Program-made: the position numbers and the translations under genes | Assembly: GCA_951406725.2 (NCBI GenBank) | Contig: OX597816.1 | Span: 88,660,001 to 88,724,000 of the forward strand | DNA: 64,000 nt | Direction: 5' to 3' | From: Octopus vulgaris | Lineage: Eukaryota | Part shown: positions 1-64,000 of the stretch, piece after piece | How the letters are laid out: the number at the start of each line of letters is the position of its first letter | Position numbering within the stretch: position 1 is the stretch's first letter | The notes under the pieces: generated by a model | What the model was told of the DNA's origin: nothing | The model's database searches: none | What the model saw: only the letters and a program-made list of their open reading frames with translations

Positions 1-158
1 ATAACAGAAATGGTAAAATTTTTCATTGAATTAAAGTGTTTGCTTATGCATTGACAACCACAAAGTAGTTGGGTTTCTATTCAAATGATGATTTACCAAC
101 CGCCATTTTGATGTATCTTCAATGGTCTGCTTTTGCTATGTTTATTCCTTTCACTTTC

Positions 159-231
159 TTGTGTGTGTGTGTGTGTGTGTGTGTGAGTGTGTGTGTCTGT
201 GTGTGTGTGTGTGTCTGTGTGTGTGTGTGTT
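159..231. repeat. (TG)n microsatellite
   Basis: Direct reading; explains the CVCV/THTH ORFs at 69-293. Confidence 0.95.
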
Positions 232-794
232 TGAAAATTTTTCCTTGTCGTTCTTTCTTTGTCCCATGCGTACATATACCGTTAGATGGTTGAAATAAAT
301 CTGGTGTGTTTTGTTTTATTCGTTTGACTTTACTTTTCTGTACTGATACATCGTAACTCAGTGAAAATGGCCACTAATAAATAGCTACGCTGTCATATTA
401 AATATAACTAACATCACCTTACCCAACCAAAATCAGCAAATAACACTCAGCACTTATGTATATGTGACTGTATGTGTGTAAGCGTATATACTTGTGTACA
501 TCTGGATGGGTGAAAAAAATAACCACTGATAAAACAAACATACTACACGAAACATTCAAGTGCCTCATGATTTTTTTTTATTTCCTTTTGATTTCTCTTA
601 AACAAAATATAACTTTATTAAAGTTTCAATACTTTTGTTAATTCTTTGTATCATTCTATTAATGCTTACAATACATTAATGCCATTTTAACGACTATTTT
701 ACACCATTGACACACGACATTGATTTTGTAAGAAAGAAATGATACACACACATACACACATACAAATAAACACACATACATACACACACATATA

Positions 795-829
<35 letters not shown>

Positions 830-1992
830 GCACACATGTATACATATATGTCTACACATGTATATGTTTACATATATGTATATGTATGTATATATATGTG
901 TCGACGCATATTGGTTGTTGTTATAGCCATTTGTCCTGTGTAGGCGTAATAGAAATAAATATTTTTTTTAAATGCAAAAAGATAGTACAAGATCATGTGA
1001 CAATGAGTAAACAAGCAAATACTACATGGGTTCAGACAAGCGAAAGCATGTGTGTTAAAAAAAGTGGGTAGTGATATAAAGCGAAAAGGAACAGTGAAAG
1101 AAGTGTACAATGAAAATTAATACGACAAAGAAACAGGGGAAAAATAACGTTTCGATTGATGTTGTTTATGAAAGAGAACAAGAGTCATTAAATGATGAAA
1201 AAGAAAGAGAATATACCAAATATATACCGTCTGTTTGCATGGCAGGTTTCACGTAAAACTGACAGCTGATTGGGAGAGTAGAAGAGCGACACTCGAGGCT
1301 CAATTTGGAACAGTGAGGGTCAGAGCAAAATGAAGGTTGGACGCAGAGAAAAAAGAAACAGAATAAGAAAATTAATTAGAGAAATAAATAAATTAAGAAA
1401 TGACGGGTTGGGAAGAATTTAAAAAAGAGAGAACAAGTAAAATAGTGAATTTACGATGTGTTCGTGAGTATGAATGTGAATATTTATGTGTAGTTAAAAG
1501 TGTAAGGTTTTATTTGTACAGAAAATACATACCTATTTTGTGACAAGGGATCTAAAATTCATGTGGTGAGGTATGTAACACACATGTATGCAACATTTAT
1601 TAAGCTTAGAATGTAACTAATGTACACACCTATTCTCCACCACACACATGCACATAGACACACGCGCACATAAAGTTACAGATAGCACGCATACATATAC
1701 ACACACAAACATATTCTCACTGAAGTGGATAAGTCCGTGTATGTGATATAATATGTTATGTGCATATTGATATGTCTAAGAGATGCGACGTGGTGAAAGA
1801 TAGCTTCCTCTGGTCAGTGAAAATGTGTGATATCTGGAGAAATCTGCGTTTGTATGGTACGTTGGAGGTGTTTGTAGACTAAGACGATATAACGTGTGTG
1901 AATAAATATGAATGTACGCATATATACACGTGAAATGTGTATTTATGACAATGTGTCATTGACTGTCAGGTATATGCAATCGAGAAGGATAG

Positions 1993-2009
1993 AGTAGCAG
2001 TAGTAGTAT

Positions 2010-2059
<50 letters not shown>

Positions 2060-2060
2060 T
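1993..2060. repeat. (AGT)n microsatellite
   Basis: About 22 AGT units, followed by short CAG/GTC runs. Confidence 0.95.
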
Positions 2061-2139
2061 CAGCAGCAGCAGCAGTAGTGGCCGTCGTTGTCGTTGTCGT
2101 CGTGATGGTGGTATTGATCATACACTGTAACAGCGCATC

Positions 2140-2485
2140 GCTGCACCCACCGTTTGTTCATAATTCCCTTATACTCTTGGCAGATGACACCTTTGTACCA
2201 AGGCGACAAGCTTGAAACCCATGGATATGTTTTAAGTGTTGTTGCTGGCGAGGGTTTTTTTACGATGTCGGAGTACAAATCCTACCTCAACCTCTTTTAA
2301 TTACCTTTTGCGACACGCAGAGGAAACGTTAGATCTAGTCTTTGACATGCCGATCCTCACGTAGCACCGAGCAACGTGAAATGACGTGTTTTGCTTAAGA
2401 ACACAGCATTCCGCCCGGTTTGTGATTCGAACCCATGATATGGTGATCATAAGGGAAACACCCTAACAAGTACTCACGTGCCTTC
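2140..2485 (-). mobile_element. Diverged tRNA-derived SINE (head B, unrelated tail)
   Basis: Minus strand reads gaaggcacgtg...gttagggtg...gggttcgaatc (A/B-box-like), then gtgttcttaagcaaaacacgtcatttcacgttgctc, matching the head of the SINE at 45111. The 3' boundary is approximate. Confidence 0.6.
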
Positions 2486-2785
2486 GTGATACAGACATAT
2501 AATTGAATAGGAAAGTATATGTATTCTGTCTAATGGGTACGTACAAGTATCGCGTACCATCGGGGGAGGGTCTATTGCGTTAAATAATCAGGGCAGACGC
2601 AAAGATGGGACAATTATGTGCATACAGATGAACTGAATTGCACCCAAATGTTGTATTATTTCGATGGATATCACGTAAGAAGGTAATACCAAAAAGTTCG
2701 TTCTTACGTTGGTAATTTATGTCTAAAGAAATGATTCATGGAACTTGCATTTCATATCATACGATTATATACAATGTATACTATG

Positions 2786-3108
2786 TACGAGCATATACTG
2801 AACAGTTTCTGAATAAAAAATATTTTTTGTTCGTTTGTTTTTTTAGCGCTATCGCATTGGCTATGGAAGCATGATGGACACTTTACTCGACTTGTTTATG
2901 CATAGCACTTACATGAGATTCGAAAGAAAATGCAGCAAGTGCAGTCAATTATGATTTTATTCAGCATATTTCCCCTTCCAGATTCACATACTTATTGCAG
3001 TGTTCCTTCAGATTTTCTAAACCCTGTAAAAGAACTCAGAATGTAGGGCATTGAACCATGCCTTTCGCAACACCCTTAAAGCCACGAATTTTACAGCACC
3101 CCTTCGTA
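2786..3108 (-). mobile_element. Non-autonomous mariner-derived element
   Basis: Degenerate TIRs tacgagcatatactgaacagtttctg and RC tacgaaggggtgctgtaaaattcgtgg. 2943-3108 is the reverse complement of the copy at 18913-19085. Confidence 0.7.
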
Positions 3109-3492
3109 TAACCCATCATGTTGATAGATGTAAAAATTATACTGATTATTGAAAAGATTTTCACAAATGGAAAATTGTAATATCATCATCATCAATCCGT
3201 CGATTGTTTACTTTTAATACTCTACGATGAATATACCAAATTCATAATCGATAATTTCCCTCCAGGATTTACAGTCTGTTACAAAGTTATCTCTATTAAT
3301 GGAATTTTTTTCTTCTGATTTTCTTAACTATACATTGTTAACCAGGATCTCCTGAGGGAACACTGACTTGATATTCACCTAGACTTTCTAAAAATCCCCT
3401 TTCCCTAAATTCGTGTGTGTGTGTTTGTGTGCAAGCAAGCGCGTACATATGTATATCAAAAGCAAGATGCGCTACAGCTGTAAACATTAACG

Positions 3493-3687
3493 ATCGCACA
3501 TACTCAATAATATATGTGTTTTATTTATTCGCCGGATTCGCTGCGGTGTCACGCTCGGGGAACAACTTTCTCATAATGCTGACTGTTAACACACAACGAC
3601 ATTCAGCGTTATGAGGCAGTCATCCTGCGAGCGTTATCCCGCAGCGAATCCGGCGAACAAGGAATGCACACATTGAGTATGTGCGAT
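3493..3687. mobile_element. About 195-bp foldback MITE-like palindrome
   Basis: Perfect 16-bp outer IR atcgcacatactcaat (3493-3508/3672-3687). Inner arms ttcgccggattcgctgcgg...ctcataatgctga pair with tcagcgttatgag...ccgcagcgaatccggcgaa. Confidence 0.8.
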
Positions 3688-3699
3688 ATATATATATAC

Positions 3700-3766
<67 letters not shown>

Positions 3767-4319
3767 GTATGTCTGTATGCATGTATGTGTGTATTATTTT
3801 GAGGTGAGGCCACAGGGATACGGTATAGATATTTAAATATGAGTGTTGAATACATGCATTTCGAATATAAAATTTTATTTCTCAGCATATTTATCATGAC
3901 ATATCTTTTACCATGACACAATCAAGAAAACGAAGACACAAAATAGGAAATATCAGTTTTATCGAAAATTACAGGCATTTTATACATACACCGATACGTG
4001 CAGACACACATACACACGTGTATGCATGTATGTATGTGTGTATCACTATATATGTATATATAATGATATAATGAGAAAGAAGGAACTGAAGGAGATCGTG
4101 GCTTTTGATCATTTCTCTCTTTGTCAAATCTTCTACACACATACACAAAAAAGACATCGTTCCTTCCATCACTTAACCAAGATTATATACTCAGATTGTG
4201 ATAACAGCTTTTCAGTTACTAGCTGGTTTTTTTTATATGATATAGGGAAACCTAAAGGGAACGAATCAATATGTGTGTAGAGAGAGAGAGATACAGCGCT
4301 AGATGGATAAATAGCTAGC

Positions 4320-4368
4320 TATCTAGATAGATAGATAGGTAGATAGATAGATAGATAGATAACTAGAG

Positions 4369-4454
<86 letters not shown>

Positions 4455-4558
4455 GTGAATACATATGATGTATATTTATATCTGTCTCTATCACGCACTC
4501 TGTCTCTCCCTCTCATTTTGTGCCTATTTATCAATGCATCTTTATGTATGTATGTATG

Positions 4559-4593
<35 letters not shown>

Positions 4594-4722
4594 ATAAATG
4601 TAAATATATATATAAATACAAATATAAATATAAATACATATATATATATTTATATTTATATATATATATATTTATATTTATATTTATACACACACGCATA
4701 CATATATATATATATTTATATT

Positions 4723-4774
<52 letters not shown>

Positions 4775-4865
4775 TATACTTATATACACACGTGCATACA
4801 TACACTCACGGACGCATACATACACACACGCATGTATATGCATATATTTTGTGTATACATATATG
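4320..4865. repeat. (GATA)n array followed by compound TA/CA microsatellite
   Basis: Direct reading. Confidence 0.95.
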
Positions 4866-7800
4866 TAAGAATAAATATGTATTGAATATAAAGCTGTAAT
4901 AAAATTGGTTGTCAAATCATTGTTTATATTTTTTCAAACTAAGGTAAATTTAAAGGAAAACGGAAAACATATTTTGGGTTTTAAATCCTTATAGATCAGT
5001 ATATAGGTTGCAGGTTTTAATGCATACATAGCCAAAAACACGTACGCTGTCACATTTAGACACCCACACGCAACCAATACACAGTTGTGACTGCACGTCT
5101 CTGTGCATTTGTAAATATGCTTTGTGTGAATTCATGTTCTTTCCTGAAACGCACTTGTTCCATTATTGTTCTGGCTTTCCCTTTCCAATACTTGCGTGTA
5201 TATATATACGCGCGCACTCCAACTGCTATCGCTAGTGTCACTTTCATTTACACCTTGTGAAACCCTTTACAAAAACTACCTCCATTTGGGAGAAAAACTA
5301 TAACTTACGTTTCGCTTTATTTTTTTTATGTAAATTTTAAAAACTTAAAAATCATATGTGAGCATTATTTATGTAACCAGTTCTTATATAATGTATTTTA
5401 TACATTCGTTTACTGCAAAATTTATTGTCATATATGAAGTAAGAATTTTAAAATACATTATGGGAAACTATCTAACCTTTAACGCTTTATGCAGCTATGA
5501 TACGTTTCATACATGGTTTGAATATTACTTATGCTGTAGTAGATAAAAATATGCTGTATACCTCCATTTTTATCGAAATAAAATATTTTTTTTACAATAA
5601 TATGTATTTATTGAAGTTGCTTTAATAGACTTCATATTTCCGCACCACCAGGTCGTTGAGACATCTCTCAAGACTTTACTCACATTTTCTACACGATTAT
5701 CGTGGAATAAATATGAGCTAAATCAAAGGTGATTTCATGTTACCTACCATGGAGTTTTCCTTTCTTCAACAAAGTACACAAAGTCATGAGTACACAAAGG
5801 AAAATGAGCCCGAACAAATATAGTAAATATTCAATGATCTAAAATTTCTACAGTTAATTTCTCTGATGGGATGCTAAACCGAAACTTGAACTTATAATGC
5901 AAATATCCTGAATAAATTCTGCAAGGTATCTTTCTTGTTGGTTGTACTTTTCTGTCATGTACCTTCTGGTTTTAGGGAAACTAAATTCTTAGAAGAAATC
6001 AGGAAATCGTTGGGGAGCGTGAAAGGTAAATTCAGCTCTTGAGATCTAACACTATTACCAGCACTTAAGATACCAGTTGGCACTTTTAAGCACAGCAATG
6101 AACAGGCACTCGCTTAGGTAGGCCATGTTAGTATTTAAAATCAGAAGGCAAATATGCCGAATAAATGCCGCATGACATCGAGTCCAATCCATTTTTAACC
6201 ATTAATATTCTATTGGTGTCTCGTGTATAGGATACCAGTTTTATTACTACTTCCTCATCACATTATGATCTAAAATAATGTATAATCCCTAATAACCTTA
6301 TTTCCTTTCATTTGATGGATTTGTCTCTTTCTAACACAAATCGGACTGCCAACTTTCTGCTATAATGACATTTCAACCAATTGAACTATCATACGTATAT
6401 ATATCATTGATCATAAGCGTGATCAGTGATATGTACGTATTAAAATCAACGCTCCCAAAACTTCTAAGTAAATTACTCGTACAGAAAAGATTGTGTAAGA
6501 TTAATTTCAGGTAATAATTGCTTAATTTCCACTGAGACACGTGTAAATATGTCATAAATACATAATTAACCACTATGATCCCCTTTTTATAATTCTAGTA
6601 TGTAATAACGCTAATTTTCGCCCCAGGTACCAATTTCAAAATCTAGCGGGTGATCGAAGCCAACGGTGATATGATAGGTAAATGTATGTATCGTGAGCAA
6701 ATATCGTGAGGTATTTTAGTTCTCTAATTTTCGAAATGTTAAATAAGGTACAGAAACAACAACGCAAAAATATATAAACACACAAACAAGCAAACACACG
6801 CATACATACATATAACACATACACATACACACACAAAAACACACGCGCACCCACATATATAACGCTGGTATAATTGTAAATAAGCATTAATTCATACTCG
6901 CACACATAAAATCGCATATAAACTCGCAAACGCAAAAACGCATGCACATACGCACAAACACACAAAAACCCAAACATATACGCGCGCATCTATATGTGTC
7001 TGTGTGTTTATATACATATATATGTAGTGGAATGACAAGAGAATATGAATTACATAATCAACTTCATTATCCTCCAGCTGTTTCTAGGATAAGCAGTGCA
7101 GTCTCTCCCAAATAAAGATGCACTTCATTTTAAAGGCACTGAGGAAGCTATAATGTCGTGTATATGTTTCTTGTGTGCAATGTCGATGACAACTGGTAGC
7201 AAGTGTAGCACATATCACGGCTTACGTTTTCGAAAGCCACAGATTTAACGTTGTGTTGGTATAGTATTATATTGCTTTCAATTTAGTATGAATATGTCTG
7301 AAATAAAATGAACTTTACAATTGTATACTTTCAACCCACCAATTTCGATTCAGTAATTCTTCACTTGCACTGTTACAGTATCTTTTTGTAATGTGGCCCT
7401 TAAAGTTGATTGATCCAATACTTGAAATAATTCCAAGACTTACTCAACCTAGAATGAAACAAATTACATCAAACAATTTTTTTTTCTTCGAATGACTATT
7501 AACAAATATGTCATTTTCTTCTCATTTGCGATATTCTAAAATAGTTGTATACAAGTGAGCATAATTAATATTTTTCTCAAGAATGAGATCGGCTGAAGTA
7601 ATCATATTTTTGCTAATGTATCATAAATACCCTATTACTAACCATCTACACTATATTATATTGGAATTTTTAATGAAGTTAGAAACATTTTATTTTGTTC
7701 TGTATCTTTAAGCACATGTATAGCAGAAATAAGTTTGAATTAATATACTCACATTCTCTACGTCAGACCACAAAAAGAAATATACATTTTATAAGAGCTG

Positions 7801-8452
7801 CATATCAAAAGAGAATATTCAATTTGTGCATATTAGATTCCTAAGGAACAATGCAATATATGTGCGAATTCACAGCTTTTAAGTTTTGCGTTTCAGATTT
7901 CATTTAAAATAAGGATACTCGCATTCAAATTTAACCCATAATTTATTGCGTTTAAGCCGTCATCTTCAAGGGTTAACTTTCTAAATGCCTGAAGCACGTT
8001 TACTAGTAAATAAATAATAGGCATTAGGAAACATTATTACATAGTGGAAATCTGGTATTCTTTTCGATCTTCACTTCTTTCTGGCCTAGCAGATTTATAT
8101 ACATTGCTTACTCAAATATTCAGTTTGAACCATTAGAATTATTTGATTTATTTTTCTATGGAATACACATCCAGTAAACTAATGGGAACAGTTGTCATTC
8201 TTCTATGGCTGACAGCTCTTCTATATATACTGGTCATTCAAATATTCTGTTGGATCAGTATACTGATAACAATTCGATGAAATATTTAGTTCTTTTCTTT
8301 TTAAAATTTAGGCTTCCGTTTAACATATGTGCGTATGCTACAAGCACGGCACCAGTTTTATCTGCTTTGTGTATGTGTAAAGGACATTAAGTTCCTACAG
8401 CGATTTTATTGAATGTAAGGAATCGAAGTTGCAACGTGCATCACTAACAAAT

Positions 8453-8568
8453 TGTCACACCTATACGTCACGAGATTGGAAGGCAATGCGTTGCTTTTTG
8501 TAACTAATAACAGAAACTACGAAATACTGGTAAATGCCGCTTTTATGGGGTTATTCATTAGTGTGACA
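8453..8568. mobile_element. Small TGTCACAC...GTGTGACA element, copy 1
   Basis: 8-bp terminal inverted repeats; interior aligns with 10137-10261. Confidence 0.65.
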
Positions 8569-8639
8569 GAAATTATCTTTCAATGACTGCAAGTTAAATA
8601 TACGTGCGTGTGCGCATGTATTTATATTTATGTATTTAT

Positions 8640-8652
8640 ATTTATGTATGTG

Positions 8653-8743
<91 letters not shown>

Positions 8744-8780
8744 ATGTATTAACAAACACACACACACACACACGCACAAA
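8640..8780. repeat. Compound (TA)/(TG)/(TATG)/(CA) microsatellite
   Basis: Direct reading. Confidence 0.95.
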
Positions 8781-9149
8781 CACGTTGATGTCATAGGAAT
8801 TCAGAAACTGAGAGATTAATGTGAAAAACTTCTTTTTTGAAACATTGAAGCTCAAAATACATGAAACGCTATAAATAGTTGAGCTTAGATATTGAGTTAA
8901 ATACCTGCATGAATAGAAAATGTCAAAGGCTGCCGTGGGACAAGAACCTATATCTCCTGTAAAAATGACAGGCGTTCTATCATAGGACTAAAGCTATACT
9001 TCTAGATTCTCTCATCGTTTTAAAAACGTTGTTCTTACAAGCAAGAATTGTTTGTTACTGTCAATAGAAGAAATTCTAATCTTTGAGATAAAAACATGAA
9101 AATAATTTGTTCTTGGAACGTTGATTCTTGAAGCAGATAAGCTATAAAT

Positions 9150-9366
9150 AATCCTTTTCTACTAAAAGCACAAGGCCTGAATTTTGGTGGGAAGGGACTA
9201 GTCAATTACATCGATGCCAGTGTTTCACTGGTACTTAATTTGTGGACCCCGAAAGGATGAAAGACAAAGTCAACCTCGGCGGGATTTGAACTCAAAATGT
9301 AAAGCCGGACGAAATGCTGCGAAGTATTTTACCTGACGTACTAACGATTCTGCCAGCTCGCGCCTT
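9150..9366 (-). mobile_element. Full-length SINE family A (about 215 bp, tRNA-like head)
   Basis: RC aaggcgcgagctggcagaatcgttagt...gagttcaaatcccgccgaggttgactttgtctttcatcctttcggggtc...caggccttgtgc. More than ten related copies in this window. Confidence 0.85.
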
Positions 9367-9578
9367 TCGATAAGATATAATAATAGCGTGTAAATATTAG
9401 GTTACAAAACTTTGGATAAGTAAAATCGAACGCTGCTTGTAGGACTCCGACCCACTTCTATAAACATGACAGGCATTTTACCATTCCATCAGAGTATGTC
9501 TGTATATGAGCGGGCATGTAAACGTTCATTAAGGAAGAATAAATCAAAGGGACAGAGTGTGAGAAAGGAAGAGAGAGC

Positions 9579-9712
9579 TTAAGGTTACGTCAACAGATTT
9601 CCTATAGAAATTATAGCCAGCACTGATTTTGATACGCGGTTTCGTATCAGACATCGTAACAAAATTGGTGGTGGCTATAATTTCTATAGAAAATCTGTAG
9701 ACATAACCGTAA
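9579..9712. mobile_element. About 130-bp MITE with about 49-bp TIRs (PIF/Harbinger-like)
   Basis: Left arm ggttacgtcaacagatttcctatagaaattatagcc vs RC of right arm ggttatgtctacagattttctatagaaattatagcc; flanked by TTA/TAA. The superfamily assignment is an inference. Confidence 0.75.
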
Positions 9713-9788
9713 CAAGTGATGTAATAGCACTGCTAACAGAGTAGAACATAGTTGTGAGTTATAAAAAACGTTTATTATATTTTGTAGT

Positions 9789-10088
9789 GTGGAGGTGCAA
9801 TGGCCCAGTGGTTAGGGCAGCGGACTCGAGGTCGGAGGGTCGCGGTTTCGATTCCCAGATCGGGAATTGTGTGTGTTTATTGAGCGAAATACCTAAAAAA
9901 AGCTCCACGAGGCTCCAGCAGGGGGTGCTGGCGACCCCTGTTGTACTCTTTCGCCATAACTTTCTCTCCCTTTCTTTTCCTGCTTCTTGAGTAACGCTGC
10001 AATAGATTAGCGTCCCATCCAGGTGGGGGGGAACACATACGCCACAGAAACCGGTAAACCGGCCCCATAAGCATGGCTAGGCTTGAAA
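9789..10088 (+). mobile_element. Full-length tRNA-derived SINE (head A + tail X; octopus OR-type)
   Basis: A box tggcccagtgg, B box gtttcgattccc, 10-bp TSD attttgtagt (9779-9788/10089-10098). The 5' ~200 bp is shared with 41910-42296. Confidence 0.9.
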
Positions 10089-10136
10089 ATTTTGTAGTAT
10101 ATCGTGGTAACATAACGAACTACGGTATCCATAAAT

Positions 10137-10261
10137 TGTCACACCTACACGTCACGAGGTTGGAATGCAGTGCGTTGTATTTTTTTTTTTTTGTAGCTAT
10201 TAACAGAAACTACGAAGTACTTGTAAATGCCGCTTTTATAGGGCTATTCATTAGTGTGACA
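10137..10261. mobile_element. Small TGTCACAC...GTGTGACA element, copy 2
   Basis: Same TIR and interior as 8453-8568, with an expanded T-run. Confidence 0.65.
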
Positions 10262-11133
10262 TGAAGAGAGAGCATACAAAATTATTACCCAATGAAGAAG
10301 TACATTTTTAGAAATGCAAAAGATTTAATCATTTTAATTCGAATTCTTACTTACTGAGAGCCCTAGCACTTCTTCAGCCGGTTTTAAATTGGTACAGAAT
10401 AATACATCTATAAACTCTAGCATATTTAGGCTGAAATAGAGAGGATTTTCATTCAGACTGAGACTATATTCCTGAAAAATTTCCCCGATGCAAACAGAAA
10501 GAAAATTGTAGATATGAAAGAAAGTCCATAGAAAAGCAATGATAATGATAAACCGCAAAACAATTAAATTAGATATTTCTCAATCGTCTTCAGTTAACCC
10601 CGGAGTGGAATGTAATGTGTTGTCTGAGGGAGACTAATTTACTTCTGATCTGTGCTATATTATTACTTTCGTCCTTTCATCTGTTGATTTGATGTGCACG
10701 TGTGTACATAAATATACACACACGAGTATGTGTGTGTGTGTGTACATATATATTTATATATAGATATGAATATACATACTTATGTTTGTGCGTGCGTACA
10801 TGCGTGAGTGTGTATGTGTGTATGTGCGGTAATGTGTGTGACTGATTTGTTTATGTTATTTGATTAGACTGTTTTTTTTTAGTGTATGTACCAATATATT
10901 TGTATTTATCTACTATACACCGTCATATAATTATGCACACATAAACACAATATATATGTATACACACTTTCTCACACACACATATATATATATGCGTATA
11001 TATATATATTATGTTCATTTATAAATAATTTATTTATGTATGTATACATATGTGTGTATCTGTGTGTATGCATTCACATATACATCAGGTGTGAGCGTGT
11101 GGTGCGCGCGTGTATACGTGTGTGTGTGCGTGC

Positions 11134-11164
<31 letters not shown>

Positions 11165-11479
11165 TGTGGTCACGCATGCATCTGCATTTATTTCCTTCTA
11201 TATACTCTATATTGTAGAAAGCTACTTTGTGACGATGGTGAGTAGGCAGTATCATTAGAACGTCGGAGAGAATATCTTGTATTTCTTCCGATTCTTTGCC
11301 TTCGGATTTCAAATTATAATGTTGCTTTAATTCCTTGAAGACCGATAAAAAAAAACTCATTCCGAGAATGAAGTTTTTTTCTCTTTTTCTATTCCAAGAA
11401 CTCAGCTACGACTTCACAGTTCTGAAATACTAAACATACACGTATGACACATTAGAAAATTACTGCCTAATTGCCTGTG

Positions 11480-12035
11480 GAATTTTCGGACACGTTGGCA
11501 TCTGAGTTCCTGACACATGGTTTTTAACGGAAAACTGATGAAGTATTTGGAACTGCAATGCTTCTGTCACATAATTAGGGAGAAAAATAAAAAGAAAAGA
11601 TAGAATAGTGTCAGTCAGTCAGGAGAATGATCCTTGAAACACGGCCGATAACGTCGATATAGTGTCATAAGAAGTGACAAAATGAGGACGTAGGTGTAAG
11701 GTGTCCAAAGACAGGTGCAGTCATTGCTATGAACGTGAGTATCGCCACCTCGATTAAAACCTAACGTATCAGAGTGGTATTGATAATTCTTTTTGATTGA
11801 AAAGGGTGTTGTCCATCATGTGTACTTTCCATGTGATAAAATTCCAGTTCCGCGAAGATGTCTTGCGGCCTTTAAAAAGTGAAAGACAGATATAGTTAGC
11901 TATGGATAAGCAACAACTGGATGCCCCACCAAGACAAGGCAACTTACTCAAGCGCCAATGCTTCAGTATGTCTCTTGGCACTCGTTATCAAACGGATCTT
12001 TTCTCCGGATTTGGCCACATTTGATATTACCAAAA
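11480..12035 (+). pseudogene. Degraded mariner transposase (catalytic domain remnant)
   Basis: Manual translation gives KGVVHHVYFP (~11800) and in-frame WMPHQDKATYSS...FSPDLATFD (~11919-12025). These match mariner HHEFVP, HDNAPAH and YSPDLAPxD motifs; stops and frameshifts elsewhere. Confidence 0.7.
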
Positions 12036-12099
12036 TGGCGGACTTCTTTCCTCGAATATAGATATCGATCATCAAAGGAAGCTGATCTCAGATTATGCA

Positions 12100-12168
12100 A
12101 CTAATCATGCAGAATTTATAATAGCAGCTCTACCCTAAGCGAGGAAATACATTCCAGTATATATTATT

Positions 12169-12253
<85 letters not shown>

Positions 12254-12510
12254 AACGGTGTAAGCAAGAAGATCTCGAATCTATCTTCTAGCCAAGATAT
12301 CTTTAACGCCGCTGCCCCCTACTACAATGAGGCACTGACATCGTGTGGGTTTAAGGATCGCATCTCTTACATGCCAGACCCTAGCAGGAAAAGAAAGCAT
12401 CGCAGAAACGTCATTAGTTTGGTTCCACCCTTCTCGCTCAACGTCAAGACTTGTGTTGGAAGAATTTTCTTTATATTAATACACAAACATTTCTCGCACG
12501 CACGCACACA

Positions 12511-12568
<58 letters not shown>

Positions 12569-13610
12569 CATAGATATAGGCAATTATCTAACAACCTAAG
12601 AGTCTCCATTAGTAGTGCCCCTAACAAAAATATTTTAACAAGTACCTACAATACAAGGCAGGAGGCAGGTTGTTCTTTCAGGGTATATAATAACTGTCCA
12701 GTAGGAGGTTGATGCGAGATTGAAGGAGTAATCTATGAAGCTTCGGTGACACCTTGACCTGCTATCTGCATTACTAGCAATGTACCATCTAAAAGCAACA
12801 TTAGCAGATTAACCAGATCTCACGCCAGTACAAACGCTACAGTCAGAGATGATGAATAGTCCAAGGTCAGCGTCACAGAGGACGTGTCCGACGACCACAG
12901 TACCACCGCCACAGATAATGAACAAAGCATTTTCATAGACACATATAGAGTGCCAGCCCCGCACCATATGTCACCACCATATGTACGATCGCCACACCTA
13001 GAGATGATGACCAGCCCAGGACCAGTGACACAAAGGAGGTATTCGGCGTTCTCAGTACCACCACCACAGATGATGACCAAACAATTATTATCGGCACTGA
13101 TGGAATGACCAGTTCCGCACCATATGTTACCACAGCCGCACCTGCACTAACGCCAGCAGCTACATCGCCAACCATATGACCAAAGAGATAACACCGTCGG
13201 ATCATTACGCCATATCGACTGTGTCAGCAATGATGTTACCAACATCATCCCCAGGTCCGAAGCCTATCAGAGGTATACCAGTAGTGCGAATATAGCCACA
13301 TCCCAAGTTTGTAAATGTATCATATCACTAGTACATCTTCAAACGTCGCTTCCGCAACTACCAGTCATATTTCAGAGTCCCAGAAAGACGGATTGTCACG
13401 ACCCTGGCCCACCGTGTGTGGCACCTCAAATATCAAGGGTCCCCATGATATATCAGGTGGAAAATAATAGATCATCCGTTGCAAAATCTGCATCGCTGAG
13501 AGATCTATAATTCTTAAGGACTATACTATAACCTGGCCCGTTAAATAGTAAAGAAATTTTATTTTTCTAAATGTGTCTACTTGAAGCGCTACCTACTGGA
13601 AAAATGGATT
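12100..13610 (+). mobile_element. Penelope-like element remnant (RT thumb, Cys-linker, GIY-YIG endonuclease; Neptune-type)
   Basis: SKKISNLSSSQDIFNAAAPYYNEAL...PPFSLNVKTCVGRIF...NCPVGG*C...GVIYEASVT, then FKRRFRNYQSYFR...LAHRVWHLK...WKII...ICIAERSIIL...FSKCV. Interrupted by CA repeats, stops and an insertion. Confidence 0.85.
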
Positions 13611-13781
13611 TTCCCGTTTGTTGGTTAAGCTTTTTGGGGCCTATAAGGGTTGTTTTATCCTCTGGTTCAGGCGAGACAATCCGGCTTCATTAACGTTTTT
13701 ATATGTAAAGACTTAAATCGCGATTTCTGAGCGTTTACTCACGAACTCGACGAAGAAAGTTTAATTCTTTTGTCATTGTGT

Positions 13782-13842
13782 AGAGCCTAATTAGCTGTCC
13801 ACAAGGCTTTGGCTTTGTGGATACGAAACCTTTGGTAACTCT
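13782..13842 (+). ncRNA. Degenerate type I hammerhead in the PLE 3' pLTR region
   Basis: agagc-CTAATTA (from CTGATGA)-helix II tgtccacaagg/ctttgtggata-GAAA-cc ttt gg-TA-actct. Confidence 0.5.
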
Positions 13843-14399
13843 TTGACCAAGATTAAAATTTTTGTTGTAATATTTACAGGTCTCTTCTTTAGAGTGTGCT
13901 TCTTTTCTGATATATATTTTATTGACTATATCTCTAATATAAATTGGACATGGGCGATCGTTGTATTCTTTCTTGTCTTGAGGTTCACAGCCAAACGGCT
14001 GAATGAATTCGCATGCAAAATGGCACACATATGGGGAATGTTGCATAGATTGGAATGAAGTTTCTATTTTTTCTTAGCCCCCATACTTATCGAGAAAATC
14101 TATTAAAACCTTTTCTAATAGGATTCCCCTGTTTGTTCCGCCATTAAAGCAACCAGTTGCTAACACAGCCGGCATATACCATTTCGCTAGCAGCAAGGGG
14201 AGTACAGGATGACAGCCAGTTAAAACTTTCGCACTCTTCTTTCACCTGTTTGTGGGTTTAATAATCTTAATCTTTAGTTACAGTTTCTCATCCAAACTAC
14301 ATAATAGGCAGAATTGTCGGATTAAGACAGTAGGGCGTTTTGAGGGAGATTTGACTGCTATTTCTACCAGATCCAGCTACCATGTACAGGTCTGAGCTT

Positions 14400-14483
14400 A
14401 ATTTTCATACACATATGCTTAACCGAAAACGACCACAGCCACATCATCCAAACAGACCGGGTAAAACCGGGCTTAGATGCTAG
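14400..14483 (+). mobile_element. Possible Helitron 3' end
   Basis: Imperfect GC hairpin accgggtaaaaccgggc just before CTAG|T. Confidence 0.4.
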
Positions 14484-14957
14484 TATATATATGCATACAC
14501 AAATTTATATGTAGGTATGTGTGTGTGTTTGTATGGATGTATTTATGTATCAATATACATGCTGGTGTGCTCTAATGTATATATGCGTGCATGTATGTAT
14601 ATTTGTGTGCATATTATTTAAACAAAGAATGACGTAGGAGAACTCACAGTGGTCAAACTCATGAATTTAGACAACGAATCTGATTAAATATATATACTGA
14701 GCACAATACAAAATAGATTCTTTTTTTTTCTTGCATGTTCGCCTATTTTGGATAATTTCGAAGTAAGGGAAGACAACGCAATAACCAAGAATTCTCAGGG
14801 ATTGGCAAGCCAAACATATTATGCTACATTATATCAAATATGCACGTATATATTCTACAACATTTCATTTCATTATATTATATTTTATTCTTATTCTCTT
14901 CACTCCTTCATTCAACTTTCCTTTTTATTTGACGTCTTAACTGATCAATTCTAGATA

Positions 14958-15160
14958 TTATTTTCTACTTTAGGCACAAGGCCCGACATTTTGGGGGAGG
15001 GGCCAGTCGATTAGATCGATTCCAGTGCTTAATTCCAGTGCTTGTGCTTAATTCATCGACCCAGAAAGGCAAAGTCGACCTCGGCGGAATTTGAATTCAG
15101 AATGTAAAGCCAGACGAAATACAGCTAAGTATTTCGCCCGTAATGCTAACGATTCTGCCT
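14958..15160 (-). mobile_element. SINE family A copy
   Basis: ggcacaaggcccgac...gtcgacctcggcggaatttgaattcagaatg...gctaacgattctgcc. Confidence 0.85.
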
Positions 15161-15243
15161 TATCAATTCTAGATCTTAAACTTCCCATAACATAACTCTA
15201 ACAACTTAACCTTCTTGATAATAAATAAATGAAAATAAATTTA

Positions 15244-15349
15244 ATGTCTTCTTCTATAGCCTCAGGCCGACCAAAGCCTTGCGAGTGGATTTGGTAGACG
15301 GAAACTGAAAGAAGTCTATCGTATGTATACATATATATATGCTGCTCTA

Positions 15350-15408
<59 letters not shown>

Positions 15409-15640
15409 GTATGTGTGTGTGTTTGTGTGTCTGTGTTTGTCCGCCCACCATCGCTTGACAACCAATGCTCGTGTGTTTATGTCCCCGTAACTTAGCGGTT
15501 CGTCAAAAGAGACGGAGAAAAATAAGTGCTAGGCTTACATAGAATAAATCCTAGGATCGATTTGTTAGACTAAAGGCGGTGATCCAACATGGCCGCAGTC
15601 AAATGACTGAAACAGATAAAAGAATAAAAGAATAAAAGAA
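15244..15640 (+). mobile_element. SINE family B, 5'-truncated, with internal (CT)n
   Basis: tgtcttcttctatagcctcaggccgacc...ggaaactgaaagaag...ggccgcagtcaaatgactgaaacagat(aaaagaat)n tail; aligns with 62484-62841. Confidence 0.85.
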
Positions 15641-15741
15641 TCATTCTTTGTTGGAGGCAAGAGAAAGACTGAGGGCAAGTGTTTGGGGTTCAGCAGCAAA
15701 GTAATCGTTCTACTAAGATCTCCAGTTATTCATACACAACA

Positions 15742-15922
15742 TCTTTTATCTAAGACTTGTTTCAGTCATTAGACTGCTGCCATACTTCGGCAACGCTTTG
15801 AAAAATTTATCATCCGATGTTTCAACCCCAATACTAATTTTTTTTTTATACGTGGTACATATTCTATTGTCTTCTTTGCACCGCGATGATGGGCGACCAA
15901 CACAGACTGAAAGACCCCCCCC

Positions 15923-15994
<72 letters not shown>

Positions 15995-16060
15995 CGGTCT
16001 TGTTTCAGTTTCCGTCTATAATATCCATTCACAAAGGCTTTGGTCGTGCCGAGGCTAAAG
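15742..16060 (-). mobile_element. SINE family B partial copy, with internal (TA)n
   Basis: cttgtttcagtcattagactgc tail and tttcagtttccgtcta...cacaaaggctttggtcg body in reverse orientation. Confidence 0.75.
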
Positions 16061-16074
16061 TCCTTTAATTTTTA

Positions 16075-16256
16075 ATTTTGGGGTAGCCGGGTTCAGTCGA
16101 TTTCATCGAGCCAGTGCTCAGCTAATACTTATTTCATTCACTCTTAAAGAACAAAAAGATAGAATCGATCACGGCGGAATTTGAACCGAGAACGTAATGA
16201 TCGATGAAATGCTGCATTTATCGGGAGCGTTAGCAATCTTGACAGCTCGCTGCTTT
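16075..16256 (-). mobile_element. SINE family A diverged copy
   Basis: ggcggaatttgaaccgagaacgta...gttagcaatcttgacagctcgctgc. Confidence 0.7.
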
Positions 16257-16710
16257 TGAACGCAGTTCGTCATCAAAAGAGAAATGTCCGAAGCTGTGTA
16301 GTTATTGTGTCAATTACTTCTAACTATCTACGACCTCCTACGTCGTATTCCATAAACCGGCGGAATATCATTTGCATATATATTTTCTTTATGTATGAAA
16401 CAACTATATCAAATCTAATTCATGCCAATATGACAATTGCACGTCAACTTCATCGGTTATATCATTAACTTCCTCTCTATATCTCATATCACCATGGCTC
16501 TCTATAGCGGTCGCCGAGTCAGAATATGTATATGTTACCCATTTCTTCTGTTTTAGAGAGCTAATATAACATTTCCTCTATCACTAAAATATTATTGAAT
16601 CTTAATCATTATTTTACTTGTGCGACCTTTTTGTTCTCTTTGACATCTGACATATATGCAAGTAATATGTAGATAAACATACACATACACACACAAATGC
16701 ATAAAGAGGG

Positions 16711-16755
<45 letters not shown>

Positions 16756-17169
16756 AATATATATGTGTGTGTGTGCATATATATATACACACACATATGT
16801 ATATAAATATCTATATACATATACGTGAATATATTTACAGACATATGGGGAGCAAAGGGTTGTATTAATATTAGATTTCCAACGGGCAAATCTACAAAGG
16901 TACATACATAGATAAAATAGTACCATATATATATAGATGTGTGTTTGTGTGTCTGTGCATGTGCGTCTGTCGATGTATATATGCAAGCATGTATGTATGC
17001 ACTAGTGAAATGTGTATATAACCAGAATATATTATATAAGGAGAAAATATAATGTCAATTTCTTTTTTTATAATATATGCAGCCTATGCATAATGCATCT
17101 GTATAAGTATTCATGCATATGAACGTCAAACTATTTTTTTAAATGTTTTGTTTCTATGTGAGTGTGTTT

Positions 17170-17220
<51 letters not shown>

Positions 17221-17384
17221 CGTGTGTGTGTCGTGTGTATGTTTGTGTGTATCAATGCACATATCGTAAATGATTAAAATTTCGGTAAAAGAGCTGGAGG
17301 AAAAAAAAGTCAAAAATTTCATTTCGAAATTTGTATTATATTGCATATTAGGCACTTTCTCTCTTTCTCTCTCTCTCTCTTCTT

Positions 17385-17545
<161 letters not shown>

Positions 17546-17761
17546 TACATGGATAGATAGCTCTAAAGAGAGTGGGGAGAGAGGGAGAAGCATAAAAACG
17601 TAAATGAACACGCCCATATCTACGTAAAAACTAATTATATATTTGTTCTTATATCTGCATATATACATACTTATACATATATATGTGTGTGTGTGTTTGT
17701 GTGTGTATGCATGTATGTTTGTATGTATTTGTATATATAAGCATAAACATATCCATATATA

Positions 17762-17805
<44 letters not shown>

Positions 17806-17919
17806 TACACACACATACGTACATACATACAAACATACATACATACATGCAAATATATACAACCTTCCATAGACGCGTGAATGTGTGTACGAATGCGAGT
17901 TAACGTACTTACGTGGAAG

Positions 17920-18200
17920 TTTATGCATGCATTCTTCATCGGAAACCCTTGCATTTCATTATTAAGTTTTTCAATAGCTAAATCGTCCAGCTGTATTAAA
18001 AATTTCTTTCATATTTCTCTATCTTCCATTCTTCTGTTGCTTTACGATGGAACATCTCTAATTATAGAGATCCAATCATTTACACCCAGCAGCAACTCCA
18101 AAATATTTCTTTACTTTTGAAACTCTCGCATCAATATATATTTGATAAAGAACAATTATCCATACATTTAGAAAAGAGTTTTTCTTTCTTCTCTTAAAAT
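17920..18200 (-). pseudogene. Degraded PLE GIY-YIG endonuclease fragment
   Basis: Manual RC translation IVLYQIYIDARVSKVKKYFGVAAG...YN*RCS resembles the VVYQ...YIG...YNH layout; contains stops. Confidence 0.45.
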
Positions 18201-18333
18201 TTACTCAGTTTTTTCAACATAGATTCGGTACTTACACACCGATACATAACGTGAAAATTTATAGCAAATATATATATATATATACATATAAAAATACACA
18301 CTCGCACACACATAAACACACCGGTATAAGTAT

Positions 18334-18423
<90 letters not shown>

Positions 18424-18470
18424 GATACATATATATATGTATATATATGTATATATGTATATATATATAC

Positions 18471-18558
<88 letters not shown>

Positions 18559-18620
18559 TTACATATATATATATATATAAAATATATTTGCTTTTTATAT
18601 TACACATATACCTGTTTATA

Positions 18621-18838
18621 AGGCGACGATTTGGCACAATCGTTAGCAGACTGGGCGAAATGCTTAGCAGCGTTTCGTCCATCTTTACATTCTGCGCTGA
18701 AATTCCGTCGGGATAGGCTTTGGCGCTCCATCCATTCGGGGTCGATGAAATAAGTGCAAGTGGAACATTGGGTCGATTTAATCAACTTAGCTCCTTCCCC
18801 GCAACTGGTGACCCTGTACCAAAATTTGAAACCAATAA
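18621..18838 (+). mobile_element. SINE family A full-length copy
   Basis: aggcgacgatttggcacaatcgttagca...catccattcggggtcgatgaaataagt...tgtaccaaaatttgaaacc. Confidence 0.85.
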
Positions 18839-18912
18839 TATATATAAAGACGTAATATGTGTGTGCTTACAGTGCTTAAGGTACGTATGTACTTGTGTAC
18901 CTACATGCACAC

Positions 18913-19085
18913 CACACAAGGGATGCTTAAAAGTTGCTGACTTTAAGGCTATCGCGAAAGGTCTATTAGGAGGCCCAAACTTCTGAATTGTTTTAGCACG
19001 CGTAGAACAACTAAAGGACCGCTGCAATAAGTGTGTGAATCTTAGAGGGGAGTATATTGAATAAAATCATAATTGACTGATTCTC
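18913..19085 (+). mobile_element. Mariner-derived element: TIR joined to transposase C-terminus
   Basis: TIR-like gggatgcttaaaagttgctgactttaagg, then a frame reading LKDRCNKCVNLRG, typical of mariner C-termini (RWxKCVxxxGxYVE). Confidence 0.7.
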
Positions 19086-19394
19086 CTGTATTTTCTTTAT
19101 CCATTCTTTTATGATTGTCTTTATATACAATGAATCTTTTTCCCTTACAACACCTCTTACCATTGATTTAATCATAAACCAGGTGTATTTTCTATACACT
19201 CATTTGTTATGAATGTACTCTCATACGAGCACAGTTAAATTGTCACATCTTTGAAGTCTGTCTTCTCGAAACACCAAGCGTTGGTATAGTTAAGAAATTC
19301 CTTTCTAACGAAAATTAACTCTCTTATGAAAGAAAAGGCCAGTGTTAGGTAAATTTGTTGGATATAAGAGAATTATAACGCTTATATGTATGTG

Positions 19395-19473
<79 letters not shown>

Positions 19474-19880
19474 GCCAGCATATCAAAAAATACCTTTAAA
19501 GGTTCACTTCCGGATTCTCTCACTCTGTGAAAGTTTCTAGTTCGAATCACACGTGTCTCGAGATGTGCCGAAGATTTTCTATTTTGGATATATTTGGGGT
19601 ACTTAGGTCTGTTCGGGACTTAGTGCTTGCTTTTTCCATGGGTATGAGTAAGCATTCCATTTATGTCTTACGTATTTATCGCTGACGAGGGGAAAATTCT
19701 TATGAATTAATCCCGAAATTGGGACCAATGGGATAATAACGGATTTTCTAGTATTTTCAATCGGCTTGTTTCGAGACGCATAAATTATAATGGTTATTGA
19801 CAATTTTGTCTTCTTTGGCATATTTGGCATTGGAATTTTTCTTTTGCCCTTATTTTATATGTTTTATATATATATATATA

Positions 19881-20369
19881 CAGTAATACCTCACTTTATG
19901 AGCATCAAGTACAAAATCCAAATTTTGAATGAGGTGCAAAAGTTTCTACTATCATAACAAATACTACTGCGTGTTACCGAGAAATTGATAATGATCGAAA
20001 AAAGCTTCTAAGCAAACAACTCTAGACTTGTGTTTTAAAAAAAATCTGCAAATCCATCTACGAGTGCTTATGAATCTGTGATCGCGTGTCTAGTGCGAGT
20101 GAAAGTGATTCAGAAAACTATGATAATAATACGTTTTTTTTTTTAATAAATGATCTTGACATTTTTCCCTTTGTATAAAATATTCTTTACATTCTATTGT
20201 TGTTTTATTGCCATTTATTTGCGAGTATTATAAATTTTATCGGTAAAATATTTTTTTTCTGGTAACGAATTACGATTTATATAATTGGGAATTATTACTC
20301 TGCTTTACGAATTTTCGCTTTGCGAACGGACACCGTGAATAAATTAACTTTTATATCGAGGCATTACAG
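19881..20369. mobile_element. Tigger/pogo-type non-autonomous element
   Basis: TA|cagtaatacctcactttatgag ... ttttatatcgaggcattacag|TA degenerate TIRs with TA flanks. Confidence 0.65.
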
Positions 20370-20681
20370 TATATTGATACATACGCATACGCTTACATCC
20401 GTTCTTACACGAACACACACACATACGCAAGTGCTTGTGTTTAAGTGTGTATATATACGTGTTTAGTTATAAGATTAATACACAATATATGCATGTAGCT
20501 AATCCGGTGGTACTCATAAAATTGCTCCTGAAATGGATCAGATAGCAAACCTCATAGTAAAGCAGAACAAAATAAAGTAGTGTAATATATAATCCGACGA
20601 AACTGAAATCCACTATATCCAATTGGTAATGGTTATTACATTGGGAGTGTATAAAATATACTTCTACACTCCTGATGATGC

Positions 20682-20753
<72 letters not shown>

Positions 20754-20899
20754 GTTACTACAGATAAATGTAGGTATATGTATTTGCATACATATTTTGT
20801 TTTAATGAAAATAGACACTTATATTTAAAAAACACATATTCAAGCATACACACATATATGTACATGTGTATGAAAATATTGGTATATGTATATATGAAA

Positions 20900-20949
<50 letters not shown>

Positions 20950-20959
20950 ACACACACAA

Positions 20960-21063
<104 letters not shown>

Positions 21064-21409
21064 GTTTCTGTGTGTTGAAAAGTGACGATCCTATAATGTG
21101 CTCAAAATTTGCTAGTTATTCGTGTAACTCACTATATCTACAAGCATATTAAAACCAAGTAAGGACACACCGGTATACAACAAAAATTACCACCAGTAAT
21201 ATACAGGAATACTGGCAATTCGAAATTGCGCTGACACTGCCTTCAATTGTAGGTCATTTCTCTCTCTCTCTCTCTCACTCACTCACCCTGACCTAGACTT
21301 GAATAATCTCAACAACCTAATATTCTTCTTCTTCTTCTTCTTCTTCTTCTTCTTCTTCTTCTCCACCGTCTCTCCTCCTCCTGTTCTTTCGTCCCCACTC
21401 TTCTATTTT

Positions 21410-21600
21410 TCTAGGCGAGCTCCAAGAATTGTTAGCATACCTGAGAGAACATGCTCTAGGTATACCTTCTGGCGATTTACGTTTACAAGTTCAAATTTCG
21501 CCGAGGTCGACCTTCTACCTTTGGCGAAAATATATACTAGTTGATCATTTGGGTCCATGTAATCGACTTCACTTGAATTGCTGGTTTCACAATTTGAATC
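21410..21600 (+). mobile_element. SINE family A diverged copy
   Basis: ggcgagctccaagaattgttagca...agttcaaatttcgccgaggtcgacc. Confidence 0.7.
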
Positions 21601-21964
21601 ATCTATTCATTGTTAGTGATAGAAACTGGATGAGATATTTAGCCGAGTAAAGCGACACCAATACTTCTCTGGTACTGTATTTTATGGTCCACGAAAAGAA
21701 GGGAGACTAAATTTTCCACGATAGTTTTGAACTCAGGGCGGCTAAGTTTACAAGTAAAGCCATTTTCACACGCTCTTTAGAGACTGTGTTGTAATTTTTC
21801 CGATGCTCAAGCACTGTGCCTCATAGGTCATGCACTTTTGTTATGAAGGACTGGGAAGCTTCTTTTTAACAATGTATTAGACGAATAAGTATTTCAGTTT
21901 CTCGTACATTATACATTACTGGTGCCGAAAATAACTAAACGAATTCTACAACAATTCAAATAAT

Positions 21965-22292
21965 ATTGGTTTCAAATTCTGGTGCAAGGCGAACAGGTTT
22001 GGAGAAAGAGATAAGTTTTCAACCGTTACTTATTTTATTTATTTTATCGTTCCTGAAAGGGGTGAAAAGGTAAAATTGACCTCAACGGAATTTAAACTCA
22101 GAACGAGAAGACAGACGAAATCCGATTCTTTCTTTTCTGAATTTTTTTTGGGGGGGAGGGGAAGCAGTTGATTACATCGACCTCAGTGTATCACTGGTAC
22201 TTAATTTATCGACACCGAAAGGGTGAAAGACAAAGTCGACCCCGCTCAAGCATTTTGTCCGGCATACTAAAGATTCTGCCACCTCGCCGCTT
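21965..22292 (-). mobile_element. Two tandem partial SINE family A copies
   Basis: 21965-22120 and 22140-22292 both carry atcg..ccgaaagg..gaaa..aaagtcgacc-type cores. Confidence 0.75.
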
Positions 22293-22599
22293 TAACAATT
22301 CAAATATTACAATAAACCTCATAAATTATCCGATTTTCCTTCATGTGTTCCTCCAGATTTCTTTAATAAAACTTCTTAACACTAAATTAGAACTTAAACA
22401 TATATTCCAATAGATAACCACTCTGCTTTAGTGGAGTAAATCCCGTCCTTAGTGAAAAATTTATTCATGTGTTTGTTGTTTTATATCAACTAACCGGAAT
22501 TCTTTCTTTACAAGTCTATACAGAAAATATCCACAGTGCACGCACTGCGAGACTATTGATAGCAATCTATCAATAGTCTTGGTTCAGGTAGGATTATTC

Positions 22600-23480
22600 G
22601 ATAGTATTACTCATTTTTAGCTTTCCACTTTACATTGAATATATGTTTGCCAGTTATATTTCCTTATTTAGTTTCTAGATGCTAAGTTTCCATTATTTTG
22701 TGAGTGATAATAATGTCTTTTTGGTTGTTATCCCTATTTTTAATTATATTTAGTCTTCTGATTATAATTTGCGTTGTATTCAGTTAGGTCACCTTCTGGA
22801 ATATGTTTTGCGGGTAAAATCTATAATTAATTCCGTTTCTTAATGGAATTGCTTCGCCTGATGGGATTTTCTTTTAACTTTGTGAAAGTAGTTATATTTT
22901 ATTCAATATGTGTGTGTTTTGCCCTAGTTATCGAATTCAGAGGAACCGGATTATTCTTAGCCACGTGGCTTTGGTGCCTAGATGCGCAAAGGAAAACCCA
23001 AAGTTTATAGAGGGTTTGTTTCTTTTAATTTACTGATTTTTATACGGGTAAACGTTGCAGATGTATGAAATATTGGTTGTGACGCTATTGAACCGTTACC
23101 GCTCTCATCTGTAGTATTTTTGCGTCAAGGTGTTTTGCGTCGAAGCCTGCAGGAGTTATCGTTTAGATACATTGACAGTTTCATTTGAAAGCAGTAACGC
23201 TGAGGTGAGTTAATCTATATTTTCTTAAGTGCTTTTGTCTACGTATGTCATTAAGTACCCAACATTCTCCTTTGGCTTTGATAAAAATATTAATATACCC
23301 AGGTGACATTCCGATAATGGTTCTTGGTAAATTTGCGCCTTATTACTGTTTCACATACAGATTATGTATTGCTAGCCGGTGAAAGTTAAATTATCGCCGT
23401 TTGAAAACTACCAGATGACTGGAAACGAGCAACTGGTAGGTAATATCTTCATTTCTGTAACAAATTCCCCGGAAACAATA
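22600..23480 (-). pseudogene. Heavily degraded PLE ORF remnant
   Basis: Scattered RC peptides occur in the expected order: QIYQEPLSEC, INSP, RFNSVTTNISYIC, KIGITT, NVKWK; many frameshifts. Confidence 0.4.
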
Positions 23481-23542
23481 TGCCAGCTTTATTCTGAAAA
23501 GCAATTGATTAGTATCTAATCTATTTTCATCCCTACATATTC

Positions 23543-23549
23543 ACACACA

Positions 23550-23645
<96 letters not shown>
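23543..23645. repeat. (CA)n array
   Basis: About 50 CA units. Confidence 0.95.
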
Positions 23646-23647
<2 letters not shown>

Positions 23648-23736
23648 AATATCAACAGAAGACGAAGGCGCAACAAGCAAGTGTATTAGTTTGACGCTCG
23701 GGAAAATGGAAATGTCTTTTACGTTTCAAGCCTACG

Positions 23737-23956
23737 AGGGTTTGTGTCTGTGTTTGTCTCTTGGCCATCGCATGACAACCAATAGTGGTGTGTTTATGTC
23801 CCCGCGACTTAGCGGTTTGGCAACAAAGACTGATAGAATAAGTACTAGGCTTATTAATAATGAGACCTGGGGTCAACTTTTTCGACTAAAACCCTGAGTG
23901 TGATGCTCCAGCATAGCCGCAGTCAAATGATTGAAACTAGTAAAAGAATAAAAGAA
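23737..23956 (+). mobile_element. SINE family B 3' half
   Basis: gtttatgtccccgcgacttagcggtttggc...gctccagcatagccgcagtcaaatgattgaaactagtaaaagaataaaag. Confidence 0.8.
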
Positions 23957-23969
23957 CACACACACAAAC

Positions 23970-24355
<386 letters not shown>

Positions 24356-24549
24356 TTATAATAAGGGCTTAGAAAGAAAATTTTCTAGCCTATATGCTAA
24401 GAAATAGATACTAAATCGTCTCACCACTAAAAGAAGTCACAAACACATTCGATGCAACAATCTAACGGAAATTTTTCATAAAACAGATAGTTCTGTATTA
24501 GCTAATTTCTGGATCTACCCAAAAGCTCTTGTCTTCAGCAGAACATGCT

Positions 24550-24594
<45 letters not shown>

Positions 24595-24596
24595 AG

Positions 24597-24765
24597 GAAT
24601 AATTCACAAAAAAAAAACAAAAGACGAAGACAGGTGGTGTAGACAACAAACAGATGTTTTAGTTTACCGATCAGGAAGTGAAAAAGTATTTAACGTTTCG
24701 AGCCTACGCTCTTCCACAGAAAGGAAAACAGAAAGAAGCGACAAAATAAAGAATGTGTAGTGGCT
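24597..24765 (-). mobile_element. Short hammerhead-like repeat family C, copy 1
   Basis: acaaaagacgaagacaggtggtgt...acgtttcgagcctacgctcttccacagaaagg aligns with 62842-63000; flanked by TG/TA repeats. Confidence 0.75.
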
Positions 24766-26859
24766 ATATATATATATATATATATATGCTTGTGTGTGTG
24801 TGTGTGTGTGTATTATTTTGATACAAGAAAATTATTGCCAATGCATCCGAAGTTTCGGCCAGCTAAGTCATCGTCATATAATTCGGTTTTATCATAACTG
24901 AACATAATCAGCTAAAAAAAAAAGCAACCAATCGCACACAAAGAAATGAAAGGCCTCTATGGAATTGATTTTCTTGCTAGAAATAACAGAGACGTGTTTT
25001 CAAATAATAGGGCGTCGGTTAAAATCTATTGGGGACTTATTAAAGAACGTAATATTGGGTAGACAAAAATCAATAAATAATTGAGGTGGTCACGGCTGGA
25101 AACCATTTTGATAACAGAACTGCTCGATCAGAGTTTAACTGAAATATAAACAACAACAAAAACAGCAACAGAAAATAGAGTTAGCATTAAAACCTTTTAG
25201 AGACAGAGATTTATAGAAATATCCTTTTCTTTTTAGTTTAATCATGGAATCTCCTGTTGCACGAACTTGCCATGTGTGAGTGAGTGTAAATACTTTGATT
25301 GGACGCTTTTTCGTCTGATATAGTACGCCATGATGGTGTTTATCACTCCTTTGGGGCTTTGTGATGGGAAGGTAGACTCATGGTAATGAATCGGAACACG
25401 CGATATACAAGATAAAAGAAAGACAGGGCGGAGAAGCAAAAGAAGACGAAGACGACCACAACGAAGAGGAAGGAGAAGAAGAAGAAGAAGAAGAAGAAGA
25501 AGAAGAAGAAGAGAAAGAAGAAGAACAACAACAACAACAGCAACAACAACAACAACAAAAACAACAACAAAAGGGGAAGAAGAGGTAGACAAGAAGACAA
25601 AAGGAAAGAGAAAAGAAAGCAAAAACGATAAATTAAAAAGACGGGAAGAGAAGTAAAATAAAAAGAATACAACACAAACAATAGCAACATCAACAAGAAA
25701 AACGACTATGGCGGAGAGAACATGAAAGAAGAAACAAGTGGAAATAGCGATAAGGCATTACATTTCTTGCTATTCCATCAAGATACAGCTAAACTGAAGA
25801 ATGCTTGGCGATAACGCCAAGCATTCTTCTGTTAGTAGAGGGAAATGTCTGTTATTGTGTTACATACTTGATAAAGTTTAAATTAAGCACTTTTCCTCGC
25901 GTAGTTTTTGCACATTATAACTTCTGTAGTTTTGCTCTGAGTTATCCCTAACATAGCAGTCTTATGTTCGTTATATTCATAGTATATATGTGGGACTAGA
26001 CTACTGAATATCTGGTTATTCTTTTAAGATAGTATGCTGTGTTTTGAGTGCAATTAGGCCGTTACTACTAGCGATTCAAGACTTGCATAGACCTTGCAAA
26101 AGTTTTCTTTATAGTCATGGATGCCGTCCTTTAATTGTGGCCAATCCTACTGTGAGAACACATATAACAAATCCTTCCAAACTCATCTAATCTTTTACTT
26201 CAGAAGCTGTGCATTTACCACGCCACAACCTATCATGTTTATTCTTTCATTAAGTCATAGGATTTGGTGAGAGAAAATTTCGTTAGTTTTAAAGCTTTTT
26301 TTCCCCCACTTTTTTGGAGAAAGGCAGCTGCCATGGTGCTCTTCAGGGCTTGTGTGACTGGCGGAATACAAAGTCAGCCGTTGTATGGTTTCCTACAAAA
26401 AGCCACATGGTGTGTTTAGACAGTGAAGTTCAGATAGATTTCTCGGACTTAAATTAAGTCGAACGCAGCTGTTCTAGGTATCATTAATAGACTGACTGTT
26501 AAGAGTTAAGACTCCAATGTTAATATAATTTCTAAAAACAAAATACGGTACCATATTCAAGAGTATTTCACTTCTGCTTTTTTTTTATTATTTGTCATTG
26601 ATTACAGAATCGGCAGCTCCAGCTATGTGCCCAAACAAACGGGCAGCATTTGTGTGAACCTTTGCTCTATTATCACACCAGTCATGACTGCTGTTCAATG
26701 GATATTTTAAACTGAAACAGACAGTTGCATTTCAAAGTTAACAAAGAGACTGGAAGATGGATTACTGTGTGTGGGAAAAGTAGGCATGACATTTGATAAT
26801 ATTCAAAATGAGAATATCAAAATTAGCAGTATTTGATACTAGTAAGACATGATTAAAAT

Positions 26860-26934
26860 ATAGGAAAACATCGGTAATCGTTCAAGAAAACAGCAAAATA
26901 CTGCACGGTGTTTCTAAACTTTTGAAGAGTACTG
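26860..26934. mobile_element. Isolated Tc1-like terminal inverted repeat
   Basis: ctaaacttttgaagagtactg is the RC of cagtactcttcaaaagtttag, a Tc1-type CAGT...AAAAGT end; partner not found. Confidence 0.4.
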
Positions 26935-27252
26935 AAAAACGCTTCAGAAAATCTATAAATGGTGTAGGAAAAAATAATCTTAAACATTGAATGGTAAAAC
27001 CAACGCACTAGATTATTTCAAATGAAATGCAGTTACCACCAAATGTGTGTGTGTGTGTGTGTGTGTGTACACATTTGTATATATTCTTTTACTTCTTTCA
27101 CTCATTTGACTGCGGCCATACTGAAGCACCACCTTAAATATGTATTGTTGTTGTTGTTACTATGTGTATCTTTTCAGGGTCGATAACAGAAGTTCCAGCC
27201 GAACACTAGGGTCGATATAAACAAACTTGTGCCTTGTGCCAACATTTGAAAC

Positions 27253-27987
<735 letters not shown>

Positions 27988-30900
27988 GGAAGAGAAGTTA
28001 TTATTGATATATGTGCTAGTATGTTTCTGCCGAAGAAAGAGGAGCTAAATAGATAAATATATAAGGAGAGGAACAAGTAAAATCGATTTTGTTCAATGAT
28101 AAAACATACCATATTTCAACTAATTTATTTAAAATGCGTATATGACAGGAGTCACATGACTAATTTTCAGTAACTATTGCCTTCACTTTTTGTGTCTATA
28201 GTCCACTCTCTCCACCTTTGTCGCTCTTCACTCGAGTAGCTGCAAATTACAAACTAAGTCTATGCATTGTTCATAAGAATCTGAAAGAAGATTTAGACGA
28301 CAACCTAATAAGACTTTTCCCCCAACTTTTCTTTTATTCCAATCATATCCAGATCCACAGGGAAATTACTACGAAAATCTCATAGATGAGTTAAAATAAA
28401 TATATCAATCTAAACATATGTGTTGGCATACAGCACATATTCACAGACAGCTAAACACACTTCATAGTGATGCACTGCTCATAAAAGCATATTTGAATAT
28501 AAATACACATATATAAACATCAGAGACATATGTAAGCACATGCAAATAGAATAAATTGCAACACACGCACATATATACAATTTCCAACTCCAACATGAAC
28601 TTACACTCGTTTTAATGAAGTCATATACGAAAGAGTACCTACATTTTCAAAATCTTAAATGCATATTAGTATGTTAGAAGAAAATAGCATAGGAAGAGAG
28701 AGAAAGAGAGAGAGAGAGAGAGACAAAGTTGTAAATTGAGGCGTAGAAAAGATTTATTACAGAGAGAGGTGGGGTATTAAGGTACAGAAGGAATCGGTGT
28801 CAAAGTTTAAATATTTAATTTCAGATTTTATTGGTAACGTTCATAATTACTGAAGACTAAATACACATACAATGTCATTTTCAGTTGACAGGACAGCGCG
28901 GCCTTGTATCTTATCCAATGTTGATAAAAGCGACTGTGATATTACACCCTTTCCCAGAGATATTATATAGATTTCTGGCGAAAGTATGATTAGTGTTAAT
29001 GGTTGTGATTTGTCTGAAATATATTATATGTCATTAGGGTCCCAAAAGCTACATTTTTCTGAGAGAATTTCAAAAAGTTGGGGATGTTTTGATTGCTGGA
29101 ATAAAATGAATAGCATAGCTGTAGTTTATGACATATCTGCTATATTACTTTAACTATAATATATACAATCGTGAGAGAGGCATGTCTGTAAGGAATGATA
29201 AATGGTCGCTTGGATATGAGAATCATCTATCGTAGGAAAATGTTTCACACTAGAAAAAGTTGATCAAAACTCTGAAAAACAACGAAATACAAATCTATTA
29301 CATAATACATGCCCTGTATCATGTGTCATTTACATTGCTAAATGATTCAACCTTTAACAGCAGAACTGTTAAAGGTCCACTTAGCTACTGACGTAAATAA
29401 ACGACAATTTTGATGTATGAGCTAACCCGGTGATTTGGTTCGTTATTAGCTCATCTATCTTTTCTCTTAGTCCACATAGGGGCCTCGGTAGGTTAGAGTT
29501 GACTATGTAATGCCCGGGAAGGTTTAAGCAATTATTTTGTGACAACCAGCAGGTGCTTGTGCATGCCTGTCCCTCTTCTCTACCTTTCTAATGTAGAACA
29601 AGATAAAATCCACAGCTTTAAGTCCGATACATCCTAGGCCCAGTGTCGTAGCAGGCATTGCTCTCGGAACGCAAAAGGCTACAACATATATAAGAAGATA
29701 CCATGTTCAACATTCTAACAGTTTCGCCAATCAACTAAATTAGTTACTTTTTTATCAACAAACAATGAAATAGAAAACTGATCTCTGCCGAATTTGAACA
29801 CAGAGCGTAGAGATTCGGAATATGATTGGAGGCATTATATGCATTGCCTTCACTGCTCAGCTAAATTTTCAACCTTCTTGCTATTATTACACGTATACAA
29901 CAGAGATCTTTACGTTCATCGTCATGGTAATCATTCACTTATTAGATTCCCTTGTAAATTACTGATAATGATTTCGTTGACTGGGAATGTGTATTGACAT
30001 CATAAATATATCATTTCAATAAGATTTCAGTGCGTAATTTAAAACAAGACTGTAGTTATAATTCAGTTATTTAATAATAAACATAGTTGGCGTTTTGCTA
30101 GAAAAATTTAAAACAACAAAAAAAAAACAAATAAAATAATCGTCAAATTATGAAAAAATAACGTTAATTTCATGACCAATAATATTTTAATCATTTTGGC
30201 GGCTATGAGAGATTACTAATTTCGAACTTGTCACATCTCTGTAGACAAGTATAAGCATAGGTTTCACCCATAACAACTAAGATAATGAACTGATAATGAC
30301 ATAGTAGGTGGTCTCTATTTTACACGATTAGTCGCGTAGATTAGGAAAAGTTTACATTTTTATTATAGGTCTAATATATAGATACTTCCAGCACAATGTC
30401 ACTTTACTCTCTAAATATTTTATATTTCTGTTCTAACACTTCAACTTTTGCATAACGAAAATCACAGATTTAAGTTAGTAAATGCGATGAAGTCTATGAT
30501 TCGATGTTGCAGACATAACAAACTGAGCCCTATCTAAAGCAGAAGAGAAGATACTTTATAAGGAACTTTGCATAAAGCCTCTGTGAGGAGGCCTCAACTG
30601 GCACCATGTAAAGCTCCCAAAAAATAACTTTTTTTTTCTTGCTAGAAAGACGAAGAAGAAAATCCATTCACACAACCTACAAATACGGGCAGAACTCACC
30701 ATCATATATGCAAACAATCCATTAACCGTTGGTTTACCACTGAATATGTCTCCTGTGGTTTGTACTGAAGTTAAGTCAGTCAGGCAAATTCAAATCACCT
30801 TCAGGCTATCGAGTATGTGTAGTTATCGCACGTTCGCAGCGTGAGTGAAATAAAATTAGTTCACGTGTAAGTAAATGGGAAACGCAGGAATAGCTGTTGA

Positions 30901-33000
30901 GAAGTTTGAAACACGCCTAATACATATCCCGAAAGCCACTCGTCTAATTGCTGTTTCTGTTATTTTCAGAAGGAAAATGAAGAATTTGAGAAGTGGTTTG
31001 TTGAAAACACCTTTTATATTACAGTTATATGTACAAAAGCAGAATATAGCATCACTTCATTCCTTAAATGTTAAAATTTATGATGGAAATAGAAATCAAT
31101 ATTATATATCTTCTTAGATGTGAAGCTGTATGAAAGTTATATCTGCCTTAGAGTTTCGCGTAAGGCACATATGAAATAAATATAAATCATTTGTCTCTTT
31201 ATATAGCTATAAAAGGAATTATTCTAGAGAATCTGTGGAGTGTCTTGGAAAAATAAACGAAGAAATCTTACTATCACAAACAATGTTATATATGTATACG
31301 TAATGAGGTGCGCACACATGTATATTCATTCATAAAAACATGCAATCACACATACAAATATATAGATACAAACACATACACACACTCACATATATATATA
31401 TGCATAAATACGTCTGTGTTACATAACTCAGATACGTTTTCGCTATTATTTGTCTAGATGATTTGTAACAAAAAACCCAACCGTGTGAGGTTCTTTAGAC
31501 ATATTTAGGTACACCATAGGCTCATTTGTGTAAGGGGTTGTTGTTGGGCCAAACGTATTCGGGAGTTGTTGTTCTTTTAATTTGGAGGGATTTTTTTTAC
31601 CAAGTGTTTAATTACTCTAGAATCTTCTTTTCCTCCCTTTGATCCCTTACTGGATAATCTTGATCGAATCAGAACCATTTAAACGAAACTGTTTTGTCGG
31701 ATTGTTTATGTGGTGCAAGTATCAATTTTTTGTAAGTGATGTACGCCACGGGGTCGTAGGCTCCGGCATTTATAAATTTGTACTAACATCATTTTGATAA
31801 TATCGAAGGAATAGTTGCCGAATTGTACAAATAATGTAGCAGAAACAACAGCATTAGAGAGTATATAATTTGTGCTTTTTAGTTGATTCCAGTAATCAAG
31901 GACTATCGTGAAAATTAATTTAGAATTTTTAATTGACCTCTAGAATGGTACTTGTGTGCATTCCATGTTGCGACGACAAAAAAAAAACATTCACATAAAT
32001 AAGTACGTACATGCACAACGCACACACACACACAAAAACACACACACACACGTACACACATATATAGAGAGATAGATAGATAGATATAGACATAATATAT
32101 ATATAGATATGCATACGTTTAACACAAAAATACAAATATATATATATGTGTGTGTATGGGTGGGTGCATGTATATATGTATGTATGTGTGTATGTATGTA
32201 TGTATGTATGTATGTATGTATGTATGCATGTATGTATACATGCATATATACGCGCACAGACAGTCATGAAATTGCAAATATACACATACGTAAAACACAC
32301 CTTATCATGTTTGCGATTGGCGACGATTCCCCATTGAACTGTGAGGTCATTTAGAGTTTTATGATTTAAAGATGCTTCATTTTCAGGTCTTTATGGCAAG
32401 AATACTGAGAAAATATTTTTTGAAATTAGGAAAAATATAATTTTACAAAAATTGAAACAACAATAAATAAACAAATTTTTAAAAAAACAGAACAATGAAT
32501 GCATCCACAAATCCCCAACCAAAACATACAATGCACGCAAAACTTGAAAAATTATTAAGTTTTGGAATTTATTTAACCAATTATTCAATTTACTGAGTAA
32601 AGTAATTCTCTAGAGAAGTTTTATGGTGGAAACTAATCTAATTTTAACGGCAATTAAAGTCAACTGACATTTTATGTTTGGTTACTGGCTTATATACGTC
32701 GTTGGGTAATGACATAATGAAGGTAATAAGTACTTATCTCCACAAAAGTAAAACTTAAGCAAATTTGGGGGGGAAAGAGGAAGTTGGACGAGTTTGTAGA
32801 GTTGACTGTGGCTCCAGTTCCTAAGATAGAAAATATCGACAGTTTTTATCAAGCCAGTAGCCTTTTCCTATATACTTAATCATTCATCATGTGCTTAGTC
32901 ATTGATCGTTCATTATCAAATGTGAGTGTCATACTTACATAACATATATCTATGTATGAGTAAGTGTTTGGGTTTGTAGTTTGTATATTGGTGTATATTT

Positions 33001-33090
33001 ACGTGTACACACTCACATGTACATGTACACTCACATGTACATGTACACTATACGTGTACACACTCACATGTACATGTGAGTGTGTACACG
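33001..33090. repeat. Palindrome-rich minisatellite (cactcacatgtacatgta)n
   Basis: Unit repeated 3 times; acgtgtacacactcacatgtacatg duplicated at 33001 and 33052. Confidence 0.8.
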
Positions 33091-33269
33091 TATAGTGTCC
33101 GTGTATACATGCGGATATTCTGTTGTATGTATGTATGTGTACGCACGTGCGTGTGGGTGTGTGTGTGTTTATATGCATGTTTACACGCGAGTGCGTGTGT
33201 ATGCTTATAGGCTTGGAGGCGTATATGTACGCGTGTATATGGGTGTGTGTATCCATGTTGGTATGTATG

Positions 33270-33998
33270 TACTAGAAGTCCAAATAATTCAAGGAACCAG
33301 ATTAAACGCTCAACAGCTCTGATTTACAACGCATTAGGTCCCCAGACGAAACTGTTGATTTACTGACAATTCTACAACTAAATTTTATCAATCTCCTGAC
33401 CACCATGCTTGGTCCTTAACCTCTATACATCCCTTATCTTTATATTTTTTTATATTTTGTTACATTTTTATCATGTTTTTTTACTTTTATTTTTATTTCT
33501 ATTTCTATTTTTACTTTATAACCTTATGCCTTTACATTTATTTATATTTCTTTATATTTCTTTATATTCTTTATACCCCCTTTACATCTCCTTATATCTC
33601 TTTATATCTTTATGCTCTACATTTTTATATTTTTCTATACTTACACTTTTTATACATTTTTTATCCCTCGTCCTGAATTCTCGCCCCTCCATCTTCACGT
33701 ATATACATGTATTTATTTATTTACATTACTTCAACATCCATTTTTCCTCATCCTACATTGAGAGAAGAAAGAGATGGACGCTTCAATTCTATGCTGCTGC
33801 CGCATTATGTCGTACGCGAATGGGAGGATTTGCATCCCCAACCAAGAATTTTTGATGTAACACATGTCCTTGTGGAAGCTGTTGTGCGCGGCTGAAGAAG
33901 GCCACAGACATACATTATGCATTGTTATAAATCTGTCTAATAAAGGCCCGAAACATATGTACCGCTGAATCCTTCGCATCATGTTTTTATTTTGATCA

Positions 33999-34002
<4 letters not shown>
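33270..34002 (+). mobile_element. PLE-type pLTR / 3' end remnant ending in (TA)n
   Basis: Pyrimidine-rich tract followed by a hammerhead and a TA run; the 5' boundary is uncertain. Confidence 0.55.
33888..33965 (+). ncRNA. Type I hammerhead ribozyme
   Basis: gcgg-CTGAAGA-a-ggcc...ggcc-c-GAAA-catatg-TA-ccgc: helix I gcgg/ccgc, palindromic helix III ACATATGT, GUA cleavage triplet. Confidence 0.8.
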
Positions 34003-34071
<69 letters not shown>

Positions 34072-34846
34072 TACACACACATACGTAACATAGTGGTTTT
34101 CAAATATTTTTGATTTCAATTTACTTGACTTGGTTCCATAGCAAATTACTGTTTAAAAATTTTCTATTATATTTTTATGATTGAATACAGAATTATTGGG
34201 AATTATATAAAAAAAATTGTTGAAATACTTTGTGCATTGTAGAAGTATATCCAATTTATTGCACACAGATCGTAACAGCAAAGAATAACTCTTTGCTCTG
34301 CAATAAGCTTCAGCAAGTAGCCTACCCCCAGTGATGAGAAATAAGCACAGTTATTACAATGGAGAATCGGTTTTACAGGCACAATCTGTTAGAGCTGACA
34401 CTTACTGAACGTCTGAGACATTAGAGATACATTTTATTGTCACTGAAACCTCGAGTGTTTCATGTCTCTGCAAACAATTCTACATCTACATATATATACT
34501 ATAAACATCGTATTAAGTACCTTTTCGCCTGATTGTATTAATAAAGATATGCCCACACATATAAAATAGGTAATTCAAAATGATATGTATCTATGTTGAT
34601 AGAATGTTTGTTGAAATACAAAGTGACTCGAGGTTCTTCACTAAGACATTTTTTACCATCATCAGACGTTAAAAACTTAACCCTTTGCAGCAATCTTAAG
34701 ATAAACATACTACAATCTAGATGTGTTGCTTGTATTGCAATAAGTTACCAATAGACTATACAACTAACTGTATTCCATTCGTATATAAACAGTACAACTG
34801 AATACACTATACATATACATACATATGCATGTATATATGGTTGTAC

Positions 34847-34907
<61 letters not shown>

Positions 34908-34931
34908 GGTTTGGAGATGATGTACAGGTAT

Positions 34932-35190
34932 TATATATTAGCAGAAATAAGGTATTCAGAAATCTGGATGGTTTTATATTTACAGATACCTAATAATATG
35001 TCACATGTTTTTTTTATAAATCATATACTAGCGCTTGCGTCCACTCTAGCGGAGCCTTCAGATTGAAGACTCTACTACAGTGGACGCAAGGGCTAATGTA
35101 TGATTTATGAAAACATGTGACATATAAATAAATATCTGTAAATATAAAACACATCCAGATTTTTGAGTACCTTATTACTTCTAATATATA
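34932..35190. repeat. About 260-bp foldback palindrome between TA repeats
   Basis: Arms of about 115 bp (tatattagcagaaataaggtattcagaaatctggatgg...cttgcgtccactctag and its reverse complement); the centre gagccttca/tgaagactc also pairs. Confidence 0.85.
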
Positions 35191-35193
35191 TAC

Positions 35194-35248
<55 letters not shown>

Positions 35249-35270
35249 TGTGTGTATGTATGTATGTATG

Positions 35271-35299
<29 letters not shown>

Positions 35300-35305
<6 letters not shown>

Positions 35306-35490
35306 CTCAAAAGCACGAAGAACAAACACAAAAAAATCAACAGCGCGAGGGCGTAGTATATGTAGAGTATTAGCAGGCGCTCAGGGAAGGAAGAAAAGGT
35401 AGCTTTTACGTTTTGAGCAAAGCTCTTCACCAGAAACAAGAGATGGAAGAAAGTCCAAGAGAAAAGGATGACGGATGAGTGATCCACATA
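35300..35490 (-). mobile_element. Hammerhead-like repeat family C relative (diverged)
   Basis: acgaagaacaaac...gcgctcagggaagg...cttttacgttttgagcaaagctcttcaccagaaac has the same layout as 24597 and 62842. Confidence 0.6.
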
Positions 35491-36062
35491 TGATTACATT
35501 TTGAAATATTTATAGAGAGAGAGACAGAGAAAAAACAGTGAGAGACTATCAATACGGGAAAAATGCTTCATAAGCTCTCTGGCGGCATCTCAGGCAAATA
35601 AATTATGTTAGATTAGTGAACAACTCCTAGTAATCTTTTGGTAGGGTTGCAACTTATGGTTTATCACAATTCTATATTGTAAATCCGTGAATGGGAGCCA
35701 GATAAATTGGATTTTACAGAGTAATATATAAGAGACAAGTTTAAAATATTAGTCATTACATATGATTCCTTTATTGGGGCAAGTCTGGCTTACAGCTGTT
35801 TCCAGCAGTCATTATAGGTACATTTCTGATAGGTTTACTCAATTGGTCTATTGATCAAATGAGGTAAATTGAACGAGCTAAGAAAATGAATGCTACTTTC
35901 GACAGATGTAATAAGAAACGGAGTACTTAAGGAATGGCTATTGCATGAAGAGTGCGGGGTAGGACAGGGATGATCAAGTAGATAAAAGAACGGGGGAAGA
36001 GAGGTTACAGGGGGTGGGAATATGTAAGAGAATGTCAGAAGTAGTAGTACTACAAGTACTAC

Positions 36063-36118
<56 letters not shown>

Positions 36119-36295
36119 TGGGTATTGTATTGCCAAACTTGGAAGAGGGACAGTTGTTCCAATAAAGGAGTTATATGTAATGACTATTATTTTTCATTGG
36201 TTTCTTATATATATGTGTATATATGTATATATGTATATATTTATATATATATTCATATGCATATATATTTCACTCTAGCACTTGTATATTTCAAA

Positions 36296-36360
36296 TGCTA
36301 CACTGATGATGAGAAATTAGTAAGTAAATATACTTTAATCTCGAAACGCGTATATGGTTA
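36296..36360 (+). ncRNA. Type I hammerhead motif with weakened helix I
   Basis: CTGATGA-t-gaga...tctc-GAAA-cgcg-TA; palindromic ACGCGT helix III; helix I has a mismatch and wobbles. Confidence 0.6.
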
Positions 36361-36518
36361 GTCAGAGTCGTGTAGATTCATTATTTTTATTCTTTTTGCT
36401 TACGTAAAAAAGTGTGTTACTGTCTGGGAAATTCTTACGGTAGTAGAAAAGGAATTTCTAAATTCGGTATGTGGTGAAGCAATTAGCCGACCCCCCACTT
36501 ATTATAACTATGTTTATA

Positions 36519-36562
<44 letters not shown>

Positions 36563-37518
36563 TTGAGCACACAAATATTTGCATCGTTTACTTATTTATT
36601 TAAATCAAGGTATTGACCTCTACTTTAGTTCTCTGCACGAAGACCTGCCAGTAGATACTGAGACCTGTAGATACAATAGTCGTAGATAGTGAAACGAGTA
36701 ACAAAGTGAAAACCAGTTTAAGTATGGATATGTAAAGAAACTGTATCCCATGTTTTGCCTTCTTTATGTACAAAGGTTTGCAAATTAGTTGCTCTTATCG
36801 CTGAATACAAAAGAAAAAGAGAGAGGCACTAACAAAGAGAACAATAATGATAAGAATTAAAGTCCTTTCAGAGAGAGAGACATGTTGGTACATGACATTA
36901 TGATGCTTAAAATGTGGATAGAAAAGGGGCCATGTGAATTATGAGAGAGAGGATGAAGTCGCGTTATTGATGACAAGGGGATGGAAATGGTCGTGGTGAC
37001 AATGAAATGCAGGAGAAGGAAGGTGGTATTATGATGATCATGATGATGACGGCTATGCTAACGACGACGAGGAAAAGAGGCGATATTGTCAATGAGTGTA
37101 AGACAAGATGTAAATGCAGATTAAAGGAATATTAACAAGAAATTCAAAACAAAAATAATAATAATAATAAATCCTGATAGATTTACTGATAAAGAAGAAA
37201 ATGCGAAAGAAAAGATCAGGAAGATGCTGTTGATAATGCTGGGTAAACGAGGAAAACATGAAGTAAAGAAGAAGGAGAATTAATCACACATGAGACGTGG
37301 AGACAAGATGATGAGATTTATGAAATATACAAAAATTTAATATATTTTCCAATATCACATATCAAATACATATATATGAATATGTGTTTGTACATTTGTG
37401 TGCATTTATATATGTAGATGTGTATTTCTGTGTGTATGCACGTACGGGTGTTTTTGTATTCATATACACACACATATATATATATATATATTTCTCCCTC
37501 TCTCCTCTCTCTCTCACT

Positions 37519-37588
<70 letters not shown>

Positions 37589-37689
37589 TGTTTGCATATA
37601 TATATGTGCGTACGTGTGTGTGTGTGTGTGAACATTAATATATATTTCTGAGAGAGAGAGAGAGGCAAGCAAATAGAGGGAGATAAATA

Positions 37690-37789
37690 GATAGATAGAC
37701 ATATAGACAGACAGACAGACAGACAGACAGATATATATATATATATATATATAGATAATTATATATATATATATATATATATAGATATA

Positions 37790-37856
<67 letters not shown>
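37690..37856. repeat. (GACA)/(TA)/(GATA) compound microsatellite
   Basis: Direct reading. Confidence 0.95.
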
Positions 37857-37857
<1 letters not shown>

Positions 37858-38201
37858 GTATATGCGCACCAAAATAGATTTCGATGAATTTCATTAAACC
37901 GTATTTCTGTCGGTAAACACGCATACAGGTGTATTCTTATATACACACCCGCGTATACATCACTGTGGTTAATATAAACGCATAAATAATCGTATAGTAT
38001 AGAAGAGTTAATGTAATTTAACCCTACAAACGATAGAAAATGAGAAACGAAATTTTCTTCAAATCATTTTAAGTGAAGTAAAACATTATTCGAAACTAGG
38101 GAATATAATGTAGATTGATGCACAAACACATATGGCCTTATATAGACCGAAAGTTATACGCATATATACATACTTACAAAAACATATATATTTAAGGAGA
38201 G

Positions 38202-38280
<79 letters not shown>

Positions 38281-38447
38281 TTGAGAATAGTGTGATGCAA
38301 ACACATTTGAAGAAAATGAAAGCAAAAATGATATTTGGTTATAGTAAAATATGACCACTTGTGTACAAATTTATTACAGGTTAATATTTACCAGTGAAAA
38401 ATTCAGCAACAGAAATAGTAATTGAAATAATATACATATATATATAT

Positions 38448-39314
38448 ATATAATAATAAGAGTAAATAATTTCTATAAAGGCTTTTAAAAAAACCCCAAT
38501 TATTTACTGGTAGAATTCGGTATGTAAATATAGCCGATTACCGGCAGGAACTTCTGTAAAGTTCAGTATATATATTGTATATAAGAAAAAGGGACAGGCA
38601 AAACAGGTTGCTTGACCGCATACCGAAAAAATAGAAATAGCAGTCGAGAATGCTTATTTCTATCAAAGTTGGACTCCGGGCATGACAGACCCTGTAATTC
38701 ACATATGCAAAACAGAAGGAATAGATAACGAATACGAAGTCTGGCGGTTATCTGTGAACATCATGTTTCTGGATTATAAACATATTGAATATATATTCCA
38801 TATATATTTTTGATATATATTTCATATACATTGCATATATATTTCACATCCTTCTTCAGCACAGCTTTCCATTGAAAAAGATTTATCATAGATTTATCAA
38901 ATGCTACGTACCTCAAACCTTCTGACCATGCGAAATCAAAATATTTGAAGAAAGTGAGCTATTTCTATTTTTTCGGTATGCGGTCAAGCAACCTGTTTTG
39001 CCTGTCCCTTTTTCTTATATACAATATATATACTGAACTTTACAGAAGTTCCTGCCGGTAATCGGCTATATTTACATACCGAATTCTACCAGTAAATAAT
39101 TGGGGTTTTTTTAAAGCCTTTATAGAAATTATTTACTCTTATTATTATATTACTATTTGGATTTTTCACTCCCTTTGACAACCTAATTGTTCCCCATCTT
39201 ATGGAACTATTTTTGTAATGCGTATGGCAAAATTTTGGAGGGAAGATTTATGAATTCAAACGTCTATGTAGGTTTAGCTTTTGCTCACTTTCTTCAAATA
39301 TTTTGATGTCGTAT
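38448..39314. mobile_element. Hammerhead-containing element with inverted duplication and no recognisable ORF (PLE pLTR / retrozyme-like)
   Basis: 38448-38641 is the RC of 38958-39150 (one indel seen); 38928-38959 is the RC of 39283-39314; HHR lies in the spacer; TA runs at both ends. Confidence 0.85.
38752..38864 (-). ncRNA. Type I hammerhead ribozyme
   Basis: Minus strand ctgtg-CTGAAGA-a-ggat[AT-rich loop]atcc-a-GAAA-catgatg-TT-cacag: 5-bp helix I, GUU triplet. Confidence 0.75.
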
Positions 39315-40202
39315 ATATATATATATATATATATAGCAATTAAAGGTTCAGTGGAGATCAATCATTAGTTTTCGGCGTTATGGTGGGGTAAACAAAATTT
39401 ATCAACGATTTATACGATTCATTTTGGAGAAAAATACTGAAAAAAGAGAAGTGTGTTATGGGTGTGCAGTTACGCTATACGATATAACAGAGAAGTACTA
39501 TCTCTGATTTACATCGGAAGCTTGCAGTATCAAAACCGTCACATACTATGAATAAAGAGTATTTTTAAAACGGTGACGATTAGAAAGAACCTGAAAGAGA
39601 CTCGGTTATTGAATACTAGTAGAGTAAACCTATTTTAATCGGAATATCTTGTCAATGTTTACTAGCAAGATTTCAAAAGGTAATATAAGAAAATATATAA
39701 ATGGATTTGTTTCATCAAAGCAGAAATAAATCCATTACACAGAAAAAAATTAGTTAATTTTATGACGAAAATACAGCCTGTCTAACATATAATTCAACGA
39801 TGACTGTGACGGTAAGAATATCATCACAGATAAACAAGCAGCTGGGAAGAAGTTCAGGGATATATTCAGCAACTTCTAATTAACAAAAGTGTTGTCAGAG
39901 ATGCGACAGCATAGAAAATACTCGGTTACTCGCTGATTAGATTACAAAAGAAAAAAAAGACATCAATAAATCTATTTTGCACCCACCAACCACCTTCTGG
40001 ATGCTATAGGCTGTTTATCAACAACCTGGCTTTGTTCACGATTGCCATTCTGAAGTTATATACAATTAGTGATTGTATGTTCACTAAGGGTACACTATCG
40101 TTTGTGCATATATCCAGGAAACATTCTTTCTGGTTCTGCTTCTAATTTTAGTAGACACATTCTTTTTCTTTTGTTTGTAAGAATATAAGAATACCAACAA
40201 TG

Positions 40203-40555
40203 ACAGGTATAGCTGTAGGATTACGAAGCTCGCTTTGGGGTTCAGTACCATTGCGCAGCAACTTGGGCACCTGTCTGATTCTATAGCACCACTCAGACAA
40301 ATACCATGCGTGAATTTGATAAACAGAAACTAAGAGAGCTCTTTATATATTTCTATATGTACGTCTTTATGAGTTTCTGATGTGTGTGTCCGTCTCCCCT
40401 CCGTTTGACAACCGGTGTTTGTTTATAACCCTGTAAACTAGCGATTCAGCAATATAAACCGTTCGGATTAATATCAAACATAATAAGTACTGTGGGTCAA
40501 TTTATTCGAGCAAACCTTTGAATGGATTAGTCGAACAAATAAAAGGAAAAGAAAT
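40203..40555 (+). mobile_element. SINE family B old copy
   Basis: gggttcagtaccattgcgcagcaacttgggcac...gaaactaagagagc...gtttgacaaccggtgtttgttt. Confidence 0.65.
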
Positions 40556-41909
40556 GTAAGTTATTGGCTCACAGGAGATCAAAAACAAATTGAGCATAAT
40601 TTGGTGGATGGCATCAGTGAGGAGAAACAACTTGACTGTACAACAACACTCTAATTGTATATAGAAGCATAATTTCGCTAAGAGAGATGTTCAGACCTGA
40701 TTGTAAAACGAAGGCAACTACAAATTTGTTTAGCAATATCTTTATCAATGGTTAATTTTTTCACCGGTGTCAGAAATAGACGAAATATATACCCTATGAT
40801 GAAGCTTGTTACAGAAAAATGTCTGCTCATAATATGAAATCCTATAAAGAAGTATAGACCTCTAAACTTATTGTATGTGTTTAATCAATAGTATAAAATG
40901 TGTTTGCTGAAACAGCACTAACAATCATTGGGTTAGTCGGCATGGAACCAGAACGTTCTATATCAGCATTGATATCGACCTCACGTACCTAAAAGGAAAA
41001 AGAAGAGTTGCAAATGCGTAACATGGATCGAAACTGCATTTGGATGGCGTATCATAAATATTTCACATTTACAAACCACTAATCAACCTATGAATAAAAC
41101 CTGCGTCCATGAGGCAAATATAAAAATGGGAGTAGGAAAGGAACTACTCCAAAACTATGCCCTAACTGATAAATAAGACAATAGAATTTGGGGATGTGCT
41201 ACTGGTGAGAATTTATACATGCTTCTGGAACTTTATAATCAGGTGTGTATATTTAGGTGTGTCATCTTCAGATTATAGGGACTCACAAAAGAATATAGTA
41301 AAACTGAAGGTTGATCAGTCGATGTATCACTAAGTTTAGTTATTGTTGACGTTATTTGGATAATAATAGGATATTTAATCTTTTGTTTTGAGAATGTGAA
41401 GGTTAAAGCTCGGAGTTCAGCCCACCTTTGTAATTAGGTGTGCTTATTTAGACGTGTCAGCTTTTAGGTAATGGCGTTTTTAAAGGTTCACAAAAGTATG
41501 TAACTAGTACATAAGCTATAGTTTGTAGGCAGGCTGGTGTTATTAAGGGTTTTCACCTATTTATATTGCGAGGGTGTTACTTATCGCTAAAGCATGTCAT
41601 GGTATTATTTGGTAGAAACTTTTTCAATATTATGTTTTAATGTTCAAAAGAGGAGGTTGCTAGGTGTAATTGTTTTTGTCCGCATATTTAATTTATCTCA
41701 TTGTTCTAAAAATTATTTGATTACCATTAAGAAATTTTAACTTTTGCGTTTTAAGCGCGTACAGATACATGTGTGTGTGTGTGTTTGTGTGTGTGCGCGC
41801 GCGTTGTGTGTGTATGTGTGTATGTGTGTGTGTGTGTATACATGCATATGTATATACACTTATATAAACATATATATATATATATGTATATACATCATGC
41901 GTGCACATA

Positions 41910-42296
41910 GGAGGGAGGAAGCACTCCGTCGGTTACGACGACGAGGGTTCCGGTTGATCCGATCAACGGAACAGCCTGCTCGTGAAATTAACGTGTAAGT
42001 GGCTGAGCACTCCACAGACACGTGTACCCTTACCGTAGTTCTCGGGGATATTCAGCGTGACACAGAGAGTGACAAGGCCGGCCCTTTGAAATACAGGTAC
42101 TACAGAAACAGGAAGTAAGAGTGAGAGAAAGTTGTGGTGAAAGAGTACAGCAGGGATCACCACCATCCCTGCCGGAGCCTCGTGGAGCTTTAGGTGTTTT
42201 CGCTCAATAAACACTCACAACGCCCGGTCTGGGAATCGAAACCGCGATCCTACGACCGCGAGTCCACTGCCCTAACCACTGGGCCACTGCGCCTCT
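41910..42296 (-). mobile_element. Young full-length tRNA-derived SINE (head A + tail Y; octopus OR-type)
   Basis: RC agaggcgcagtggcccagtggttagggc...ggtttcgattccc; perfect 12-bp TSD tgcgtgcacata (41898-41909/42297-42308); CpGs retained. Confidence 0.92.
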
Positions 42297-43243
42297 TGCG
42301 TGCACATACATTCTATATTGTATGTACAATACATAATATAAGAATATATTTATATAAAGTCTGAACGTAATGCAATTTTCTATGCAAGTAGAAAGCGAAG
42401 TTTCTTACAACTTCCAAATCGAATTGAATATTAGTGGTGTGAAGACTCTCCATAAATATTCCAAAGATTCTCCAGTTGAGTTTCTTAAAGTAAATATATG
42501 GACATACTTCCACATATGCAAACTACATGAACGTATATAGACCTAATTAGTGGATATACACATAGGTGAACTAAAGATATATACGCTCCCATTACATGAC
42601 TGCAAGTACATTAAATCGCACATACATATTCTATATATCTGACCTATTAGTAGCTGGTTTTAATGGTACCTAGGAAATTTAAATGTCAAAGAAATCATAA
42701 CATGCATATATATTTTATATAGGCAATACCTAAACGAAACCAGAAGTTTGCAATAGAATCGAAACAAAAATAATTGAGCAATGGTTTCGTGGAATCAGTC
42801 GAAGTATAACGAAATAATATGCATTATTTCGTAGTGTTCCATTAGGTCAGAAGTTCGAATTTTGAAAAGCCCGATTTGATATGTCTTCACCCTGCAACGG
42901 ATAGAGTAATTATCCCTCAAGTTTTAAAGTAAATACGATATGGAATTTCATATCGCCAAGATTATGAACTTGTACGAATGAATAAAGTTGAAAACAAGAA
43001 ATCCAAAATCGTTTCGTCTTACTTTGTAAATGTATATATCTTCGTTGATGTTTGCCCTCGTATTTGACTTCAAATGGCAAAGTAATTGTGAATACAAAAC
43101 ATATACATATACAATCTTTACAGAATTGCTATATTTACCGTTTCCCTAGTGTCCACTAAAATACAAATATGTGTGGGTGTGTTCTAAGTACTTTAACAAA
43201 CATTCACTGCATTAATACACTAATACATCTATCTATCTATCTT

Positions 43244-43311
<68 letters not shown>

Positions 43312-43594
43312 CATGCGTGCATGCATATTTGTGACTGCGAGTGTATGTGTAGATGTGTGAGTGTGTCTGTGTAATACTTTGTCAGTATTGATATTTTATA
43401 GAAGCAACACTACAATTAGATATCTCAAATCTGGAAAAAAACCCGAGTTTATTGTTGTGTAACAAGCTCGCCTCTGAAGCAGCAGGCCATGGCACACTGA
43501 TAGTTTTGGTGTTTTCCGGACGGACACACACACACACACACAATACATAACGAAACACACGCGCACATATTCAATCTCTCTATCTCGAAAAGAA

Positions 43595-43711
43595 ATGCTG
43601 CGTTGTGGTCAGATCTGGAGATGGCTAGACTCCGCCATCTTTAAAACGTTCAAAACGAGCCGTATGGTACAACGGCATTTGTACCGAACTTATCAAGAGT
43701 TCAGGGCTGAG
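43595..43711 (+). CDS. Candidate first coding exon (unidentified; may be spurious)
   Basis: gaaATG, 39 codons MLRCGQIWRW...YQEFRAE, then GAG|GTAAGG donor in a non-repetitive, relatively CpG-rich patch; no recognisable homology. Confidence 0.2.
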
Positions 43712-45110
43712 GTAAGGAGGGAAGTATATGTCTTTATACAGTTTAGGCGAGCTCGGAGTTACATGGTATATGTACCGGCAAAAATATATATTACTGATGA
43801 TCAGATATACTTCTATTTAATATTCTATTCATTAAATATGCTTTCGTCTATGAAACAATTTAAACAATACACGGGTAGATACACATTTAGATAGAAAGCA
43901 GAGAAAGCTAGGTAGATTTGCAGACACAACAAGCAAAAAATAATGCGTACGTAGCTATGAGAATATGAAAGAGAGGGTTATTCTATCGAGATAGAATATG
44001 TGAATATAAGATTCCTTAAATGATAATCTCAAATCAGTCTGTCTAGTCACGAAACAACTGATCAATAAACAGTTTTTTTCTCAGTTCACCTTTCAACCAG
44101 TTTTATTGTGTTTTACGTTTTGTACTTGTATTTATTATTACTATTATCAATTTTACTTGTACTGTTGTTGTTTTATTGTAAACTATAATTTCTTTCACAT
44201 TGTTTTCTTCGGATCAGTAATTGGTTTTCTACATATGTGTGTGTATGTGTGTGTGTGTGCGTGCGTTTGTATGCAGATAGTGAGGTAAAAAGAGATAGAA
44301 ATCTGTGCATACACACACTATATGTCTTTGTCTTATAGATATATATATAAGACATATATGGGGCGGGGATAAGCTCTTCTATTGGACATGTCGCATTGAA
44401 AACTTCAATATGACTTATTGGAAACAATTTCCCGTGAAGTTTTACGACTACACCAGTCTTTCTTTACTTTCATTATATTATAACCGAAAACAAATTGTCA
44501 AAAAATGTCTCCATTTCCAGTTTTGCTCACTTATTGACTAAAAGCTTAACTCATTTTGTTATTTGTTTTCGTTATGTTTCATTTATTATGAAAGGGCTGA
44601 GGCTGTAATCTGGTAAGAGCGATGTAGTTAGTATTTTATAAATGTCTCTACTCTGACGACTGAAAAAAATTATAAACTGTTGGTAAGACGGTTATTTCAA
44701 GAGGTTGCAATTATGGTGAAGAAGAATTTATCAAATATTTATAACGAATCTTAAACGCGAATAGTATATTACGCTTAATGAGAAGAATAAAAACTGTTGT
44801 GTGAAGTAGGACGAGTGAAAGTGTTATTTTAGTAGCAAGTTCTAGAGAGCCGGGGCCTTTGTCGTCAGTCGCCTCCGATAAGAGGACAACTTGTTTTGCG
44901 TTTAGAGGTAGTATTTTTGGAAAGGGAACCGGGGAATACTGCTCTGGAAGCCTAAAAGAATGTTCTTATCTTCAATATGCGTACCGTCCCAGATGTAGAT
45001 ACTAAATTGTATACAGGGTTTTACTTGAGTGCTGTCGAGAGTCAGCATCTATTTGAGGATGGGGAAATTGTGAGAGATGTGGACTTCAAGAGTAGTGCTA
45101 TCGTTATGTA

Positions 45111-45430
45111 AAGGCGCGTAGGTTAGAGGTTAGTGTATTCGATTCATGATCGCAATCTCGTGCGTTCGATTGCCGGCGGCACGCTGTGTCCTTGAGCAAG
45201 ACACTTTATTTTAGATTGCTCCAGTGCACTCAGCTCGCAATAATGACTTGTGCCTGTATTTCATAGGGCTAGCTTTGTTGCACTGTGCCACGCTGAAATT
45301 TCCTGAAAATTAAGTTAAGGGTACACATGTCTGTGGAGAGCTCGGTCACTTGCACGTTAATTTCACGAGCAAGTTGTTCCGTTGATCAGATCACCTGAAA
45401 CCTATGTCGTCGTAACCGACGGGGTGCCAG
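45111..45430 (+). mobile_element. tRNA-derived SINE (head B + tail Y)
   Basis: aaggcgcgtaggttagaggttag...gttcgattgcc...gtgtccttgagcaagacac, then a tail matching RC 41920-42105 (cacgttaatttcacgagc...cgtcgtaaccgacgg). Confidence 0.85.
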
Positions 45431-46448
45431 TTATATTCTTCAGATGAAATCAGCAGTAGAGATTGTCAGAGTATGTGACGCATACCATTTTGCATAGGGA
45501 TTTTGATGTGTCTATTGTAACGTGGATGCAAAACAAGCATATCACTTATACATTTAGAAGTGCTATTTATGAAGCCATCTTTGTTAAGATAAGCTGGGCA
45601 AGCATATCCCTCGACTTGGCAGCGATCTTAATATTAAATAGGAATATAGGGTTGGTTGCTATTTCTGTTGAGAGTCAATTAAGAAGATGTCAAATACACG
45701 GGTTATCTTTTATATTACAGATTATAATCTTGTAGAAGATATATTTGTCATAAAAATACAATAGCTGATCGAAATAACGGTTTTTTTTCAGGTGTTGCAT
45801 ATTGCATCCTTCGCTTAGACTGTAAACATATAGAAAGCTTTGTGACTCACAGAGGGATTTGAGGCTAATAAGATTATTGTTTGAGACATGTGAAAAGACA
45901 TAAGAAGATAATTTTTTGGTTTGCTTAGTTGTTTCGGATGGATAACAGGTGAAATGTATGTCTTGCAGGGAATATTTAGCGCCGTACCCTCGTCTGTCGA
46001 TGAATTAATACATTAGATATTTAATCGCTCTGCAGCAGTTCGTAGTTCTGTGAGCTAAATCGAAAAAGACCACTAAATGCCCAGAAAAGCACTAAGTGCC
46101 TAAAAAAGCATTAAATGCTCCGATGAGTAAAACAAGAAAAAGATTAATAATAGAATATCTAATTAGGCTGGGTTTATTTGGAAACACCTGAAAGAGAAAT
46201 AAATTACCTACCTAAGTTGTTCCTGTTTAGCCTTTGCTCAACTCTTATTTTGCATTCCAGCCGTGGTCATAATGAGTTTTATAGGGCTATGGAGGACTGA
46301 ATTATCTATCGAATGCCATCTTCCGTAATTATGACACTATGCTATAATTAATTTGAGGAACATTTTACTGCTATTTCTAGCAGGTCTAGCGACCAAACAA
46401 CCACATAGAAACTCTCTCATTTACATAATTGTAGAGTGGGCAGATGTT

Positions 46449-46512
<64 letters not shown>

Positions 46513-47029
46513 GCTACGTGTCAAAATTTAGTAATAAATAAATACGTAAATAATATATAAAACTTTTTCTCACGTCAAAGTCAGTTACAGTTTATAGTAG
46601 ATTAAAGATTTGTGAAACGACATTATGATTTTAAGAGGAACTAAATTCGAAATGTAGTGACAAACGTGCGTTTTAATGACGTTACTGAAATGCAGTAATT
46701 AGAACATTAGAAATGAATAAACATAGTTATAATTCCAGACATTTTCTGCATGACTTATATTGTCCGATAATCTACATAAGCCAAATGATATTTCAGGTAA
46801 TGTATTTCTATTCATGACAAATATTTCAAATTTAAGACCATCCTTATATTTAACGTCTTATATAACTATGCATTAATGAGACTTTATTTGTGGTGAGCAT
46901 ACAAGGCAATAGACATGTGAGTCCATAGAATAAATGAATAAGATTGTTCTGTTTCTATATGATTTCATATGCTCTAAAAATCTCATTGGAAACAGGTCTA
47001 TGAAGCCTACGCTTCTGGATTAAAATACA

Positions 47030-47348
47030 TTTCCGTCGGTTTCAACGATAAGTATCGACCAGTTCGATAAACTGATCTATTGCACATTGAGTTAATGTGC
47101 AAGTACCTCAATACTCATCAGTGCTTTCATCTTACTTCCCGGTCAAAATTAGCATGACAGAGCATGTAATAAGGCTGAACCTTTGAATTACCAATGCAAC
47201 CCATTCGACGAAATTCCTCAAGTCTCTTAATACTGGTATAACCGAGGGTACGGGAAATAACATTATCCCAAGATGCCAAAAAGTGGGATCGAACCCTGTA
47301 CCATTACGAACCCATTACGAATCTAACTTTTCAATTATTCGGCCATGC
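47030..47348 (-). mobile_element. Old SINE (family-B-like head + tail Y)
   Basis: Tail ccgtcggtt...ttaatgtgcaagt...aaggctgaacctttgaattac; head RC ggttcgatcccac...ggcatcttggg resembles family B. Confidence 0.6.
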
Positions 47349-47803
47349 AACAAAAATTTGACCTTTACTACAATGAAGTTATCTAAAGCATATCTTGGTC
47401 ACTCGCGATAATATTTAGATAGGAGAGCTTATGGCATTTTCTAACACATAGCCGATATCTTCAGAAGAGCAAAGTTACTATCATAATCAGTTTTTCCATT
47501 GCACAGTATATTGCTCTCACTGCTGTGTCATATTTCATATGAACTGTATTATCCCATAAAAGGGATTTAATATTCAGCTATTTTCCACAAGAAATTTTGT
47601 ATCCTACTAAAATCAATTAGAATGCAATAACAATTGAGATATTTTGACGTCTTTCTAGACAAAAACTCGCCATGTCTTTGAACGATAGAATAGAACTGCT
47701 CAACGAGAGCTTGATTTTAGGGGTTGATTTATTGGTTCCAATCATACGGACAAATATTGGTTAAAGCTGCAATTTAGATCATTTACTGAAGAATAGAACA
47801 TAG

Positions 47804-48055
47804 GTGATGTTTATCGCCATCTAAACATAGATGTTCTCTAAGAACACCAGTGTTTATACAATTCTGCCAAGGAAAGAAAATATATAGAATATAAGTGACG
47901 CACAATCATGGATTTATTGCAAGCTGCGATCAACTACTAGTATGTCTAGAAGACAAGAATCCATAACCAGCTGGAGAAGGTACTCTCCTGAGGTCAAAAT
48001 AGCAGTATCATCCGTTCTTGGAGAACGTATATGCTTAGATGGCGATAAACATTAC
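47804..48055. mobile_element. About 250-bp MITE with about 40-bp TIRs
   Basis: atgtttatcgccatctaaacatagatgttctctaagaac vs RC atgtttatcgccatctaagcatatacgttctccaagaac. Confidence 0.8.
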
Positions 48056-49583
48056 TTCTCAGTAGAGATACTGCTTTCGTCTTTCTTAATGTAGTGAGGT
48101 TGTATTATGTTAACACCAGATGGTCTCAGTACATTATAATGAGAAATTGAAGGAGAAAGATAATGCCTAATTCTACGCACGTGTAAAACATGGGATGCAA
48201 ATGAAAATGACCTTAAAATTGTACGACGCGACCTCATTTCTGAGGTCCTCGGTGTCCCCTTCTCTCCTGCTTTCCCCCTCTGTTTGTGCCGCTTTCTTTC
48301 ACCTTCACCTATAGAACATACAGTATCAATTTTTCTGTTGGCTTTCTTTCACTTTCAACTATAGAACATACATAGGGTAAGAAGCATCAACGTCTGTCTC
48401 TCACCCGCTCTCTGTCTTTCAATTTCACCTATAGAAGCTTGTTTTCTGTCTCTGTTTCTTTCTCTTGTTTCTCTGCCTTTTTATCATTCTGCGTTTCACT
48501 CGGTCATTCCGTAAAAATAAGATGTATTTACGTGTATATGAAATGGACGTGTGTGTGTGTGCGAGAGAGAGAGAGAGTAAGTGAGAGAGAGAGTGAAGGT
48601 GTGTGTCGTAATGATAGATGTCTTTTTAAGGTACACGCTCTTATAGAAAATGTGAAGTCATCATCATAGTCGTCGTGTAATATGTTTACGATAGTTGAGT
48701 TATGGAAAAGATTATAATTTTAAATTTTTTTAATTCAAATATGTCAATGGAAATAACATTTGTTTGGTAGCGGAAATAGTACTAAATATTTTGATACCTC
48801 ATTCGTCAAAAACGGCAACTCGGTTTGGGGATGCATAATGAACATACTTACACAGGCACACACACACACACACATACAAACTCTCTTTTATAGTTTTATA
48901 TATATATGCATGTATACATGCGCATATGTACGTAGTTACATTTATACGTGTAAGTATATGTATATTTGGGCACAGGACGTCACGAAACATGTACAACAAA
49001 AAAGTATGAAGCACGAGTACATGGAACATGAACGATTCTTTCGAACAACGAAAGGCACAAATGGAAAACAAAACAAACAACATAAAGAACGACCCTTCAT
49101 CAGTTGTTGGCTATTTTTTCTAGTCTCGTATTTCGAGCATTTAACAACAATATACGCTTTCGATAAAAATAAATTGCCTCCGCAAAGCAAATTAAGTAAA
49201 ATTGGGGATGTTGCGGAGGGTCAAAATAGGTAACACAAACAGGACAGTTAAAACAAACAGAAAGGGCTGCTAAGCCTAAACGAGGTTGTGGAAACGAACG
49301 CGTAAATCAAGCTAGGACAGGAGACAAACAAGAACACGCTTTCCTTGTTCCAGATAGAACGAAGAGAAAGAAAGAAAGATGGTCATGTGGGAGCCACGTG
49401 AGCAAGGGAAGATAAGTGAGGGTGAGAGAGTGACAGAGTAATATGATAGAATAGTGGGAGAAGAGGATGTAAAAGAATAAGAGAGAGAAAAAGAGAGAAA
49501 AACGAAATAGATTTTTATGCAACTGTTCAGATATTTCTATGTAAATTTCGGTATATACATACATACACATACACACACATATC

Positions 49584-49667
<84 letters not shown>

Positions 49668-49699
49668 TATATATGTACATACACACACACACACACACG

Positions 49700-49749
<50 letters not shown>

Positions 49750-50700
49750 CATACATGTATATATATATACATACATATATACTCATACATACATAAATGT
49801 TTATATATCTGTGTAACGATATTCATATGTAAATTTCGGTATATATATATGTGTGTGTGTACGCATGTGTGTGCATATATATATACATGTGTGTTTGAGT
49901 GTGTGTGTGTGTGTATGTATGTATCTATGCATATATATGTATGCATATTTGTATGACAATGTGTATAGACAGACTGTCAGAAGGTGATGGTCAGACGCAT
50001 ATGTATAGAAATTTACAAGGAGAGATTAAGTATACAGGCGAAGGGCTGAAATTATTGAGTTAAATTATAATCTGTGGAAAACTAAAAGAAAACTCTAGAA
50101 CAGGGGAAAATCGAATACAATGGGAGAAAGAAAAAATGCAATTAATGAAAGATATCAGGATAGCGTAATAAGATTAGAAAGTGGTCATGAATTGAAGTAA
50201 AGAATTGAAGAAGAATGCCACAGTTATATGCTTTAAACTTTTGGTGAATTTATAAAACTTAAGTGTGATGAATAGTACGTCGTTCAACAATTTCACAGAC
50301 GAAGGTTTAATACAATTTCCTTTCACGAATTCAAAAAACAAGTACAAATAAAATTATAATTTTTTTGCTTCATATTTTATTTGAATTATACATGTACATT
50401 TATTTGTATTCTGTTTCAACTCCATTTTTTTCCTTTTTTCTCCCTGTCAAAAATATCAGACAAAGTCTTCTGGCAAACAATTTAATACTCTCGGGTTTTA
50501 GGAAAATAGTTTCTGTATCGATAGATTTATATCGAAATCAATCATCAAACGAGTTAACATTATCAGAAATATATCCTTTTCTGTTTTTCACTGACCACAG
50601 ATTTTCATCCAGTTTCACCACTTCTTCCTTTCCCTTTAACATTCGTATTGCTTCTACTATTATTGTTCTTATTATAATTGATTATTATTATTATTATTAT

Positions 50701-53022
50701 TCCTTCGTAACACAGTGTAGGTAAAAATGCACTGGAGTCTTTAGTCATCTGTCAAGTCACAACAAGGACCTCAGACAGATAATACTTTTCTAAAAATGTG
50801 CGCTGTGCCCAATAAGGCTGCTTTTTGCAAGACATCAATCTTGCATGGGATTTCCAGTTGCCTTAAGAAGTCTTGAAGTTTCAAAGGGATTGAACCCAAC
50901 ACTCCAATCACCACTTACCCTCGCGCATTCCATACAGTCTTGACATTTCCACTTTCATTTCGGAGTACTTGGTGATTTTTCAACCTCTTTACTCACGATA
51001 TTCATCTCATTTGGTATGGCTACATCTTTGACCTCACAGTATTTGTCTCTCTTATTCAATATGACAATATCCGGTCGACGGTGTTCCATTACAAGATCCG
51101 TCTGAAAATCATAGTCCCAGAGTATCTTTACTTTTCTATGTTCCTGCATAACTTCACTTGGTACATGCTCATACCAGTTTTCTGTTACTTCTTATTGGTA
51201 TTTACAGCATAAGAGCCAATGAAGATACACACACACTTTATCGTGGCTGTATTTGTACTTTGTGCAACGCTCTCACATCCACTTACCAAGTGAGTCACAT
51301 TTCCACACTCTTTCCACGGAGTCTGCATATCTGGGTGTCAGAAATTTTATAGATGTTACACTTCACTTATATGGTAGCGAAAGCCTGGTCTTGTGCAGCA
51401 ATGATCAGGCTTACAGTGGTACGTTTCAAATCACTTCGCTCAAGCCATGCCAACGATGCTATATTATCCTTAACGTCCTGTCTATTTCTTTCAAACTGTC
51501 CATGCAGTCTCATTTCAAGAAGGTCTTCTTCTCTCTTCTCCTCAGCTCTTTGGTTAAACTCTGTGTTGCTCATTATTTCATTTGTATTTATACCCATATC
51601 TTTCGCAGCATATTGCAGCAAGTCTTCATCAATATTTATGAAATACCCGGCAAGCGTTCTCCTTTCTCTCCTTATACAATAGTCTATACTAATTACTCCT
51701 CTGGAACCATTCTTTCTTTTCATATACAATCTGTTTACATTTGCTTCAGAGTGTTGCGCCCCATGCAGCGTCATCAACATTCTCGTCATTCTATCCAGTG
51801 TTGATATTTCTTCCTTTGTCCATTTGAGGATGAACGCACTATATCTGACCACTGCAACTGCCCACATATACATTGTGGTAATCAGATTTTTGGCATTCAT
51901 GTTGGATTTCAACACCATTTTCACCCTATTCTGATACGCCTCGCTGACTTTGACTTTCATTTCTCTGTGTAGAATGTCATCCAGCTCCAAAATCCCTAAA
52001 TATTTATACCCACTACGGTCGGGTTAACCCATGGTCTCTCCTGATAGTAACCACAATTGCGGGCTACTTTCTTCCCTCTTTTCATACTAAGTACTGAGAA
52101 TTTGGTGATCCCAAATTCCATACCGATGTCACTACCACATTTCTGGACTATTTTGGTTAAGGAAACTACGTTTTTCTCGGTCGGTCTTTTTCCCATGTTT
52201 CCAGTTTCCTCTTAGCTATTTCTCAATTTTTCCTAGATCTTGCCTTACGCGCATTACGTCGTTTCCACCATGGTTCTTTTGCTCCACCAGTTTTTGTTCC
52301 CTTAATTTCTAATTGCTCCTCAATAAGTGACGCAATAGCCCAGAGAAGATTCCTTGTTTGTGTTATATCTTCCGTCTGGATGTATGGTATGATATTATTT
52401 AACTTTTGCGTTGCTTTATTTATCAAACTCCTAACTACTCTTCTTATATTCATGGGAATTTTTTCTTCTGGAGTATTCATCAAGTCGGTGAGTCGTCTCT
52501 GAATTTCAATTAATATCATTATCTAGTTGGTTCATTTTCCCTGCTGCATGTCCACCCACCACCGTATCAGGGCTGACTGTATAACGTTCCTGTTCCTCAT
52601 CCTTAATAGCCCTATCACCATTTCCCTGTTCCTCCTGTCTACTTTTCTCCATGCTTTCAACTTCTACCTCTCTGTTTTTAACTCCGACCATCCTTTGTAG
52701 CCCATCCGCAGGGTCTCTCAGACTCTCAACAGATATTTCTACTCCAATTAAGTAACGCTTCCTCCTAATCACTTTCACTTGGTTCATTAGTTTATTTTAT
52801 GACATTGGACACATGTCCTTTTCTATCCAAAATTTCATGGTACGTCGACCTAATCCGCGACTTCTTTCCAGCTTTGCTCTTTCATAACATTCAATAAGTT
52901 ATGATGCTCCCCCACTACTTCTGCTCGTGATCAGAGATGCACATATCGTCAGCCACAACTGGTTAACGTCAAGAAACCGGCAAGCAAATCTGTGGTATTG
53001 AGCAAAATATTTGCTGTAGCCC
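50701..53022 (-). mobile_element. Internally deleted R4/Dong-clade non-LTR retrotransposon
   Basis: N-terminal IECYERAK...KLMNQVKVIRRK and EPWWKRR; late RT SDIGMEFG, RLYMKRKNGSRG, AAQDQA; zinc-knuckle region; RLE ILWDYDFQTD...RRPDIVI...DVAIP; LLGTAHIFRK; (TAA)n tail 50682-50700; frameshifts. Confidence 0.92.
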
Positions 53023-53089
53023 ACTTTAGTTAATGTGTTATACAGTGCAGTACTCTACTGTATTTTTATTTAACTTATTAATTTTTAGG

Positions 53090-53254
53090 CGTGAAAATGC
53101 TTATTTTACCAGGGAAATAATTAAAATCTAAAATAATATAAATACCTATCGGCCACAGAAAACCACGATATACTGAGGAGTCCGCGATATAAATTTATAT
53201 ATATTAGCCAGAAAAGACTGTGATATACTGAGGGCGCGATATGGCGAGACATTA

Positions 53255-53258
<4 letters not shown>
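53090..53258. mobile_element. Tigger/pogo-type right end with subterminal repeats
   Basis: cgcgatatggcgagacattactg|TA TIR; gatatactgagg...cgcgatat repeated twice. Confidence 0.6.
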
Positions 53259-53342
<84 letters not shown>

Positions 53343-53376
53343 TTAGAGATAAAACCACTATTAGGAAAATCATATA

Positions 53377-53950
53377 TCTTTATATATATAAAACTGAGAA
53401 TGTGTGTATGTCTGTCTGTGTGTTTCCTAAAACTTGAGAACTACACAACCAATTTCATTCAAATTTTACACATGCCTTACTTAGGGTCCATGTAGTTTCA
53501 TGGGCAAAATAAATGTTCAACTTCTTGCCTAGAGCGAGCCCATAGCAATTTCATATCTTCTCCACTATTTCAGTATTACGTGTTATAAGTGAAACAAAAA
53601 TATTTCTCTATTTTATGTCAGATGCTTTCACTTTAACAATAAAAAATAATAACAATTGAATTATATGTAGTAAGTAATAATTAAAATCAAACTAAAGTAT
53701 AATATAATCGTAACATACAAGAGTAAAAATAGCAATTGGTATAAATTTGCATCAATGATTTGAATTTGAATAAGTGGTTTCACATGAATGGGAATAAATT
53801 AAAAATAAAATTAGCGTGCAGAAATGGAATAGTCCAGATGGATAACAAAAAATTAAATTAAAGAAAAGACTATTGTCTATAAAGTATACAATGTAGAGAA
53901 AAAAGAAGGGCTAACAATTCCAGTCTGTTATATATTTTGAGTATTATCAC
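53377..53950 (+). mobile_element. Non-autonomous Helitron-like element, 5' part
   Basis: A|TCTTTATATATATAAAA start, short gtct repeat, gagaactacacaaccaatttcattcaaattt, typical of small invertebrate Helitron 5' ends; 3' end not located. Confidence 0.55.
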
Positions 53951-54043
53951 TAGCGATATCAAGATATAACTTTGTATTTTGCATTTTATGTGTAGATGTA
54001 TATATATAGATGTACATGTAATATGTACACATATATACATGCA

Positions 54044-54108
54044 CTAGCAGCTATGACCCGGCAACGACGGGTCCTTAATTTTGGAAACGCTGCCGTTGTT
54101 CTCTTTTA

Positions 54109-54120
<12 letters not shown>
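54044..54120 (-). mobile_element. Miniature Helitron-like element
   Basis: RC tatatataagtaaaag...gacccg tcgttgc cgggtc atagctg CTAG|T: subterminal hairpin plus CTAG terminus. Confidence 0.65.
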
Positions 54121-54164
<44 letters not shown>

Positions 54165-54534
54165 CATATTAATGAAGTAATTGTCGAAGTACTGTGGTAC
54201 TGTGATGTATGAACTTGAGCAAGTCATTTCTTAAATTTCAAAGAGTGGTTATATGTATATTTAGATATATTTTATTTTGGGGGCTGTTTTACATATTCTT
54301 TTTAATATTCGACTTCAAGAAGCCACATACCTAAAAAGAATATAAAAAATAACTTAGATCATCAAGAACAGCTGGCACAATATGAGAATTTACGACAGAA
54401 TGAAAAATAAATTGAAAACTAACTACAAAACGTCAGCGAGAAACAGGCAGCAACGTGTGGCTTTTATGCAGTTGTTAAAACTACTTGAGATACAATCCAA
54501 GTTGGCCTCAAATCATTTGAAAGATTCATTAACC

Positions 54535-54750
54535 AATCCTTTCTGCTTCAGGCATCAGGCCTCAAATTTTGGTGGTGATTGTTTTAGGCTATTCGATTTA
54601 CATCGACCACAATTCTCAGCTATTCTATCGACACTGAAAGATGATATACATGTTCGACCTCGGTGGAATGTGAACACTGAACATAAAGACGGACGAAATG
54701 CTACTAAGTATTTTGTATGGCGTGCTAATAATTCCGCAAACTCACCTCCT
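54535..54750 (-). mobile_element. SINE family A diverged copy
   Basis: ggcatcaggcctcaaatttt...tcgacctcggtggaatgtgaac...cgtgctaataattccgc. Confidence 0.75.
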
Positions 54751-55363
54751 TCGATTCGTTAAATAATGTATTCCGATACATCGCCTGCCCCAGGCTGTGA
54801 GGCTGGTTCAGCTAACGACGGAAGCTAATCCTAGGTCTACTCTAACATAGTAGTGCTGAGTTATATAGCAACTCAGCTAAAACAATAACCATAAAAAGTT
54901 ACACTGACAGAGCTGACAATTCTGGTTCTATAGAATCATTCATTTCCAACTCTTGTTGGTTTATAGTGTTTAGTTATTCATCGGTTTTCTTCATAGCATC
55001 GACTTATTCACATCAACATATTACTTATTACAAGACACAAAGACATATCCATATACATATTTAAATATATGCACGCACGTACACAAAGAAGCACATGCGC
55101 AAAGATATTTATACACATACTCGTGTTCAGGTGACAATCACGTACCTTGGCACATACAAAGCCTATACACCCAAACAAACACTGCGTAATATATTTCTCT
55201 GTTTTCTGACGTTTTTGTTGGCTGTTTACCATCGTTGGTTGTTTACCATTGGGTCGTCTATAGCGACTACCATCATAAAAATGATGACATCATTAGCAAT
55301 TACGATGAAGGGATAAAGAGGAAGTGTAGGAGGAGGTAGAAAAAAGGGATGGAGTCGATGATT

Positions 55364-55364
<1 letters not shown>

Positions 55365-55439
<75 letters not shown>

Positions 55440-55725
55440 CGCTATTTATTTTCATTATTTATTATCACTCATTATTACCCTTTATTATTATATGGAAACT
55501 CACAGCTTCTTTTGCTGATTATGATGGGAAGCTGACCCCAGTGTTTCACTAGTACTTAATTTATGGGCCCCAAAAGGTTGAAAGGCAAAGTCGACGTCGG
55601 GAATTTGAACTCAGAACGTAGTGACGGTAGAAGAAGAAGGAGAAGAAGAAGAAGAAGAAGAAGAAGAAGAAGAAGAAGAAGAAGAAGAAGAAGAAGAAGA
55701 AGAAGAAGAAGAAGATGAAGAAGAA
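55365..55725. repeat. (TTA)n and (GAA)n arrays flanking a SINE A fragment (55535-55625, minus)
   Basis: Direct reading. Confidence 0.85.
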
Positions 55726-56296
55726 GACAAGGGATATATATATAAATGATTTGACTGACGGCTATATATATATATATATATATATAGGAGAAGAAGAAGA
55801 AGGGCAACAACAACAATAATAGCAATCAAAATCCCCATTGCCACTATCATCGCAATCGCCTGTATCATTATATCACCATCATCGTCATCATCATGAACGT
55901 CATTGTTATTGCCAGCAAGAGCGGCAGAAGTATTGTTATGCTTAACAAAATAAATTATATTTTTCTTCTTAATCTATATCCACTCTATCTAATCTATATA
56001 TTATTGTTATTATCTAAACTGTCATAGCATTTTAAAAACTCGTTTATGATGTCCTTGCATTTAAGACCACCGCAACTACTGCTACCACCTCACTGGCATC
56101 ACCGTCGCCATTAGATTTGCCGACACAAATGTCACCTCAGCAAATATTATGAAGTTCCATTAATCATCCGAATTCATGTTTTCTCCTCTCAGTAAGATTG
56201 CAATATTTCTGATATATACCCATAATTCAATGTGCACACACACTGATAAAAACGCCTACTAACGCATAGACACGCACGCATAGAAAGACTCATATG

Positions 56297-56339
<43 letters not shown>

Positions 56340-56599
56340 GAGGGGTATGGGTGTACGCTTGTGTGTAGATGTAAGTATAAGTATGTATTAATATATGCAT
56401 GCATGCATATCTACTCAAACACACGCAGATTTATATATGCAGCTGTCAGGTAAGAAGTTTTCTGGGTTCAGTTCCAGTGCGTGGCACCTTGGATAAATGA
56501 CTTATATAAGTGTCTGTGAGTTGCGAGTCTGTTTGTGTACACATACGTACACATACACAAACACACACACACATAGAGAGAGAGGAAGCATGATGTAAT

Positions 56600-56721
56600 A
56601 TTCTTTTCTACTCTAGGCACAAAGCTCGAAATTTTTGGGGAGGGACACAGTCGATTAGCTCAACCCCACTACACAACTGGTACTTAATTTATGGACCCCA
56701 AAACGATGTAAGGCAAAGTCG
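56600..56721 (-). mobile_element. SINE family A 3' half
   Basis: ggcacaaagctcgaaatttttgggg...ctggtacttaattt...aaggcaaagtcga; head missing. Confidence 0.8.
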
Positions 56722-56900
56722 AAATAGTAGTCCAGACGGCTAAGGACAAAGGCTCTCCAAAGCAGAAGCATTGTGTCTCTGTTCCTGGTCCTGAAGGATC
56801 TAAGGATCCAACTTGACACCCGCCTGCATAGTGTTGCCGTCTGAGCAACGTGCACATGGAAAGTTGCTTCCTTGCTTAGCACAGATTGATCTTGAACTCT
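56722..56900 (-). pseudogene. CR1-like LINE reverse transcriptase fragment
   Basis: TFHVHVAQTATLCRRVSSWILRSFRTRNRDTMLLLWRAFVLSRLDY matches the post-RT thumb region of CR1/L2-group LINEs. Confidence 0.8.
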
Positions 56901-56946
56901 GCTGTGCATGCGCAATAAGTTTTAACCTTCTAGCCTACACCTGCTG

Positions 56947-56987
<41 letters not shown>

Positions 56988-57007
56988 ACACACACACATA
57001 CACACAC

Positions 57008-57048
<41 letters not shown>

Positions 57049-57448
57049 TATATCTATATACATATAAATAAATACACACACACATCTATAAATGTCAAGT
57101 TGTGTGATTAGTTGCTATTTCTTCACTCCCATTTTTTGTTTTTGCTCTCTCAGAATCAGCTACGCAGTGTCCTTCCCTGAAGATCTTATAGTTGACCAGA
57201 TTTATTGTATACTATGTAATAAAAGATAAGAGAAGTTGCTGATAATGTATGACGTTCCTCCAGAGATTGAAAGTGTCATATGTTCAGGAAGATTTTGTCG
57301 ATTAGAGATTTTGAAAATGAAAATAATTTGCTACACCCATATTCAGGAACCGGACGAAATGAAAATATTTATATAACACAGATTAACATGAATTTTACGT
57401 ATCTCGGGAGGCCCATTATGCATACATACCACATAGGGAAACACAAGC

Positions 57449-57601
<153 letters not shown>

Positions 57602-58589
57602 TGTAATTCTTCACCTCTGGGAGGCAAGAATCTGTTACGATCATTTGGTCAATAGTCTGGGCTCAGTGAGAACGGGTTAATATCCATAGACCAATTTTGG
57701 GGTTATGACTAGTATTGGCTGTGTCCTGCCAAAGACGAATCAAAATTTGTTTCTACGCAGGAGTTCACATTAAATATCTTGCAAACCAAATACAAAATCG
57801 AGATGAATGTCGTGATACCTATTCTCAAAATCTAGATGAGTTAAACCTCTTCTGAGATTCTTTTACAACAGATAAATTTAATAATTATCCTCGGATCTGA
57901 AACTTATTTCCAACAGATAGATTAACGATGCATTGCAGCCATCTACTAAGAATATCTGCCAGATGTCGGGCGAACTGAGTTAATCTAGAATATAGTTTTA
58001 CTTCAAGCAAACAAGCAGAAGACTTGAACTCGTTTAGTAATACGCAGCGAAGCAATATATTGTTCGCTCAACCTAATGTCCTCTACACACACAAAGCCGT
58101 ACGTATTCATAGTTCCACATGCACAGACACACACACACACAAACACAAACACACACCTCATATACACGCAACTCGCACTCAGGTGCGTGCAAACATATCT
58201 GTACGGGTGGATATATGTGTCTATATATAAACAGAAAGACAAATAAACACACAGGGTGACATATGCAGACAGAGAACTATAAAATCATCATCGCCATCAT
58301 CATTATCATTATCATTATCGTTATTACCGTCATCAATATCATGATGATAATCATCATCATTGTCGTTATCTTCATCATTTAACATCCGGATTCTACGCTG
58401 CCATGTATTGTACGAATGGACAGGACCTCAGGAGACGGAGGAGTACATATATGTGCCCGTGTATGATTGTATGTGTGTATACATGCTTGTATACAGACGC
58501 ACATTGTTGGTTTTATATAATTTGATATCTCCTGATAACTATATGTATAGAAACACACATTTATAGATATATGTAGATAGATAGAATGA

Positions 58590-58590
58590 C

Positions 58591-58622
<32 letters not shown>

Positions 58623-58677
58623 TGATAGATTGATAGATAGCCAGCTAGATAGCTAGCTAGCTAGCTAGCTAGCTAGC

Positions 58678-58776
<99 letters not shown>
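58590..58776. repeat. (GATA)n array with internal (GCTA)n block
   Basis: Direct reading. Confidence 0.95.
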
Positions 58777-58780
58777 TTAG

Positions 58781-59053
58781 ATATAGATATGTATACGTAC
58801 TGTATGTATATATACAAATACACCATATATTTTCATACAGCTTGTGTGTGTGTTTATATTAGATATATATATATGTGTGTGTGTGTGTTTATATATTACA
58901 TATATACATAAATACATACGTATAGACACACATATATTTACATATATACTGTGGTTGTATAGAATCATATATAGATACGTATATATACTGTATGTATAAA
59001 TACAAATACCTATATTTTCATACACCTTGTGTGTGTGTGTGTTTATATTATAT

Positions 59054-59088
<35 letters not shown>

Positions 59089-59192
59089 ATGTACGCATAC
59101 ATACATTCATACATACATACATACATACATAAATACATACGTATACACACATACACACATATATTCACATATATACTGTGGTTGTATAGAAT
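58781..59192. repeat. About 190-220 bp tandem duplication
   Basis: atatagata..tactgtatgtata..tacaaatac..tattttcataca..atatactgtggttgtatagaat occurs at 58781-58963 and 58969-59192. Confidence 0.8.
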
Positions 59193-59832
59193 TCGATATC
59201 ACATTTGATCGTAATTATATGAAACTTCTATGCGCTAGCCAACAGCTAGTCATCGTATTGACTTTAGGAGATAGTATATAGAATTGTAAGATAAGTGGGG
59301 AGATATAACCGTCATTGTATGAATGTATAGACAGTATAATTCACCAGGTAAATAAATTTTGTTACGGTTCAAAAATTATATTGTACTATTATAATAACAT
59401 TATGTCGAGAAAAATAATACTAAACCTAAATCAAAATAAGCATAAAAAATTGTATCCCTTTGCGTTGAAGTCAGAATTTGGCTAAACATTTCAGTAGCAT
59501 AGTTTGAATGTATCTAGACAGTTCCAGCAAGATATTGAAAAGAATCTGTATTCGCCTTGAGAATCTTGGATGCCTGTGTGAAGTATTCCTGTTTTCGTTC
59601 TTTATTTCTTTCGTTTTCTTTTTTTGTTCTTTTCTTCTCTGCGTTGTGTGTATGTAGCGTATCTACATGTGCTTCAGTTTCTCTACCTCCCTTTCTCTCA
59701 ATCTATCTCCCCTCACCCTCTCTCCGTCTCTGTCTTCCTTCCCTCTCTCTCCGTCTTTCTCTGTCTCTCTCTCTCTCTCTCTTCCTCGTACTTTCTTTTT
59801 CTCCTTCTTCTTCTTCTTCTTCTTTTTCTTCT

Positions 59833-59884
<52 letters not shown>

Positions 59885-60739
59885 CCCTCTCTCTAACTGT
59901 GCATGTCTTTCTGTGAGTGTATGTTGGGAAATGTTTCGAGATATGGTGAAGATTTTCTTTTCATTCTGCAGGCCAGATCGCATTTTCTCAAGCTTTTAAG
60001 TTTTCCATTTATCGATCGAATCCGGAAGAACTTTTGTTACGAAATATTGACTGATTTTGACCTTTCATATCTTGACCTGCATAGGCATTGAAAACAGGTT
60101 ATGTAACACATCAACCTCGGTAGCGATTTGTGCTACAGTGAAAGCAACTAGCCTTAAGACCCTTCCACAATAATGTTATTTCATGAAACAACACTACGTT
60201 TAATATCCGACAGTGGTTTCTTCTTCGAAGTAAGGCGTTGATATTGCGAACTTGCATGGTGAGAATATTTTTTAGTAATCTACCAGCACATGCATTATTA
60301 TGTAAGATGGATTGACCGATTTATCTGAGCCCGACTTCGTATAGCTCAGAATTCTTTAAGCTACAGGTAACACATTGATTTTCCTGAAACCTTTGTTCCA
60401 AGGCTTTTTCCGGATTACTGATTTTCCTGAACCAGGGGTGATCACCTAGGTCAACACGCTCTAAATTAAGCAAATATTAACTTTAAATATTTAAATGAAA
60501 TTCAGGTACTTGTACGTTAGTATAAATGATAAAAGTTTATTAATATTGTACTACACAACAACAAGTCTATCGACTAAGCCCTGAGAGTCCTGCATGAATC
60601 TAAGATGCCGCTCCAGTCACCACCTAGCACGAAACAGCGGGAGGCTCCTCAGAATACTCCCAGACACGTAAACATATCTAATGGCCACGCTACTGTCGGG
60701 ACATCGTTGATCACAACTCTGACGGCACGAGCAAACCAG

Positions 60740-60888
60740 TAAGTTCTGAGTTCAAATTCCGCTTAGGTTAACAATGTGTTTTATCATTTTCCGTTCCTAA
60801 AATAAGTACCAGCTGAGTACTGGGGTTGATGTAATTGACAAACGTCCTTCTCATAAAATCAATAGCATCGTGCTAAAATTTCAAGCTA

Positions 60889-60890
<2 letters not shown>
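60740..60890 (+). mobile_element. SINE family A partial copy
   Basis: gttctgagttcaaattccgc...aaataagtaccagctgagtactggggttgatgtaattgac. Confidence 0.75.
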
Positions 60891-60938
<48 letters not shown>

Positions 60939-61069
60939 GCGTTTGCACAGCTTCCAACGCTGGAGATGCACTACAGTGTCAGCTGTTCACTACCAGTGAA
61001 CTAAGGTAACTATTATTATTATTATTATTATCATTATTATTATTATCATTATTATTATTATTATTATTG

Positions 61070-61285
61070 AGGCGGCATGCTAGCAGAATCGTTAGCGCGC
61101 TGGACGAAATGCTTAGCGGTATTTAACCCGTTACTATGTTCTGAGTTCAAATTCTGCCAAGGAGGACTTTGCCTTTCATCCTTTCGGGGTCGATACAATA
61201 AGAACCGGTTGAGTTCTGGGGTCGATGTTATCGACTTATCCCCTCCACCGAATTTGCTGGTCTTGAGCCAATATTTGAAATCATT
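61070..61285 (+). mobile_element. SINE family A full-length copy
   Basis: aggcggcatgctagcagaatcgttagcgcgc...gactttgcctttcatcctttcggggtcgat; a further head fragment follows at about 61298-61385. Confidence 0.88.
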
Positions 61286-62272
61286 ATCATTATTACATGG
61301 CAGAATCATTAAAACGGCGTAAAAAAGACATGGTTGGAGCTTTTACGTCCGACCATTTACGTTATGAGTTCAAATTTTACGAAGGAATTTGATATCAGGA
61401 CGTATCGTTTTTATCATCATCAACATCATGATCTTCACAACCATCATCATCAGTAATAGTAGTAGCATTAGTACTCACACTATCGTTAATATTAACAGTA
61501 ACATATCAACGTCAGTAATCAGTATCACCATTGACTTAGACCTAAAACTTTCGTGCGTATATTTGTGAGAACGAAACACTAATGGAAGCGTCTTAAAACG
61601 TTTCTTTGCATTATTTTAAGCATATTGATGGACGAGTTGTATTGATAAATAAAAGCTACAGACACAGTGACAATGCGTCAGCATTGAGTCTAAAGTGATA
61701 TTTTTTTTATATTTTATGTATTTGTATTTATGCTTATTTATTTTTGCAATATAGCTGCCACTTACTTTCTCGGGTTATCATTTCAATATGTGTGCCATAG
61801 TTCTGTAATGATATGTGATAGAGTGATTTGCCATTCAATATATTTTGTCTAAATTTACCACAGTGGAAACAAAACAAGAATACAAATATAACTTTGGACA
61901 GACAGGTACATCATCGCTCCTAAAAACATTATTTATTCTTCGGAAATATTCGTGGTAAGATTATGTGCCGCAACAATATTGATAGATCGGCTGTTCACAC
62001 TGAAGAAATATCATTGTCATGTTTTAAAATTTATTCACTCACACACAATATCACTCCTTCTCCCCGTTTCTCTCTTGCTTTCTCTCACACACGCATACAC
62101 GCATACACGCACACATACAGGCAAAACACACACGTTTACATATATATTTGTGTGTGTGTGTGTTTAATATTTCGATTAGTCAGTTCGAACTACATTGGTA
62201 TAGAACACAATATGCGTATGTTTCAGAACAAAGTGAAAGATGAGTAAAGAGTGGTATCTTTTTTTCTTATTG

Positions 62273-62308
<36 letters not shown>

Positions 62309-62361
62309 ACATACACACACAGTAGAGAGAGCGGTAATAAGAAAAAGAGATGACACAGGGG

Positions 62362-62395
<34 letters not shown>

Positions 62396-62483
62396 GTATG
62401 TTTATATATAGATAGATAGATAGATAGATATATATATATATATATATATATATAGATATATAAATATATATATATGTATATAC

Positions 62484-62841
62484 TCTTACTCTTTTACTCT
62501 TTTACTTGTTTCAGTCATTTGACTGCGGCCATGCAGGAGCACCGCCTTTAGTCGAGCAACTCGACCCCGGGACTTATTCTTTTGTAAGTCCAGTACTTAT
62601 TCTATCGGTCTCATTTGCCGAACCGCTTAGTGACGGGGACAGAAACACACCAGCATCGGTTGTCAAGCAATGCTAGGAGGACAAAGACAGACACACAAAC
62701 ATATACACACACATACATATATATACATATATACGACAGGCTTCTTTCAGTTTCCGTCTACCAAGTCCACTCACAAGGCATTGGTCGGCCCGGGGCTATA
62801 GCAGAAGACACTTGCCCAAGATGCCACGCAGTGGGATTGAA
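62484..62841 (-). mobile_element. SINE family B copy
   Basis: (ctctttta)n tail, tgtttcagtcatttgactgcggcc...ctttcagtttccgtctacc...cacttgcccaagatgccacgcagtgggattgaa; truncated in the tRNA head. Confidence 0.88.
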
Positions 62842-63005
62842 TTTACGAAAATAAACAAAAGACGAAAGCAGCTGGTGTACAAAAAAACAAATGTATTAGT
62901 ATAGCGCTCATGAATAGAAAAAATCTTTTACGTTTCGAGCCTACACTCTTCTACAGAAAGGTACACAGAAAAAAACAAGGAGAGAAACAAGGAGAGAGAA
63001 AAAAA
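62842..63005 (-). mobile_element. Hammerhead-like repeat family C, copy 2
   Basis: Aligns with 24597-24765; motif RC cttt-CTGTAGA-a-gagt gtag gctc-GAAA-cg-TA-aaag at 62925-62960. Confidence 0.75.
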
Positions 63006-63619
63006 GGATGACAGAATAACACATGTGTGTGCGTTTGTGAGTATCGGTTGAATTAAGTTAAAACATAGTTTGGTTTTCACGTTTTATTTTTATTTTAGTA
63101 ATATAATGATTCCATTGAGCGAACATATAGAAACATGTGGTTAGAAAATGTTTCTAATTTTCCCTTTCCACAAACTACATGACACAAGTGAGGTTGGAAG
63201 AAGATAAAAGAAAAACGATTTATTAAAATGTTCAAACCTGTTCTGAACGGAAATAACAATAATATAACAATTAGTTAATGATGAGGATTAAAAAATATCT
63301 TCAACATATGAATATAAACATATTACTGAATATCGGTACGCCCGGTAAATAATGACGTTTAAGGTGCATGTGGATTGGTCAAATCCGTATTCCAAAAATT
63401 CAGCTTGTTGGAGCGTTCTAAGAGGTACTGCAGTTGTCAAGAACTCAACTGTCAGTTAAATGCATTTTGAAATTTGATGATTACTACGAACGTGTGAAAG
63501 CGCTAATTGAACTTTATGAGCATTACAAAATATTTTTTAACGTTAAAATATAATAAAAACATGAAAACCAAACCATGATATATTATTCTATACACATTCA
63601 CACAAAATCGGTAATGTAT

Positions 63620-63622
63620 ATT

Positions 63623-63699
<77 letters not shown>

Positions 63700-63746
63700 A
63701 TGTATGTATGTATGTATGTATGTATATGTATGTATGTATGTATGTA
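63620..63746. repeat. (TA)/(TG)/(TATG) compound microsatellite
   Basis: Direct reading. Confidence 0.95.
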
Positions 63747-64000
63747 CCAACACAGGCAAATCCTGTGATAACCAATGCCTAAGTGCACTGCCTAAATATC
63801 AATCTTAAGAAATTAGGCTTCTCAAAACCAGAAAGGAGAAAGCTGATGCGAAGGCTACCGATCCAATCCACCACTGGAACCGTAAAATTTTGTAAAACTT
63901 TCCAGAAGTTTGTCATTTAAATATATATGAGCCTGTCTAAATATGCAACTATATGCATGAGAATACGTACGTAAAACATACAAATTTGCACATACACACA

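What the first reader, a model, noticed from the sequence alone, without database searches (positions are those of the whole stretch)
33888..33965. Near-canonical hammerhead sharing an extra-nucleotide architecture with the 38752 motif
Seen: gcgg-CUGAAGA-A-GGCC...GGCC-C-GAAA-CAUAUG-UA-ccgc. Like the 38752 HHR, whose helices have different sequences, it has one extra base on each side of helix II (A after the core, N before GAAA), a long loop II and a CAU..AUG helix III. Inference: a shared lineage-specific HHR variant rather than two independent mutations. It lies about 40 bp upstream of a (TA)n run, with no intact ORF nearby.
Basis: partly seen in the sequence, partly recalled or inferred. 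Interest (0 to 1): 0.7.

Follow-up and report, generated by a model that had tools for sequence, protein, structure and literature searches.

The report
Mismatched hammerhead in Penelope-like retrotransposon
This is a hammerhead RNA motif, likely self-cutting but untested, at the tail of a young jumping gene present in well over a thousand copies; its two "extra" bases are really one mismatched pair at a position already known to vary in such elements, so it is a modest variant rather than a new design.

Summary
The motif is real: a type I hammerhead at 33888-33965, 40 nt before a (TA)n run. It lies at the 3' end of a 936-bp, 5'-truncated copy of a young Hydra-clade Penelope-like element; longer copies carry an 836-aa RT/GIY-YIG ORF. 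The A is not private: 1,945 of 1,949 pattern matches have it (1,643 A·C), and one has G-C. The "extra bases" are positions 10.1 and 11.1 themselves, since sister families put G-C, G·U or U·U in the same register. The 38752 motif (A·A) sits in a 644-nt tandem retrozyme-like repeat with no detectable homology to this element. The trait is not lineage-specific: 15 of 25 published Hydra-clade hammerheads have U·U or U·C here, and 9 of 22 hammerheads in 800 kb of position-chosen DNA are mismatched. Likely working: weak cleavage after 33961 as a dimer through the palindromic helix III, perhaps protein-assisted, with most templates copied uncut. No cleavage was shown. New detail: family-wide A·C, A·A and C·A pairs and a 41-nt loop II. 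The scan noted similar Hydra-clade hammerheads before, on other DNA (e1-8670794, e1-9521505).

The parts
33068..34003 (+). 5'-truncated 3' end (3' UTR / pseudo-LTR) of a young Hydra-clade Penelope-like element, family A
   Evidence: 936 of 936 bases identical to L056 7226-8161, downstream of an RT/GIY-YIG ORF; 1,423 first-look candidates, 20 matches (one of them the window's own) at the top score and 100% identity
33000..33075 (-). short inverted copies (25 and 38 nt) of the element's truncated 5' end, i.e. a 5' inversion junction
   Evidence: blastn against L056; sequence
33888..33965 (+). type I hammerhead motif: 4-bp helix I, CUGAAGA/GAAA core, 4-bp helix II base with a 41-nt loop, palindromic helix III
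33899..33899 (+).
   Evidence: A in 1,945 of 1,949 family pattern matches
33949..33949 (+).
   Evidence: C in 1,643 matches; not C (mostly A among those listed) in 302
33953..33960 (+). 8-nt self-complementary helix III strand, predicted dimer interface
   Evidence: no hairpin on its own; duplex with a second copy -7.0 kcal/mol
33961..33962 (+). predicted cleavage site, 3' of A33961 (GUA)
   Evidence: hammerhead consensus; not tested
33877..33894 (+). predicted competing hairpin that would hide the 5' strand of helix I and the start of the core
   Evidence: helix I pairing probability 0.00-0.01 in 161- and 241-nt contexts against 0.75-0.77 in the isolated motif; prediction only
34002..34073 (+). 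(TA)n run, the likely insertion target
   Evidence: (TA)n preference is listed for nearly all Hydra families
38455..39314 (.). family B: partial 644-nt retrozyme-like monomer plus an inverted partial copy, between (TA)n runs; no detectable homology to family A
38752..38864 (-). family B type I hammerhead with A10.1·A11.1
   Evidence: A·A in 41 of 41 copies in L031-L050

Best explanation
The motif is the type I hammerhead in the terminal repeat of a young Hydra-clade Penelope-like retrotransposon, with a family-wide A10.1·C11.1 mismatch at the base of helix II, and it likely cuts only weakly, as a dimer, 3' of 33961. Shown: the family context, the fixed mismatch, and the layout of longer copies (hammerhead, 197-nt leader, 836-aa ORF, long 3' UTR, second hammerhead, (TA)n). 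Inferred: in a read-through transcript with two repeats, the two palindromic helix III strands pair and form the active cores, perhaps helped by the element's protein. Cutting would trim the unit RNA. Because cutting is inefficient, most templates would be reverse-transcribed uncut (or re-joined), starting about 40 or about 110-120 nt past the site and primed at (TA)n. The window copy is a truncated by-product with no ORF. Position 10.1·11.1 is loosely constrained across this genome's hammerheads, so the 38752 motif most likely resembles it by separate drift in a different element.
For: Family. ORF with Hydra marks (DKT, CxCX5C, CxxC and CxH around the C-terminal E and N; RWA here, RWK in sister families); by eye it resembles published Hydra-1_Obim motifs. 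Hammerhead on both sides of one ORF region in L213 and upstream of the ORF in L143. Counts A·C 1,643, A·D 302, non-A 4, controls 0. Same register filled by G·U, G-C and U·U in sister families at 59-66% RT identity. Register with A·C favoured by 3.4 kcal/mol over a bulged-A register. Fourth helix II pair changes C-G to U-A between subfamilies (32 of 130 copies). The next (TA)n run lies 31-60 nt (29 of 66) or 96-140 nt (26 of 66) past the site, like the two RT start sites and tail of the anole element, whose hammerhead cuts only with protein and whose uncut RNA is the main template (PMC11167929). Dimer behaviour of such motifs: PMC4209133, PMC7229834.
Against: No cleavage was observed. None of 34 distinct ORF-bearing copies starts within 30 nt of the predicted cut, and 6 read through an upstream site (one of the 6 is the reference itself), so the genome shows no footprint of cutting. 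The motif is no more stable than shuffles and is predicted to be hidden in context. Perreault et al. say U·U supports more activity than any other mispair at this position, so A·C may be much weaker. Clade assignment rests on motifs, not a tree; Pfam gave no hit.
Confidence: 0.7

Rival explanations
1. Catalytically dead relic: the fold is kept for protein binding or as a landmark near the RT start sites, and the mismatch is tolerated because cutting no longer matters.
For: No copy starts at the cut (0 of 34); every matched copy keeps both sides of the site; hammerhead mutants of the anole element still insert in vitro; many first-pair states in this genome.
Against: Core, UH site, helix I and the helix III palindrome are kept across families whose RTs are only about 65% identical and whose helices differ. 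A·C is an R:Y pair, which on a literal reading fits the motif used by PMC10945747. An axolotl U·U motif cuts 22% as a monomer and better as a dimer.
Confidence: 0.17
2. One reading: a single lineage-specific variant with two extra nucleotides, inherited by both motifs from one ancestor.
For: Both have A after the core, long loops II and CAU..AUG. A·A recurs in several families here, and a subfamily of family A is A·A. Deep common ancestry would leave no blastn trace.
Against: No homology between the elements; same register paired in sister families; unpaired 10.1·11.1 published for distant phyla; 11 kinds of first pair among 22 sampled motifs.
Confidence: 0.07
3. Alternative register: A33899 is the known unpaired base between 9 and 10.1, G33900 pairs with C33949 as a standard G10.1-C11.1, and one C bulges from helix II.
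For: The CCC run allows it. Cervera and de la Pena describe a base between 9 and 10.1 and, in D. virilis, a helix II bulge. 3 of 22 sampled motifs have a bulged base plus G-C. Core contacts that folding programs ignore could favour it.
Against: 3.4 kcal/mol worse, pair probability 0.02 against 0.77; unavailable to the A·A subfamily (most of the 100 listed of 302 matches) and to family B.
Confidence: 0.06

Closest known systems
Hydra-clade Penelope-like elements and their hammerheads (Craig et al. 2021, PMC8557442; section 11, passages, supplement parts 1-2 and search hits seen)
   Same: C-terminal GIY-YIG, DKT, CxCX5C linker, CxxC/CxH, (TA)n target, type I hammerhead near the 3' end with palindromic helix III. 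15 of 25 listed families have an unpaired 10.1·11.1 (14 U·U, 1 U·C), 2 have G·U, 7 G-C, 1 a bulged G.
   Different: The mismatch is A·C (A·A in a subfamily). Loop II is 41-52 nt against 3-10 nt. The unit is about 4.8 kb (L213) against mostly under 3 kb. RWK reads RWA. The hammerhead differs from that of Hydra-1_Obim, so this is another family.
Metazoan PLE hammerheads (Cervera and de la Pena 2014, PMC4209133; parts 1-2 of 4 read)
   Same: Type I motif in the terminal repeats, short helix I, palindromic helix III, proposed dimer, low activity, mostly single truncated copies, inverted pairs.
   Different: Their consensus has one unpaired base between 9 and 10.1 and a conserved G10.1-C11.1; here the first pair itself is mismatched.
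Non-LTR retrozymes, e.g. axolotl HHR_Amex2 (PMC7229834, section 15 and passages; bioRxiv 10.64898/2026.07.22.740005, parts 1-2 of 5)
   Same: Family B is a tandem, non-coding 644-nt unit with one type I hammerhead per unit. HHR_Amex2 has a U·U mismatch at the base of helix II and is active.
   Different: Family B has A·A and a 73-nt AU-rich loop II. Its circles and cleavage were not tested. The focal family A is ORF-linked, not a retrozyme.
Poseidon element of Anolis carolinensis (Frangieh et al. 2024, PMC11167929; passages and second part of main text read)
   Same: Two 3' end positions downstream of the hammerhead (tail), AT-rich target, hammerhead kept whole in insertions.
   Different: Other clade. 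There the ORF starts inside the hammerhead; here the ATG is 197 nt past the cut.

Membership tests
Type I hammerhead ribozyme | CUGANGA and GAAA core with a UH site | tested here: met
Type I hammerhead ribozyme | Three helices, helix I open | tested here: met
   helix III is weak as a monomer (pair probability about 0.24) and full as a predicted dimer
Type I hammerhead ribozyme | Standard pair 10.1-11.1 (usually G-C) | tested here: not met
   A·C in 1,643 matches, G-C in 1; natural exceptions are in print
Type I hammerhead ribozyme | Match to an Rfam hammerhead model | tested here: not met
   the long loop II is a likely cause (inference)
Type I hammerhead ribozyme | Site-specific self-cleavage | not testable with these tools
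   only contigs were available
Penelope-like element, EN+ | Single ORF with RT followed by a GIY-YIG-type domain | tested here: met
   836-aa ORF with YRDD and a C-terminal VIY..YIG, read by motif; Pfam had no hit on the 695-aa partial; absent from the truncated window copy
Penelope-like element, EN+ | Partial tandem (pseudo-LTR), inverted 5'-truncated copies, optional tail | tested here: met
   (L213)
Hydra clade | DKT in place of DKG | tested here: met
Hydra clade | CxCX5C linker; CxxC and CxH around the conserved E and N; no CCHH | tested here: met
   read by eye; regex
Hydra clade | N-terminal RWK | tested here: inconclusive
   RWA in family A; RWK in 5 of the 13 long sister-family ORFs
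Hydra clade | (TA)n insertion preference | tested here: met
   62 of 66 distinct copies have a (TA)n run within 330 nt of the site, 55 in two clusters; no shuffled control, and the genome is rich in (TA)n
Hydra clade | Placement in the clade on an RT tree | not tested
   reference proteins were seen only as supplement text
Non-LTR retrozyme (family B) | Tandem non-coding units, each with a type I hammerhead | tested here: met
   644-nt period in L054 and L055; no hit to P0001 in 20 of 20 loci with 1.5-kb flanks
Non-LTR retrozyme (family B) | Circular RNA intermediates | not testable with these tools
   no raw RNA reads were offered

The most novel reading that the evidence does not exclude
Purine-containing mismatches at 10.1·11.1 (A·C, A·A, C·A) have been fixed separately in several unrelated retroelement families of this genome because they act as a selected brake: they keep the hammerhead slow, or dependent on a dimer partner or the element's protein, so that enough uncut RNA survives to be reverse-transcribed. 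A·A and C·A fall outside the R:Y or Y:Y rule used for the biochemically defined motif, so activity would widen the hammerhead consensus, and sister families with G-C, G·U, U·U, A·C and A·A would form a natural series for testing what PLE hammerheads are for.
Probability: 0.2. Interest if true: 0.5.

Novelty: new variant of a known kind. Interest (0 to 1): 0.27.

Why it matters
The role of hammerheads in Penelope-like elements is still open (PMC8557442 says so). This genome holds young, ORF-intact Hydra-clade families whose hammerheads differ at the first pair of helix II, which gives a ready series for asking whether cutting rate matters for transposition. It also shows that descriptors demanding a paired 10.1-11.1 and a short loop II would miss many motifs here: 9 of 22 sampled are mismatched, and Rfam missed this one. 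The phenomenon itself, an unpaired base of helix II in PLE and retrozyme hammerheads, is already in print, so the gain is incremental.

Tried and rejected
Rfam scans: no hammerhead hit. A core pattern with a 10-40 nt gap missed the motif because the gap is 51 nt; its one hit at 36303 is at chance level. Pfam: no hit on the ORF. Expression: no RNA holder listed on record; 14 holders were only guessed to be RNA, and only contigs were available. Laying 4 runs on L143 8300-9900 gave no joints and no piles of ends, which says nothing on cleavage; one adapter-ended contig 13 nt from the site was dismissed as a single record. No variant at 10.1 or 11.1 was among the 40 rows shown there, but 64 rows were hidden. 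A footprint of cutting at 5' ends was sought and not found. An autonomous partner for family B was not found in 20 loci. The C·A family (L181-L210) is old (about 80% identity between copies); 9 of 30 loci passed the descriptor and it could not be tied to an ORF, so it was not used to argue selection. The tree of 37 family A variants is unrooted in effect and mixes flanks, so no order of A·A and A·C is claimed. Private mutation: rejected. Lunse et al. 2017 on small PLE hammerhead variants was not available; only its title was seen. Paper searches for A10.1/A11.1 or cephalopod hammerheads showed no description of A·C or A·A at this position. The supplements of PMC4209133 and PMC3088659 were not examined and may hold such cases.

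Full report
Observation. The second motif is on the minus strand at 38864-38752, with A on both sides of helix II. A descriptor I wrote after seeing the motif finds these two and nothing else in the window, against 0.01 hits per shuffle in 100 shuffles. The isolated motif folds as a hammerhead but is not more stable than shuffles (z 0.28). Rfam does not call it.

What carries it. A search of the own genome (2.8 Gb; probably a cephalopod, which is an inference I did not test) with 33760-34000 gave 1,423 candidates, of which 40 were scored; 20 matches, the window's own included, share the top score at 100% identity. The shared stretch runs from 33068 to 34003 and is identical over 936 bases to the 3' end of locus L056, downstream of a long reading frame. 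A fuller copy (L143) has an 836-aa ORF whose ATG lies 197 nt past the predicted cut of an upstream hammerhead. L213 has the same hammerhead on both sides of an interrupted ORF, 4.8 kb apart. The protein has YRDD, DKT, a CxCX5C linker, a C-terminal VIY..YIG stretch, and CxxC and CxH motifs. These are the marks Craig et al. give for the Hydra clade of Penelope-like elements (PMC8557442 section 11). RWK reads RWA here but is present in 5 of 13 long ORFs of sister families. I made no tree, and Pfam gave no hit. Inverted 5'-truncated partners are common, and the window copy has short inverted pieces at its 5' junction.

Is the A private? No. A family pattern gave 1,643 matches with A·C, 302 with A opposite another base (mostly an A·A subfamily among the 100 listed) and 4 without A, one of them G-C. 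Reversed-pattern controls gave 0. These count copies, not events. A looser pattern fixing only A, GG and CC gave 2,855 matches against 15 controls, with C, A or U before GAAA. The same pattern without A gave 845 against 29, often C·A.

Are the bases extra? No. Sister Hydra-type families at 59-66% RT identity have the same spacing, loops II of 43-50 nt and 6-nt palindromic helices III, but place G·U, G-C or U·U at these two positions. They are therefore 10.1 and 11.1. The alternative register (bulged A, G-C, bulged C) is 3.4 kcal/mol worse and is closed to the A·A subfamily. Between subfamilies the fourth helix II pair changes from C-G to U-A (32 of 130 copies collected), which is one event in favour of the register. 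The focal subfamily lacks 11 nt of loop II that the A·A subfamily has, so the loop is loosely constrained.

Is it shared with 38752, and lineage-specific? The 38752 motif belongs to a 644-nt unit found in tandem, between (TA)n runs and with inverted partial copies. No ORF hit was found in 20 loci, so it looks like a non-LTR retrozyme. It is A·A in 41 of 41 copies and has no detectable homology to family A. In 80 stretches of 10 kb chosen by position, 22 type I motifs passed the descriptor (0-1 in each of five shuffles): 7 G-C (3 with a bulged base), 6 other standard or wobble pairs, and 9 mismatches (3 A·C, 2 A·A, 2 U·U, 1 A·G, 1 C·C). Some of these are probably decayed single copies, and two are one inverted pair. 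CAUAUG also occurs with G-C. In print, Craig's File S2 lists 25 Hydra families, of which by my count 15 have U·U or U·C, 2 G·U, 7 G-C and 1 a bulged G; a Chara element has C·A. Perreault et al. report a natural U10.1·U11.1 and say U·U is the most active mispair (PMC3088659, passages). An axolotl retrozyme with U·U cuts 22% in an hour as a monomer and better as a dimer (PMC7229834 section 15). An unpaired first pair is thus a known trait of these elements. I found no description of family-wide A·C or A·A, but Lunse et al. 2017 was unavailable and the supplements of PMC4209133 and PMC3088659 were not examined.

How it likely works. The helix III strand is an 8-nt palindrome with no hairpin of its own and a -7.0 kcal/mol duplex with a second copy, the dimer design described for metazoan PLE hammerheads (PMC4209133, parts 1-2). 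In its native context a competing hairpin is predicted to hide helix I. Among 66 distinct copies the next (TA)n run lies 31-60 nt (29) or 96-140 nt (26) past the predicted cut, with 11 elsewhere or absent. This matches the two internal RT start sites and tail of the anole element, whose hammerhead cuts only in the presence of protein and whose uncut RNA is the main template (PMC11167929). Against in vivo cutting as a step that sets ends: of 34 distinct ORF-bearing copies, 12 reach upstream of the ATG, 6 of them (the reference included) read through an upstream site, and none starts within 30 nt of it. I therefore favour a weak, dimer- or protein-dependent ribozyme (0.7) over a dead relic (0.17), a shared two-insertion variant (0.07) or the bulged register (0.06). 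A·C is an R:Y pair and on a literal reading fits the motif used in PMC10945747 (passage), while A·A and C·A do not. Public runs gave only contigs and no information on cleavage.

Earlier notes of the scan (none by sequence) describe a fixed C·C mismatch in Hydra-clade hammerheads of another genome, long-armed Hydra-clade hammerheads in this genome, and PLE-spread retrozymes here. They are unchecked AI notes and not independent support; the word 'brake' in the novel case is taken from one of them.

Verdict. A real, family-fixed hammerhead variant in a new family of a known clade. Novelty: new variant of a known kind. Interest 0.27.

Noticed in passing
L231-L310 (80 stretches of 10 kb): 22 type I hammerhead motifs in 800 kb; a rough extrapolation gives tens of thousands in this genome, in many families.
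   Followed up: partly
L218 5815, 8003, 5209; L220 9833; L247 9049: A compact family with A·A, a 2-bp helix II and a 4-nt loop II, followed by (TA)n at about 37 or 108-117 nt.
   Followed up: no
L181 179 and 653 (minus strand): Two identical hammerheads 474 bp apart with A·A and a 10-nt palindromic helix III insert; a possible further retrozyme family.
   Followed up: no
L221, L220 against L222, L224: One family occurs as an A·A and a C·A subfamily with otherwise matching helices.
   Followed up: no
L097 906, L145 1220, L147 1100: Three ORF-bearing copies begin at the same point 36 nt before the ATG. L097 and L147 share about 900 nt of inverted 3' UTR there; L145 shares only the last 30 or so. 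This could be a re-copied inverted master or a segmental duplication.
   Followed up: partly
window 12251-12418: Short fragment of another Hydra-like RT (about 40% identity, E 1e-7), flanked by (CA)n runs.
   Followed up: no
L131-L142, L149: Sister Hydra-type families with open frames up to about 980-1,090 codons and hammerheads upstream and downstream of the ORF; some look intact.
   Followed up: partly
window 33000-33075: Nested short palindromic copies at the 5' junction of the insertion, suggesting repeated fold-back during integration.
   Followed up: no

What the first reader, a model, noticed from the sequence alone, without database searches (positions are those of the whole stretch)
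38448..39314. Hammerhead element whose inverted halves rebuild a circularly permuted ~640-nt monomer
Seen: the minus strand from 38959 to 38448 reads B(32 nt)-spacer with HHR-A(194 nt), and the plus strand from 38958 to 39314 reads A-C(132 nt)-B. The end of each half is the start of the other, so together they describe one ring B-HHR-A-C of about 644 nt. The halves meet at an AGCT palindrome (38957-38960), both outer ends fall in (TA)n, and the A copies differ by one visible indel, so the event is recent. Established: PLEs carry hammerheads in tandem or inverted pLTRs, and animal retrozymes are non-coding HHR repeats that yield circular RNAs. Inference: a non-autonomous, PLE-mobilised retrozyme-like unit copied from a circular or tandem RNA with a strand switch.
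Basis: partly seen in the sequence, partly recalled or inferred. Interest (0 to 1): 0.85.

Follow-up and report, generated by a model that had tools for sequence, protein, structure and literature searches.

The report
Young hammerhead retrozyme with Penelope-type insertions
This is one of several hundred recent insertions of a 644-base non-coding repeat that carries a predicted self-cutting (hammerhead) RNA and is likely copied into TA repeats by a Penelope-like retrotransposon, so it offers a way to test whether animal "retrozymes" spread through circular RNA.

Summary
Observation confirmed. The predicted 644-nt unit exists elsewhere in the genome as exact tandem repeats, with 446-701 exact motif matches. 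Each unit holds a minimal type I hammerhead whose stems co-vary across 29 related copies. It encodes no protein, and no copy examined is fused to a PLE ORF. Of 116 insertions mapped, 72 are simple tail-out inverted pairs. 3' ends cluster at monomer 512 and 393, nearly all in (TA)n. No pair ends at 512 twice (0 of 72; 16.5 expected). Both arms usually share one haplotype (32 of 35). In the window neither arm contains the other, so a fold-back strand switch fails; two primings on a circular or multimeric RNA fit. A young, intact Penelope-like element here shows the same two-ended (TA)n anatomy but no sequence link. Self-cleavage, transcription and circularity are untested. This is a new member of the animal non-LTR retrozymes, not found in print for cephalopods. 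The scan noted ribozyme-free analogues in two other genomes.

The parts
38448..38959 (-). Primary arm: monomer positions 1-512, 3' end at the family's main end site (512)
38958..39314 (+). Secondary arm: monomer 319-644 running on into 1-29/32 of the next unit
38752..38864 (-). Type I hammerhead: stem I CUGUG/CACAG, core CUGAAGA...GAAA, 81-nt AU-rich stem II opened by an A-A mismatch, short near-palindromic stem III; predicted cut after GUU between 38757 and 38756
38448..38641 (-). A repeat, left copy (monomer 319-512)
38958..39150 (+). A repeat, right copy
38928..38959 (-). B repeat, left copy (monomer 1-32)
39283..39314 (+). B repeat, right copy
39151..39282 (+). C segment (monomer 513-644), absent from the left arm; predicted to pair with monomer 217-277 in a long rod
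38957..38960 (.). 5'-to-5' junction of the arms, 2-nt microhomology
38608..38627 (-). Motif shared with related families (3,506 matches of the degenerate 20-mer); candidate binding site for the mobilising protein (inferred)
38972..38991 (+). Same motif in the right arm
38428..38452 (.). (TA)n target, left
39311..39336 (.). (TA)n target, right

Best explanation
The locus is one recent insertion of a 644-nt non-coding, hammerhead-bearing tandem repeat (a non-LTR retrozyme) that was likely copied into a (TA)n tract by the enzyme of a Penelope-like element, priming twice on one RNA that is likely a circle. Shown: the unit, its tandem period, the copy number, the conserved hammerhead fold, the tail-out anatomy, the preferred end sites and the shared haplotype of the two arms. 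Inferred steps: (1) tandem copies are transcribed; (2) hammerheads cut out monomers, which are ligated into circles; (3) the PLE protein binds near the conserved motif and cuts both strands of (TA)n; (4) one strand primes internally at monomer 512 and the other at an upstream site (393, 360, 329 or elsewhere; 29-32 here); (5) both cDNAs run backwards through the hammerhead site, sometimes for more than one round; (6) their ends are joined by microhomology.
For: Exact 644-nt tandem period. Hammerhead stems co-vary in 30 aligned sequences: 93% of cells paired, 8 of 9 pairs with two-sided changes, 0 of 500 shuffles as high; stem I was not part of the search pattern. Monomer folded as a circle gives -159 kcal/mol, z -5.1 against 40 shuffles, with the hammerhead in the MFE; antisense gives -126. 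Longest ATG ORF 43 aa. 77 of 116 insertions hold a tail-out inversion and none is tail-in. 144 of 193 3' ends fall at two sites; 171 of 193 have (TA)4 within 30 nt. 0 of 72 simple pairs end at 512 twice, 16.5 expected, P 7e-9. Opposite arms differ by 0.41%, different loci by 1.86%; 32 of 35 loci agree at all diagnostic columns; 12 private variants are in every copy of a locus, 7 across both arms. 117 of 199 arms read through the cut site, 32 at least twice. A young PLE (781-aa RT plus GIY-YIG frame, 16 copies, median 0.7% divergence) targets (TA)n with two end sites 40 nt apart and tail-out inversions. A purified PLE protein cuts and extends both DNA strands and starts internally at two sites (PMC11167929). 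Contigs from two public studies span exactly one unit plus 30 nt (674 and 651 nt).
Against: No sequence link to any PLE: no match beyond low-complexity AT between the monomer and the young PLE, whose pLTR lacks a canonical hammerhead. In PMC11167929 uncleaved RNA was the main substrate and the hammerhead was dispensable. 5 of 18 loci with four or more segments have variants in only some units, which a single monomer circle does not give without later recombination. L068 has arms from two subfamilies. The pile-up of 5' ends at the cut site is weak. The unit-plus-30 contigs arise equally from tandem RNA or DNA. The A-A mismatch at the base of stem II and the 3-bp stem III may make cleavage slow; stem I pairing is only about 0.4 in the circle and 0.01-0.05 in a linear 1-kb piece.
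Confidence: 0.72

Rival explanations
1. Same element and enzyme, but the template is a linear, uncut read-through multimer from long genomic arrays; circles, if made, are a side product.
For: Uncleaved RNA is the main PLE substrate in vitro (PMC11167929). The autonomous PLE here shows the same end asymmetry. Long arrays are internally heterogeneous. The window fits an 838-nt linear template with a 32-nt overlap.
Against: Daughters of heterogeneous arrays should carry mixed units; 13 of 18 loci with four or more segments show no variant shared by a subset, and diagnostic columns agree in 1,777 of 1,780 same-arm pairs. Median arms are 424 and 183 nt, so few loci could be sources. Arms do not abut as in L1 twin priming: 9 of 54 against 12.7 by chance.
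Confidence: 0.2
2. The unit is the pLTR of an autonomous PLE not sampled here, and these are ordinary 5'-truncated copies.
For: Anatomy matches that described for PLEs (PMC8557442 passages). Only part of the PLE diversity was sampled (6,136 GIY-YIG candidates, 148 scored matches).
Against: Upstream of each unit lies the previous unit, an inverted arm or flank, never a shared coding region. PLE fragments near four insertions are separated from the arms. No family hammerhead in the pLTRs of 41 PLE loci.
Confidence: 0.05
3. Single priming followed by fold-back of the cDNA onto itself explains the inversions.
For: 15 of 54 pairs start within 30 nt of each other against 5.1 expected; 38 of 69 secondary arms lie inside the primary arm; it would explain shared haplotypes.
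Against: 31 of 69 secondary arms are not inside the primary, 16 are longer than it, and the window is such a case. It can account for a subset only.
Confidence: 0.02
4. Assembly inversion or chimeric read.
For: Long reads at this locus were not examined.
Against: The arms are out of phase and differ in sequence; 72 loci show the same form with different junctions; the unit occurs in independent runs.
Confidence: 0.01

Closest known systems
Animal non-LTR retrozymes (Cervera and de la Pena 2020, PMC7229834; Li, Clavereau and Pollet 2026, bioRxiv 10.64898/2026.07.22.740005)
   Same: Non-coding, low-GC (33%) tandem unit with a type I hammerhead in each copy, size variants by one indel (644 and about 616 nt), strongly folded, co-occurring with PLEs.
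   Different: Larger than the 170-400 nt reported for invertebrates (within the 51-972 bp of the 2026 preprint). Hammerhead has a short stem III like PLE variants and an 81-nt stem II. Spread as hundreds of dispersed, young, two-armed insertions with fixed end sites, an anatomy I did not see described in the parts read. Circles and cleavage not shown here.
Penelope-like elements, EN+ with RT-zinc finger-GIY-YIG order (Neptune/Nematis type; PMC8557442), and the Anolis Poseidon element (PMC11167929)
   Same: Partial tandems, inverted 5'-truncated copy, two end sites with the extension at one end only, AT-rich/microsatellite targets, internal priming.
   Different: No ORF; the main end sites are about 120 nt apart rather than 30-40; no homology to the pLTR of the young PLE in this genome.
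Non-autonomous Chlamys PLEs such as MRC1 (PMC8557442 passage)
   Same: Non-autonomous, multicopy head-to-tail insertions.
   Different: Those resemble their autonomous partner at the 3' end and belong to a clade mostly lacking hammerheads.
L1 twin priming (recalled, no call)
   Same: Two primings give 5'-to-5' inverted arms joined by microhomology.
   Different: Arms here overlap widely and do not abut; no poly(A) tail.

Membership tests
Non-LTR retrozyme | Tandem repeats with a type I hammerhead in consecutive units | tested here: met
   644/616-nt periods, up to 13 hammerhead sites in one arm; core nearly invariant in about 150-175 copies
Non-LTR retrozyme | No coding capacity | tested here: met
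   Longest stop-free frame 69 aa on the circle
Non-LTR retrozyme | Low GC, no LTR-type ends | tested here: met
   GC 0.33; ends vary and lie in (TA)n. PBS and PPT were not searched for separately
Non-LTR retrozyme | Hammerhead fold under constraint | tested here: met
   Covariation in stems I and II across related families
Non-LTR retrozyme | Self-cleavage | not testable with these tools
   Only a weak excess of 5' ends near the site
Non-LTR retrozyme | Expressed as circular RNA | tested here: inconclusive
   Unit-plus-30 contigs in runs X1 and X5; runs only guessed to be RNA, and tandem templates give the same
Autonomous PLE or its pLTR | RT plus GIY-YIG ORF contiguous with the repeat | tested here: not met
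   No contiguous ORF in the family loci held
PLE-mobilised non-autonomous element | Tandem/inverted anatomy, end asymmetry, microsatellite target | tested here: met
   same pattern in the local PLE
PLE-mobilised non-autonomous element | Sequence shared with an autonomous partner | tested here: inconclusive
   None found in the PLE loci sampled; sample is partial

The most novel reading that the evidence does not exclude
A still-active animal retrozyme whose insertions record the reaction itself: a Penelope-like enzyme primes both cut DNA strands at two different internal sites on one ribozyme-made RNA circle, rolls round it, and joins the two cDNAs head to head. It shares no sequence with its helper, so it would be recognised by structure, and it heads a clade of thousands of related hammerhead elements in this genome.
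Probability: 0.45. Interest if true: 0.8.

Novelty: new member of a known kind. Interest (0 to 1): 0.58.

Why it matters
How animal retrozymes move, and whether circles are the template, is proposed but not shown in the papers read. Here several hundred young insertions give defined priming sites (512 and 393), a strict two-end rule and shared haplotypes. An intact PLE of similar age sits in the same genome, and an in vitro PLE assay already exists. That makes helper identity and circle-versus-linear template directly testable. It also extends retrozymes to what is likely a cephalopod and shows a hammerhead variant that Rfam misses.

Tried and rejected
Rfam found no hammerhead in the window or in 20 PLE loci. 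No RNA holder was listed as on record in the run search; this says nothing on expression. Only contigs were available, so RNA ends and strand could not be read. 5'-end pile-up at the cut site: 0 of 130 ends in the first sample, which was selected on an intact site and so biased. In a motif-selected sample 6 of 72 ends fell at 201-208, but two are misplaced by internal similarity, leaving 4 against about 2.4 from the local rate (28 stops in 209-300, hand count). Genome-wide, 3 true breakpoints plus one duplicated locus at 204 against 1 at a control position. Inconclusive. Array length as proof of rolling circle was rejected: long arrays show mosaic variants. The 2.7-kb repeat with a related hammerhead (L242) is a duplication with flank, without ORF. 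Compensatory changes within the rod were looked for among subfamily variants; changes are mostly one-sided, so they give no real support. A helper search by sequence failed. Earlier-findings look-ups by place and by sequence were empty.

Full report
1. Observation. The window is C3:88660001-88724000 of a 2.80-Gb genome in 227 contigs, about 30 of chromosome size and rich in microsatellites. This fits an octopus (my inference; sizes recalled). The A repeat is 194 nt with one indel; B matches at 30 of 32. A search with the spacer gave 923 candidates, and the best 40 places were 98-100% identical, several spaced by 644 nt. A natural monomer cut from the array L020 maps the minus arm to 1-512 and the plus arm to 319-644 plus 1-32.

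2. The hammerhead. Rfam does not find it. The minus strand reads stem I CUGUG, core CUGAAGA, an A, a long AU-rich stem II, A, GAAA, a short near-palindromic stem III, GUU, then CACAG. Folded as a circle the monomer gives -159 kcal/mol (40 shuffles: -128, sd 6), with all three stems in the MFE and a long rod between 217-277 and the C segment. The antisense strand folds to -126 and has no core. A gapped pattern found 96 related hammerheads. I aligned 29 of the first 30 (L207 left out as a poor match) with the window copy. 93% of cells pair, 8 of 9 pairs change on both sides, and no shuffle of 500 reaches the score. The sequences are related, so this is not a probability, but stem I was not fixed by the pattern and shows several distinct pairings. 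In the family itself the core is nearly invariant.

3. Family size and coding. Exact motif matches number 446, 461, 701 and 412 at four positions, with reversed controls at 0. The first 100 matches fall in 55 loci (hand count), which suggests roughly 385 insertions as a lower bound. A degenerate motif shared with related families has 3,506 matches. The longest ATG frame on the circle is 43 aa. PLE or LINE fragments near some copies are separate insertions.

4. Insertion anatomy. I mapped 116 insertions (L082 held no copy, L154 was cut and replaced by L236; the sample leans to C1-C4 and partly to copies with an intact hammerhead). 72 are simple tail-out pairs, 5 are more complex with the same inversion, 39 appear single-armed (some hide a short inverted piece), and none is tail-in. 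Of 193 3' ends, 100 lie at 505-526, 44 at 388-403, 9 at 356-362, 8 at 326-332 and 32 elsewhere; 171 have (TA)4 within 30 nt. 5' ends are scattered. In 54 pairs the central join shows 1-5 nt overlap in 26, none in 10, inserted bases in 12 and longer overlaps in 6. In 69 of 72 pairs exactly one arm ends at 512 and in none do both; 16.5 would be expected if arms were independent.

5. One template. On 387 unmasked columns in 79 insertions, opposite arms differ by 0.41%, units in one arm by 0.72% and different loci by 1.86%. 32 of 35 informative loci agree at every diagnostic column; between loci agreement per column is 75.6%. Of 74 private substitutions at multi-copy columns, 51 are in one copy, 12 in all copies (7 across both arms) and 11 in some. 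L068 has arms from two subfamilies, so two RNAs are sometimes used. Gene conversion between arms is not excluded.

6. Fold-back or two primings. A fold-back predicts that the second arm lies inside the first. That holds for 38 of 69; 31 break it, and 16 secondary arms are the longer one. The window breaks it: C is only in the right arm. An excess of pairs starting within 30 nt of each other (15 of 54, 5.1 expected) suggests that a minority are fold-backs. Arms do not abut as in L1 twin priming (recalled model): 9 of 54 against 12.7.

7. Circle or multimer. 117 of 199 arms cross the cut site and 32 cross it at least twice; 56 exceed one unit. The template was thus ligated or uncut. For circles: homogeneous short arrays (13 of 18 loci with four or more segments), many haplotypes, conserved ribozyme. 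Contigs in run X1 (674 nt, 644 plus 30) and X5 (651 nt, a 621-nt variant plus 30), from two studies, each span one unit plus a 30-nt overlap, as a closed assembly cycle would. These runs are only guessed to be RNA, and tandem DNA or RNA gives the same. Against: five long arrays are mosaic, and evidence of cutting in vivo is weak. I put circle at about three to one over linear multimer, given PLE mobilisation.

8. Helper. GIY-YIG search gave 148 scored matches, many in 781-aa frames. That frame has RT and GIY-YIG domains with a cysteine cluster between them, an upstream 479-aa frame and a 456-nt pLTR. Sixteen copies differ by a median 0.7%. Ends fall at two sites 40 nt apart in (TA)n, and in L126 and L128 the long end is at one side with an inverted short end at the other. 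That is the same rule. No homology to the monomer was found beyond AT-rich similarity, and a covariance model found no family hammerhead in the pLTRs of 41 PLE loci. The helper is a candidate by age and anatomy only.

9. Literature. PMC7229834 (passages, part 2 of 6, sections 14 and 17) defines non-LTR retrozymes, shows circles in coral, mussel and axolotl, and names PLEs as likely helpers; 'octopus', 'cephalopod' and 'inverted' do not occur in its main text. bioRxiv 10.64898/2026.07.22.740005 (parts 1-3 of 5) links retrozymes to PLE pLTRs in vertebrates; 1 of 9 dimers cleaved in vitro. PMC8557442 (passages) describes tandem, inverted and tailed PLE insertions. PMC11167929 (parts 1-2 of 4) shows cutting and extension of both strands, two internal start sites, and a protein-assisted, dispensable hammerhead. 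PMC13282606 (part 1 of 3 and term search), an octopus repeat annotation, lists recently active Penelope-like families and has no mention of hammerhead, ribozyme or retrozyme. PMC6962438 (passages) counts 235 Rfam hammerheads in giant squid. PMC6155905 (passages) covers minimal and dimeric hammerheads. Searches (listings) gave no cephalopod retrozyme. No supplements were read; those of PMC7229834 and the 2026 preprint could list such repeats, and repeat libraries were not searchable.

10. Verdict. A real, young, non-coding hammerhead repeat that meets the sequence criteria for a non-LTR retrozyme and inserts as PLEs do. The class and the PLE link are in print. New here are the likely host group, the large unit and odd hammerhead, and the measurable two-priming footprint. 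Interest 0.58.

Noticed in passing
window 36295-36490 (+): Older copy of a related family: hammerhead (33.9 bits with model R1) followed by the shared motif at 36463-36482 and (TA)n.
   Followed up: partly
window 33884-33967 (+): A further type I hammerhead of another family (stem I GCGG/CCGC, stem II GGC/GCC), ending about 35 nt before the (TA)n at 34002.
   Followed up: partly
G000-wide; L174-L230, L241-L250: Clade of related non-coding hammerhead elements (3,506 motif matches; 96 matches of one hammerhead pattern), often also tail-out in (TA)n; unit lengths not determined.
   Followed up: partly
L121:930-6172 and L122-L137: Young intact Penelope-like element with an upstream 479-aa frame without Pfam match, a 781-aa RT-GIY-YIG frame and no canonical hammerhead in its pLTR.
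   Followed up: partly
L099:455/208, L129:1633, L133:1833-1907, L033:7933, L098:45: Other hammerhead-bearing sequences unrelated to this family, lying near PLE copies.
   Followed up: no
L042:885-8976 (C1:120.155-120.163 Mb): 13-unit array of the 616-nt variant with mosaic variants, including a core G-to-A change in 4 of 13 hammerheads.
   Followed up: partly
L279/L280 (C10:103205858-103205931): Internal 51-nt tandem duplication whose junctions start at the predicted cut site.
   Followed up: no
monomer 545-574 in family copies: The deletion that gives the 616-620-nt subfamily removes a whole predicted side hairpin from the rod.
   Followed up: partly

Follow-up and report, generated by a model that had tools for sequence, protein, structure and literature searches.

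A minimal hammerhead motif with uridine at core position 6 in a young Penelope-like element of Octopus vulgaris

Truncated repeat copies in the window and their parent element

The window analysed here is a stretch of 64,000 nucleotides from Octopus vulgaris (contig OX597816.1, positions 88,660,001 to 88,724,000 of the forward strand). The following repeat copies lie in it:

62838..63006, minus strand: copy 1, the 5'-truncated 3' end (part of the pLTR) of a Penelope-like element with U6, subfamily A7/A17
62925..62960, minus strand: minimal type-I hammerhead-like motif of copy 1, CUUU-CUGUAGA-A-GAGU-GUAG-GCUC-GAAA-CG-UA-AAAG
24595..24766, minus strand: copy 2, 5'-truncated, U6 lineage, subfamily G7/U17, with the motif at 24688-24723
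35302..35506, minus strand: copy 3, decayed and assigned to an A6 sister family, with the motif at 35403-35437 carrying a private G6 and AAAA
23648..23736, minus strand: a fourth copy of the oldest-type subfamily, truncated within helix II and without the CUG core

The initial annotation had placed three motifs on the minus strand, and inspection of the sequence confirms them at 62925, 24688 and 35403. On the minus strand the motif of copy 1 begins with the helix I arm CUUU (62960-62957) and CUGUAGA (62956-62950), in which U6 is nucleotide 62953. An extra A precedes helix II, which is formed by GAGU and GCUC around the loop GUAG and contains a change private to this copy; GAAA, CG, the cleavage-site bases U16.1 (62930) and A17 (62929) and the 3' helix I arm AAAG (62928-62925) follow. 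The interval 62925-62960 spans exactly from one helix I arm to the other, and the scissile bond is predicted between 62929 and 62928. Copy 2, which is flanked by TA and CA repeats, has CUGUGGA at 24719, the triplet GUU and a helix I of only 3 bp owing to a private G-to-U change. Copy 3 has CUGGUGA at 35433 and AAAA in place of GAAA.

Copy 1 is 92–94% identical to other copies of its family. Its last ~10 nt and the TA tail are replaced by a second, different abundant repeat at 62500-62838 on the minus strand, which we take to be SINE-like.

A 27-nt stretch of the motif has 9,600 exact copies in the genome compared with none for the reversed pattern, and a structure scanner blind to position 6 recovers copy 1 as well as copy 2 of the window, with no match when 80 other loci are locally shuffled three times. 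Thus, the motif is not a product of chance. In an Rfam scan no hammerhead family is found among the best 150 of 295 matches, which are mostly microsatellite-driven miRNA matches.

The window repeats of the U6 lineage, each lacking its 5' part, are remnants of the 3' end of a Penelope-like element (PLE) of ~4.47 kb that is young, very abundant and autonomous. No pieces of the PLE open reading frame (ORF) were found within the window. The full unit has one long open frame comprising an RT, a CX4CX2C linker and, C-terminally, a GIY-YIG, followed by a C/U-rich 3' UTR of 0.4–1 kb, the motif and then ~110 nt to an internal UAUAU. Across the family the 3' ends are constant and pass into (TA)n, the 5' ends are variable, and long copies extend through the C/U-rich UTR into the GIY-YIG reading frame. 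In tandem units the sequence passes the internal UUAUAUAUUA into the 5' UTR; insertions stop there, ~110 nt past the GUH site.

These repeats had been described as a short (~165–190 bp) non-coding mobile family, a description that has to be given up in favour of truncated ends of an autonomous RT/GIY-YIG element. The variable 5' ends and the long copies that reach the ORF speak against a retrozyme or another short non-autonomous unit: no non-coding unit of 170–400 nt was found that has either tandem monomers or a defined 5' end, the features by which non-LTR retrozymes are recognized. Metazoan non-LTR retrozymes are likewise short type-I hammerhead repeats tied to PLEs, but they are described as non-coding tandem monomers of 170–400 nt (PMC7229834; bioRxiv 10.64898/2026.07.22.740005, in the parts consulted), whereas the octopus unit is a 4.47-kb coding element whose short copies are truncations. 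The copies appear short because most 5' ends lie 44–88 nt before the core: this is the case at 23 of 30 loci chosen regardless of length (two of which overlap), with four of the remaining ends closer to the core and three more than 200 nt upstream. The cluster of 5' ends (L031-L060) often falls at a GCCATG..ATCG stretch, and it may reflect pausing of the RT or transcription that starts within the repeat.

Searching the genome for the end of the ORF gave 18,487 first-look candidates, 150 of which were scored, many with equal score. At 30 loci picked by protein alone, the motif lies downstream in range in 25 cases, all with U6, and is absent from this range in five. Twenty long loci with open frames of 825–1,211 codons contain 32 motifs, each of which reads CUGUUGA, and at 11 of these loci two or three motifs ~4.5 kb apart are found on both sides of the ORF. 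Loci L124 and L133 are 99.8% identical over 5,749 bp. The lineage is recently active and ORF-intact.

The protein has a Pfam match to RVT_1 at 415–604 (E 1e-7, above the cut-off) and a weak one to GIY-YIG at 835–868 (E 0.007, below the cut-off). The CCHH residues of the endonuclease can be read in the sequence (NIIYCISCSLC..YIGQT..RF.EH..HF), and the linker before it, CSRPRCRTC, fits CX2-5CxxC. In the parts of Craig et al. (2021, PMC8557442) consulted, RT, CX2-5CxxC linker and GIY-YIG at the C-terminus, the latter with CCHH residues, characterize the Neptune/Nematis-type EN+ PLEs, with which the octopus element also has partial tandems, inverted 5'-truncated partners and microsatellite targets in common. 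Partial tandem (pLTR) structure, 5' truncation and a microsatellite target are all present in the octopus element. We classify it by layout as a putative Neptune-type EN+ PLE, the layout being that of Neptune and Nematis alike. Homologs of its protein at 40–59% are mostly unnamed. Penelope families with recent activity are listed in a published annotation of octopus repeats, and the words "hammerhead", "ribozyme" and "Neptune" do not occur in the part of that annotation's main text consulted (PMC13282606).

Some further features of the copies were noted. Head-to-head inverted pairs of truncated copies occur at L037:1360-1530 and L073:1350-1530, as described for PLE insertions. One young subfamily (L094-L121; e.g., L099:2680-2790) has a tandem duplication of ~35 nt just before its 3' end. 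On the minus strand of L089, another PLE family is represented by a GIY-YIG frame with a CX4CX2C linker, ~750–1360 nt downstream of the motif.

Position 6 across the genome and in related families

A6 of the sequence CUGANGA is a near-invariant base of the hammerhead core. The octopus motif has all core bases of the minimal type-I hammerheads of PLEs (C3 U4 G5 N7 G8 A9 / G12 A13 A14 A15.1 / U16.1 H17) except A6. When position 6 was tabulated in the whole genome (2.8 Gb, 227 contigs) among exact matches with the remainder of the motif fixed, the 16,332 matches divided into 15,730 with U, 180 with A and 422 with C or G. With U6 in 96.3% of the matches, the proposal that U6 is the state of the family is borne out, and for copies 1 and 2 mere decay from a CUGAUGA consensus is excluded by these counts.

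Other minimal-hammerhead families of the same genome, counted with a looser pattern, have A at position 6 in 5,970 matches and U in 68. The A-U exchange is 1.1% both ways, in the U6 lineage as well as in the A6 families, so that A6 in the U6 lineage stands at the level of post-insertion mutation. In a tree of 185 copies, many nodes of which are weakly supported, the sampled A6 copies are scattered over every subfamily. Most of the 5,970 A6 matches are supplied by a canonical family (L473-L492) of the form CUGAUGA-A-GGCUG-GAGGGUAUAU-CAGCC-GAAA-CGU, which is a natural A6 control within the same genome.

Two further possibilities were considered and rejected. The first is an ancestral A6 subfamily: among the first 100 of 884 matches of the oldest subfamily, position 6 is U in 82, C in 9, A in 8 and G in 1, according to which U6 was already fixed there, a small A6 subset being possible. 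The second is a shifted register, in which U6 would be position 3 of a UNGAAGA core. The register is fixed by homology to the A6 sister families, and helix II would shrink to 2 bp in the shifted one.

The tree places copy 3 in an A6 sister clade. A search with its helix II gave 579 matches, and A6 is present in all 30 inspected. This sister family has the core CUGAAGA or CUGACGA, the loop UUU and the helix I GUUU/AAAC. Of the three copies put forward as examples of the variant core, copies 1 and 2 therefore stand and copy 3 does not: it has G6, belongs to another family, and for it the consensus is the canonical one. Seen against its relatives, its G6 and AAAA are taken to be decay.

A young sister family (L288-L317 and L423-L452) combines C4 with A6 in the core CCGACGA and has the loop UCC and the helix I GUUU/AAAC. 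Its divergence is 3.0% and it has 3,310 exact anchor matches. Its long copies enter more than 0.8 kb of CA-rich sequence, within which no ORF was reached. C4 is another rate-lowering core change. The CCGACGA core also occurs in the metagenome loci L345, L389 and L400.

In 80 metagenome loci encoding related proteins, the scanner blind to position 6 found 18 motif matches, 17 of them with A6, and none in three shuffles of these loci. The exception is the following contig:

L408:1502-1548, on a metagenome contig: minimal hammerhead that follows an open Neptune-like ORF

Its motif lies ~230 nt after the stop of the open RT-GIY-YIG frame, and its core (U3 C4 G5 U6 A7 A8 A9) unites the U3-A8 covariation with C4 and U6. 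This single contig possibly represents a second, independent origin of U6, or a decayed copy.

Stem-III-less hammerheads of PLEs that act as dimers were reportedly described by Lunse, Weinberg and Breaker in RNA Biol. The octopus motif has the same architecture and fits the same dimer model (review PMC6765202, in part). Minimal type-I hammerheads of metazoan PLEs were defined by Cervera and De la Pena in 2014, who give low activity for the dimers (PMC4209133, in the parts consulted); an example is the motif of the Acropora digitifera Neptune element, GCU-CUGACGAA-GGGC-UAAC-GCUC-GAAA-CG-UC-AGC. The octopus motif has in common with these the pLTR position, the extra base between 9 and 10.1, the G10.1-C11.1 pair, the short helix I, the palindromic ACGU without a helix III of its own, and the occurrence mostly as solo truncated copies. 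The alignment rows compared from that paper, however, all have A6 (consensus CUGANGAH) and the octopus family has U6; the sole core variant named in the consulted part is U3-A8. A U6 family would be missed by the descriptor used there because it fixes A6, and searches with a fixed CUGANGA miss at least ~16,000 motifs in this one genome. Canonical hammerheads are given as universal outside Naiad/Chlamys in the consulted part of PMC8557442, against which the octopus lineage has a non-canonical core.

A natural change of position 6 is known from Bcep176, a hammerhead with A6C that is slow but not dead, with a kobs below 0.1/min (Perreault 2011, PMC3088659, in part). The natural A6C core cleaves at 0.004–0.05/min in Mg2+ and at ~0.3/min in Mn2+; placed into a fast ribozyme, A6C lowers the rate from 0.3/min to 3.55e-6/min at 0.3 mM Mg2+, a loss of ~10^5-fold (Naghdi 2020, PMC7151607, in the parts consulted). 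The likeness is a natural core change at position 6, with slow cleavage of Bcep176 in Mg2+. Nevertheless, the base in Bcep176 is C and not U, and it is a single intergenic phage ribozyme with full helices, whereas the octopus motif depends on a dimer and belongs to a high-copy active retroelement. A search by titles and abstract openings found no report of a U6 PLE hammerhead; the sequences of Lunse et al. might contain such cores. On the sequence evidence, U6 adds a new variant to the cores known from PLE minimal hammerheads; it is present family-wide and in the youngest full-length elements. A near-invariant core base has thus been changed and carried through several successive parent elements of an ORF-intact lineage.

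Conservation and covariation of the motif

Two positions of the hammerhead core are free: N7 can be any base, and H17 anything except G. The U6 copies form a ladder of subfamilies with a median divergence from their own majority of 10.7% for the old, 2.4% for the middle and 1.5% for the young ones. When the majority states of old (30 copies) and young (50 motifs) subfamilies are compared, 1 of 23 motif columns differs, counting the columns not fixed by the query, versus 31 of 96 columns of the downstream flank (Fisher P=0.004). Across the three age groups only N7 and H17 vary, that is, variation is confined to the two positions that a hammerhead leaves free. N7 is U, C, G or A depending on the subfamily, whereas H17 is A (~9,600) or U (4,668), with only 215 for G and C together and G under 1%. 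Only two or three parental changes underlie the absence of G17. From the conservation of the motif, the hammerhead is likely to be still under selection. The constancy of U6 does not by itself prove selection on U6, because the average flank column is also unchanged in about two thirds of cases.

The proposed arrangement A-GAGY-loop-GCUC-GAAA-CG-UH with a palindromic ACGU was found again throughout: helix II GAGC/GCUC, A9a, the palindrome (15.1–16.1) and the closure of helix II by G10.1-C11.1 are present in all five groups compared. The U6 lineage and the sister families have identical helix II stems and differ in loop II, and the outer pair of helix I is C-G in the former and G-C in the sister family, a two-sided change. 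Inside the U6 lineage no compensatory changes were found. In 16 family representatives from the genome and the metagenomes, 7 of 8 pairs show two-sided changes and 94.5% of the cells are paired, in a set that leans to structure as 10 of the 16 rows were picked by the pairing-based scanner. The covariation of helices I and II that had been demanded for a genuine hammerhead is thus seen among the representatives, the helix I change being the one case within the genome.

Cleavage, folding and possible roles of the motif

Since priming would lie 3' of the scissile bond, inserts beginning at this bond are expected from cut RNA. As the anchors used differ in length, the counts of 5' junctions are readable only for the absence of a large pile-up: for one U6 subfamily we estimate ~23 of ~3,500 copies at the GUA site (87 matches, of which 30 were inspected and 8 are true junctions, with one internal deletion left out), for the A6/C4 sister family ~21 of ~3,370 copies at the cleavage site (58 matches, of which 30 were inspected and 12 flagged, 11 being true junctions and one an internal deletion), and at two comparison sites, TA in loop II and a non-TA site, the junctions were true in 13 of 25 (14 flagged, one apparent internal deletion) and 10 of 25 cases. 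Neither the U6 subfamily nor the A6/C4 sister has 5' ends piled up at the cleavage site, and U6 and A6 therefore cannot be told apart by the footprint. At this site almost every template was intact or had been re-joined.

In 52-nt folds of old and young copies, as well as of L408, U4, G5 and U6 pair with G16.2, C15.2 and A15.1 (P >0.9). This rod pairing, which natural A6 copies from these subfamilies lack, adds ~2 kcal/mol to the cost of the active dimer. The median probability of the U6-A15.1 pairing is 0.94 in old, 0.45 in middle and 0.97 in young copies in these folds versus 0.03, 0.00 and 0.28 in 185-nt folds; the window copies do not adopt it (0.07 and 0.02). As the pairing depends on fold length, a rod lock by U6 was demoted to a weak idea.

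Taken with the literature, these data lead us to a preferred reading to which we give an even chance: the 3' repeat of a recently active autonomous PLE of Neptune type carries the motif as its minimal hammerhead, cleavage by which is predicted to be strongly slowed by the lineage-wide U6, and the rest of the motif is probably selected. U6 is an alteration of the parent elements, and the ribozyme is likely slowed rather than simply decayed. The endonuclease would nick (TA)n and the RT would prime at the internal UAUAU, copy back through the hammerhead and usually drop off 50–90 nt beyond, which would give the short copies. As priming would then be 3' of the scissile bond, no more than a stub of ~110 nt could be obtained from RNA that has been cut, so that a slow ribozyme would be of little cost to the element and may even help. 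U6 would abolish the contacts of A6, and its pairing with A15.1 may close the monomer over the ACGU palindrome that the active dimer requires. Rare cleavage would persist in a dimer of two tandem motifs, perhaps assisted by protein or Mn2+. In a pairwise mutant scan of another hammerhead, CUGA mutants had low activity and were not rescued (PMC9901934, in part). Given this low activity, the ~10^5-fold loss by A6C and the weak activity of PLE minimal hammerheads, U6 possibly means no cleavage at all.

A catalytically dead motif that is kept as a structure, either as an RT-positioning site near the priming site or as a palindromic RNA-RNA contact in the tandem transcript, is a real alternative, although we consider it less probable. 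Changes of A6 are strongly deleterious in tested hammerheads, more than 99% of the copies were copied through an intact GUH site, and inserts of more than one unit traverse this site twice. The motif is conserved relative to its flanks, and U6 closes the rod in short folds, as does the unrelated U6 core of L408. On the other hand, the rod is unstable in long folds, and the free positions are exactly N7 and H17, with no G17 subfamily having arisen although G17 would pair with C3 in the rod. Moreover, the A6/C4 sister is equally low in 5' ends at the site, and the missing footprint is thus not specific to U6.

More tentatively still, we suggest that the hammerhead of this PLE lineage has become an RNA handle that cuts either not at all or only under certain conditions, with the fold kept for the RT and the core shut by U6; a similar damping of the core might then have arisen again in the C4 sister and in the unrelated L408 (U3-C4-U6-A8). 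If so, the conserved job of PLE hammerheads would not be cleavage. The in vivo role of PLE hammerheads is called an open question in the consulted parts of PMC8557442 and PMC4209133. The octopus genome offers a natural experiment with U6, A6 and C4 cores in one scaffold with the same helix II, and the young full-length element is a system for asking whether cleavage, the fold or neither serves transposition.

We regard as unlikely a new U6 core with full activity, in which the change would be made up for by the extra A9a, the GUAG loop, a protein of the element or another metal. This is the most prolific lineage seen here, judged by its 18,487 first-look ORF-end candidates, and the natural C6 core is fast in Mn2+ (PMC7151607, in part). 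However, no second-site change accompanies U6, as helix II, A9a and the palindrome are the same as in the A6 sisters, no double mutant rescued CUGA changes in the consulted part of PMC9901934, and A6 is kept in 17 of the 18 motifs near related metagenome ORFs. Finally, that the window copies are decayed members of a canonical CUGANGA family, or the motif a neutral relic, holds for copy 35403 and could draw on the private changes in helix II of copy 1 and helix I of copy 2, but is very improbable given U6 in 96.3% of the exact matches and in each of the 32 motifs that the youngest long copies carry, and a motif far more conserved than its flanks.
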